In this document: piece after piece, positions 1-31,912 of the stretch | Layout of the letters: each line of letters begins with the position of its first letter | How positions within the stretch are numbered: position 1 is the first letter of the stretch | Virus record (IMG/VR): IMGVR_UViG_3300032227_000840 | Coordinates: 1 to 31,912 of that record | Reading direction: 5' to 3' (one strand) | Origin: a virus | Taxonomy: Duplodnaviria > Caudoviricetes | Length of the DNA stretch: 31,912 bases | Translations under genes and position numbers: made by a program | Notes under the pieces: model-generated | What the model saw: the letters and a program-made list of their open reading frames with translations, nothing else | What the model was told of the DNA's origin: nothing | Database searches by the model: none

Positions 1-123
1 CCCGATGGCACGCGGGGCCCGCCTAGCCCGGCATCTGGTGATCGCCGCCTGGCGGCCGCTGCGGGCCCTGGAGGACCTGCTCGACGAGGTCGAGCGGACA
101 CGGTGCCCCGTGAATAGCGTCAC
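1..123. repeat. Terminal direct repeat, left copy (circular assembly overlap)
   Basis: 1-123 is identical to 31790-31912, and an ORF reads through the junction. Confidence 0.97.
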
Positions 124-199
124 CGTCCTTCGGGCCCGGGCGGCCCTGGAACACGCGATGCCCTACCTCGAGGACGCCGACGGGGAGATCTGGAAATGA
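1..199 (+). CDS. Hypothetical protein, 3' part; gene starts at 31728 and crosses the circular junction
   Basis: In frame with ATG 31728 (MSRMTSRND...HPMARGARL...DGEIWK). The stop overlaps the next ATG (ATGA, 196-199). Confidence 0.75.
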   Translation, partial: PMARGARLARHLVIAAWRPLRALEDLLDEVERTRCPVNSVTVLRARAALEHAMPYLEDADGEIWK

Positions 200-465
200 C
201 GCTGGAGCAGTTCCTCGCGGCCTGGATCGTCGGGTCGTCAATCCTGTCGGCCGCGTTCGCGATGGTCGCGATCGTGATCGCCATACACACATTCACGGAC
301 GAGGCCGAGGCCACGGAACGGCGTCGGCAAGGAGACCGGCTGGAGGCCGGGCTGGACGGAGTCGAGGAGGCACGGGCGGAGGATCCCGCCCGTGCCGTCG
401 CCTCGCGGGTGTTCCGCGAGACGGGCTGGATGTCTGCAAACAATGCGAGGAGGTACGGGATATGA
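196..465 (+). CDS. Small membrane protein
   Basis: N-terminal hydrophobic helix (FLAAWIVGSSILSAAFAMVAIVIAI). ATGA coupling at both ends. Confidence 0.75.
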   Translation: MTLEQFLAAWIVGSSILSAAFAMVAIVIAIHTFTDEAEATERRRQGDRLEAGLDGVEEARAEDPARAVASRVFRETGWMSANNARRYGI

Positions 466-1376
466 CTATTTCCATCAGGAAGGCGAAGAGGTCGGCAACA
501 AAGCTGCGGATTCTGCTGACGAGCCCGAGCGGCGGCGGGAAGACGTTCGGAGCCCTGCTCCTGGCGAAGGGACTCGGCGGGAAGACGGTCGTCATCGACA
601 CCGAGGAAGGGTCGAGCGACCTCTACGACGAGCTGCACGAGTTCGACGTAATCGACCTGAAGCCTCCGTTCACGCCGGAGAGGTACGTCGAGGCGATCTC
701 GGGGGCCGAGGCCGCCGGCTACGAGGTGATCGTCATCGACTCAGTCACCCACTGCTGGAGCGGCAAGGGCGGGTGCCTGGAGTTGGTCGACGACATCGCG
801 AAGGCACAGTTCCGCGGGAACACATGGTCGGCCTTCTCGGTGATCACGCCTCGGTGGCGGGCATTCGTCGACGCGATCCTCCGGTCGTCGGCCCATGTGA
901 TTTGCACGGGACGCAGTAAGACCGAGACCGCCCAGGTAGAGGATCACGGGCGGAAGAAGGTGACAAAGCTCGGGATGAAGCTTGAGGCCCGCGACGGCCT
1001 GGAGTACGAGTTCACGACCGTTCTCGACCTGGTCCACGACGGCCACTACGCGACAGTCTCGAAGGATCGGACCGGGATCTTCGGCGGAGACCCGAAGCCG
1101 ATCACGGTCGAGACCGGGAAGCGGCTGGCCGAATGGCTGGCGGGTGGCGAGGCCGTGAAGGCCGAGCCGGCAGCCAAGCCGGCCCCGGCCCTGTACCACG
1201 AGATCGCGTTGTTCATCGCCCAGGCGGCGAACGTGCGGACGCTCGGGAAGATCGGCAACCGGCTCGACGAGCTGGTCTCGACCGACCAGATCACAGCCGA
1301 CGAGTGGTCGCAGCTCACAGACCGTCTGAACGAGCGGCACAAGCAAATCGAGCCGGTCCAGGAGGTCGCCTCGTGA
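462..1376 (+). CDS. Sak4-like AAA-family ATPase (phage single-strand annealing/recombination protein)
   Basis: Walker A SPSGGGKT, IDTE, Walker B VIVIDS, EYEFT and KDRTG motifs; lies next to an SSB-like gene. Confidence 0.8.
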   Translation: MTISIRKAKRSATKLRILLTSPSGGGKTFGALLLAKGLGGKTVVIDTEEGSSDLYDELHEFDVIDLKPPFTPERYVEAISGAEAAGYEVIVIDSVTHCWSGKGGCLELVDDIAKAQFRGNTWSAFSVITPRWRAFVDAILRSSAHVICTGRSKTETAQVEDHGRKKVTKLGMKLEARDGLEYEFTTVLDLVHDGHYATVSKDRTGIFGGDPKPITVETGKRLAEWLAGGEAVKAEPAAKPAPALYHEIALFIAQAANVRTLGKIGNRLDELVSTDQITADEWSQLTDRLNERHKQIEPVQEVAS

Positions 1377-1627
1377 CCATCCTCGAACACCTGACGTTCT
1401 CCGGCCTGCGGCACGACCACGACCGCGACTGGTTCCGCTGCTCGGACCTGGTCGACGCGTCGCAGGCCGCCGGCTACCGGATGACGCGCTATGAGATCAG
1501 GACGGCGATCGCTCACCTTCCGAAGCCGGAGAAGGCCTACGGCCACAACCACTACGGCCGCGACCACTTGATCGCCGTGATCGAGTTCGCGGAATCCATG
1601 TCGCAGAAAGGAATCGACAATGCCTAG
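1373..1627 (+). CDS. Hypothetical protein (MTILEHLTF...GIDNA)
   Basis: GTG overlaps the upstream stop (GTGA) with GGAGG at 1361; fills the gap in the operon. Confidence 0.7.
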   Translation: MTILEHLTFSGLRHDHDRDWFRCSDLVDASQAAGYRMTRYEIRTAIAHLPKPEKAYGHNHYGRDHLIAVIEFAESMSQKGIDNA

Positions 1628-2192
1628 CTGGGGAATCGACGAAGAGTTCACAGACACCGCCACGGCTGACTCGAAGGCACCGGAACGCGAGCTCGTCCCA
1701 GAGGGCGACCACGAGTTCACGGTGAAGGCCGTGATCGACTCGCCCGAGCGTGTCGAGATCCGCCTGGCCCACGACGACCGACGCTTCGGCTGGGTCTTTG
1801 CCCGGATGCCGAAGACGGCGAACTGGGCGAAGCGGATCCTCTCGACGTTTAGGACATCGCTCGGGATCACACGCGAGGCCTGGGCCGGGACGACGCTGAA
1901 AGACTTTGAGGGCCTTCGGGTGAAGGCTCGCGTCTACCACAAGGCCGGTACCAGTGGCGGCACGTTCGTCAACGTGGCCGAGTTTCTGCCGGGGGCCGGA
2001 GCGGCACCAGTCGAGACCGCGACCGCGAAGCCGACCGTCGAGCGAGCGGTCGCGCCGCCGAGCTCGAGGCCGCCTGCGAATCGGACGCCGACGAAGAAGG
2101 CCGACGCGGCGGCGTCGATGCCGGACGACGACATTCCGTTCCTCTGGCTCCTGGCGTTCGTCGCCGCTGCCTGCTCGCAGGTGATCGCATGA
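1620..2192 (+). CDS. DUF669-like single-stranded DNA-binding protein with a hydrophobic C-terminal extension
   Basis: LVPEGDHEFTV N-terminal motif, Pro/Ala linker and DDDIPF motif; downstream of the Sak4-like gene; AAGGA RBS. Confidence 0.7.
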   Translation: MPSWGIDEEFTDTATADSKAPERELVPEGDHEFTVKAVIDSPERVEIRLAHDDRRFGWVFARMPKTANWAKRILSTFRTSLGITREAWAGTTLKDFEGLRVKARVYHKAGTSGGTFVNVAEFLPGAGAAPVETATAKPTVERAVAPPSSRPPANRTPTKKADAAASMPDDDIPFLWLLAFVAAACSQVIA

Positions 2193-2617
2193 CACAGAAG
2201 CCGTGTTTCCGCTGCCGCGAGCGTAAGCCGATGTCGGAGTTCTACCGTCACGCGGCGATGGCCGACGGACACCTGAACAAATGCAAGGCCTGCTGTCGTG
2301 CCGACGCGATCGCCAACAGGCGAGCGAAGGTCGACTACTACCGTGCATATGACAGGGCCAGGACGCAGACCAGTGACCGCCGCGAGTGGGCCGCCGGAAG
2401 GCTCCGGTCGTATCGGTCTCGGAATCCGCTGAAGAATGCCGCGAGGGCTGCGGTCAACCGTGCCGTCAGGTCCGGATCTCTGGCCCGCCGGCCGTGCGAG
2501 GTCTGCGGCTGCGATCAGGTTGACGCCCACCACGACGACTACTCGAAGCCGCTGGCGGTTCGGTGGCTTTGCCGGATCCATCACCTGATGGCTCACGGAA
2601 GGTACCAGACCAACTGA
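2189..2617 (+). CDS. Zn-binding HNH-like protein
   Basis: CFRC, CKAC and CEVC pairs plus AHHDDYSKPLAVRWLCRIHH. Confidence 0.75.
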   Translation: MTQKPCFRCRERKPMSEFYRHAAMADGHLNKCKACCRADAIANRRAKVDYYRAYDRARTQTSDRREWAAGRLRSYRSRNPLKNAARAAVNRAVRSGSLARRPCEVCGCDQVDAHHDDYSKPLAVRWLCRIHHLMAHGRYQTN

Positions 2618-2625
2618 GGATCCAC

Positions 2626-2764
2626 GGCCCGCTCCCGGGCCTCAGTGGCTGCCTATCTCGGCCACAGGGAGAGCGCTGCCGGCGGTCGCGATGTAACACC
2701 GGCACCTGGTGAGGACGTTTCCTCTCACGACCTGCACCAGGCGACCGCCCCACGACACGGGGCC
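2626..2764 (+). ncRNA. Candidate structured intergenic RNA (multi-stem, pseudoknot)
   Basis: Five stems plus a loop-to-downstream pairing (GGCGGTCGC 2681-2689 with GCGACCGCC 2741-2749) in an otherwise gapless operon. Family not recognised. Confidence 0.45.
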
Positions 2765-2781
2765 AACACACGGAGGTCAGG

Positions 2782-3000
2782 ATGACGATCACGGACGCGA
2801 TCGACGCGATAAACACGGCAGCCGACCGGCACGCCGCGATGCAGATCGCCAACGCCGTCGCGATGGAGTCGATGGACGGCGCGAGACCCTACGCCGACGA
2901 GCTTGCCGTCCGTCGTGCCTGGTTTGAGCGGTGGGGAAACGGCCCGCAGCAGCTCGGCTACGCCGGGCCACGGGCCGGCACCAACTGGACGGGGGACTGA
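2782..3000 (+). CDS. Hypothetical protein
   Basis: GGAGG RBS upstream, 72 aa, typical composition. Confidence 0.7.
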   Translation: MTITDAIDAINTAADRHAAMQIANAVAMESMDGARPYADELAVRRAWFERWGNGPQQLGYAGPRAGTNWTGD

Positions 3001-3002
3001 TC

Positions 3003-3371
3003 ATGGCACTACGGACCAGCATGGAAGCGATCGAGGCCATGCCGATCTTCGCCAAGGCGAAGCCGGCGGCCGTCGGCCATGCCGCGGCCGAGGCCTGCGC
3101 GGCGAAGGCCGAGCGGACGACCGCGTTCGACGCCGGCCGGGCCAGGGCCGCTGTGCTCGAGGTCCTGGCGGACGGCCAGGCCCGCAGCGGCGAGCAGCTC
3201 GTCGATCACTGCCAGCGGATCGGGATAGTGCCACATGACGCGAGAGCGTTCGGGGCCGTGTTCGGCAAGCTGAAGCGGGACGGGCTGATCGAGGAGGCCG
3301 GGTTCGTCGCCAGGTCAAAGGGCCACGGGACGAGCGGTGGGCGGCTATGGAGGGCCACGCATGGCCGGTGA
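3003..3371 (+). CDS. Putative winged-helix DNA-binding protein
   Basis: Starts MALRTSMEAI right after the upstream stop. Helix-helix-wing pattern AVLEVLADG..SGEQLV..FGAVFGKLKRDGLIEEAG..LWR. Confidence 0.6.
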   Translation: MALRTSMEAIEAMPIFAKAKPAAVGHAAAEACAAKAERTTAFDAGRARAAVLEVLADGQARSGEQLVDHCQRIGIVPHDARAFGAVFGKLKRDGLIEEAGFVARSKGHGTSGGRLWRATHGR

Positions 3372-4221
3372 ATGGATTCCCTACGACGTTTGCCTACCCC
3401 AGAAGCCCGAGGTCCTGGACCTCGTCGACCGGACCGGCCTCGAGGTCGACCAGGTCGTCGGTCGGCTTCTGATGCTATGGGGATGGTCGGCACTGAACAG
3501 CTCCGACGGGTCGGCCCGGATGTCGCTCCGGCTCCTGTCGAAGGTCTGCGGGGGCGACGAGGCGTTCTGGTACGCGGTCCAGGAAGTCGGCTGGCTCGTG
3601 ATCGACGCGGAAAACGGAACAGTTGGTATCCCCGGATGGGACGCCAGGTTCTCAAAAGCCGCTAAATCAAGGGCCATGGCGACCGTCAGGCACCAGGTCG
3701 ACAAGGTTGGGGGCGCTACGCGCCCCCAGCGGGGGCGCGTAGCGCCCCCAGCCGGGGCGCAGCGCGCCAGAGAGAGAGGAGATAGAAGTTCTTCTTCTTC
3801 CCCCGGGACGGCTGAGCATGGAGACCAAGAGCCGGGCGACTGGGAGGCCCTGCGGAAGGCCTGGCAGGCCGGCAAGGGCCGCCCGTGGAATCTGCCAGAC
3901 CCGCCAGACAAGGCCGCCGACCGGCTGGCCGAGCCCGGCTGGTACGCGAAGGCCCTGGCGGCGATCGAGGCCCTCCCTCGCTGCCGCTACTTCCGCGACC
4001 CCGTGACGCTGCCGCAGCTCGTCGCGCCGGGATTCGTCGACAAGGTCCTCGGGGGCCAGTTCGACAACGCGAGGGATCACGCGCCGGCCCGCGGCGGCTA
4101 CCGCGGCGGCCAGGAAGACCGGCCGCCTCCGCAGGCCTGGTCGGGGAGCGACGCTGCCGCCTTCGAGGCGACGAAGCGGAAGCTCGCGGATCAGATCAGG
4201 TCACAGGAGGGCGCGGCGTAA
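3361..4221 (+). CDS. Phage replication initiator protein
   Basis: N-terminus MAGEWIP..LPQKPEV..VVGRLLMLWGW resembles lambdoid-prophage initiators. The central linker is encoded by ori-like repeats. GGAGG RBS. Confidence 0.7.
   Translation: MAGEWIPYDVCLPQKPEVLDLVDRTGLEVDQVVGRLLMLWGWSALNSSDGSARMSLRLLSKVCGGDEAFWYAVQEVGWLVIDAENGTVGIPGWDARFSKAAKSRAMATVRHQVDKVGGATRPQRGRVAPPAGAQRARERGDRSSSSSPGTAEHGDQEPGDWEALRKAWQAGKGRPWNLPDPPDKAADRLAEPGWYAKALAAIEALPRCRYFRDPVTLPQLVAPGFVDKVLGGQFDNARDHAPARGGYRGGQEDRPPPQAWSGSDAAAFEATKRKLADQIRSQEGAA
3708..3807. other. Putative replication origin within the initiator gene
   Basis: Perfect 20-bp inverted repeat (3708-3727/3731-3750), followed by a purine tract AGAGAGAGAGGAGATAGAAG and a pyrimidine tract TTCTTCTTCTTCCCCC. 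Confidence 0.55.
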
Positions 4222-4448
4222 TGGGACGACCACTCAACACCGGATCGGAGCCATGGGTCGATCCTGCCGAGGACGCCGCGAGCATGTCGAGTCTTCGGCT
4301 CGCTCCGGCGATCGAGGCCGAGGCCCGCAAACTCCGCGATGCTCACATCGGGCGACGCATGGCCGAGACCGAGGAGGCCGCGAGCGCGAAGATCGCGAAA
4401 TGGGCCGCCGGGATCTGCCGGCCACGGAGCGGAGGCCACAGGACGTGA
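4221..4448 (+). CDS. Hypothetical protein (MGRPLNTG...GGHRT)
   Basis: TAATG overlap with the initiator stop; AGGAGG RBS. Confidence 0.65.
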   Translation: MGRPLNTGSEPWVDPAEDAASMSSLRLAPAIEAEARKLRDAHIGRRMAETEEAASAKIAKWAAGICRPRSGGHRT

Positions 4449-4451
4449 GCG

Positions 4452-4541
4452 AGAGAACACGCAGGATCAGGAGCATCGCATGAGTGACGAAACGAAACCG
4501 CAGGACTCGGCAGCGATGTCTCCTGCATTCGCTGGTTCTCA
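4452..4541 (-). other. attC-like site 1
   Basis: Minus strand: TGAGAAC-CAGCG-AATGCAGG-AG-A-CATCGC...GCGATG-CT-CCTGATC-CTGCGT-GTTCTCT. This gives 7-5-8 / 7-6-7 box spacing with two unpaired bases on one arm. Confidence 0.8.
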
Positions 4542-4779
4542 GCCTGTAGCGTGGCGTGTCTATTCCGACGACGGCAGCGAGGCTGTCTACTCGCTTTACG
4601 AGCAGGCCCGCGCCGCAGCGGACGAATGGAACTGGAGCGTAGAGCCGCTCTACCGCCACCCGCGCCCAATGCTGACAGATAGAGAGATTGAAGCCCTTGA
4701 GTGGGCTGCAATAACTGCCAGCGAATCACTGGGGCACGCCGAAGCGATTCGCGGATTGCTTGAGCGATTGGATGACTGA
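4480..4779 (+). CDS. Cassette-borne hypothetical protein with LTD.E.EA...LLERL C-terminal motif
   Basis: AGGAG RBS and ATG lie inside attC-like site 1; sequence MSDETKPQDSAAMSPAFAGSQPVAW... Confidence 0.75.
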   Translation: MSDETKPQDSAAMSPAFAGSQPVAWRVYSDDGSEAVYSLYEQARAAADEWNWSVEPLYRHPRPMLTDREIEALEWAAITASESLGHAEAIRGLLERLDD

Positions 4780-5008
4780 TATGCGAGACGGGATACAGTG
4801 GTACGAGTTTCTTATTGCAGCAACTGTCTGCCCTGCGTCGTTCTTCTGGTCTGTGTGGCTTATTGGGTGGCTGACCAACTCAGACCCGCTGATTGAAGAA
4901 ATATGGCGGCTGCGAGGGCAAAACTCCGTGCTGCGCGAGCGGCTGGAGCAACTGGAGGGCGAGCGGCGGCGAGATGCAGATACGCTTCGCAAGGTGATCG
5001 GGAAGTGA
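4772..5008 (+). CDS. Cassette-borne membrane protein with coiled coil
   Basis: Hydrophobic FLIAATVCPASFFWSVWLIGWL followed by a heptad-like tail. The stop TGA forms part of the next core site, TGAGAAC. Confidence 0.65.
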   Translation: MTDMRDGIQWYEFLIAATVCPASFFWSVWLIGWLTNSDPLIEEIWRLRGQNSVLRERLEQLEGERRRDADTLRKVIGK

Positions 5009-5030
5009 GAACGCGTAGGATCAGGAGCGG
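5006..5030 (-). other. Truncated attC-like site (one arm only)
   Basis: TGAGAACGCGTAGGATCAGGAGCGG matches the left arms at 4453 and 5424; no partner arm follows. Confidence 0.65.
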
Positions 5031-5155
5031 TTGCTCCGCTGTATCGCCAGCCGAAACTCACCGACGCGGAGCAGAGGGCGATTGCGGTGGCGATTGTAGG
5101 CTCGCTTCCGTCTTACGCCGCCACGCTCCGCAACCTTTTGGAACGTATGACGTGA
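5030..5155 (+). pseudogene. 5'-deleted remnant of an LTD-motif cassette gene
   Basis: The frame reads VAPLYRQPKLTDAEQRAIAVAIVGSLPSYAATLRNLLERMT*, has no start codon, and is paralogous to the C-termini of 4480-4779 and 5182-5424. Confidence 0.65.
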
Positions 5156-5181
5156 CGCTCTAGAAAATCAGGTGCAGACAA

Positions 5182-5424
5182 ATGAGAGACAGCGAAATCA
5201 TTGCCATGCTCAAGAACGACTGCCCAATGTGCGGCCCCGCTGACTGCGCGTGCACGGCTACTGAGCAGGATCAATACAGAGAGATACAACGCCTGCGGCT
5301 CACCGACGAGGAGCGGGAGGCGATTGAGTTGTCGGCAGGCGACTACCTCTACCACCAAGACGCTGGAGGCCGAGCGCAGTGGATTCGGAAAACGCTGCTA
5401 GGGTTACTGGAACGACTGAAGTGA
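5182..5424 (+). CDS. Cassette-borne hypothetical protein (CxxCxxxxCxC plus LTD motif)
   Basis: CPMCGPADCAC and LTDEEREAIE...LLGLLERLK. The stop is embedded in TGAGAAC of the next site. Confidence 0.75.
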   Translation: MRDSEIIAMLKNDCPMCGPADCACTATEQDQYREIQRLRLTDEEREAIELSAGDYLYHQDAGGRAQWIRKTLLGLLERLK

Positions 5425-5510
5425 GAACGCCCAGGATCAGCGGCAGCGATGAAAGGACTCACTATGCTTAAAGACTATGCAACGCTGTCCGCTGCATCCG
5501 TTGGTTCTGC
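5422..5510 (-). other. attC-like site 2
   Basis: Minus strand: GCAGAAC-CAACG-GATGCAGC-GG-A-CAGCG...CGCTG-CC-GCTGATC-CTGGGC-GTTCTCA. Same spacing and same unpaired G and A as site 1, with compensatory stem changes. Confidence 0.82.
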
Positions 5511-5901
5511 CTGCTTTGAGTGCGGCGGTCTTGCCGACGTTGAGCATCACGTTGTTCCGAGATCACGAGGCGGCACGAAGACGGTGCGGCTGTGCGAGGA
5601 TTGCCACGGCAAGGCGCACGGAAGGGCGATGACCACGAACGCCCTCACGCGAGAGGCTCTTGCTCGCAAGCGGGCGAACGGCGAGCGAACTGGGCAGACT
5701 CCATTTGGGTTTGACCTCGCCAGCGATGGCCTGACGCTGATTCCCAACGCCGGCGAGCAGGAGTCGTTGGGTGTTATTCGGGGGCTGCGAACACAGGGAA
5801 TGACCCTTCGGGAGATTGCGGCTGAGATGAATCGGCGAGGCATCCGAACGAAAAAGGGCGGGCCTTGGGTTCATTCGACGATCCAGAGGATTGTCGGCTG
5901 A
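5464..5901 (+). CDS. HNH domain fused to a serine-recombinase-type DNA-binding 'recombinase' domain
   Basis: CFEC..HHVVPRSRGG..LCEDCHGKAH, then PFGF..IPNAGEQ..GMTLREIAAEMNRRGIRTKKGGPWVHSTIQRI. Start at 5464 (AAGGA RBS) or 5449, both inside attC-like site 2. Confidence 0.8.
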   Translation: MLKDYATLSAASVGSACFECGGLADVEHHVVPRSRGGTKTVRLCEDCHGKAHGRAMTTNALTREALARKRANGERTGQTPFGFDLASDGLTLIPNAGEQESLGVIRGLRTQGMTLREIAAEMNRRGIRTKKGGPWVHSTIQRIVG

Positions 5902-5904
5902 CAT

Positions 5905-6039
5905 AGGCAGAACCAGTGATTATGCGGACCCGGATATTCACCAATAACACGCCGTCCAGCCGCATATCACGCCGCCGATTCGCGCCACACGGCCGCTAGA
6001 CGCTGATCGCCGCCGCTATCGTGGTCCGCATAACACGCC
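5905..6039 (-). other. attI-like site
   Basis: Minus strand GCATAAT-CACTG-GTTCTGC (7-5-7 simple site), preceded by three direct repeats (plus strand ATA[A/T]CACGCC at 5944, 5964 and 6030). Confidence 0.6.
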
Positions 6040-6103
6040 TCGGTGATTCCATTGAATCCGCCCTCCACAGACCGCCAATAGACTCGACCGCGGAGGGCCA
6101 CGG

Positions 6104-6403
6104 ATGGCTTGTCTTCACCTGACGACCGAGCAGCTCGAGAAGGAGTTCGTCGCCGTGTTCGGCGACGGGGTCGCCGTGCCGACGAAGCTGTGGGTCGACC
6201 ACTTCCACGATTACCACACGTTCATTCGCGTCGTCTTCCCGAAGTTCACAGGGAAAGGGGCCGACCGGCTCCAAGACCTCCGCGACCGGCTGATGATCAA
6301 GTACGGATTCAAGCGGGCCGAGCTGTCGATCGTCGTCTTCATGGACGACGACTCCTACGACTTCTTCGCAGCCCACCGGCTCCACATTCACCTCGCCGGT
6401 TGA
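6104..6403 (+). CDS. Hypothetical protein
   Basis: GGAGG RBS, 99 aa, phage-like codon usage. Confidence 0.75.
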   Translation: MACLHLTTEQLEKEFVAVFGDGVAVPTKLWVDHFHDYHTFIRVVFPKFTGKGADRLQDLRDRLMIKYGFKRAELSIVVFMDDDSYDFFAAHRLHIHLAG

Positions 6404-6427
6404 TTCGCAGGGCAGGAAATCTACGGT
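6400..6427 (+). promoter_or_regulatory. Sigma70-like promoter candidate
   Basis: TTGATT-N16-TACGGT; the same architecture recurs at 27943, 30795 and 31379. Confidence 0.4.
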
Positions 6428-6450
6428 GAAGGTCCGCATGGAGGCGGATC

Positions 6451-6894
6451 GTGGAGTTCACCGTCGAGATACCAGGCGAAGCCGTTCCGCAGCCGCGGGC
6501 ACGAAGCACCCGCGGCGGTCGCATGTACACGCCGGACAACGGGATCGTGGCGTTCAAGCAGGCGGTCGGCCTGCTCGTGAAGGCCGAGGCGGCACGGCGG
6601 AGGATCTCACTGGACGATTCCTCCGCGTTCGTCCTCGAGGTCGTCTGTGTGTTCGGCCGCCCACTTTCCCACCTGACCACCTCGGGCGATCTGCGGACGA
6701 CGGCTCCGGCCTGGCCGGGCCTGCGGTGTGGCGACTGGGACAATCTCGCGAAAGGCGTCGCGGACGCGATCACGAAGACCGGGGCCGTGTGGAAGGACGA
6801 CTCGCAGGTCGTCGAGGGCCGCTGCCTGAAACGCTACGCGATTTGTGGGGAAGGACCGCGGACAGGGATCACGATCCGGAGGCTGCCTCCGTGA
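6451..6894 (+). CDS. rusA: RusA-family Holliday junction resolvase
   Basis: PQPRAR N-terminal motif, DWDNLAKGVADA and WKDDSQVV catalytic Asp motifs. Confidence 0.9.
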   Translation: MEFTVEIPGEAVPQPRARSTRGGRMYTPDNGIVAFKQAVGLLVKAEAARRRISLDDSSAFVLEVVCVFGRPLSHLTTSGDLRTTAPAWPGLRCGDWDNLAKGVADAITKTGAVWKDDSQVVEGRCLKRYAICGEGPRTGITIRRLPP

Positions 6895-7235
6895 CACGCC
6901 GCAGGCTCGCGGACGGTGATCGCGTTCTGACGACGGCCGAGGAGCGGATCGTCCGGAGAGCGATCGCCGGCGGAGCAACGCGAGCCGAGGCGGCCGCGGC
7001 CGCGGGTGTTCCGGTGAAGCGGGTCTACCGTGCCCTTCACGGTCAACTCTCCGACCTGCCTCCTGGGAAGCACGGCCCACGACCTGGCGTCGAGTATCCG
7101 CCCCAGCCGGAGTTCGTCGACCTTCCCGTCGAGGAAATCTACCGTCGCGCTGCCGAGCTGCGGGCCGAGCGATGGGGCGAGGACGAGACCGCGACCAGGT
7201 GGAACCCGAGATTCACCCCGCTAGACGACGCGTAG
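6891..7235 (+). CDS. Helix-turn-helix protein, possible late regulator
   Basis: GTGA overlap; GATRAEAAAAAGVPVKRVYRAL HTH pattern; last gene before the structural operon. Confidence 0.6.
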   Translation: MTRRRLADGDRVLTTAEERIVRRAIAGGATRAEAAAAAGVPVKRVYRALHGQLSDLPPGKHGPRPGVEYPPQPEFVDLPVEEIYRRAAELRAERWGEDETATRWNPRFTPLDDA

Positions 7236-7238
7236 GCT
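7208..7238 (+). promoter_or_regulatory. Putative late promoter motif, copy 1
   Basis: GAGATTC-N18-TAGGCT, ending 8 nt before ATG 7246. Confidence 0.55.
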
Positions 7239-7245
7239 TTTCGTC

Positions 7246-7566
7246 ATGGCTACCGTATCCGCAACGCCCGGCACGCTGAACATCATCGTGAAGCAAGGCC
7301 AGGCCGTGTCGCAACTGCTCGACTTCTCGATCGCCCTCACCGGCTACACGTTCTCGGCCGAGATCGTGTCGGCCGTGACGTTCGCGACCGTCCAGGCCCT
7401 GACGGTGTCGACGGTGAATCTCGCGACCGGTCAGGTGAACGTCGGGCTGTCGGCCGCCAACGCGGCGAACGTCGCGGCCGGGACGTATCTCTGGCGGCTC
7501 GTCTGGACGCCGGCCGCGGGCAACGCCCAGACGGCCCTCGAGGGGATCTGGGAGGTCGTCCGCTGA
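7246..7566 (+). CDS. Putative virion structural protein (beta-rich, adaptor-like)
   Basis: LNIIVKQG...GTYLWRLVW...LEGIWEV pattern; precedes the collagen-like gene. Confidence 0.6.
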
Positions 7567-8165
7567 TGCCGATCGAAGTATCCGTTACCGATCAGAACGT
7601 CCAGGTCTCCACCAGCGGCCAGACGGTGAACGCGTCGGTCTCTGGTGGCGTCGGGCCTGCCGGGCCGACCGGGGCCACCGGCGCGACTGGAGCAACGGGT
7701 CCGGCCGGGGCCACGGGGCCTGCGGGGCCTACAGGAGCTGCCGGCCCGACGGGGTCCACGGGATCGCCTGGCGCGACCGGAGCCACGGGAGCCACCGGGG
7801 CCACGGGTCCGGCAGGGGCGACGACCTGGGCCGGCATCACCGACAAGCCCGCGACGTTCGCGCCGTCGAGCCACACACACGCCGCGAGCGCGATCACAAG
7901 CGGGACGCTCGACGCTCAACGGCTCCCGAGCGGAGTATGGGCTGGCTTTGTCCAGTACGGAAACTCTTTGCTCGATACGAACCTGACCGTCTCCGGTGAC
8001 TTCGAGTCGGAGGGGACAGTGGTCGCGGCTCAGTTCGCCGGACCGATAAGCGCGGACTACATCACTGGCGGCACAATCTCTGATTCCTGCCTGTCCGCGA
8101 ACGTTACCGCTGCCGTGGTCGCTGGCGAATCGTTCCTACATCCTTTCCTGACCGGGGGACTTTGA
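7566..8165 (+). CDS. Collagen-like fibre protein
   Basis: About 19 Gly-X-Y repeats, then the fibre motif [28 protein letters not shown]. Confidence 0.85.
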
Positions 8166-8494
8166 TGCCGTCCACCTACAAAGTTCTGGGGCAGTCGAAC
8201 CCTGCCGCGACAACGGCGACAACGCTCTACAGTGTCCCCGCGTCACGGGCTGCCGTCGCCTCGACGCTCTCCGTCTGTAACCAGGGAGCATCGTCCGCGA
8301 CGTTCCGTGTCGCCGTCCGGCCTGCCGGGGCGACGCTGGCGGCGACTCATTACCTCGTTTTCGACTCGTCGCTGACTGCGAACGACTCCGCATTCCTGAC
8401 GCTCGGTATCACGCTGGCGACCACGGATGTAGTGACCGTCTACGCGTCGTCGGCCTCGCTGTCGTTCTCGCTCTTCGGGTCTGAAATCTCGTGA
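8165..8494 (+). CDS. Putative structural protein
   Basis: TGATG coupling; Thr/Ala/Ser-rich beta protein [22 protein letters not shown]...FSLFGSEIS. Confidence 0.7.
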   Translation: MPSTYKVLGQSNPAATTATTLYSVPASRAAVASTLSVCNQGASSATFRVAVRPAGATLAATHYLVFDSSLTANDSAFLTLGITLATTDVVTVYASSASLSFSLFGSEIS

Positions 8495-9378
8495 CCGTAT
8501 CCAACGCCTCGACGATCCGCCGCGTCTCGACGCTTCGGCTCGCCCCGATACATCCGGAGGCGGCCGACTGGTCTACTCGAGTAGCGGCGCAGGGGGCGAG
8601 CGTATCGACGGCCACGCTCGCGAACGTTAGCCGTCTGTGCTACGCGATCGACGCGGCCGGGATTCGTGATCGGTTTCTGCGGCTGAATGTCTTTAGTGGC
8701 ACGGGGCTAAACGCCGCGATTACTCCGCTGTTTCGCGGGCGAAGCCTGACGGGGACACAGTTTGGCGGAACGGTCGATACCAACGCTGGCGGCGCGAGTG
8801 CGTTCGTGTCTGGCGATTACTCGGAATCGGTGGGGCTGACGGGCACGGGAACAAAGCATCTAGACACGGGATTCTCCACTTCGCTGGTGACGGCGGCGCA
8901 GTGGGAATCCATGCACTTTTCTGGGTGGCATGGCCCAATCGCGGCAATAAATACCGACCCGTTCATCGTCGGAATGTTCGGATCGGATCGCTACGGTATG
9001 CAACTTAGTATTCGCACCGCTTCGCTAGCCTACGAAACCGGCCGAGCGGGAAGGACAGCGACCGTAGTGGCAACCTCTGGAGTTCAAGGGGCGAAGCCGT
9101 CCGCGTTTCTGCTGAATCAGCGCACATCTACGGTCTCGCAAGAACTGTATCGCAACGGCACTCTAGAGGTGACAAGCGCGACCGCTGTGACGGCAATCGT
9201 TTCGCAATCGTTTCCGTTTTTTGTGTTCGCGTACAACAACAGCGGCGCAAGAGCGGGCGACCAACCCGGCACGCCGCTGCGGCATTACTCCATCGGCCTT
9301 GCCATGACTGCCGCGCAGGTCGCCGCGTTCTACTCCGCGATGCTCGCGTTCAATACCTCAATGGGGCGAACGTCGTGA
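8491..9378 (+). CDS. Putative fibre/receptor-binding protein (lectin/LamG-like beta sandwich)
   Basis: GTGA coupling; ELYRNG and MTAAQVAAFY motifs typical of concanavalin-like domains. Confidence 0.55.
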   Translation: MTVSNASTIRRVSTLRLAPIHPEAADWSTRVAAQGASVSTATLANVSRLCYAIDAAGIRDRFLRLNVFSGTGLNAAITPLFRGRSLTGTQFGGTVDTNAGGASAFVSGDYSESVGLTGTGTKHLDTGFSTSLVTAAQWESMHFSGWHGPIAAINTDPFIVGMFGSDRYGMQLSIRTASLAYETGRAGRTATVVATSGVQGAKPSAFLLNQRTSTVSQELYRNGTLEVTSATAVTAIVSQSFPFFVFAYNNSGARAGDQPGTPLRHYSIGLAMTAAQVAAFYSAMLAFNTSMGRTS

Positions 9379-9692
9379 CGCTCGACCAGATACCGCTACC
9401 GCTGTCCTACGAAGATTCGCGAACGCTCGCGCTCGTGTATCCCTACGAGATCGCGCTGGCGCTATATCAACTTCAAACGGAGTACGGCGACCCGCGGCAC
9501 GTCCACCAAGGCGTCCAGCTCACCGATGGCCGATATTGCCTATGCGGTGACATTCTCAGCGAGGTCGGGCCTGGCGGGCTCCTCGAGGGTCTCTTCTCGC
9601 ACATCACGCCCGACATGATGTCGGCCGTCGACGTGATCCCATGGGCTGACGCGGCCGCTCTCATGCCACCGGTCGAGGCCGACCCCCTGTGA
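9375..9692 (+). CDS. Hypothetical protein
   Basis: GTGA-coupled on both sides; 105 aa, acidic. Confidence 0.7.
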   Translation: MTLDQIPLPLSYEDSRTLALVYPYEIALALYQLQTEYGDPRHVHQGVQLTDGRYCLCGDILSEVGPGGLLEGLFSHITPDMMSAVDVIPWADAAALMPPVEADPL

Positions 9693-9985
9693 CGCAACGC
9701 GTCGAACGCTGGCAGCCTCCGCGTATGCGTCGCACGACCGCGACCAAGGAGGTCGCCCACTACAGGACGGCCGACTGGAAGGCTCGCCGGCTGCGGATCC
9801 TGCGGAGGGACGCGTTCGTGTGTCGGTCCTGCGGTCGCGTGGTCTACGGCCAGGCCGCCCACGTCGACCACATCGTCCCCCTCGAAGAAGGCGGGACAGA
9901 CGACGACGAGAATCTTCAAACGCTGTGCCAGTCGTGCCACGGCACGAAGACGCGGGAAGAGCAGCGGAGGCGAGGCAGGCTGTGA
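9689..9985 (+). CDS. Packaging-associated HNH endonuclease
   Basis: RDAFVCRSC..HVDHIVPLEEGG..NLQTLCQSCHGTKT, upstream of the terminase. Confidence 0.92.
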   Translation: MTQRVERWQPPRMRRTTATKEVAHYRTADWKARRLRILRRDAFVCRSCGRVVYGQAAHVDHIVPLEEGGTDDDENLQTLCQSCHGTKTREEQRRRGRL

Positions 9986-10449
9986 TCCACATCGTCACCG
10001 GCCATATCTGCTCAGGGAAGACGACGTTCGTCCGCGAGCACGCGAGACGCGGCGACGTGATCATCGACATGGATGTCCTCGCCCATGCCATGACGACCGA
10101 CGACATCGCGGACCACGACTACCCCGACCACGTCGGCGAGATCGCGAGGGCCGCTCGCTGGCACGCGATCGACGCCGCGGTCCGGCTTCACTCCTCGGGG
10201 ACGTTCGACGTGTGGATCGTCCACGCGTATCCCGAGACACGCGACTACGTCACCTATCGACGCATGTCGGCCACATGGCACGAGATGGAGGCGGAGCATG
10301 GCACGCTCCGCGATCGGGCCACACGCGAGCGGCCAGAGCGGTTCCGTCGCGTCCTCGAGGCCCGGATGGCCGAGGGGGTGGGGTCGGCCGCGGGTCCAAA
10401 AAAGGACGGAAGACCCCACGAGCCCTCGACGCGAATATTTGGGGAGTAA
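9982..10449 (+). CDS. P-loop NTPase/kinase-like protein
   Basis: GTG start; IHIVTGHICSGKTT Walker A and IIDMD. Confidence 0.75.
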   Translation: MIHIVTGHICSGKTTFVREHARRGDVIIDMDVLAHAMTTDDIADHDYPDHVGEIARAARWHAIDAAVRLHSSGTFDVWIVHAYPETRDYVTYRRMSATWHEMEAEHGTLRDRATRERPERFRRVLEARMAEGVGSAAGPKKDGRPHEPSTRIFGE

Positions 10450-10455
10450 CAAAAA

Positions 10456-10938
10456 ATGGGAAGTAGAGGTCCGGCCCCGCAGCCCGGCAGCTCCGAGAGC
10501 AAACGCGGCCGAAACACGATGTACCGGAAGACCCCGGCCGTCGTGCCGGCCGCAGGCGTCGCCGTCCCCGCGAGCGTCCAGCTCGTGCCGGCGGCCGCCG
10601 CGTTCTGGGACCGCGTCGCCCCGACGCTGATCGCCGACGGCCGACTCGTCCCCGAGCAGGCCGACGCGTTCGCGATCCTGTGCCGGCTTCACTCCGAGAT
10701 CCGCCTCCTCGAGGACCAGGTCCTGGCCGAGGGCTTCGTCACCGCGACCGACAAGGGTCAGGCCGCGAGCCCTGTCGCGAAACTGCTCCGTGACTCGCGC
10801 CGCGACTTCGTCACACTGGCGAGGGACTTCGGACTGACGGCAGCCGCTGCCGCCCGTATCCCGCAGGATCCCAAGAATGGCGAAGAAGAAGACGACCCCG
10901 AAGCCGCGATCCTCGCGAAGCTCTCCGTCCGCGGGTAA
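10456..10938 (+). CDS. terS: Terminase small subunit (P27-like)
   Basis: MGSRGPAP N-terminus, SPVAKLL..LARDFGLTAAAAARI motif; directly before terL. Confidence 0.85.
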   Translation: MGSRGPAPQPGSSESKRGRNTMYRKTPAVVPAAGVAVPASVQLVPAAAAFWDRVAPTLIADGRLVPEQADAFAILCRLHSEIRLLEDQVLAEGFVTATDKGQAASPVAKLLRDSRRDFVTLARDFGLTAAAAARIPQDPKNGEEEDDPEAAILAKLSVRG

Positions 10939-12523
10939 GCCGCTCGACCCGAAGAAGCGGCCGGAGTATCTGCCCGGCTACAAGTGGGACGAGGACGCGG
11001 CCCAGGCCCCGGTCGACTTCGTCCAGGGGCTGTGTCGACACCCAGACGAACGCGGAGGAGATCCGAAGCGTATCGAGCTGATCGAGTGGCAAGCCGAGAA
11101 GGTCCTCCGTCCGCTCTTCGGCTGGCGTCGCCCCGACGGCCGCCTCCGGTTCCGTCGCGCCGGGATCTTCGTCCCCAAGAAAAATAGGAAGAGTTCCCTT
11201 ATGAGCCAGTTGGCTCAATACATGGCGACGTGTCACGCTCCGGCCCAGGACGTTTTCCTCGCGGCGAACGACCGGCTCCAGGCTCGGACGATGTATCGCA
11301 TGGTCCGCCAGTCGGTCGAGGCGAGCCCGCAGCTATCGAAGCGGCTCGAGGTCGTCGACTCGCGGAGCATCATCAGGAACCGCGAGACCGGGAAGGAGAT
11401 CCGCTGTCTGTCCTCCGACTCGTGGCGGAACGAAGGCCTGAACGGATCGGTGATCCTCGACGAGATACATAGTTTCCGCTCGCCTGATCTGGTCGACGCG
11501 TTGATCTACGCGACCCGCGGCACGGCGAACGGTCTCGTGATCTCGATCTCGACGGCCGGCTCCGACCGAAACGGGATCGGCTGGCGCTGGTGGCAGGACT
11601 GCGAGCTGGTGATCAAAGACCCGAAGGCGAACCCGACCTTCTACGGTCTGATCTACGCGGCCGACGAGTCGGACGACTTCTCCGACCCGAAGGTCTGGCG
11701 GAAAGCCAATCCTTCGATGGGGGTCGCGTTCCCCGAGGACGAGTTCGCGGCCGACTACCAGGACGCGACGACCGACCCGCGGAAGATGAGCAAGTTTCTC
11801 CGCTACTCGCTGAACGTCTGGCAGGCCGGCGACTCGCGCTGGTTCGTCCCGCCGCTCGACTGGTCGGCCTGCTCCGCCGGTCCGCTCGATCCGACCGAGG
11901 GCCGGCCGTGCTGGGTCGGCGTCGACCTGGCGTCGAATCTCGACATGACGGCGGCCGCGTTCGTGTTCAAAGAGTCGGACGGCTCCTATTCGGTCGAGTG
12001 GAAATACTGGGTCCCACGCGAGACCGTGGCCGACCGCGTCCGCGAGGGAATCCCCTACGACTCCTGGATCCGTGACGGATGGGTGACCGTCACCGACGGC
12101 CATCGGCTCGATCACGAGAGCGTCGCTCGCGACATCATCGCGTATGGCGAGACCCACGAGATCAAGGCCGTGGGCTGCGACCCGTGGCAGGCCGGAGCCC
12201 TCGAGACGCTGCTCCAGCGTGAAGGGATCACGACGAAGGACATAGCGCAAAAAACGTCGACGCTCAACTCGCCATGTAAACTCCTCGAGGCCCTGGTCGT
12301 CGAGAAGCGGCTCCGCACGGGCGGGAATCCGGTCGCCCAGTGGAACGCGAACAATTGCTGTGTCTACACCGATCCCACAGGGATGATTAAACCCGACAAG
12401 GCGAAGTCGACCGAGAAGATCGACGGCGTCGCCGCCCTCGTGAACGCGCTCGCCCTCGCGTCGACCGACGAGGACACGGGCGAGTCCGCGAACCTGGACG
12501 ACTGGAAGATCAGGATCATCTGA
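10877..12523 (+). CDS. terL: Terminase large subunit
   Basis: WQ motif, PKKNRKS P-loop, VILDEIH Walker B, ISTAG, WRKANPS, GVDLAS and KIDGVAA. Exact start uncertain. Confidence 0.95.
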   Translation: MAKKKTTPKPRSSRSSPSAGKPLDPKKRPEYLPGYKWDEDAAQAPVDFVQGLCRHPDERGGDPKRIELIEWQAEKVLRPLFGWRRPDGRLRFRRAGIFVPKKNRKSSLMSQLAQYMATCHAPAQDVFLAANDRLQARTMYRMVRQSVEASPQLSKRLEVVDSRSIIRNRETGKEIRCLSSDSWRNEGLNGSVILDEIHSFRSPDLVDALIYATRGTANGLVISISTAGSDRNGIGWRWWQDCELVIKDPKANPTFYGLIYAADESDDFSDPKVWRKANPSMGVAFPEDEFAADYQDATTDPRKMSKFLRYSLNVWQAGDSRWFVPPLDWSACSAGPLDPTEGRPCWVGVDLASNLDMTAAAFVFKESDGSYSVEWKYWVPRETVADRVREGIPYDSWIRDGWVTVTDGHRLDHESVARDIIAYGETHEIKAVGCDPWQAGALETLLQREGITTKDIAQKTSTLNSPCKLLEALVVEKRLRTGGNPVAQWNANNCCVYTDPTGMIKPDKAKSTEKIDGVAALVNALALASTDEDTGESANLDDWKIRII

Positions 12524-12525
12524 TC

Positions 12526-12556
12526 GAGATTCTGCCGGGGGATCGCGGGGGAAACT
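12526..12556 (+). promoter_or_regulatory. Putative late promoter motif, copy 2
   Basis: GAGATTC-N18-GAAACT, ending 8 nt before the portal ATG. Confidence 0.5.
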
Positions 12557-12563
12557 GGCGGAC

Positions 12564-13922
12564 ATGCCCAGCCCCAAGAATCGCCGCCCGTCCACCACTG
12601 GAGGCCGCGGCAGCCGACGCCGGACTCCGGCCAAGGCCGCCGCGGCCCCACGCGTGATACAGGTCCGCGGTACGTCGCTATCGTCGCCCGGAAGCTGGGG
12701 CTCGATCCTGCCGTCGGCTGTCGGCCCCGAGACCGCCGTCCGCGTGTCGGCGATCTTCGGCGTCGTCCGCTGGATCGCCCAGGCCGTCGGGATCTGCCCG
12801 ATGCAGATCATGCAGGAGCGGCCCGACGGTCGCCGGCAGAAGGCCGATCTACCCTGTGCCTACACGCTGCGGAAGCGGCCGAACCGCTGGCAGTCGGCGT
12901 GGGATTTCTACACGCTTCAGGCCTACTGGACCGCGCTCCACGGCAACGGCTACGCGAGGATCATGCCTGGCGACCGCGGCTGGATGACTCAACTCATTCC
13001 ACTCCATCCGTCGCGAGTTGTGGTCGAGCAGAACGCCGACTACTCCCTGGCCTACAAGTTCTGGAACGACAAGGGAATCTGGGAGCCGCTCGCCCAGGAG
13101 CAGGTCCTTCACTGGCGGTGGATCTCCGACAACGGGATCGTCGGTCACGCCCCGGCCGAGATGAACGCGACGAGTATCAACCTGGCCCGCCAGCTCGACA
13201 CCGCGGCTACCGCGTTCTGGTCGAACAGCGCGAGGCCCGACATGGTCCTCGAGACCGACGAGAAGATCCCCGACGCGGCGGTCGACGCGATTCGAGACGC
13301 TCTCCAGGAAGCCTACGGCGGGGCCGCGAATCGCGGCCGTGCTGCCGTGCTGCCGAAGAAGACGCGACTAAAGCCGATCGAGAGTAACTCGATGGAGGCG
13401 TCGCAGTTCCAGGAGCTGCGGGACGCGATCCTGCCAGACGTGTGTCGACACTGGGGCGTCCCTTCGACGCTCCTGGGCGACGCGAAGATGAACAAATACA
13501 GCACGGTCGAGCAGGAGCACCTATCCGCCCAAGTCTGGTGCCTCCTGCCGTGGGCTCGCCGGATGGAATCGCCGATCGACATGGCGCTCCAGCCGGTCTA
13601 TGGCGAGAACACCTACGCGAAGCTCGACACCCGCGGGATCCTGCGGGCCGACACCGCGGGCCGGGCTGCCCTCTATCAGTCGCTCTGGAACATGGGCGCG
13701 ATCACGCCAAACGAGATCCGCGACCGCGAAGACTTCGAGCTGCTCGACACCGAGGCCGCGAACCAGACCTACGTCCAGCTCGGGTTCTCCACGCTCGACG
13801 CCGCGGCCGCCCAGGCCGGGGCCGCCGGGGGCGAGCCGCCGGCTGCCGTCACCGACACGCCGGCGGCCGACACGACTCCAGCCGATCCGCAGACGACGCC
13901 CGACGCCACGATGGGGACCTGA
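12564..13922 (+). CDS. HK97-family portal protein
   Basis: KRPNRWQS, LHGNGY, LHPSRV, SQFQE, WGVP..LLG and ITPNEIR motifs. Confidence 0.95.
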   Translation: MPSPKNRRPSTTGGRGSRRRTPAKAAAAPRVIQVRGTSLSSPGSWGSILPSAVGPETAVRVSAIFGVVRWIAQAVGICPMQIMQERPDGRRQKADLPCAYTLRKRPNRWQSAWDFYTLQAYWTALHGNGYARIMPGDRGWMTQLIPLHPSRVVVEQNADYSLAYKFWNDKGIWEPLAQEQVLHWRWISDNGIVGHAPAEMNATSINLARQLDTAATAFWSNSARPDMVLETDEKIPDAAVDAIRDALQEAYGGAANRGRAAVLPKKTRLKPIESNSMEASQFQELRDAILPDVCRHWGVPSTLLGDAKMNKYSTVEQEHLSAQVWCLLPWARRMESPIDMALQPVYGENTYAKLDTRGILRADTAGRAALYQSLWNMGAITPNEIRDREDFELLDTEAANQTYVQLGFSTLDAAAAQAGAAGGEPPAAVTDTPAADTTPADPQTTPDATMGT

Positions 13923-13924
13923 CG

Positions 13925-14911
13925 ATGTCGCAACAGATCGAGACCCGCTACCTCTCGCAGTCGGCCGACCCTGATGTGGAGCTGCGGCTGGAGACCCGCG
14001 ACGACGGCCGCCCGGTGATCGTCGGCATGGCCCCGCCATGGAACAAGTGGTCGGTGGACCTGGGCGGGTTCAAAGAACGCTTCATGCCCGGGGCATTCCG
14101 GAAGTACCTCGACCGATCGCCGAACGACCCGCGAGGCAAGGCCGACGTGGTCGCGAAGTACAACCACATGGACTCCGCCGTCCTCGGCCGGACGACCAAC
14201 GGCACGCTCGACATCCAGGAGACCGAAAAGGGTCTCGTGTTCCGGGCGACCCCGCCGGTCGGCACGCCGACCACGGCCGAGGTCGTGCCCCTGATCCGCG
14301 ACCGCTACATCTTCGGGTCCTCGTTCGCCTTCTCGCTGACCGAGGCCCGTGGCGAGTCGTGGGACGAGGATCCCGCCGGCAACGTGACCAGGACGATCAC
14401 CGAGGCGGCCATCTTTGACGTGTCGCCGGTCACCCACGCCGCCTACCCGAACAGCTCCGTCGGCCTTCGCTCTCTCTCCGCATGGAAGGCAGCCCGTGGG
14501 CTCGTCCAGCACAGGGAGCAAGGCCGCGGGCTGCTAATCTCGCTCGACTACGACCGGACGTTCACCGCGGCCCCTGGCCTCTGGCGTTCGTTCGTCAACA
14601 TGGCGACGGCCGCCGGGAACCGCGTCGTATGTATCTCGCGACGCGAGGCGACCGACGAAAACCGCGAGGAGCTGCGGCTCGCGTTCGCGGACCTCGAGGT
14701 CGGAGACCTGATCCTCTGCGGGGCCGACACCCAGAAGCGCGACGCGGCCGCCCAGGCCGGGATCGCGGTCGACGTGTGGGTCGACGACTACCCCGAGGGA
14801 ATCGTGGCGGCCCAGGCCCCGGCGGCTCGCTCGTTCAAGGTCTCGACGCTCGCCGGATCGAAGGCTGCCGCCGCGGCCGCCGTCGCCCGGATGCGAATCA
14901 ACGCTGGCTAA
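13925..14911 (+). CDS. HK97-family prohead protease with C-terminal HAD-like domain
   Basis: LGGFKERF, YNH..VLGRT, GSSFAF and DVSPVTHAAYP, followed by ISLDYDRT...ISRR...VWVDDYPE. True start is MSQQIETR at 13925. Confidence 0.9.
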   Translation: MSQQIETRYLSQSADPDVELRLETRDDGRPVIVGMAPPWNKWSVDLGGFKERFMPGAFRKYLDRSPNDPRGKADVVAKYNHMDSAVLGRTTNGTLDIQETEKGLVFRATPPVGTPTTAEVVPLIRDRYIFGSSFAFSLTEARGESWDEDPAGNVTRTITEAAIFDVSPVTHAAYPNSSVGLRSLSAWKAARGLVQHREQGRGLLISLDYDRTFTAAPGLWRSFVNMATAAGNRVVCISRREATDENREELRLAFADLEVGDLILCGADTQKRDAAAQAGIAVDVWVDDYPEGIVAAQAPAARSFKVSTLAGSKAAAAAAVARMRINAG

Positions 14912-14923
14912 CAAGGGGAAGAC

Positions 14924-15430
14924 ATGCCGTCCGCTCTGACCGTTTCCGGGCTCCTCCGGATCGACTGCGCTCTAACGAACACCCAGACCATCGGGTCGGT
15001 CGAGGACGCGTCGGTCGTGCTGGAGAACATCGCGTTCGCGAACGGGACCGGAGCGAGCCAGGCGAATATCTACATCAGGAAGTCTGGGAGTGTCGTGTCG
15101 AACGGGAGCGACACGACGACGCTCGCGTCGGTGACTGTGCCGACCCAGTCGGGCACGACCTACACCGCGTCGATCGACCGGCTCCGGATGCTCTACGTCA
15201 AAAACACGAGCGCGGCTCAGTTTCTCCGCGTCGTGATGGCGAACACCGCGGACGATTCGATCTACGACGCGGAGGTCCATCCTGGAGGCGTTCTCTTTTG
15301 GAGTGTCGGGGTGTCGACGGTCGAATCCGCTCCAGGGGGAACGGCGATCGACAAGGTGACGATCTACGCTCCGTCGTCAAACACCGTCGCCGCTGCCTAC
15401 GACATGGTCCTCGTCGGGACGAAGACATGA
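14924..15430 (+). CDS. Putative structural/decoration protein
   Basis: AAGGGG RBS; Thr/Ser/Val-rich beta protein in the head module. Confidence 0.65.
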   Translation: MPSALTVSGLLRIDCALTNTQTIGSVEDASVVLENIAFANGTGASQANIYIRKSGSVVSNGSDTTTLASVTVPTQSGTTYTASIDRLRMLYVKNTSAAQFLRVVMANTADDSIYDAEVHPGGVLFWSVGVSTVESAPGGTAIDKVTIYAPSSNTVAAAYDMVLVGTKT

Positions 15431-15579
15431 GCCTATGCACGACCTGCGGCGGCCGCTGCCGCGTCGAGTCGAGCAAGCGGGCCGGCGACCGCCAGGTCCG
15501 ATACGTCGAATGCCAGACCTGCCGGCAACGTCGCCGCCAGGTCGTCCCCGCCAACGCCGTCTGGAGACGAAAACGATGA
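15427..15579 (+). CDS. Small zinc-ribbon protein (Ogr/Delta-like)
   Basis: MSLCTTCGGRCRVESS...VRYVECQTCRQRRRQ; ATGA overlaps at both ends. Confidence 0.65.
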   Translation: MSLCTTCGGRCRVESSKRAGDRQVRYVECQTCRQRRRQVVPANAVWRRKR

Positions 15580-15950
15580 CGACCGCCGCCGCCGCAACCG
15601 CCGCAGCCGACAAGGAACACGGCCTCCTCGACCAGGTCTACGTGTTCATCGAGACCGCGAAGGCCCGGGCCGCCGACGGCCTGACGTGGGGCGAGTTCGG
15701 CGAGCTCCTGCTCGCCATGCTCCGTCTCGTCGTGCCGTTCCTCGACAACGTGAAGGCCATGTCGGGCCCCGAGAAAAAGGAGTTCGCGCTGGACGCTGTC
15801 GGTCGGCTCTTCGACGCGGTCGCCGACTACGCGATCCCGGCCACCGTCTACCCGATCTGGATCTTCGCACGGCCCGCCGTCCGGACGCTCGTCCTGGCGA
15901 TCGCAGGCGGCGTCCTCGAGCAGTATCTCTCCGTCCTCCGCGGCAGGTGA
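15576..15950 (+). CDS. Hypothetical, likely membrane-associated protein
   Basis: ATGA coupling; hydrophobic C-terminus VYPIWIFARPAVRTLVLAIAGGVLE. Confidence 0.7.
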   Translation: MTTAAAATAAADKEHGLLDQVYVFIETAKARAADGLTWGEFGELLLAMLRLVVPFLDNVKAMSGPEKKEFALDAVGRLFDAVADYAIPATVYPIWIFARPAVRTLVLAIAGGVLEQYLSVLRGR

Positions 15951-15954
15951 TGCG

Positions 15955-16239
15955 ATGCCGATCCCTGTCGTCGATCAGATCAGAACGCTCCACGCGTGGT
16001 CACCGCTCCTCGGCTACATGCGGAGGATCTCGACCACGATCGACGCCCGTGAGCGGGCCGTGGTCCTCGGTGACCTGGCCGAGTGGCTCGCGGAGAAGAC
16101 GAACACGAAGTTCGACGACCGGCTCGCCTCGCGGGTCGCCGCCGTCCTGAAGACACCCGAAGGCGTCGAGCTCGTCCGAGAGTTCGTCGCCATCGCTGAC
16201 CAGATCGCCGACACCATGCCACAGGAGACCGACTCGTGA
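15955..16239 (+). CDS. Hypothetical protein
   Basis: 94-aa helical ORF within the operon. Confidence 0.7.
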   Translation: MPIPVVDQIRTLHAWSPLLGYMRRISTTIDARERAVVLGDLAEWLAEKTNTKFDDRLASRVAAVLKTPEGVELVREFVAIADQIADTMPQETDS

Positions 16240-16475
16240 TTCAGTACGCCCAGGCCGCCGTGGGAATCGCCCTTGTCGCCTACGCCCTCTACCTCGTCAT
16301 CCAGTGGGCCCGCGGGCTCCGCGCCTTCGGCTCGTCCTCGAAGATCCCGACCGACGACGTTCGGATCGTGAGCGACCTCGCGACCCGGCTCCGAGAGCAG
16401 GGGAAAACCCCGGCCGTCTCCATCGCTCTCCAACTCCACGCCGAGCTGCTGAAGCCCGAGGAGCCGAAGGTATGA
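16236..16475 (+). CDS. Small membrane protein
   Basis: AGGAG RBS, GTG start, one N-terminal TM helix. Confidence 0.7.
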   Translation: MIQYAQAAVGIALVAYALYLVIQWARGLRAFGSSSKIPTDDVRIVSDLATRLREQGKTPAVSIALQLHAELLKPEEPKV

Positions 16476-16852
16476 GACCGCTCGTCCTTCTCGCTGCCGG
16501 CCTGTTCCTGCTCGCGGGTCCGCTGCCGGCGATCCCGTGGCCCGTGTCTATCGTGACGGCTCCAGCCGCCGCGACGGCCGCGGTCTACGTCTACGAGAAG
16601 GACCAGACCGCCGTGCCGACCGGCGTCGTCGTGGGGCTGAACCGACTGAACCGCGACCGCGGGATCGTCGCGACGCTCCTCGAGGCCGACACGGTCGACG
16701 GCACGGGCGAGATCCCCGAGCAGTACCGGCCGGCCCTGGCGGCCGCGCAGGTCGACGGCCTGCCCGCCCTTGTCGTCCTGTCGGGCTCGACGGTCCTGTC
16801 GATCGTGAAGGCCCCGACCGACCCCGACGCGATCGCGAGGGCAGTCCCATGA
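16472..16852 (+). CDS. Secreted/membrane-anchored protein
   Basis: MRPLVLLAAGLFLLAG signal-like N-terminus; ATGA coupling. Confidence 0.7.
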   Translation: MRPLVLLAAGLFLLAGPLPAIPWPVSIVTAPAAATAAVYVYEKDQTAVPTGVVVGLNRLNRDRGIVATLLEADTVDGTGEIPEQYRPALAAAQVDGLPALVVLSGSTVLSIVKAPTDPDAIARAVP

Positions 16853-17721
16853 TCGACCCGAAGCTGATCGACTACTTCCCTGACGAACACGACGGCTACC
16901 CCGACCACCTGGCGGCCGAGGACACCGACGACGTTCTCCGCGACGCCTGCGGCAACGCGGCCCGCGAGTTCCCCGACTCGCTCTGGATCGAGCCGCGGGA
17001 CTGGGCCGACGCGGCCCGCGACAATGATCGGTACGACACATGGCCGATCAACTTCATCGACCGATACACGAACCAGAATCCCACCCACGAATGCACCTGC
17101 CACAGTCTGCGCGCGAACATGGAAGCGGCCCGCAACCGCGCTCGGTCGGTGATCTTCGAGGACGGCCCGAAGAAGGCCTACCGCTACGGCGAGTCGTCGC
17201 TATTCGGCTCGGTCTGGCTGTCGCCTCTCTCAGTCTACGCCGAAGCGAATCCCGACCGCTGGGGCGGGGCGAACGTCCGAGCGGTCCTGGAGATCGCTGT
17301 CCGCCGCGGGATGCTGCCCGACACGATCCAGCCGGCCGAGTACCACTTCGCCCACACGCTTACCGGCACGAGCGGCGAGGGCAACTCGAACCAGTCCGGC
17401 GGGCAGTGGGTCTCGGTCTCGCGGTTCCCCGAAGGCTGGCAGGAAACGGCCCGCCACTTCCGGCCCCTCGAGGTGATCTTCCCGAAGAGCTACGAGCAGG
17501 CCGTCTGCTGTGTCCTCCGCGGTCTCGTCGTGAGCGTGGGCCGCCGCGGCCATGCTGTGCCGTGGTCTCGGTGGGTCGCCGATAAGCGGCTGATGGCCTA
17601 CCCCGACTCATACAACGTCACGCGCTACGACTCCGACAAGACCGCACGCTCCGCGTGGCGTGGCTCGTTCGCGATCGCGACCGTCACACTCCCCGACGAC
17701 TGGAGCCGGCCCGCCGGATGA
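16849..17721 (+). CDS. Papain-like (C1-type) cysteine peptidase
   Basis: NQNPTHECTCHS (oxyanion Gln and catalytic Cys), LSPLSVY, GHAV (His), and PDSY in the place of NSW. Confidence 0.65.
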   Translation: MIDPKLIDYFPDEHDGYPDHLAAEDTDDVLRDACGNAAREFPDSLWIEPRDWADAARDNDRYDTWPINFIDRYTNQNPTHECTCHSLRANMEAARNRARSVIFEDGPKKAYRYGESSLFGSVWLSPLSVYAEANPDRWGGANVRAVLEIAVRRGMLPDTIQPAEYHFAHTLTGTSGEGNSNQSGGQWVSVSRFPEGWQETARHFRPLEVIFPKSYEQAVCCVLRGLVVSVGRRGHAVPWSRWVADKRLMAYPDSYNVTRYDSDKTARSAWRGSFAIATVTLPDDWSRPAG

Positions 17722-17724
17722 ATC

Positions 17725-18495
17725 ATGCGGTCCGCCATCGTCTGGATGATCTTCGCGGCGTCAGCCCTCGCGGCTGACTGCGGCGTCTGCCAAGGTACGC
17801 GGACCGTCGGCCGGGTGCCGCTGTTCTATCCGTGCCAGGCCTGCCAGGGGACCGGAACGACGGCCGACATTCCGTCAGAAAAAACTAGCAGTATTCCTGA
17901 CCGAAAGCCGGGCCAGCCGCGGCCGTCCGTCTGCCGCGTCGTCTGCGGAGTCGGAGCTTCGCTCGAATGTAGTAGCGGCGTCCTCGTTCGCGTCAGTGGC
18001 ACGTCGGGCCTGGTCCTCACCGCGTGGCACTGTGTCCGCAGCAACCGTGACGCGGTCGACGTGTCGTTCCCGGACGGGCTGACAACCCGGGCCCGCGTTG
18101 TCGCGTGGGACCAGGACTGGGACCTCGCGGCCCTGGTCGTCGGCAGGCCAGACGCCGAGCCCGTGGCGATCGCCGCCCAGGCCCCGCGGCTCGGTGACCC
18201 GCTGACGATCGCCGGCTACGGCCCGGCCGGCGTCTACCGCGAGCAGACCGGGAAGGTGACCGACTACGGGTCACCAACCCGGAAACATCCAGCCCAGTTC
18301 GTCGAGCTCGAAGGGGCCGCCCGGCATGGCGACTCCGGCGGACCGATCTTCGACCAGGCCGGAGAGCTTGCCGGCGTCCTGTTCGGGGCCGCCCGGAACC
18401 GGACGATCGGATCCTGCTCGACGCGGATCGCCCTGTTCCTGGCCGAGGCCGACCGGAAGGCACCGGTCGCGACGCTCTGCGAGGTGCAACCGTGA
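17725..18495 (+). CDS. Trypsin-like serine protease with signal peptide and CxxCxG zinc motifs
   Basis: LTAWHC, WDLAAL and GDSGGP triad motifs; MRSAIVWMIFAASALA signal; CGVCQG and CQACQG. Confidence 0.92.
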   Translation: MRSAIVWMIFAASALAADCGVCQGTRTVGRVPLFYPCQACQGTGTTADIPSEKTSSIPDRKPGQPRPSVCRVVCGVGASLECSSGVLVRVSGTSGLVLTAWHCVRSNRDAVDVSFPDGLTTRARVVAWDQDWDLAALVVGRPDAEPVAIAAQAPRLGDPLTIAGYGPAGVYREQTGKVTDYGSPTRKHPAQFVELEGAARHGDSGGPIFDQAGELAGVLFGAARNRTIGSCSTRIALFLAEADRKAPVATLCEVQP

Positions 18496-18815
18496 CCGAC
18501 CTTGAGCAGGCTCGCGAGGAAGTCTGGCAGGCCCTGGCCGATCGTCCGCTGCGGCGGTCGATGCTCGGCCGCGAGCGGTGCGACGCGCTCGTCCGCGTCG
18601 CCCTGTCGCAGCTCGACGCCGTCGAGGGCGAGCTCGCCGCCGGATGGTGCGATCACCAGGTCGACACGATCCGACGCCGCGTCGAGCGGCGTGTCCGGAC
18701 CGTCTACGCCGAACAATGCGGAATAGCGTTCATGACGTTGATCCTCGTCTGGGCGATCTCGGCGATCGTCCAGGCCCTCGTGATTCGGTGGCTCAACAGT
18801 AGGAGCGGATCGTGA
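18492..18815 (+). CDS. Membrane protein (C-terminal TM)
   Basis: IAFMTLILVWAISAIVQALVI; GAGG RBS. Confidence 0.7.
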   Translation: MTDLEQAREEVWQALADRPLRRSMLGRERCDALVRVALSQLDAVEGELAAGWCDHQVDTIRRRVERRVRTVYAEQCGIAFMTLILVWAISAIVQALVIRWLNSRSGS

Positions 18816-19111
18816 CGCGAAGCGAAATCGTCGAGGCCCTCGGTCCGACCGGGGCGATCATGAACGCGATCGGGATCCCCGCCGGGGTCCTGGCCGTGGT
18901 CCTCTGGATGTTCTGGACCGCCTGCTCGTCACTTCACGAGACCGTGGTCGTCCCTATCGTCGAGAGCCACACCGAGTACCTCCAGCAAACATCGGCGACG
19001 CTCCGCTCGCTCGGCGAGACTCAGGTCCGCCAGGCCGAGACGCTCCAGGAGATCGCGGCCGGGCAGCGCGAGATCATCACGCGGATCGGATCCGCGGGCC
19101 CTGACCGCTGA
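18812..19111 (+). CDS. Membrane protein with coiled coil (holin-like candidate)
   Basis: IGIPAGVLAVVLWMFW TM segment, then a Gln-rich heptad region; AGGAG RBS. Confidence 0.65.
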   Translation: MTRSEIVEALGPTGAIMNAIGIPAGVLAVVLWMFWTACSSLHETVVVPIVESHTEYLQQTSATLRSLGETQVRQAETLQEIAAGQREIITRIGSAGPDR

Positions 19112-19135
19112 CCGTCCTACCGTAGAACGCTCCGC

Positions 19136-19166
19136 GAGATTCTGCCGCGGCGGCCTCTCATATCGT
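19136..19166 (+). promoter_or_regulatory. Putative late promoter motif, copy 3
   Basis: GAGATTC-N18-TATCGT upstream of the major capsid gene. Confidence 0.55.
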
Positions 19167-19210
19167 GATGTGCGGTAAGGACACCACACAGACACACGAA
19201 GGGACTCCCC

Positions 19211-20437
19211 ATGCCGTCGCCCAAGCTCGCCCGCCTCCAGGATGACGCCGCCAAGGTCGCCGCCGAGATCACCGATCTCCGCGCAGTCGAGCCGGCCGAC
19301 GATTCCGAGCGAACCCGGATCGAGGAGCGGCTCGCGTCCCTGTCGGAGCAGTCCGACACGATCTCGAATGAAGCGGCCGCCGAGCGAGCCCTCGACGAGA
19401 AGGTCGCCAGCCTCCGCACGGTCACCGAGTCGGCCAGCTCGCCGAAGCCGGCCGAAGTGGCCCAGGCCGAGGACTTCTCGCGGCCCGACATTCGGGCCGG
19501 CGTTCGAGCGTTCCGCTCGGCGAAGGTCGCGGCCGATGTCGGCGAGTTCCTGGTCCGTCTCGCCAGCGGCGAGAAGCGGGCCATGGGCGAGACCGTCAGC
19601 GGCTACGGTGACTCCTACGTCGTGACCGAGCTCTACGACGCGATCGTCAACCGGCTCCAGTACCAGTCGGTCGCGATGCAGCTCGCGAGCGTGTTCCGGC
19701 CCCGAGGCCAGAGCATCAACCTCCCGAAGAGCGGCGAGTTCACGGTTGCGTATGCCGCCGAGAACGCGGCGTTCACCGACCAGGACCTGTCGACCAGCGG
19801 CCCGACGCTGACCCTCTACGAGGCCGGCGGCTCGGTCGCGGTGTCGAACGCCCTCCTGAACGACTCGCCGATCGACGTGGCTGGTCTGCTCGTCGACCGG
19901 ATGTCCTACGGGTTCGCTACCTGGTATGACCAGAAGTGGCTCACCGGCAACGCGTCATCGCCGACGATCTCCGGCCTCCCGGCCGCGGTCGCCGCGATCG
20001 CGAGCAACCCCAACACCGTGACCGTGGCTCTCAACGCCTCGACGACCGCCGCGAACCTCGCGGACGTGGTCGGGAAGGTGGACGAAAGCATCATGGGAAC
20101 CGGCGCGTGGGTGGCTTCAAAAGCCGGCTACGTCGACCTGATGAAGCTGTGGGCAGCCCAACAGACGACCATGACGGTCGGTGGCGGTCGGGTCGTCCCG
20201 ACGGTCTACGGTGCTCCGGTCTACCTCGCCAAGGGTATGCCGGCGACCACGCTCGCCCTCTACGGTGACTTCTCGAAGTCGACCGCGGTCGGCCTTGCTG
20301 CCGAAGGGATCCAGATCACGGTCGCGAAGGAGCTGCTCGTCCGCAGCCGTCAGACGCTCTTCGTCGGATCCAGCCGCCTCGGCGTGCTGAATCACGGCCC
20401 CGAGTTCGTCGGTCGGCTGGCGAAGGCGACCTCCTGA
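19211..20437 (+). CDS. Major capsid protein, HK97 fold, with N-terminal delta (scaffold) domain
   Basis: Coiled-coil N-terminus; AYAAEN, VSNALLNDSPID, LTGN, TVYGAPV and YGDFS motifs. Confidence 0.9.
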   Translation: MPSPKLARLQDDAAKVAAEITDLRAVEPADDSERTRIEERLASLSEQSDTISNEAAAERALDEKVASLRTVTESASSPKPAEVAQAEDFSRPDIRAGVRAFRSAKVAADVGEFLVRLASGEKRAMGETVSGYGDSYVVTELYDAIVNRLQYQSVAMQLASVFRPRGQSINLPKSGEFTVAYAAENAAFTDQDLSTSGPTLTLYEAGGSVAVSNALLNDSPIDVAGLLVDRMSYGFATWYDQKWLTGNASSPTISGLPAAVAAIASNPNTVTVALNASTTAANLADVVGKVDESIMGTGAWVASKAGYVDLMKLWAAQQTTMTVGGGRVVPTVYGAPVYLAKGMPATTLALYGDFSKSTAVGLAAEGIQITVAKELLVRSRQTLFVGSSRLGVLNHGPEFVGRLAKATS

Positions 20438-20457
20438 TCCGTGTCGATGTGATTCTC

Positions 20458-20500
20458 GGGGGCCGGGGCTGGCAGGGATGCCGGCCCCGGCTCTCTCTCT
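20458..20500 (+). terminator. Hairpin terminator candidate after the capsid gene
   Basis: GGGGGCCGGGGCTGGCA-GGGA-TGCCGGCCCCGGCTCTC followed by a TC-rich tract. Confidence 0.6.
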
Positions 20501-20522
20501 ATAGGGACCTCCGGAGGCGAGC

Positions 20523-21083
20523 ATGGCGAAGCCCGACACGATCCGCGTCCTTCAATGGCCTATCGTCGAGCCTGTCACGCTCACCGACGCGAAGGCTCAG
20601 GTGTCGCTCGCCCAGGACCAGACGGAACACGATCGGTTCCTCCTCGACAAGGTTGCCGCGGCCCGCCGGCTGGTCGAGAGCCGGCTCTCGGTGACACTCG
20701 TCGCGACACAGTATCGGGCGACCTGGAGGACGGGCGGGAAGATCCTCCACCTGCCGGCTCCGCCCGTGCTGATCTCCGCGACCTATCCGATCACGATCAC
20801 GGTCGACGGGACTGCCCTGTCGGCGTCCGACTACGAGGTCGACCAGGACGCGTTCCCGGCTATCGTCACGCTCGACAATGAGACGACCGAGAAGATCGTC
20901 GTCACCTACTGGGCAGGCGTCGCTCCGGGCGGCGTGATCGAGCCCATGGTCCGCTCGGCGATCCTGGCCTATGTGAACCACCAGTTCGAGAACCGCGGCC
21001 TGTTGAACACCGAAGGCGGCGGCGAGCTGCCCCAGGCCTTCGAGACGCTCCTCGCGGCCAGCTCGTGGAACGGAGGCTGGTAA
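20523..21083 (+). CDS. Head-tail connector (HK97 gp6/SPP1 gp15-like)
   Basis: EPVTLTDAKAQV..AARRLVE..AILAYVNHQFENR. Confidence 0.85.
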   Translation: MAKPDTIRVLQWPIVEPVTLTDAKAQVSLAQDQTEHDRFLLDKVAAARRLVESRLSVTLVATQYRATWRTGGKILHLPAPPVLISATYPITITVDGTALSASDYEVDQDAFPAIVTLDNETTEKIVVTYWAGVAPGGVIEPMVRSAILAYVNHQFENRGLLNTEGGGELPQAFETLLAASSWNGGW

Positions 21084-21415
21084 TGGCACGAGCTGCCGGC
21101 CGCTATCGCGAGGTCTTCGTCCTGGAGCGACCCGTCCGCAGCCGCAACGCGGCCGGCGGGACCGTCGAGACCTGGGAGACGGTCGCGACGATCTTCGGCT
21201 CCTACGAGGCAACGACCTACAACGAGCAGGCCCGACGCGGGCAGGTCGGCGGCGGGATCTCGGCCACGGTCTACACGCGTTACCGCTCCGGGCTGGCAGG
21301 TGACCAGCGGCTCCGCTGGCTCGCTCGCGGCGGCAGGCTGCTCTACATCTCGGCCGTCGTCGAGCAGGGGAACCGCGAGGACCTCGAGCTGACCGTCGAG
21401 GAGCAGGTCGCATGA
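21083..21415 (+). CDS. Head closure protein (SPP1 gp16-like)
   Basis: AGRYRE..RNAAGG..ETW..TRYR..RL..LYISAV pattern; TAATG coupling. Confidence 0.85.
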   Translation: MARAAGRYREVFVLERPVRSRNAAGGTVETWETVATIFGSYEATTYNEQARRGQVGGGISATVYTRYRSGLAGDQRLRWLARGGRLLYISAVVEQGNREDLELTVEEQVA

Positions 21416-21954
21416 TCTCTCTCTCCTGGAGCGACATGGGAGGCCAGGTCGGCGAGCTGATGCGGCGCTACAACGAGCTGCCGCGCAGTGTCGCGAAGAA
21501 GCATCTACAGGCCGCCATGAAGCGGGCAGGCAAGGACGCTGTGAAGATCCTGAAGGCGAACACGCCGAAGGGCGGCGGCCGCCGCGTGAAGGCTGCCGTC
21601 GTTCGCGGCGAGCTGAAGGAGAACTACAAGCGACGTGGCGGATCGCTCCGAAAGGCTGCGACGTTCACCGCGAAATACATCGGCCGGAATAAGGACGGCA
21701 GCGTGATCGGAGTCGTCGGCTACAAGTACGGTTTCGAGTCGCGAAAAGCGATCTGGCTGGAGTTCGGTACGAGTCGCGGGATCGAGCCGCGAAAGATCAT
21801 CGATAAAACGCTCGCGGCCTCACGATCGGTCGTCCTCGCCAAGCTAGAGGTCGAAATGGCTGCGGCCCTCGACAAGGCCGTCGCCGAGGCAAACTCGCCT
21901 ATGCGACCAGGCATGTCGAAACGCGGTCTCGCGGCCGGCGTCGCCCCACGATAG
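21412..21954 (+). CDS. HK97 gp10-like neck/tail-completion protein
   Basis: Basic protein with WLEFGT motif; expected gene position. Confidence 0.75.
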   Translation: MISLSWSDMGGQVGELMRRYNELPRSVAKKHLQAAMKRAGKDAVKILKANTPKGGGRRVKAAVVRGELKENYKRRGGSLRKAATFTAKYIGRNKDGSVIGVVGYKYGFESRKAIWLEFGTSRGIEPRKIIDKTLAASRSVVLAKLEVEMAAALDKAVAEANSPMRPGMSKRGLAAGVAPR

Positions 21955-21961
21955 GAAAAAC

Positions 21962-22375
21962 ATGAGCACCCCGCACGTCTGGCTAAAGGAAGCGATCGAG
22001 GACGCCACGTCGGCCACGGCCTGGCCGGTCGGTATGACCGGCACCCAGTCGCCTCCCTTCACGATCTACGCTCGCGAGGCGACGAGCCGCGAGCAGGTCC
22101 TCGCCGACACGTTCGACGACACCCCGTCCGCCGACCAGGTGAACCCGGTCGCCCGGTTCCTGGTGGCGGTCTACGCCGACGACTACGTCCAGGCTTGGAC
22201 GCTCGCCGGCCAGATCACCGCGGCGATCCACAAGTTCGCCGGCACCGCCGACGGGACGACGGTCGAACACTGCCTGGTTCTCGACGAGCGAGACGGCCAG
22301 CCCGACTACCTCGAGGGCCGTGAGACGCCGACCTACACGGTCGAGCTGTCCGTCGAGATCCGCTGGGCCGAGTGA
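21962..22375 (+). CDS. Tail terminator-like protein
   Basis: Acidic, 137 aa, PPFTIY motif; position after the gp10-like gene. Confidence 0.65.
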   Translation: MSTPHVWLKEAIEDATSATAWPVGMTGTQSPPFTIYAREATSREQVLADTFDDTPSADQVNPVARFLVAVYADDYVQAWTLAGQITAAIHKFAGTADGTTVEHCLVLDERDGQPDYLEGRETPTYTVELSVEIRWAE

Positions 22376-22404
22376 GATTCGCCCCGCTACGACGGCCATA
22401 AAAT
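22374..22404 (+). promoter_or_regulatory. Putative late promoter motif, copy 4
   Basis: GAGATTC-N18-TAAAAT upstream of the tail-tube-like genes. Confidence 0.55.
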
Positions 22405-22431
22405 CGACCACGCCCGACACAGGAGCAGACC

Positions 22432-22773
22432 ATGCCGATCTCCACGCTGACCTCGCCAGGCCCGACGATCCCGTCCGGCGCGAAGACGATCTCCCTAAAG
22501 GATATCGAGACGGCCGGCGCGACCGCGAAGGAGGACGTGACGGTCCTCGGGGACTCGACGAGACAGTATGCGGCCCCTCCGCTGATCGAAGGCGGGACGA
22601 AGACCGCCACGAAGACATGCAGCGTCTCCGGAAATCTGAAGTCGGACACGACGCTCGCGATCACGGCGGCCGCCACGACGACCGGCTGGATCTGTGAGAG
22701 CTACGAGAAGAGCTACGAGGTCGGCAAGTACGCCACATGGTCTGCCGAGTTCTCGTTCTACCCGGCCTCGTAA
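22432..22773 (+). CDS. Short tail-tube-like protein 1
   Basis: AGGAG RBS; EDVTVLGD..YAAP motif, C-terminal VGKYATWSAEF; tube position. Confidence 0.5.
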   Translation: MPISTLTSPGPTIPSGAKTISLKDIETAGATAKEDVTVLGDSTRQYAAPPLIEGGTKTATKTCSVSGNLKSDTTLAITAAATTTGWICESYEKSYEVGKYATWSAEFSFYPAS

Positions 22774-22788
22774 CCAGGAGCAGACGAC

Positions 22789-23154
22789 GTGCCAGCAGCA
22801 ACATTCACCAGCTCGCAGGGTTTCAACGCGTTCGGCGTTTCCGGCGCGACGAAGGTCTCCGTGAAGGTCTCGCGGAAGGCTGACGTGACGCCGCAGCTCG
22901 ACGCCTCGACGCTTTCGATCGCCCACGGCGGGACGCGGGTCTACGAAAACGGCCTGACGGACTACGGCCAAAACGGAAACACCGGCGCGATCGTCACTGT
23001 CACGATCGAGGGCCTCGGGTCAACGAAGCCCACGAAAGGGACGATGATCACGGCCGAAGACGTCGTCTGTAAGTGCATGGACTCCACGAGCGACGACGCG
23101 GTCGGAGAGCTGAAGAAGTGGACCGCCAACTACACGAGCGACTACGCGGCCTGA
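22789..23154 (+). CDS. Short tail-tube-like protein 2
   Basis: AGGAG RBS, GTG start; LDASTL..YENGLTD, VGELKKWTANY. Confidence 0.5.
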   Translation: MPAATFTSSQGFNAFGVSGATKVSVKVSRKADVTPQLDASTLSIAHGGTRVYENGLTDYGQNGNTGAIVTVTIEGLGSTKPTKGTMITAEDVVCKCMDSTSDDAVGELKKWTANYTSDYAA

Positions 23155-23172
23155 CCGTAGGAGGCCGACTCG

Positions 23173-23559
23173 ATGCCGACTCCTTCGTCGCAGGGCTCGA
23201 CCTGCTCGTTCAACGGGCAGAATCTTGGCAGGATCACTCGCTGGCGAGTCTCCCCTGGCTCCGCCGTGTTCGTCGAGAAGACGAACATCACGAGCGAGGT
23301 CGTCGGCTATGGGCCGAACGCCAGGATCGTGAAGGTATACGACTGCATCGCAATTGATCCGGGGACGGTCGAGGTCACACTTTACGGATGCCCTCCCTAT
23401 GTGAATGCCGACATCGGGTTTCGCTCCAGTGTGTCGGTATTCGGGGATGGCGTGTCGCTGACGAAGCCGGCCTACCTTGAGTCGTTCGATGTGACCGGCA
23501 GCGTCGGCGAGTTCCTGGTCGGACAGGCAGTCTTCAAACTCACAGGTGAAGGATCATGA
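23173..23559 (+). CDS. Short tail-tube-like protein 3
   Basis: AGGAGG RBS; SQGSTCSFNG, IDPGTVEV, VGEFLVGQAVFKLTG. Confidence 0.5.
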   Translation: MPTPSSQGSTCSFNGQNLGRITRWRVSPGSAVFVEKTNITSEVVGYGPNARIVKVYDCIAIDPGTVEVTLYGCPPYVNADIGFRSSVSVFGDGVSLTKPAYLESFDVTGSVGEFLVGQAVFKLTGEGS

Positions 23560-23915
23560 GCGCCCTCGACACTACGCCCGATGTCGTGACCATCACGCCG
23601 CCCGGAACGATCGACGCGGTCTACCTGCGGTCGCCCACGTTCCGCGAGTGGCACGAGCTGGTCAACGCCCACGGCGACCTGATCAAGCCGGACGGCACGG
23701 CCGGCCGGGCCTCGGCTGCCCTGATCGCGAAGACGCTCACAACCTGCGTCTGCGATGTGAACGGCAAGCCCTGCGGCCTGGCGGCCGAGAAGGTCCTCGC
23801 GGCGAATCACGCGGTCGTGATGTGGATCTACGACCAGTGCTGGAAGACCGTCCTCCGGAGCGGCGAGCAGGTCGTTCAGGATCACGAAAAAAACTCCGAA
23901 GCCGGTCAGGACTGA
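23556..23915 (+). CDS. Tail assembly chaperone (gpG-like)
   Basis: Position before the tape measure gene; ends EKN at a slippery site. Confidence 0.75.
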   Translation: MSALDTTPDVVTITPPGTIDAVYLRSPTFREWHELVNAHGDLIKPDGTAGRASAALIAKTLTTCVCDVNGKPCGLAAEKVLAANHAVVMWIYDQCWKTVLRSGEQVVQDHEKNSEAGQD

Positions 23916-24217
23916 CGGAACGCTTCCTGTACCGGCTGGCAGCACACCTGAAGATCCCGAAGGTCGAGGAATGGAAACACGAAGTAACGATCGACCAGGT
24001 CCATCGGTGGATGGCTTACTACCGCGCCGAGCCATTCGGGGAGGACTGGCTCAGGACGGCACGCGGGACGCTGTTCACGGCGATGGCGTTCGGGGCCAAG
24101 CCCGACGAAGGATTCGTTGATGTGTTCCTGCCGAACTATGACCCGGAACGAGAAATGACTCAGGACGAGATCGACGCGAAGATCGCCGCCTGGGCGGCGC
24201 AGCAAACGAGAGGCTAA
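23888..24217 (+). CDS. Tail assembly chaperone -1 frameshift extension (gpGT-like)
   Basis: A AAA AAC at 23888-23894. The -1 frame (KKLRSRSGLTERFLYRLA..WMAYYRAEPFG) is open to 24217. Confidence 0.8.
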   Translation, partial: KKLRSRSGLTERFLYRLAAHLKIPKVEEWKHEVTIDQVHRWMAYYRAEPFGEDWLRTARGTLFTAMAFGAKPDEGFVDVFLPNYDPEREMTQDEIDAKIAAWAAQQTRG

Positions 24218-24220
24218 GAC

Positions 24221-25609
24221 GTGGCTTCGATCGGAAAAGTATCCGCCGTTTTCACCGCCTCCACGTCTGGCCTGACGGCTGGAGTGAAGGCAGCGTCGTC
24301 GTCCTTCCGCTCGCTCCAGTCCGATACGGCCTCGCTCTCCTCTTCGATGCGAGCCCTCGTCGCGATCAACGGGGCGCAGCTCTTCGGCTCGATCGCGTCG
24401 TCGGCGATCTCCGGAGCGCGGAGCCTGCTTTCATACGCCGACAGTCAGTCGCAGGTGATCGACTCCGCAAGCAAGATGGCGTCCCGGCTAGGCATGACCT
24501 ACGGCGAGTTCGCCGGCCTGTCGCTCGCGGCCGACTTGGCCGGCGTCTCGATGGATACGATCGGCAAGGCCTCACAGAAGGCCGAGATCGCGTTCGCTAA
24601 GGCTGCCGGCGGATCCAAGATCGCGACGGCGGCATTCGCCGGCCTCGGCCTGTCGGTCGAAGAACTGAACGGAATGTCGGCGTCTGAAAGATTCGACGCG
24701 ATCGCGGCGTCGATCGCGGCAATCCCCGGAGAGGGGCAACGGGCCGCAGCGGCCGTCGGCGTGTTCGGCAAGGCCGGGGCCGAGCTGCTGCCGCTGTTCT
24801 CTGGGGGCGTCGACGGGATCGCCCAGGCTCGGAAGGAAGCCGAGCGTCTCGGGCTCGCTCTGACCTCGACACAGGGCCGCGAGGTCGAGGCGATGAACGA
24901 CTCGTTCACGATGGTATCTAAAGCGATCGCCGGCATCGTCCAGCAGGTCAATGCCTACATGGCTCCGGCTGTTCGTCGGATATCCGAGGCATTCGTGAAG
25001 ATGGTCGGCGACATCGGCGGACAGACCATCGGGCAACGGATCGGCCAGGGGATCATCGACGGGGCGAAGTACCTGGCGACCGTGGCCGACCTGATCGCGA
25101 ACGGGTTCCGGGACATGTACTTCGCCGCTGCCGACGTTCTCGGCGTGACAGTGACGAAGGAGGCGACGCGGCTAAAGGAAATGCAGGCCCAGATTCAGGC
25201 CGGCACCGCCCCGCAGACTGCCGTGGCAGGCTCCGGCGGATTCGTGACGCAACTCGACCCGGCGTTCGCCGCCGAACTGGCAAGCCTGACCGACGCGGTC
25301 GCCGCCCAGCGGCAGCCGCTGACGATGTTCACGGACGCGATCGCGAGCGCCGAGAAGGCGATCACGGACGTTCTCGCTGCTCCGCCAGACGTGGCCCCCA
25401 AGCCTCAACTGCCGCCACCAGCTCCGCCCGTCGTCGTAGATATCTCCCAGGCGATCAAGGGAATTGACTCACGGTCCTCGGCCGGCGTGGCCGAGATGTT
25501 CCGCCTCATGCGAGGCGGTGATGACGTGCAGGAGCGTATAGCATACGGGATCGAGCAGATCGCCGCCAATACGGCTGAGGATGATTTCGTCGTAGCGGAG
25601 GGCTGGTGA
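24221..25609 (+). CDS. Tape measure protein
   Basis: Ala-rich helical protein with MASIGKVSAVFTA N-terminus and FGKAGAELLP motif; follows the chaperones. Confidence 0.85.
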   Translation: MASIGKVSAVFTASTSGLTAGVKAASSSFRSLQSDTASLSSSMRALVAINGAQLFGSIASSAISGARSLLSYADSQSQVIDSASKMASRLGMTYGEFAGLSLAADLAGVSMDTIGKASQKAEIAFAKAAGGSKIATAAFAGLGLSVEELNGMSASERFDAIAASIAAIPGEGQRAAAAVGVFGKAGAELLPLFSGGVDGIAQARKEAERLGLALTSTQGREVEAMNDSFTMVSKAIAGIVQQVNAYMAPAVRRISEAFVKMVGDIGGQTIGQRIGQGIIDGAKYLATVADLIANGFRDMYFAAADVLGVTVTKEATRLKEMQAQIQAGTAPQTAVAGSGGFVTQLDPAFAAELASLTDAVAAQRQPLTMFTDAIASAEKAITDVLAAPPDVAPKPQLPPPAPPVVVDISQAIKGIDSRSSAGVAEMFRLMRGGDDVQERIAYGIEQIAANTAEDDFVVAEGW

Positions 25610-26505
25610 TGGCTGTCGTCTCCTACCAGCGGATCCTCGACGGTGCCGGCCTGTCGGGCAAGTTCGGCGAGTCGCTCCAAGCGACTGAACGCTGGCAGGT
25701 CCGCGTCGACTCGCCGACGACGACCCGCCTCGAGATCCTCCAGACGCTCGCGACCGGCGGGATCGTGTGGGGTGCCTCACACCCAGAGTTTTCCGCACTG
25801 AAGGCGATGGAGTTCACGCTCGACTCCGAAGGCCGCGAGGGAATGCGGTGGATGTTCACCGTGAAATACTACGTCCCTCCTACGACGCGGACTCCACAGG
25901 CCTCGGGGATCCCGAAGGACTCCTGGGAGATAAGCGGCGGGACTGCGACCGTCCCTGTCTTCCGCGACACAAGCGGCGTCTCCATCACGAACGCAGCCGG
26001 CGATCCGCTCGAGGGCCTGGAGCGAGAGCGCGAGGAGGTGACGTGGTCGCTCGTGAAGTGCTACGCGACGGACGCGGCCTTCGCAACCGCGGAGTTTGCG
26101 TATGCCGGGAAAGTTAATAGCGCAAACTGGGGAGCATACGGGGCGAAAACGTGGAAGTGTTATTTGAAGAGCGCGAAGAAGGTCTCCGTCTCGAAGCTCG
26201 ACGGAGCGGCCGACGGGGCGACGCTCGACTACATCGAGACCCACTGGGAGTTTCGATACGACCCCGATACCTGGAAATGCAAGCCGTGGGACGTGGGATT
26301 TACGGAGCTGGTCAGCGGTGAGCGGAAGACAATTACCGGATCCGACGGGAAGGCCGTGAAGCAACCTGTCGCGCTAAACTCCAACGGCACGAAGAAAACG
26401 GCTGGACAAAAGCCGGACGTGATCAATAGCGGAGCCGGCGTCGATATCTACGAGACGGCAAACTTCACGACCGGCTTCGGGACGCCGGTCTTTATTCCCA
26501 CATGA
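25609..26505 (+). CDS. Putative tail tip protein
   Basis: Coupled to the tape measure stop; about 298 aa; family not recognised. Confidence 0.65.
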   Translation: MAVVSYQRILDGAGLSGKFGESLQATERWQVRVDSPTTTRLEILQTLATGGIVWGASHPEFSALKAMEFTLDSEGREGMRWMFTVKYYVPPTTRTPQASGIPKDSWEISGGTATVPVFRDTSGVSITNAAGDPLEGLEREREEVTWSLVKCYATDAAFATAEFAYAGKVNSANWGAYGAKTWKCYLKSAKKVSVSKLDGAADGATLDYIETHWEFRYDPDTWKCKPWDVGFTELVSGERKTITGSDGKAVKQPVALNSNGTKKTAGQKPDVINSGAGVDIYETANFTTGFGTPVFIPT

Positions 26506-26849
26506 GCAAGCCGGTCGCATTCTCCGAGGAAGGCGCTCGTCGCATGATCGCGGCGACGAAGGCCCACGAGGCCGGAAGTCGCAACATGCCTCCGGTCAAG
26601 TTTCGGAGCGTTGGAGGCGACGAAGGCGACCCCGTTCGTCTAGGGAAGACCTCGGCCGCCTGGAACAAGGGCACGACCGCGACGATCAGCGTCTGGGAGA
26701 GCGGAACGCCGCCGAACGAGACCCAGACCTCCGGAGTGACTCTCACTGGATGCGTCAACAAGTTCGCGAACGTCGCGACCGGGAAGTGGGTGATCGTGGC
26801 ACGGGCGGGAAATGGGTCTTACTACCTGATCGCCGCGGAGTGTTCGTAA
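26502..26849 (+). CDS. Putative tail tip protein
   Basis: ATGA coupling; ends YYLIAAECS. Confidence 0.65.
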   Translation: MSKPVAFSEEGARRMIAATKAHEAGSRNMPPVKFRSVGGDEGDPVRLGKTSAAWNKGTTATISVWESGTPPNETQTSGVTLTGCVNKFANVATGKWVIVARAGNGSYYLIAAECS

Positions 26850-27631
26850 TGGTGCTACTGCCGGGGTGCCCGTGCTGCGACGTGCCTGATATAGAGGAAT
26901 GCCCTTTCACATATCAGCAGAACACCGTGATAAGTATCACCGTCGCAAACTCCGGCTACACCTCCGTCCTGGGTTCGCATACTTTCGCCGGCGTTCCGAC
27001 TGGTTACACCGTCGAGAGATGCCTCGATCCTATTCCGTATGTGTCTTCGCCGTTGGCGCGCCAGCTCGCGCCTAATCGGATTATTTCGGATGCCCGCAAT
27101 GAATGGTACCCGGACAGCAACTGCGGAAGAACTGGGGATCCATATCTAGGCGGGATCGGCGCTCAGAGGGGCGAACAATATCACAACGCCAGTATCGGCT
27201 ACGGATACGTCTACCAAAGAGCTACGTCCTCATCTCCTTACAAGATCGTCGACTCAGGAGTCGGCCTCAGTTTCAAGTTTCCGTGGTTGCTGCTCACTAT
27301 TGGTGACCGGTGCAGCTCAGAGTTCGATACTCGTTTCGGCAGTATCAGTTTGCAATCCCCGGAGTTCTATGACACCGGCCAAGGCTTTTTTTTGTCCGTA
27401 GACTCCCCTGCGGTCGGAACTATCTCCGTCGCTCCGCAAACCTTCAACACGGATACTTCGTCGAAATACTTTCGCCTTAGTGTTTCCAACCTACAAGCAA
27501 ACCAAATGTTGCCGATCAGGATATACGGGAAGCTCCCTGTCCCGCTGTATAGTTTTTCGAATGTAACCCCGGCCGACGAAGCAACTTTTGATTTCACGAT
27601 AACAGGTTGCGAGGGCGTAGCGTTTGCGTGA
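26849..27631 (+). CDS. Putative receptor-binding/variable tail protein
   Basis: TAATG start MVLLPGCPCC; AT-richer DNA and a Ser/Thr/Tyr-rich product. Confidence 0.6.
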   Translation: MVLLPGCPCCDVPDIEECPFTYQQNTVISITVANSGYTSVLGSHTFAGVPTGYTVERCLDPIPYVSSPLARQLAPNRIISDARNEWYPDSNCGRTGDPYLGGIGAQRGEQYHNASIGYGYVYQRATSSSPYKIVDSGVGLSFKFPWLLLTIGDRCSSEFDTRFGSISLQSPEFYDTGQGFFLSVDSPAVGTISVAPQTFNTDTSSKYFRLSVSNLQANQMLPIRIYGKLPVPLYSFSNVTPADEATFDFTITGCEGVAFA

Positions 27632-27962
27632 TTCAATGCGTTTCGTTGTGTTGAGTAGGGACGAAGCAGCGCAAGCGAAAGAACGCGGCGCGCCAATAGT
27701 CGGCATTTCAGAGATACCCGGAGATAACGGGCGGGACCGCGTTCTCGTGCAGATAGCGGGCGACTCGGCTCCGGGGTTGGGCGATCTGGTCGCGTCGGCG
27801 TTCGCCGCTGTCGGGATCACAAAGGAGCGAGTGGCGCAGGTTTCCGGCGGCCCGTGCCGATGTTCCGAACGTCAGGCGGCGTTAAACGCTGCCGGGGCGA
27901 AATGGCTCGGCCTGCCGCCTGGCTCCACGGCCCCGGCGGAGATTGATCCGGGGACCCCATAG
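27624..27962 (+). CDS. Hypothetical protein (GLGD..GITKERV..CRCSERQAALN)
   Basis: Overlaps the previous stop; start at 27624 or 27636. Confidence 0.65.
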   Translation: MRDSMRFVVLSRDEAAQAKERGAPIVGISEIPGDNGRDRVLVQIAGDSAPGLGDLVASAFAAVGITKERVAQVSGGPCRCSERQAALNAAGAKWLGLPPGSTAPAEIDPGTP

Positions 27963-27970
27963 CGTAGGGT
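27943..27970 (+). promoter_or_regulatory. Sigma70-like promoter candidate
   Basis: TTGATC-N16-TAGGGT upstream of the phosphoesterase module. Confidence 0.35.
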
Positions 27971-28018
27971 GAAGGCCCGCGGCCAGGGACGGCCGCCGAC
28001 ACAAGCACGGAGGGCCGG

Positions 28019-29038
28019 ATGCGCAAGGGCCAGATCGGCGGCGACGAGATCACGCGTATGGCCCGGCAGCTCGTCGAGCTGCACCAGGACGCCCCGGCCC
28101 GGACGCTGGGCCGCCGGCTCGCGGCCGAGACAGGCGGAGCGATCACACTTCAGCAGGGATACCAGCGGATCCGCCACCAGCTCGGGATCAAAGGGAAGCG
28201 GCAGCGGATCCGGTCGGCTGACTCTTCGCTCCACCGACAGCCGCGGGCCGCCGGCGAAGTCGTGACCATGCCGAAGAGCAAGGCCGAGCCATGGGAGACT
28301 CACGACCTCGGAGTCGTCGGGACGATCGGCGTCCTGTCCGACATCCACGTCCCCTATCACTCCGAGGTCGCCCTCGGGGCAGCGGTCGCAGACCTGAAGT
28401 CGAGCGGGATCGACGCCCTGGTCTTGAACGGCGACACCTGCGATTTCTACGCGATCAGTCGCTGGACGAAGAATCCGCGACACCGAAACTTCAAAGGCGA
28501 GATCGATCAGATCCGCCAGCTCGTGTCGTGGATCCGCCAGGAGTTCCCCACGATTCCGATCGTGTTCAAAACGGGAAACCATGAGGAGCGTTGGGCGCAT
28601 TGGCTGTGGCAACACGCCCCGGAGATATCCGACGAGCCGGAGATGGGGCTCGCGTCCTGGCTCCGTCTCGACCAGCACGACATCACGCTCGTCGACGACC
28701 AGCGGCCGATCATGGCCGGGAAGCTGCCGATCCTTCACGGACACGAAAAGGGGAAGGGGATCTCGGCCCCGGTGAACCAGGCCCGCGGAGCGTTCCTGCG
28801 ACTTCACCACACGGTCCTCGAGGGGCACGGCCACCGGACCTCGGGACACTGCGAACCCGACATGTTCGGACATGAGGTCTTTTGCTGGTCGACCGGCTGC
28901 CTGTGTGACCTTCGTCCGGAATACGCGAGGCTGAATAAGTGGAACCACGGATTCGCGGCCGTGACGACCCACGCCGACGGATCGTTTGACGTGTCGAATC
29001 ACAGGATCACGGCCGACGGCCGAGTGAGGTCGTCGTGA
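28019..29038 (+). CDS. Calcineurin-like metallophosphoesterase
   Basis: SDIH, NGDTCD, GNHE, HGH and GHGH motifs; GGAGG RBS. Confidence 0.9.
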   Translation: MRKGQIGGDEITRMARQLVELHQDAPARTLGRRLAAETGGAITLQQGYQRIRHQLGIKGKRQRIRSADSSLHRQPRAAGEVVTMPKSKAEPWETHDLGVVGTIGVLSDIHVPYHSEVALGAAVADLKSSGIDALVLNGDTCDFYAISRWTKNPRHRNFKGEIDQIRQLVSWIRQEFPTIPIVFKTGNHEERWAHWLWQHAPEISDEPEMGLASWLRLDQHDITLVDDQRPIMAGKLPILHGHEKGKGISAPVNQARGAFLRLHHTVLEGHGHRTSGHCEPDMFGHEVFCWSTGCLCDLRPEYARLNKWNHGFAAVTTHADGSFDVSNHRITADGRVRSS

Positions 29039-29322
29039 GTGGGGACCATCACTTCAAGGTCAGCGGCCTCCGCGTCCTGTGGAGGTATGCCAGGCTTCGT
29101 GGCCGGGCCGCGGGCTGGTCGATCACGCCCGACGAGCGGAGGCCGGACCTCGAGCGAAAGGTCCTGATCGACCAGCGGCTCCGCGGCCGGGCTCGCCTCG
29201 AGACGGAGATCCACGAGGGTCTCCATCAGTTATTCCCCGACCTGGCCGAGGAGACCGTCTCAGGGGCCGGCCGCGATCTCGCGAGAATCCTGTGGTCTCT
29301 GAGGTACAGAATCCATGACTGA
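29035..29322 (+). CDS. Small HExxH (zincin-like) protein
   Basis: LETEIHEGLHQ preceded by KVLIDQRL; GTGA coupling. Confidence 0.65.
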   Translation: MSGDHHFKVSGLRVLWRYARLRGRAAGWSITPDERRPDLERKVLIDQRLRGRARLETEIHEGLHQLFPDLAEETVSGAGRDLARILWSLRYRIHD

Positions 29323-29797
29323 AGCCGACCTCGAGGCCGCGGAGCAGCTCTGCCGCCGGCTCGGTCCGGCCAATTGCTGGACTGGGACGGGAGGTTCTCT
29401 AGCCTCGTTTGCTCTACGAATGATCCGAGAGCTGAAGGAGCGACACATGATCGAGACGAGAACAGCGGCCGAGCAGATGTTGGAGCAGTCGATAGCAGCC
29501 GTCCGCGACCGGCACGGCAAGTACGGACCGCCGGCGGAACACTTCGCCAGGACGGCCGCGATGGTGAACTCCGCCTTCGGGACGAAGTTCACGGCGTCCG
29601 ACTGGGCCCTCGTGATGATCCTCGACAAGGTCTCGCGGCAGCTCGGCGCAGCGGCCACCGACGACGGCGGGATCGACATCGCGGGATATGCTGCCTGCCA
29701 TCAGGAGTGCCGGGTCGCGTCGAGTTCGCCCAGGTCCAGCGGCGGCAGGGTGTCGACCGAGCAGGTGTCCCGCGGGCAGATCAGCGGGTCCACATAG
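29315..29797 (+). CDS. DUF6378-like protein (possible second start at 29447)
   Basis: DRHGKYGPPAEHFARTA..MILDKVSR..IDIAGYAAC. The 3' end overlaps the integrase on the opposite strand. Confidence 0.7.
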   Translation: MTEADLEAAEQLCRRLGPANCWTGTGGSLASFALRMIRELKERHMIETRTAAEQMLEQSIAAVRDRHGKYGPPAEHFARTAAMVNSAFGTKFTASDWALVMILDKVSRQLGAAATDDGGIDIAGYAACHQECRVASSSPRSSGGRVSTEQVSRGQISGST

Positions 29798-30627
29798 ACG
29801 GCCTGGAGGGCCGGGTCGCTGTGGTCGAGGAGCTGGGTCGCCGCGGCGGCTCCGCCCGCCAGGGCCGCGTATGAGGCGGCCATGCGGCGGAATCCGTGGA
29901 ACCCGCGGCCACGATACTCGACGCCGGCAGATCGGCACAGGACCTGTAGAGAGGCCCAGTGGCTGCGGGTCGCCCGGTCCCACGGCCAGACCAGGTCGTC
30001 CGGCCCGCGACGGTGCTCCGCGAGCATCACGGCGAGCTGCGGCGTCACGGCCCTCTCGATGTCGCGGGTCGCTCCTTTCCTCGTCCCGGCCAGGAAGATC
30101 ACGCGACGGCGGTCGAGGTCCACCTGGCCCCAGCGTAGCGACGTGAGGGCCTCGAATCGCTCGCCCGTGCATACGGCCGCGTAGATGAGCGTCGACCACC
30201 ACCACCGGGACGGCAGGCCGCCCGTCCTTCCGATCCGACGCTTCGCCGCCCTGATCAGAGAGCCGACCTCGTCGGCCGTGTAGGCACGACCCAGAGGGAT
30301 TGTCTTCGGGACTTTGACACGCGGGACCTCGGGAAACTCTGTAGTGATTTTCTTACGGGCGAGGTATTCCCAGACGGCCCGGATCATGTTCCTGTCCTTC
30401 CTGATCGTGGCCGGCTTCGGCAGGCGATCACGCCACCCAGGCGTAACTCGTCGCCATTCCAAATACTCCGCGACGACCACGTCCTCGAGGTCTCCGACCG
30501 TCGGCGGTCGTTTCAAGAATCGCTCGAGACGATCGAAGAGCATCCCGTAGAGCGAGACCGTGTGAGGCTTCAACTCGCGGAGCAAGGCATACCGACGAAA
30601 CGCATCACGAAGCAACATAGAACGCAT
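29701..30627 (-). CDS. int: Tyrosine recombinase / phage integrase
   Basis: TGERFEAL (R), TRK (K), FHGFRR (HxxR), LLDHS (H) and AVYVD (Y); AAGGAAG RBS on the - strand. Confidence 0.92.
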   Translation of the reverse strand: MRSMLLRDAFRRYALLRELKPHTVSLYGMLFDRLERFLKRPPTVGDLEDVVVAEYLEWRRVTPGWRDRLPKPATIRKDRNMIRAVWEYLARKKITTEFPEVPRVKVPKTIPLGRAYTADEVGSLIRAAKRRIGRTGGLPSRWWWSTLIYAAVCTGERFEALTSLRWGQVDLDRRRVIFLAGTRKGATRDIERAVTPQLAVMLAEHRRGPDDLVWPWDRATRSHWASLQVLCRSAGVEYRGRGFHGFRRMAASYAALAGGAAAATQLLDHSDPALQAVYVDPLICPRDTCSVDTLPPLDLGELDATRHS

Positions 30628-30719
30628 GGCATCACTTCCTTTTTTGTTTAGATGCCGGGCAGCCTACCGGACTGTACACGCGTCCACCACTATTCCACTC
30701 CCCTCACCTGAACGTTTGT

Positions 30720-30737
30720 ACTCCCCTCGCCTCCACT
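30720..30737 (+). other. attP core candidate resembling a tmRNA/tRNA-Ala 3' end
   Basis: ACT-CCCCT-CGCCTCC-A-CT reads as half T-loop, T-stem strand, acceptor strand and discriminator; located beside int. Confidence 0.6.
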
Positions 30738-30794
30738 CGACATTCCTATCTCCAACTCTCCGCAGCCGGCCCGGCGAAGGCAAACGCCGGCCGG

Positions 30795-30822
30795 TTGATT
30801 CGGGGGCTGGCCCGACTACCCT
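30795..30822 (+). promoter_or_regulatory. Sigma70-like promoter candidate, likely leaderless transcript
   Basis: TTGATT-N16-TACCCT, ending 7 nt before ATG 30829. Confidence 0.45.
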
Positions 30823-30828
30823 CGAGGT

Positions 30829-31074
30829 ATGGCAGTGTTCATCGACCCAGGCACCCGCAAGCCCGTGCTGACCGCAGACGAGGCGGGCGAGCTGCTCGAC
30901 ATCGACCCGAGCAACATTCGGCACTGGGGCCGACGCGGAGAGCTCACGAAGATCGTGGAGTCGCCCAGGCGGGTCTACTACTACCTCCACGAGATCAAGA
31001 AGCGGAACAAGGAAGCCTCCGCTACCAAGAAAAAGCGCGGCGGGCGGCCACGCAAGGGCACCCAGCAAAGCTGA
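30829..31074 (+). CDS. MerR/Xis-like HTH protein (excisionase or repressor)
   Basis: LTADEAGELLDIDPSNIRHWGRRGEL..RRVYY with a basic GGRPRK tail; divergent from int. Confidence 0.8.
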   Translation: MAVFIDPGTRKPVLTADEAGELLDIDPSNIRHWGRRGELTKIVESPRRVYYYLHEIKKRNKEASATKKKRGGRPRKGTQQS

Positions 31075-31130
31075 CGAAGCCCGTCTTTCCGGCCCGAAAC
31101 ATTGGATTCCACGATTTTCTGGATTCCCTA

Positions 31131-31160
31131 TTGACCATTTCACGATAACGTGTTTATCCT
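31131..31160 (+). promoter_or_regulatory. Promoter candidate with overlapping operator-like repeat
   Basis: TTGACC-N18-TATCCT. CCATTTCACGATAACGTG (31135) recurs as CCATTTCACGGAAACGAG (31298). Confidence 0.5.
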
Positions 31161-31217
31161 CCCCGTCGCGTCATGGATGACTTCGACGGTGTGGTCACCA
31201 GTGCAAGGAGGCACGAC

Positions 31218-31289
31218 ATGAACGCCGAGCTGTGGTTCGAGCTGCTGATCGTCCTGGCGAAGATTCTTTCGGTTGGCCTAGACACTTAG
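31218..31289 (+). CDS. 23-aa hydrophobic peptide MNAELWFELLIVLAKILSVGLDT
   Basis: Strong AAGGAGG RBS at 31205-31211; below the ORF-track length cutoff. Confidence 0.55.
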   Translation: MNAELWFELLIVLAKILSVGLDT

Positions 31290-31378
31290 CCTGTATCCCA
31301 TTTCACGGAAACGAGACACGGGAAGATTTCGACTCCCCAACTGCTCGTATCGCCCGAGCGCCACGCGTCAAAAAACGT

Positions 31379-31406
31379 TTGACCTGCTGGTGATCGTTTG
31401 TACAGT
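31379..31406 (+). promoter_or_regulatory. Early-operon promoter candidate
   Basis: TTGACC-N16-TACAGT upstream of 31434. Confidence 0.45.
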
Positions 31407-31433
31407 CAGGACACCCAAACGAAGGACCGAGTG

Positions 31434-31715
31434 ATGACGAACGAAAACGACCCGCACGATCGCGAATACTCCGGTGCCGTTGCAGGAATGGCAGAGACCT
31501 ACGGCCGCCTCACGGCCTGCAATCTGCCGAGCGTCGGCGACCGGATTTCCTACAGGCTGAAGACACACACGGACACCGAATGGGAATCGGGCCGCGTGGT
31601 CCGGATCCAGGAGGCAGGCGACCGACCGCTCGTCGTGGTCGAGGCCGAGGACGAGAAGACGCTCCGCGTAATCGACGGCCGGCCGTGGCCGATCGGCTCG
31701 ATCCTTCCATTCTGA
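31434..31715 (+). CDS. Hypothetical protein with SH3/Tudor-like beta domain
   Basis: AAGGA RBS; VGDRISY..WESGRVVRI..LVVV pattern. Confidence 0.65.
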   Translation: MTNENDPHDREYSGAVAGMAETYGRLTACNLPSVGDRISYRLKTHTDTEWESGRVVRIQEAGDRPLVVVEAEDEKTLRVIDGRPWPIGSILPF

Positions 31716-31727
31716 GGAGGCCGACAC

Positions 31728-31912
31728 ATGTCACGCATGACCTCACGCAACGACACCGCCCTTCACCGGAACACGAACGACAAAAACCACCCGATGGCAC
31801 GCGGGGCCCGCCTAGCCCGGCATCTGGTGATCGCCGCCTGGCGGCCGCTGCGGGCCCTGGAGGACCTGCTCGACGAGGTCGAGCGGACACGGTGCCCCGT
31901 GAATAGCGTCAC
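31728..31912 (+). CDS. Hypothetical protein, 5' part; continues across the junction to 199
   Basis: GAGGAGG RBS at 31714; frame stays open into the repeat. Confidence 0.75.
   Translation, partial: MSRMTSRNDTALHRNTNDKNHPMARGARLARHLVIAAWRPLRALEDLLDEVERTRCPVNSV
31790..31912. repeat. Terminal direct repeat, right copy
   Basis: Identical to 1-123. Confidence 0.97.

Follow-up and report, generated by a model that had tools for sequence, protein, structure and literature searches.

CALINs are arrays of two or more attC sites with no nearby intI gene, and sections of the paper describing them propose that they are mobilised by an integrase encoded elsewhere (Cury et al. 2016, PMC4889954). In phages, 17 CALINs were reported in 10,705 genomes and interpreted as pieces captured from bacteria (Qi et al. 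2023, PMC9892861), and these are the closest described systems to the one considered here, in that attC clusters occur in phages without intI, the attC sites are IntI1 substrates (IntI1 recombines five of six in E. coli), and one Shewanella prophage CALIN is reported to have an attI at its start. The parts of that paper covered here describe no planctomycete phage, mirror layout, attC-encoded translation start or inter-phage exchange. Planctomycetota have sedentary chromosomal integrons for which there is a taxon-specific attC model, as outlined in portions of Ghaly et al. 2021 (PMC8352920). As to the enzyme, excerpts of the relevant papers state that IntI cuts the AAC of the folded bottom strand and that strand choice sets orientation (PMC5027507), and that intI is often SOS-controlled, with attC folding favoured on single-stranded DNA, including during phage infection (PMC8946536).

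We have analysed here a window of 31,912 bp (positions 1–31,912) that is the whole circular genome of a temperate lake phage; its first 50 bases are repeated at its end, and the lake run that covers it best closes it as a circle. The window carries an integron-type attI-like site and three cassettes set backwards, and encodes no IntI. The reading that we favour, and consider probable from the sequence comparisons, is that the host is likely a member of the Pirellulales and that a borrowed IntI likely serves to gain, lose and reorder cassettes between phages. The array is an integron-type platform and, having more than one attC and no intI, a CALIN by definition, but is neither a complete integron nor a classical cassette array; it departs from the CALIN concept as set out in sections of PMC4889954 in that the attI is retained and receives different cassettes in relatives. 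Phage attC clusters were known (Qi et al. 2023), and the mirror layout with an attI may be an addition: a literature search, mostly of openly accessible papers, listed none on mirror-polarity arrays with attI in phages. The window combines in one genome a whole phage, an intact attI, empty alleles, and one cassette present at four docking sites.

Results

Genome setting and features of the platform

PHROGs annotation of the 64 ORFs scanned identifies a Sak4-like protein, HNH nucleases, a replication initiator, RusA, terminase, portal, capsid and tail genes, and one integrase. The array lies in the early region between rep and rusA, with all of its ORFs on the plus strand, and the upstream rep gene would set the direction of transcription. 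The GC content of the approximately 1.5 kb platform region is 58–61%, versus 64–70% in the surroundings. The features are as follows.

462–1376, Sak4-like gene (PHROGs)
3361–4221, plus strand, replication initiator (rep), upstream of the platform; PHROG 2509
4446–6052, whole platform, 1,607 bp, bounded by a TGA repeat at 4446–4448 (stop codon of the upstream ORF) and 6053–6055
4452–4541, minus strand, last attC; crossover 4457/4458; covariance model 31.9 bits, E 5e-7
4458–5011, minus strand, cassette 3, with two genes; own ends pair over 7 bp versus 6 with the neighbour
4480–4779, plus strand, 99-aa ORF starting inside the attC at 4452–4541; AGGAG (4469–4473) in the L' stem; 20 N-terminal codons come from the site
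4772–5008, plus strand, 78-aa ORF; stop codon overlaps TGAGAAC at the half site
5006–5030, minus strand, half attC with L' and R' only; crossover 5011/5012; repeat family D2
5012–5427, minus strand, cassette 2, damaged; its attC lacks the R''/L'' arm, and the start of a gene has been lost
5030–5155, plus strand, headless gene remnant (LTDAEQRAI...LLERMT); longer allele in run X20
5182–5424, plus strand, 80-aa ORF ending in an LTDEEREAI...LLERLK tail; its stop codon lies partly in the R' box of the attC that follows
5422–5510, minus strand, attC of cassette 1; crossover 5427/5428; covariance model 54.2 bits, E 1.5e-13
5428–5912, minus strand, cassette 1, first position; own ends pair over 9 bp versus 5 bp with the neighbour
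5464–5901, plus strand, HNH and Recombinase-domain (PF07508) gene of cassette 1; AGGA (5454–5457) and ATG in the attC loop
5905–6039, minus strand, attI-like site; R box GTTCTGC with crossover 5912/5913; L box (GCATAAT) 5 nt before; direct GTTAT-type repeats upstream
6451–6894, plus strand, RusA resolvase, downstream of the platform (PHROGs and domain search)
29701–30627, minus strand, ordinary phage tyrosine integrase, not IntI

attC sites

The original prediction, made from the sequence alone, placed an attI-like site, two full attC-like sites and a half site on the minus strand, and all four were found where it had placed them. A covariance model built from 49 planctomycete chromosomal attC sites adjoining intI, with no phage sequence included, picks out 5422–5510 and 4452–4541 only, the next match in the genome scoring 9.7 bits. 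Both sites have the box geometry that had been read from them, with an AAC, a 5-nt spacer, an 8-nt L'' with an extra base, a second extra base, a 7-nt L', a 6-nt spacer and a GTT; the inverted boxes, AAC...GTT core and 5- and 6-nt spacers are thus present in both, and are absent as a set from 5006–5030. The model places the two extra-helical bases at its positions 16 and 23, in the arm facing the AAC that is cut. The stems of the two sites differ in sequence with pairing kept, as had been noticed, and family covariation is 0.60 versus 0.165 in shuffled controls, the sites having been picked for pairing. Compensatory changes also separate copies of a single cassette, the attC stem CAGCG/CGCTG of cassette 1 being CGGCC/GGCCG in the L437 copy.

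The C at the first bulged position of the recombining strand had been regarded as an oddity. It is instead the planctomycete norm, because 67 of 72 sites around planctomycete intI genes carry a G on the top strand and hence the same C on the recombining strand. These sites come from a rule-based detector applied to 20 stretches around intI, with IntI identified by TIGR02249 in genomes from the order to which a Pirellulales MAG belongs; in the whole phage it finds only 4456–4537 and 5426–5506, both on the minus strand. The 49 sites of the covariance model were drawn from these 72. Counts from the detector are lower bounds, since it missed the aadA1 attC of R100, whose AAC–GTT span is below the 50-nt floor, and extra-base counts from a later version that fixes T[GC]xA are left out. 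A pattern derived from the phage attC sites matches more than 120 loci in a species collection, most with planctomycete names in their titles (an inexact count), eight of them with IntI adjoining.

The folding z-scores on the plus strand are modest, at -2.2 and -2.4 for the two full sites, and values of only about -2 are the one point in favour of chance hairpins or terminators. That explanation is hardly credible, however, given E values of 1e-13 and 5e-7 from an independent model, the covariation, the modular exchange described below, and no terminator match at the sites on the plus strand. An Rfam search gave no matches up to E 1. A reading of the array on the plus strand as a classical one is ruled out, because the extra bases, the spacers and the own-end pairing make the minus strand the top strand.

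The third site, 5006–5030, was rightly described as a half site; it has only L' and R', and is unmatched by the covariance model. A contig of run X20 matches 4453–5014 and 5036–5336 and has 205 letters between these segments where the window has 21 (5015–5035), and 5006–5030 is therefore the remnant of an attC after a deletion that removed the other arm and the start of a gene.

The attI-like site

A matrix for attI was obtained from a GTT-anchored motif search of the 450-bp flanks of 30 planctomycete chromosomal intI genes, which settled on 10 sites, so that it is based on 10 of the 30 flanks. With this chromosomal matrix the 5913(-) crossover ranks first of 595 GTT sites (13.3 versus 0.3 bits), and the identification of 5905–6039 as attI-like rests on this ranking. 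That a model and a matrix drawn from chromosomal sites should pick these places bears out the predicted likeness to planctomycete attC and attI sites. The chromosomal attI of L406, which lies outside the training set, reads GGCATAATCACTAGTT, and its phage counterpart CGCATAATCACTGGTT.

The site has L and R boxes, a G|TT crossover, a position at the head of the array, and likeness to the cognate chromosomal attI, but not the adjacent intI and Pc promoter of a complete attI region; no IntI is encoded in the genome, and a sigma-70 scan of 3300–7300 gave no promoter matches, a weak test as the sigma-70 model is uninformative for a planctomycete phage. As in the class 1 attI1 of R100, the L and R boxes are 5 nt apart and direct repeats lie upstream, those of GTTAT type in the phage being 35, 55 and 121 nt upstream and those of R100 at 32, 51 and 76, the first two of each being similarly placed. 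R100 differs in its R box (GTTRRRY versus GTTCTGC), in the bottom-strand extra base (G versus C), and in having a Pc promoter and intI1. The planctomycete chromosomal integrons share with the phage the attC geometry and its extra bases, R boxes of GTTC type and own-end pairing, and their attI core, with repeats of GTTAT type, is similar, although they have an adjacent intI, genes on the top strand ending near R'', and no attC containing both a Shine-Dalgarno (SD)-like motif and an ATG (0/50).

In other phages, conservation of the element begins at AGAAC and extends to the right, and the left flank is variable. An attI-like site of at least 5 bits heads 31 of 60 viral arrays, and none on the opposite strand; leaving out the window and the arrays retrieved with the attI pattern, eight in all, gives 23 of 52, and 18 of those 23 have perfect own-end pairing. 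An 18-base pattern from the phage attI core has 20 hits in 401 genomes (nine with a reversed control), with intI within 1.5 kb at only three of the 20, which weighs against the identification. Several of the 24 hits to a loose attI pattern (L005–L009, L012, L018, L021 and L023) were rejected as chance matches. The interpretation of 5905–6039 as an attC or functional hairpin is also ruled out, as the model gives no hit and the second inverted arm is altered in relatives.

Mirror polarity of the cassette genes

What the original prediction missed is that the genes run opposite to those of classical cassettes, often with a ribosome site and start codon drawn from their own attC. A classical cassette has a top-strand ORF with the attC at its 3' end; here the bottom strand holds every ORF of the array, and two of these begin within their attC. 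In the 99-aa ORF the AGGAG lies six bases ahead of the ATG, and in cassette 1 the ATG at 5464 is retained in all four known copies while that at 5449 is not. The genes at 4772–5008 and 5182–5424 both stop at the TGA of TGAGAAC. As to their relationships, the 78-aa ORF has approximately 70% identical homologues in seven viral loci, the 99-aa ORF is matched at only four distant loci (41–42%), and the 80-aa ORF has no Pfam or PHROG match but has relatives in other arrays.

This layout is common among the viral cassettes. An antisense ATG lies within the cassette's own attC in 96 of 135 viral versus 8 of 50 chromosomal cassettes, an SD-like motif together with an ATG in 83 of 135 versus 0 of 50, and a stop near R'' on the classical strand in 25 of 135 versus 36 of 50. 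Polarity by longest ORF is antisense in 112 of 135 viral and sense in 38 of 50 chromosomal cassettes, although this measure is noisy in GC-rich DNA. A stricter rule scores the viral set as 80 antisense-only, 7 sense-only, 38 both and 10 neither, and the chromosomal set as 1, 28, 12 and 9 respectively, the 38 and 12 being left ambiguous. Loci were also selected by protein content instead of by att site; in the 80 anchored on Rep, the hits of the model all fall on the strand opposite to that of rep. Among the seven of 35 terminase-anchored loci given, all six with 10 kb upstream have such sites, and the seventh, with 3.9 kb upstream, has none. Classical cassettes do occur in a few viral contigs (L038 and L099); of the phage arrays checked, that of TJE1 has classical polarity, unlike this phage, and P12002L has one site each way. 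Genes with LTxxER tails are present in 17 of the 135 viral cassettes and in none of the 50 chromosomal ones, and this, with the mirror polarity, indicates that the exchanged pool is mostly phage-made or phage-type.

In inverted insertion by top-strand recombination, as treated in sections of Nivina et al. 2016 (PMC5027507), the gene also faces against the array. However, there the cassette is inverted together with its attC, whereas in the phage pool the gene alone is turned with respect to its attC, and the mutual polarity of attC and attI is normal. The array is oriented against the phage operon. Each gene therefore has the attC at its 5' end, where the site would supply its ribosome site and start codon, and with the stop codon at the next junction each cassette would form a self-contained translation unit. 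The cassettes would be read by the phage early transcript, and a Pc promoter would not be needed. Host-type cassettes would be predicted to be silent here, because the platform genes lie on the strand opposite to that of classical cassettes.

Exchange of cassettes between phages

When a cassette is cut at G|TT, the bases complementary to its own R'' lie at its start. Among 135 distinct viral cassettes, pairing of the four outer R positions is perfect with the own end in 106 and with the neighbouring end in 14, and own-end pairing is better in 102 and worse in 11 (sign test p 1e-19, which is only indicative because the cassettes are related by kinship). Chromosomal arrays have a similar pattern, with 37 of 50 versus 11 of 50. 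Own-end pairing reads as the footprint of IntI recombination, and use of the folded bottom strand is predicted here.

Cassette 1 is present in three other phage contigs (L435, L436 and L437) with bodies 99.8, 94.5 and 97% identical, each copy at a different attI allele and beside a different left neighbour, and with breaks at the AAC cores. Pieces of cassette 3 spanning 4453/4454–5011/5014 with two or three differences occur in runs X2 and X20 (4477–5014 in X12), and loose ends at 4453/4454 have other left flanks in lake runs. Cassettes 1 and 3 thus move as units bounded by the AA|C crossover points, as expected if variation among relatives breaks at the AAC cores. Reordering of cassette 1 is not seen, as all four copies are in first position, and reordering is thinly sampled overall, since an all-against-all search of the 135 viral cassettes gave only one shared pair. 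The contigs of four lake runs contain no excised circles or cassette-skipping joints.

One alternative is that the array is a relic, built once by IntI, in which the attC leaders and LTDEEREAI tails now act only to start translation and to provide short stretches of homology to the phage's own Sak4-like recombination. The half site and headless gene would fit with this, as would the unit in L299 that contains three genes, the Sak4-like gene at 462–1376, the great abundance of LTDEEREAI tails in lake runs (depth peak at 5255–5331) and in relatives without att sites, and the L437 cassette, whose body is 97% identical but whose attC is much changed. However, the L437 changes keep the stem paired, homology swaps would not preserve own-end pairing at 106 of 135 cassettes, a 99.8% identical cassette sits at a different attI with its break at the core, and the attI is retained at array heads. 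We therefore regard the relic array as unlikely, although other recombination does act here, as reflected in the broken cassette 2, the three-gene unit of L299 and the LTxxER-tail genes in relatives without att sites.

Integrase and host

The phage tyrosine recombinase was predicted to be too short to hold the IntI-specific insertion, and indeed the catalytic K and HxxR are 60 residues apart versus 106 in IntI1 and 108 in a planctomycete IntI (65 in a Xer-like control), with the phage protein aligning with gaps across the insertion. It has no TIGR02249 hit, and three IntI queries gave nothing significant against six frames of the phage genome, so that the IntI of a complete integron is lacking. 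The genome encodes both this enzyme (29701–30627) and the cassette 1 protein with the Recombinase domain, and either could in principle act on the sites. We consider this very improbable, since the former lacks the insertion needed for folded sites, and the latter, whose only domains are the DNA-binding Recombinase domain and an HNH-like one, is missing from most arrays.

The integrase most consistent with the comparisons is that of the host: one cassette is docked at different sites in several phages, which makes it likely that these borrow a planctomycete enzyme to trade genes. IntI exceeds the cut-off in 35 of 201 genomes of the planctomycete order. Rep homologues (68 and 52%) occur in 2 of 401 genomes of the order, and both encode IntI; in one of them an attI with TCCGCATAAT lies next to the IntI gene, and a phage contig of that genome bears a mirror array of the same kind. 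Both genomes are bins, and the host link, which makes Pirellulales planctomycetes the likely hosts, consists of site likeness and phage contigs in MAG bins; in the contig with the mirror array (G377:C24) no host genes were recognised among 14 ORFs scanned.

The same chemistry could be driven instead by co-infecting phages or prophages carrying intI, and the IntI encoded by L060 does exceed the TIGR02249 cut-off, with an attI-like site and an attC next to it. This is nonetheless quite improbable, as L060 is the only one of 254 viral loci with an IntI hit (the loci being 0.4–13 kb stretches rather than whole genomes), its attI is unlike the attI family of this phage, and the phage sites match chromosomal planctomycete sites.

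Gain and loss of the platform

The 1,607-bp block is missing from nine of 19 related loci aligned, with an exact 4448/6053 joint via the common TGA, and the same empty joint occurs in contigs of two of four lake runs. Among 49 Rep-anchored loci with at least 3 kb downstream, neither attC nor attI is present within 4 kb in 34, attC only in nine, both in five, and attI only in one. On a quick Rep tree, presence or absence of the platform needs 10 changes, at least six by well-supported branches. Gain is likelier than loss because the more distant relatives are empty, although the direction falls short of proof. Insertion of the whole block by IntI is ruled out, since neither end sits at a G|TT crossover, and the platform came or went by a non-IntI event at the 3-bp TGA overlap. 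The overlap and the patchy tree suggest that the block spreads by ordinary recombination in the phage backbone. INPHARED phages gave no match to 4440–6060.

The proposal of a landing pad and cassette array without an integrase is thus supported, by the covariance model, the breaks at the AAC cores and the planctomycete likeness of the sites. The further proposal that the phage acquires and shuffles accessory genes is supported with two amendments: exchange of units is seen, the exchanged pool is mainly phage-type, and the block itself came or went by a non-IntI event.

Discussion

In the model of borrowed host IntI that we favour, the plus strand of the attC would fold during infection or induction, IntI would cut at AA|C, and the cassette would leave as a circle that could enter the attI of a co-infecting phage or prophage. 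A broader proposal, which we advance tentatively and with somewhat less than even confidence, is that the phages run a mirror-image integron economy, with a portable integrase-free attI module that passes between phage backbones and cassettes minted from their own small genes, using the attC as a translation starter and traded by a hijacked host IntI.

If IntI is borrowed in this way, homologous and illegitimate recombination are joined by a site-specific engine of phage mosaicism, and an enzyme of host adaptation becomes a tool of its parasites. An attC may also serve a gene as its ribosome-binding and start module, and the cassette pool may be private to phages, as its polarity would silence it in a host integron. 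Cassette creation is described as unknown in sections of PMC4889954, and the phage pool has both filled and empty alleles, similar genes in cassette and non-cassette form, and sites short enough for direct use in the standard E. coli assay. On the broader proposal, the birth of cassettes could be watched here, because the same gene types occur with and without an attC and one cassette body occurs with two attC sites. We also note that in L299/L300 the downstream backbone is 96% identical and the last attC and the attI are retained, with other genes inside.

Array cassettes and recombination sites

The first array position, immediately adjoining the attI-like site, is occupied in all four phages (the window and the viral contigs L435, L436 and L437) by a cassette coding for a protein with an HNH and a Recombinase domain (5464-5901 in the window), and in the atlas this protein falls into clusters with a viral share of 94-100%. 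It is possibly a recently spreading or a selfish cassette. A second sequence in the array, the stretch at 5298-5329 coding for LTDEEREAI, has a depth of 660-990 in lake assemblies, as opposed to approximately 10-30 nearby, and is a C-terminal tail common to many small phage genes.

A minimal attC of 49 nt, belonging to the same family as the sites of the window, is present repeatedly across many phages (L305 at 6844-6892, L309, L312, L347, L054 and others), and some of these sites directly follow the replication initiator gene, rep. L351 and L352 have an attI-like site scoring 15.3 bits approximately 740 nt past rep, before which no attC was detected by the covariance model of chromosomal planctomycete sites. 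The arrays of viral contigs L038 and L099 contain low-GC classical top-strand cassettes and other viral arrays differ from these; the L099 array may be a mixture of both cassette kinds.

Integron integrase genes

Viral contig L060 (region 487-2357) encodes its own IntI, which scores 339 bits, above the TIGR02249 cut-off. The intI gene is co-directional with the phage genes; it is preceded by an attI-like site and an attC, and a portal-like gene lies downstream of it. Chromosomal integrons of the Pirellulales order (L415-L434) include both orientations of intI relative to the array, and two genomes of this order, G001 and G124, have at least three intI loci each.

Other features of the phage genomes

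GC-rich palindromes and 22-bp repeats lie within the rep gene of the window (3705-3768) and constitute a possible replication origin. Some 4 kb of unassigned open reading frames, among them a second protease-like gene, separate the prohead protease and major capsid genes of the window (coordinates for this arrangement: 13442-14911 and 17725-18495, 19211-20437). In L482, a related phage contig, the integrase is adjoined by an ArdC-like anti-restriction gene (8827-9780).

Follow-up and report, generated by a model that had tools for sequence, protein, structure and literature searches.

The window, meaning the whole stretch of DNA that was analysed (31,912 nucleotides), is a complete phage genome of 31.9 kb with direct terminal repeats (100% complete), and the phage is temperate. 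HK97-like head and tail genes were identified with Pfam and PHROGs, and both a Sak4-like annealing protein and RusA are encoded (PHROGs). An array of cassette-like units occupies the early region between the replication initiation gene (3337-4221) and the RusA gene (6451-6894), all on the plus strand. The features are as follows.

3337-4221, plus: replication initiation protein (PHROGs), flank of the array in the early operon
4452-4541, top strand minus: full attC-type site (site 1), predicted crossover between 4457 and 4458, with SD and ATG on plus
4458-5011: cassette C, 554 bp, running between two successive left cores of the gene strand, which are complementary
4480-4779, plus: ORF of 99 aa, a 20-aa apparently attC-encoded leader followed by a PVAW-type body
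4772-5008, plus: second ORF of cassette C, with a hydrophobic stretch and a coiled-coil-like part; its stop is the TGA of the next core
5006-5035, minus: half attC site (core and one arm); loop, second arm and next gene start are missing
5036-5156, plus: 3' remnant of an ORF, a PLY...LTD module whose start is lost; repeat D18, joints in relatives' contigs
5182-5424, plus: ORF of 80 aa with its own start; its stop is the TGA of the core at 5422
5422-5510, top strand minus: full attC-type site, predicted crossover between 5427 and 5428, with SD and ATG in the loop on plus
5428-5912: cassette A, which carries the HNH ORF
5464-5901, plus: ORF of 145 aa, a 15-aa apparently attC-encoded leader, an HNH-like motif and a recombinase-type DNA-binding part
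5907-5925, minus: attI-like simple site, two boxes 5 nt apart, predicted crossover between 5912 and 5913; it closes the array
6451-6894, plus: RusA-like resolvase (Pfam and PHROGs), flank of the array in the early operon
29701-30627, minus: phage tyrosine integrase, without a TIGR02249 match and not an IntI

All cassette ORFs lie on the plus strand, opposite to the polarity of the attC and attI-type sites, whose top strand is the minus strand, as the preliminary description had proposed. ORFs 4772-5008 and 5182-5424 end on the TGA of TGAGAAC, also as described; the more general claim, a stop on the next core, holds for two of three cassette ends, the exception being the HNH ORF, which stops at 5901, short of the attI-like core. 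ORF 4480-4779 stops mid-cassette. The first core, AGAGAAC, is stop-free, so that the frame is open back to 4339, and the upstream stop for site 1 lies at 4448, outside its core. The PVAW body of ORF 4480-4779 had no match in Pfam, PHROGs or NCBIfam, and the PLY...LTD module of 5036-5156 is paralogous to other cassette ORFs. ORF 5464-5901 joins an HNH-like zinc motif, whose first Cys lies 2 codons past the core, to a DNA-binding part of the serine-recombinase family, and this fusion is carried as a cassette. A promoter scan of 4200-6500, covering the sigma-70 type only, gave 0 matches, and an Rfam search of the window gave three matches only, at chance level and far below the cut-off. The DNA of 4440-5950 had no match in the cultured phage collection. 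Parts of the array stretch occur in lake and freshwater metagenomes, and relatives were compared via metagenome contigs (8 runs of contigs in all, of which X1, a possible source of the window, does not count as support).

Read on the minus strand, the two full sites show the geometry of attC: AAC, 5 nt and an 8-nt box with an extra base at one end, and a 7-nt box, 6 nt and GTT at the other, giving paired AAC/GTT cores on either side of L boxes, spacers of 5 nt and 6 nt, and a single extra base. The asymmetry of the spacers and the extra base places the top strand on minus, and host sites next to IntI have the same geometry. Across the 31.9 kb, a geometric scan recovered only these two full sites on minus, and one weak, unrelated match on plus. 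The left arms are marked by a three-copy repeat at 4453, 5007 and 5423. The four variable core bases deviate from the strict RYYY consensus, as they do in many host sites. Plus-strand RNA of the full sites folded with z values of -4.1 (4452-4541) and -2.7 (5422-5510) against dinucleotide shuffles, and the predicted plus-strand DNA hairpins leave two stem bases unpaired, a T and a C. According to the available text of Nivina et al. 2020 (PMC7439510), an attC bottom strand folds into a hairpin that is imperfect and leaves two bases extrahelical, as a rule G and T; in the window sites C takes the place of the typical G as first extrahelical base of the recombining strand, as it does in host members of this attC family. 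Three attC sites had been described; the first and last are full, but the middle one (5006-5035) is only a half site and did not fold (z 0.58). In contigs of runs X2, X4, X5 and X19, 205 letters replace the 21 letters of 5015-5035 (joint from 5014 to 5036), and by this comparison the half site arose by deletion.

A candidate attI simple site is present at the insertion end of the array, judged by its position and core complement: the core of the site at 5907-5925 complements the 3' arm of the last attC. Of 6 arrays, 5 show such a complement between the simple-site core and the last attC (shuffle mean 1.0, max 5), as expected of an attI; the simple-site motif was found in 14 viral stretches, part of them by chance. 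The two full sites stand 880 nt apart in a genome in which intI was not found, which corresponds to a CALIN (a cluster of attC sites without an integron integrase), and the intI gene that marks a complete integron was not found in the complete genome (no TIGR02249 match). The array is therefore CALIN-like with an attI-like site, and is neither a complete integron nor a set of canonical cassettes. The window's own tyrosine integrase was considered as the cassette enzyme and rejected, as it had no TIGR02249 match.

Canonical cassettes carry the ORF upstream of, and co-oriented with, attC and are expressed from Pc, whereas every ORF of the window array is on the bottom strand of attC. A gapped pattern search for the attC family retrieved at least 132 viral stretches (~240 estimated) and at least 125 cellular ones (~360 estimated); because the viral sites fall into a few related subtypes and were retrieved with window-derived patterns, their counts do not represent independent origins. 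An IntI-type ORF was present in at least 8 cellular loci with this site family, and all five that were scored exceeded the TIGR02249 cut-off. In the cellular loci L290, L299, L300, L307 and L315, the sites follow genes of the same orientation, and this arrangement beside host IntI fixes the top strand of the attC family. Among the matches listed, a bottom-strand ORF (ATG, at least 50 codons) accompanied 88/100 viral vs 31/97 cellular sites, and an ORF in canonical position (same threshold) accompanied 24/100 viral vs 50/97 cellular sites; when an SD was required, the canonical arrangement was found in 2 of 85 long viral sites. We infer that the host of the window phage is a Planctomycetota bacterium, since the titles of the listed cellular loci that share the site pattern name Planctomycetota most often.

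When the two ends of each cassette were compared, their four variable bases were complementary in 29/43 viral pairs (shuffle mean 5.7, max 14) and 27/34 cellular pairs (shuffle 2.4) among the matches listed, in 23/40 pairs beside phage IntI, and in 16/27 (shuffle 4.9) in a stricter recount. As the rule is symmetric, it was dropped as proof of polarity; it points to circularisation, and polarity is drawn from the host arrays, the position of attI and the linkage of sites with DNA. By these comparisons the genes of the window array are reversed relative to attC, and the reversal given in the preliminary description is upheld both by host integrons of the same attC family and, independently, by the linkage of site and DNA. 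One Planctomycetaceae contig (L333:109-538 and 1047-2180) carries an intI followed by two family sites whose top strand is the intI strand, with an apparently reversed ORF between the two sites, and fits neither layout neatly. Phage-type leader sites were also seen on short contigs in bacterial MAGs (L313, L359 and L365), probably prophage pieces. That such cassettes would lie antisense to Pc inside a host integron, as was also proposed, is a logical consequence of the reversal; no phage-type leader site or reversed cassette was seen within a normal host array among the cellular loci examined.

We compared contigs that share DNA on one side of a site only. When the downstream DNA was common and the upstream DNA different (15 contig pairs, ~10 distinct cassettes), the site interior was shared in 14/15 pairs and the last 4 nt of the site matched in 15/15, whereas the first 4 nt matched in 2/15. 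When the upstream DNA was common (8 contig pairs), the first 4 nt matched in 7/8 and the interior in 2/8, against a background of 97/1500 for the comparison. This pattern puts the swap point at the left core and has the hairpin move with the gene behind it. Contigs of relatives span 4453/4454-5011/5014 with different DNA beyond, another covers 5432-5913, and foreign DNA lies past several contig ends. The ends at 4453/4454, 5011-5014 and 5913, together with complementary cassette ends, agree with a crossover that falls between the core's A and C. In X4 and X5, DNA of the upstream flank runs straight into a site of the 5422 subtype, and cassette A with an identical site interior was found in L224 behind other upstream DNA. 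On these comparative grounds, the site family, its polarity, crossover at the left core and the swapping of units between relatives are established. Contigs of the 8 runs, which drop rare forms, contained no circular cassette joints.

Judged from the same contigs, some exchange is plainly not site-specific, namely the deletion in the middle site and the loss of the whole island outside the cores. The island (4446-6052), including the attI-like site and a palindromic stretch at 5915-6030, is absent in X10 and X3, and the joint from 4445 to 6053 lies outside the cores, suggesting that the island was gained or lost as a block. These observations bear on the alternative that the sites are fossil attC captured from host integrons, which now serve as start modules and homology blocks and are exchanged by phage homologous recombination (Sak4-like, RusA) and not by IntI. 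The absence of IntI from the window genome, the presence of the Sak4-like and RusA proteins, the homology offered by common arms and protein modules, the many contig joints at the 5298-5329 module and the decay of the middle site would all suit it. We nevertheless regard it as unlikely, because the breakpoints fall at the left core, where the first 4 nt track the upstream DNA and the interior tracks the downstream gene, because cassette ends are complementary across 200-1300 nt, for which only circularisation selects, and because short sites without starts are also kept.

The SD and ATG that the preliminary description placed within the attC sites were confirmed on the plus strand, with AGGAG at 4469-4473 ahead of ATG 4480 and AAGGA at 5453-5457 ahead of ATG 5464. 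Both elements lie in the loop only at the 5422 site; for site 1, where the start had been put inside the loop, the SD falls in the stem and the ATG where stem meets loop, although both are inside the site. Translation of the ORFs across the 3' arm yields ...SPAFAGS and ...SAASVGS, GGT TCT spanning the core, as had been read from the letters. The PVAW and HNH Cys motifs of the window start within 1-2 codons of the core, and no Met intervenes.

After similar cassettes had been collapsed, an in-site SD and ATG followed by a long open frame occurred in 60/117 long viral, 0/11 short viral and 2/108 long cellular sites among the matches listed, and the remaining 57/117 long viral sites listed did not serve as starts. 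The GGT-TCT frame was open for a median of 68 codons in viral sites, vs 22 and 24.5 in the other frames, and cellular sites showed no such bias (matches listed in both cases). Despite varying ATG positions, 56 of the 60 in-site starts were in one frame, and 54 had no SD-preceded start in the next 15 codons; 27 were without any start codon in the next 10 codons, while 33 had one. A recount with more short sites gave in-site starts in 43/85 long and 0/30 short sites, and downstream starts in 15/85 long and 21/30 short sites; beside phage IntI, in-site starts occurred in 8/25 long and 0/55 short sites. Homologues of ORF 4480 numbered 85, of which 42 match a crude leader motif, and the PVAW body lacks its own Met where it follows one of several different attC leaders, and elsewhere has a short start of its own (MSE, MSNND). 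It is likely that the two window hairpins supply the ribosome-binding site, the start codon and the first 15-20 residues. The proposed role of attC as a translation start is thus strongly supported by comparison, but for only about half of the long sites.

It is extremely unlikely that the cassettes, though reversed, have genes starting downstream of the sites, with the in-site ATGs incidental. Some start codon does follow within 10 codons of the core in the 33 cases mentioned, and 15 of 85 long sites clearly use a downstream start; the HNH Cys and PVAW motifs, however, follow the core too closely and without an intervening Met, SD and ATG are far more frequent in viral than in cellular sites (matches listed), and one frame is kept across differing ATG positions.

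The viral records of the window phage's group did not carry IntI either (0/39, including 0/9 near-complete records), and a Planctomycete IntI query found 1 viral locus. IntI scored above the cut-off in 35 of 201 sampled Planctomycetota genomes. The attI-like motif of the window was not found beside intI in 5 host genomes; one match with 1 mismatch was found, with no intI ORF seen nearby. A Rariglobus contig (L267) carries an IntI (8796-9734; 295 bits vs a cut-off of 265) directly after a reversed site of the window attC family, in what we take to be the early operon of a Mu-like prophage; two genes of this context had no NCBIfam match. Relatives of this IntI occur in 186 viral stretches; 80 (L389-L468) were retained, and a script located the integrase in 77 of them. 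The same IntI matched 7 records in the cultured phage collection, Rctr41k among them.

Upstream of phage intI in these 77 loci, 60/60 attC-like sites had their top strand opposite to intI, a count that includes duplicates and a few loci where the script chose a neighbouring integrase; downstream sites numbered only 3. A bottom-strand ORF accompanied 75 of 83 sites. An attI-like two-box site with a 4-nt spacer, a spacing picked after inspecting the sequences, preceded phage intI in 52/63 loci (background 67/1817 windows) and matched the last attC in 17/26 (shuffle 2.6). Its spacer differs from the 5 nt of the window site, and the 5-nt-spaced window motif preceded phage intI in 6/77 loci only, with 0/2 matching the last attC. 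Four loci were annotated, with 67 of 113 listed ORFs scanned. Matches to phage families (methyltransferases, PAPS reductase, Lar-like, HNH) lay on the intI strand, 0/13 opposite-strand ORFs over the arrays had a match, and tail genes flank two of the loci. In three of the four, a second, ordinary phage integrase or recombinase stands right after intI. A quick tree contained a supported group of 47 viral IntIs; a single viral IntI clade was not recovered in it (4 changes, 7 host rows).

The cassettes could thus be real and reversed with the enzyme supplied by a co-infecting or resident phage, an alternative that alters the source of the enzyme only. Many phages do encode IntI after reversed arrays, and L267 pairs a phage IntI with the window attC family. 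Against this stand the lack of IntI in the 39 viral records of the window phage's group, the single viral locus found with the Planctomycete query and the frequency of IntI in hosts, and we consider a phage source very unlikely here.

The reading that we favour, with a probability of roughly 0.78, is that the locus is an integrase-less array of the integron type in a phage early operon, with genes on the bottom strand of attC, a hairpin that precedes each gene and travels with it and in two cases likely provides its start, and IntI likely supplied in trans by the Planctomycetota host. The host IntI would likely recombine the sites in trans by acting on the folded gene-sense strand, and cassettes would enter at the attI-like site (between 5912 and 5913), in which case the HNH cassette would be the newest. 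The early phage transcript would read the array toward attI. The TGA stop in a core and the start in the following hairpin may couple translation, in that a stopping ribosome would open the hairpin and restart at the ATG within. The restart step would be most plausible for sites like site 1 with the SD paired in the stem, with the reservation that the stop preceding site 1 itself is at 4448 and not in the core. As to origin, arrival of intI together with attI behind the last gene of an early operon may have left that operon reading the array in reverse; the presence of intI after reversed arrays in other phages would explain the layout, and integrase-less copies such as the window phage would depend on host IntI. 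The earlier idea of a phage-adapted cassette class read by the early operon fits, since the array genes run in the direction of the flanking replication and RusA genes and, in other phages, IntI is encoded behind arrays of this kind. Beyond this, phages may run a mirror-image integron system of their own with a separate cassette pool, in which attC was lengthened into plug-in starts and cassettes are born by in-frame joining of a leader-bearing attC to an existing phage gene body. We advance this only tentatively, rating it a little below an even chance; the birth of cassettes by leader joining is suggested by the PVAW body, which occurs both free and behind several attC leaders.

Recombination sites are known to contribute to translation, as in the attI1 translation signals (ORF-11 fusions) and the small ORFs in attC sites of class 1 integrons; those signals act on the top strand, whereas the window starts are on the bottom strand. 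Single cassettes can hold a reversed gene, as in reverse-oriented toxin-antitoxin cassettes. These are isolated reversed genes with their own promoter, whereas in the window layout reversal is the rule for whole arrays. The sedentary chromosomal integrons of Planctomycetota (L299, L300, L315 and L321) have the same attC family, arms, spacers, length (~88-93 nt) and complement rule as the window, but their genes are on the top strand upstream of attC with intI adjacent, and the window array is reversed without intI.

The available text of Qi et al. 2023 (PMC9892861) reports 17 phage CALINs, which like the window have attC arrays with intI absent, and five phage attC sites that recombine with IntI1, the bottom strand more than the top. 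Compared with these, the window array adds an attI-like site and N-termini apparently encoded by attC. One phage CALIN, TJE1 (L470), is in canonical orientation by eye, unlike the window. In PH101 (NC_029094; L472:2501-2558), the bottom-strand oligos (Table S3, PMC9892861) read by eye on the gene strand, clearly for attC1 and less so for attC2, and a reversed array was probably assayed there unnoticed. The PH101 sites checked are short, with annotated starts downstream, unlike those of the window. The available text of Qi et al. 2023 (PMC9892861) makes no mention of genes reversed relative to attC or of starts in attC. Engineered attC sites can encode a peptide and still recombine, recognition being structural, according to the available text of Nivina et al. 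2020 (PMC7439510); those are engineered linkers or internal insertions, whereas the natural sites of the window appear to encode the SD, the start and the N-terminus. Neither reversed phage cassettes nor starts within attC were described in the literature searched, a search with most subscription journals outside it.

Integrons are regarded as bacterial, with cassette genes pointing away from attI. The present data suggest a phage-side cassette pool in the opposite orientation, with natural protein-coding attC sites and, in other phages, a phage-encoded IntI. One attC site would then be both a swap point and a translation start, and phages would gain site-specific exchange of early accessory genes; methyltransferases, HNH and Lar-like proteins are found in related arrays. 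That one protein body occurs on its own as well as after several attC leaders gives a starting point for asking how cassettes are created, and if a leader was indeed joined to a gene body, it would be a directly visible and testable route of gene-cassette creation. Two consequences are practical: common N-terminal leaders tie unrelated phage proteins together in similarity searches, and annotation that pairs attC with the upstream ORF would pick the wrong gene.

Two further elements were noted in the early region. A 23-bp near-perfect inverted repeat at 3705-3753, within the replication initiation gene, is a possible origin element. A protein module of the LTD-E-R-EAI type at 5298-5329 recurs at 5057-5092 and ~4670-4710, and so in three cassette ORFs; the DNA of the module at 5298-5329 stands beside many different neighbours in lake metagenomes, where it is very abundant, and may be a hot spot of domain shuffling.

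What the first reader, a model, noticed from the sequence alone, without database searches (positions are those of the whole stretch)
5428..5913. Cassette ends pair better in the excised circle than in the array, a footprint of cassette insertion
Seen: the inverse core of site 2 (GTTCTGCCT, 5504-5512) matches its present partner (GTGAGAAC) over only 5 bp. It is the perfect 9-bp complement of AGGCAGAAC (5905-5913) at the cassette's other end. Likewise GTTCTCA (4535-4541) pairs over 7 bp with TGAGAAC (5006-5012) but 6 bp with its present partner. Established: integron cassettes restore full core complementarity when circular. Inference: 5428-5912 was inserted as a circle at the attI-like site and is the newest cassette.
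Basis: partly seen in the sequence, partly recalled or inferred. Interest (0 to 1): 0.85.

Follow-up and report, generated by a model that had tools for sequence, protein, structure and literature searches.

The report
Backward integron cassette in a phage
A 485-base gene unit in this phage recurs in four other contigs with the same two end points but different neighbours; it likely moves as a DNA circle by way of the integron enzyme of a predicted planctomycete host, and unlike most bacterial integron cassettes its gene faces backwards and is predicted to start inside the recombination hairpin.

Summary
Observation confirmed: the core at 5504-5512 pairs 9 bp with 5905-5913 and 5 bp with its present partner. 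The second example (7 vs 6 bp) is weak, as 5422-5428 pairs equally well. The unit 5428-5912 is a real cassette: 91-97% identical copies end at the same AAC cores in four other contigs, three before an attI-like site and one before an attC. Across 89 phage cassette clusters, circle pairing averages 7.4 bp against 5.2 (0 of 10,000 shuffles reach it). The attC family is that of Planctomycetota integrons, but the longest ORF lies on the opposite strand in 72 of 89 phage clusters against 11 of 72 host clusters, often starting in the attC loop in one frame. No integron integrase was found in 43 phage records, so host IntI in trans is the likeliest enzyme (inferred). No circle and no isogenic empty site were found; 'newest' rests on position alone. 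Phage attC clusters are published (Qi 2023); my searches found no paper on the inverted layout. This scan noted it before in other phages, one of them a planctomycete phage.

The parts
5428..5912 (+). The mobile cassette (485 bp): attC hairpin first, then the gene body; crossovers at AA|C at both ends
   Evidence: Same unit at 91-97% identity in L001, L002, L003, L212 with different neighbours; breakpoint profiles
5421..5512 (+). attC site 2; + is the bottom (recombining) strand. R' core 5421-5428, 6-nt spacer 5429-5434, L' arm 5435-5448, loop 5449-5482, unpaired T 5488, unpaired C 5495, 5-nt spacer 5499-5503, R'' core from 5504
   Evidence: Fold -17.6 kcal/mol, z -2.2; C in 169 of 171 and T in 167 of 171 phage sites; outer stem covariation
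5464..5901 (+). Cassette gene: HNH-like zinc-binding module fused to a serine-recombinase-type DNA-binding domain; likely start ATG 5464 in the attC loop, 6 nt behind AGGA (upstream ATG 5449 is also in frame)
   Evidence: Pfam Recombinase E 4e-6, HNH E 0.004 below cut-off; HNH in 17 of 19 family members; model matches serine integrase recombinase domains; ATG 5449 is lost in L212 and L003 while ATG 5464 is kept
5905..5913 (+). Core at the cassette's far end, 9-bp complement of 5504-5512; forms the R box of the attI-like site
   Evidence: invariant in 5 of 5 aligned copies
5913..6034 (+). attI-like site: C, 5-nt spacer CAGTG 5914-5918, L-box-like ATTATGC 5919-5925, short repeats at 5932, 5962 and 6028
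   Evidence: 60 viral loci with a sharp left edge at GAA|C; same geometry as six host sites next to intI
4451..4541 (+). attC site 1 (distal, complete); its loop holds the ATG of ORF 4480-4779
   Evidence: Fold -18.8 kcal/mol, z -2.4; translation
5005..5035 (+). Truncated attC (left arm only) heading the degenerate second cassette 5012-5427
   Evidence: A contig of run X4 has 205 letters in place of the 21 at 5015-5035; relatives carry a full attC or an attI-like site after the same gene end
4446..6052 (+). Whole cassette platform (array plus attI-like site), absent as one block in close relatives
   Evidence: Joint 4445 to 6053 in runs X2 and X8 and in contig L416
29701..30627 (-). The phage's only detected tyrosine recombinase, next to an excisionase-like gene; not IntI
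   Evidence: PF00589, phrog_1 and neighbouring excisionase, no TIGR02249 match, gap at the IntI insertion

Best explanation
The 485-bp stretch 5428-5912 is a discrete gene cassette in an integrase-less integron-type array of a tailed phage, and it was likely inserted as a circle at the AA|C of the attI-like site by an integron integrase that a predicted Planctomycetota host would supply. Shown: the unit and its two end points; an attC hairpin with two unpaired bases on the + strand; a conserved attI-shaped site at the right end; the same attC family in Planctomycetota genomes beside true intI genes; no intI in the phages searched; genes on the attC bottom strand, the reverse of host cassettes. 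Inferred: the folded + strand recombines, excision gives a circle in which 5905-5912 rejoins 5428 and restores 9 bp of core pairing, and new cassettes enter at the attI-like site. Inferred for expression: the array lies in the sense of the phage early genes, so transcription would run towards attI; each attC loop would supply ribosome-binding site, ATG and a short unfolded leader in a fixed frame, so any gene body behind any hairpin stays translatable. The attI-side cassette is the latest to be placed there, which can mean new capture or re-insertion.
For: Same unit in L001, L002, L003 (before three different attI-like sites) and L212 (before an attC); a contig of run X4 runs on from 5913 into an attC arm. 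In 54 pairs with one cassette end and a different following site, identity is 9-10 of 10 up to AAC and about 4 of 10 from the next base; 23 of the pairs are attI against attC. Circle pairing beats present pairing 64/15/10 in 89 phage and 55/10/7 in 72 genome clusters, 0 of 10,000 shuffles in both. Outer stem, not used by the finder, 89% paired against 55% shuffled, maximum 62%, in 149 sites. 69 of 78 distinct listed genome loci with this attC pattern are labelled Planctomycetota. IntI over cut-off in 22 of 151 genomes of the order of G046; six host sites beside intI read AA|C, 5 nt, then ATTAT/ATTAG-like letters, as the phage site does. No TIGR02249 match in 43 phage records, 13 of them at least 90% complete. 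Orientation 72/17 in phage against 11/61 in genomes, Fisher p 1e-17; 49 of 72 start inside the attC, 43 of 49 in one frame. Phage attC sites recombine with IntI1 in E. coli (PMC9892861).
Against: No enzyme is shown. No circle junction in viral contigs (0 matches) and no joint for a circle or an empty site in the contigs of 7 runs. The empty-site junction occurs in 3 viral loci, but after other genes. In 14 of 37 pairs the same body has a different hairpin, L003 among them, which plain bottom-strand recombination does not explain. IntI was found in only 22-27 of 151 candidate host genomes. The host is inferred from attC type; the phage attI pattern gave only 4 in-gene hits in 401 genomes against 2 for the control. 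A tyrosine recombinase is present in 12 of 13 near-complete phage records. 17 of 89 phage clusters have their longest ORF on the canonical strand.
Confidence: 0.72

Rival explanations
1. The cassettes are real, but the phage's own tyrosine recombinase (29701-30627) moves them, besides or instead of serving lysogeny.
For: PF00589 match in 27 of 39 records and 12 of 13 near-complete ones; catalytic R, HxxR, H and Y are present in the alignment; earlier scan notes report short Xer-type enzymes beside arrays in Bacteroidota phages (unchecked).
Against: It lacks the stretch that the host IntI carries as an insertion; it lies next to an excisionase-like gene and matches phage integrase phrog_1; it is about 5.6 kb from the array here and was not within the fetched flanks in the records I compared by coordinates; complete record G031 has an array and no match. 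[quoted passage not shown]
Confidence: 0.12
2. The sites are inherited integron remnants now used as shared boundary sequences; modules are swapped by homologous recombination through the phage's Sak4-like annealase, not by site-specific recombination.
For: ORF 462-1376 matches a Sak4-like family; hairpin swaps in 14 of 37 pairs; the 6-nt spacer differs between otherwise 97% identical copies; bodies share a repeated internal module; no intI in the phages.
Against: The right boundary is shared between attI-like and attC neighbours with only the core in common; unpaired bases are kept in 167-169 of 171 sites and stems covary; each body's two ends are complementary, which exchange within hairpins would not create.
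Confidence: 0.12
3. Polarity is the canonical one: + is the top strand, the unit runs from 5505 to about 6030, and the right-hand site is the cassette's own attC.
For: The 9-bp complementarity fits either polarity; the gene would then be in the usual sense; the right-hand site holds an 11-bp inverted repeat and folds on the - strand.
Against: The unpaired bases are on the wrong arm for this reading; the right-hand site has no GTT partner core; the body keeps its upstream hairpin in 23 of 37 pairs against 12% background, while what follows it changes freely; the same hairpins in host arrays sit with genes on the other strand.
Confidence: 0.04

Closest known systems
CALINs (attC clusters lacking an integrase) in phage genomes, Qi et al. 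2023, PMC9892861
   Same: Two or more attC sites in a phage with no intI; small unknown genes and DNA methyltransferase-like cargo in relatives; dependence on a bacterial IntI, which that paper showed possible for five of six sites from virulent phages.
   Different: In the parts read (2-4 of 7; supplements not seen) the arrays are described as typical in layout or with divergent sites, and attI is reported only for host-derived integrons. Here a phage-borne attI-like family is conserved in 60 loci, most genes are inverted against attC, and many start inside the hairpin in one frame.
Sedentary chromosomal integrons of Planctomycetota (IntI, attI, uniform attC)
   Same: Same attC family (mostly 77-80 nt from AAC to GTT, unpaired T and C), same attI geometry, same restored core pairing.
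   Different: Host arrays have intI beside attI and canonical gene orientation (61 of 72); the phage platform has no intI and inverted genes (72 of 89).
Class 1 integron cassette (attI1, attC; PMC5027507, PMC12901181)
   Same: Crossover in AAC of the bottom strand, unpaired bases on the opposite arm, attI with L box, R box and upstream repeats.
   Different: First unpaired base is C on the bottom strand rather than G; no Pc-like promoter detected; the gene reads towards attI rather than away from it.
Free-standing HNH endonucleases of phages (Pfam PF01844) with a DNA-binding domain
   Same: CxxC, HH, CxxC-H-xxx-H pattern invariant or nearly so in 19 aligned proteins.
   Different: HNH score is below the Pfam cut-off; the partner domain is a serine-recombinase-type DNA-binding domain; nuclease activity is untested.

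Membership tests
Integron gene cassette / attC | Inverted cores with conserved AAC and GTT, complementary in the circular form | tested here: met
Integron gene cassette / attC | Single-strand hairpin with unpaired bases on the arm opposite the cleaved AAC and an unpaired central spacer | tested here: met
   geometry from PMC5027507 passages
Integron gene cassette / attC | Unit boundaries at the AA|C crossover, in different neighbourhoods | tested here: met
Integron gene cassette / attC | Gene on the top strand, followed by its attC (usual layout) | tested here: not met
   Gene on the bottom strand and starting in the attC; 72 of 89 phage clusters
Integron gene cassette / attC | Recombined by IntI through a circular intermediate | not testable with these tools
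   No circle seen in contigs; needs an assay or raw reads
Complete integron | intI gene next to the array | tested here: not met
   0 of 43 records; host IntI hits no viral locus by tblastn
Complete integron | attI site (R box, 5-nt spacer, L box, accessory repeats) at one end | tested here: inconclusive
   Geometry and position met; function untested and the sequence family was not found as a host attI
Complete integron | Cassette promoter Pc reading from attI into the array | tested here: inconclusive
   No sigma-70-like site in 4200-6500; the scan does not cover other promoter types, and the genes face the other way
CALIN in a phage (Qi 2023) | At least two attC sites, no intI, in a phage genome | tested here: met
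   Two complete sites and one truncated; terminase, portal, capsid; complete record with terminal repeats
CALIN in a phage (Qi 2023) | Called by IntegronFinder or HattCI models | not testable with these tools
   These programs are not on hand; my own finder was used
HNH endonuclease (PF01844) | Pfam score over cut-off and catalytic His/metal ligands | tested here: inconclusive
   17.7 bits against 21.4; 17 of 19 family members match at E up to 0.01; His and Cys conserved

The most novel reading that the evidence does not exclude
Planctomycete phages run a cassette system of their own on the host's integron integrase: a phage-specific attI, and attC hairpins turned into interchangeable translation-start modules in one fixed frame. 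New cassettes are made by fusing such a hairpin in frame onto the 5' end of an existing phage gene, which loses its own start codon, as the HNH-recombinase gene here has; occasional top-strand excision swaps hairpins between genes. This would be a visible route of cassette genesis.
Probability: 0.3. Interest if true: 0.85.

Novelty: new variant of a known kind. Interest (0 to 1): 0.62.

Why it matters
What matters is where it is: a widespread phage platform with its own attI-like site, no integrase, and mostly inverted genes that take their start codon from the recombination hairpin. If host IntI drives it, phages use a host stress-linked recombinase to reshuffle accessory genes, among them methyltransferase-like genes in relatives, and phages and hosts share one cassette chemistry with opposite gene polarity. 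The HNH-recombinase cassette gives a handle on an open question, how cassettes are made: several of its relatives start at their own ATG just before the first cysteine, whereas here the body has no start of its own and is fused in frame to an attC leader.

Tried and rejected
Circle junction: 0 matches in viral contigs; no joint from 5912 back to 5428, and none from 5427 to 5913, in Logan contigs of 7 of the 22 listed runs; contigs drop rare forms, so this shows nothing about absence. No RNA holder listed. Rfam: 2 chance hits only. Sigma-70 promoter scan: 0 sites. Phage attI pattern in 401 genomes of the phylum of G046: 4 hits, all read as in-gene chance matches with no attC or intI beside them, control 2. 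Prophage search with the phage integrase in 301 genomes: 12 hits, best 42% identity, no control phylum, too weak for a host call. L213 matched the 21-nt end pattern, but its flanks are unrelated to the cassette. The strict attC finder found a site at 2 of 55 distinct loci of the wider HNH-recombinase family and missed L338, which has one, so this is 'not detected', not absence. The first regex parse (14/4/5 in 23 units) gave some wrong 38-47 nt sites and was replaced by the arm-pairing finder. Literature searches for the inverted layout: searches found no such paper; the library lacks most subscription journals. Canonical polarity was rejected (see rivals).

Full report
Setting. The window is a complete virus record with direct terminal repeats, with terminase, portal and capsid genes. 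The finding lies in a lower-GC stretch (58-61% against about 67%) between a replication initiation gene (3337-4221) and a RusA gene (6451-6894), in the sense of the surrounding genes.

Observation. All stated pairings are in the sequence: 9 bp between 5504-5512 and 5905-5913, 5 bp with the present partner. The second example, 7 against 6 bp, is true but weak, since 5422-5428 pairs 7 bp as well. For the single case, 3 of 89 distinct cassette ends, its own included, reach 9 bp with this core.

Which strand. Complementary ends fit either polarity, so I tested it. On + the site reads AAC, 6-nt spacer, arm, loop, arm with an unpaired T (5488) and C (5495), 5-nt spacer, GTT. Nivina 2016 (PMC5027507, passages) places the cleaved AAC and the unpaired bases on opposite arms of the bottom strand, so + is the bottom strand and the crossover is at 5427/5428. 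The unpaired C is kept in 169 of 171 and the T in 167 of 171 phage sites. The outer stem, which my finder does not use, is 89% paired in 149 sites against 55% after shuffling, with several pair types per column. Folding energies alone are modest (z -2.2 and -2.4). Independently, a gene body keeps its upstream hairpin in 23 of 37 pairs with different upstream neighbours, against 12% background.

The unit in other places. The protein search found three viral loci and a DNA scan one metagenome contig, L212 (the other hit, L213, was unrelated). Identity is 91-97% over the unit and ends at the AAC cores. In the window, L001, L002 and L003 it is followed by four different versions of the terminal site; in L212, and in a contig of run X4 that covers 5471-5913 only, it is followed by an attC arm. 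Over the whole family, 54 pairs with one cassette end and a different following site agree up to AAC and diverge from the next base. L051 carries homologues of two window modules in the reverse order.

The right-hand site. Its pattern occurs in 60 viral loci, always with a sharp left edge at GAA|C and with many different genes before it. It has no partner GTT core. Six host sites found between an attC array and intI read AA|C, five bases, then ATTAT/ATTAG-like letters (10 intI loci examined, 4 without a usable upstream attC); the phage reads C CAGTG ATTATGC, followed by short repeats at fixed distances. This fits the attI1 plan of R box, L box and two repeats (PMC12901181, passages). I call it attI-like by geometry and position; function is untested. 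The predicted empty junction exists in 3 viral loci, one with a terminal site 93% identical over 131 nt, but behind other genes, so it is not an isogenic empty allele. Close relatives lack the whole block 4446-6052 (runs X2 and X8; L416), and L244 has the same left flank with other cassettes.

The footprint as a family property. After clustering bodies, circle pairing exceeds present pairing in 64, ties in 15 and is lower in 10 of 89 phage clusters (7.37 against 5.15 bp), and 55/10/7 in 72 genome clusters; no shuffle of 10,000 reaches either mean (units over 1,300 bp dropped; loci, not all with full flanks). That circles restore core pairing is recalled textbook knowledge; the host arrays confirm it here. 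The footprint itself is thus ordinary.

What is not ordinary. The same attC pattern finds bacterial genomes, 69 of 78 distinct listed loci labelled Planctomycetota (80 rows of 134 loci were shown). There the longest ORF is on the canonical strand in 61 of 72 clusters; in phages it is on the bottom strand in 72 of 89 (p 1e-17; longest-ORF calls are crude in GC-rich DNA). Of those 72, 49 start inside the attC, 43 in one frame with leaders ending in ASxGS, and 65 stop within 12 nt of the next AAC. An ATG lies in the loop of 134 of 171 sites and AGGA or GGAG in 118. One hairpin type heads at least ten different bodies, some with methyltransferase-like motifs by eye. In 14 of 37 pairs a body has changed hairpin; occasional top-strand excision, which occurs at low rate for some attC sites, or homologous exchange could do this (inference).

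The enzyme. TIGR02249 finds nothing in 43 phage records, 13 near-complete, and a host IntI hits no viral locus. A tyrosine recombinase is present in 27 of 39 records; the window's copy lacks the IntI insertion, lies beside an excisionase-like gene and is about 5.6 kb from the array; complete record G031 has an array and no match. IntI passes the cut-off in 22 of 151 genomes of the order of G046 and in 2 of 5 hand-picked genomes. Host IntI in trans is the best reading, but the host is inferred from attC type only.

The cargo. The gene encodes an HNH-like zinc module and a serine-recombinase-type DNA-binding domain. The model (mean pLDDT 85, residues 1-18 under 50) matches serine integrase structures best (E 6e-4). 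It has no serine-recombinase catalytic domain, so it is unlikely to move the cassette itself. The family is wide in viral contigs (89 confirmed stretches); several members start at a Met or Val just before the first Cys, and a strict finder saw an attC at 2 of 55 loci (insensitive). Here the body has no in-frame start before the first Cys and depends on the loop ATG. This suggests, without showing, that a phage gene was packaged by fusion to an attC leader.

Newest cassette. It is the attI-side cassette, so by integron logic the last placed there. High identity across unlike phages fits recent spread. But re-insertion gives the same picture, two of six contexts are internal, and enrichment next to attI is not significant (p 0.064).

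Comparison and novelty. Qi 2023 (PMC9892861; parts 2-4 of 7 read; supplements not seen and they may show site orientation) reports 17 phage CALINs and IntI1 activity on five of six sites. Cury 2016 (PMC4889954), Ghaly 2021 (PMC8618304), PMC13492144 and 10.64898/2026.09.14.751636 were seen as passages only and do not describe this layout there. Searches found no paper on inverted, attC-initiated cassettes or a phage attI family. The scan's own notes describe the layout in many other phages, including a planctomycete one; my reading was set down before the first look-up, and these notes are leads, not support. Verdict: works like an integron cassette, fits the CALIN definition, is not a complete integron; a new variant of a known kind, interest 0.62.

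Noticed in passing
window 4446-6052; L416; runs X2, X8: The whole platform is absent in close relatives, the flanks joined at a shared TGA; how the platform itself enters or leaves is unexplained.
   Followed up: partly
window 5057-5092 and 5299-5334, also near 4672: Many cassette bodies share an internal module read as LTDEEREAI and an end read as LRGLLERxK; it is very abundant in lake metagenome contigs and could serve homologous exchange between cassettes.
   Followed up: no
L003 3972-4050; L042; L265; L296; L220; L274: The same gene body is found behind different attC hairpin types, in frame; hairpins appear to be swapped at the GTT end at times.
   Followed up: partly
L042 800-2480; L228; L229; L254: The window's hairpin type also heads 234-560 aa proteins that look like DNA methyltransferases by motif; not scanned against families.
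   Followed up: no
P0003, P0007, P0008, P0009: More distant relatives of the cassette protein carry about 20-aa N-terminal leaders of other sequence, possibly from other attC families; DNA context not available.
   Followed up: no
window 5920-5930 and 6023-6033: The attI-like site holds an 11-bp inverted repeat about 90 nt apart and folds on the - strand (z -2.5); some relatives keep it and others do not.
   Followed up: partly
window 5155-5180: A possible decayed half-site before ORF 5182-5424 (GTGACGCTCTAGAAAATCAGG); not detected by the finder.
   Followed up: no
window 17725-18495: A trypsin-like peptidase gene lies between the prohead protease region and the major capsid gene.
   Followed up: no
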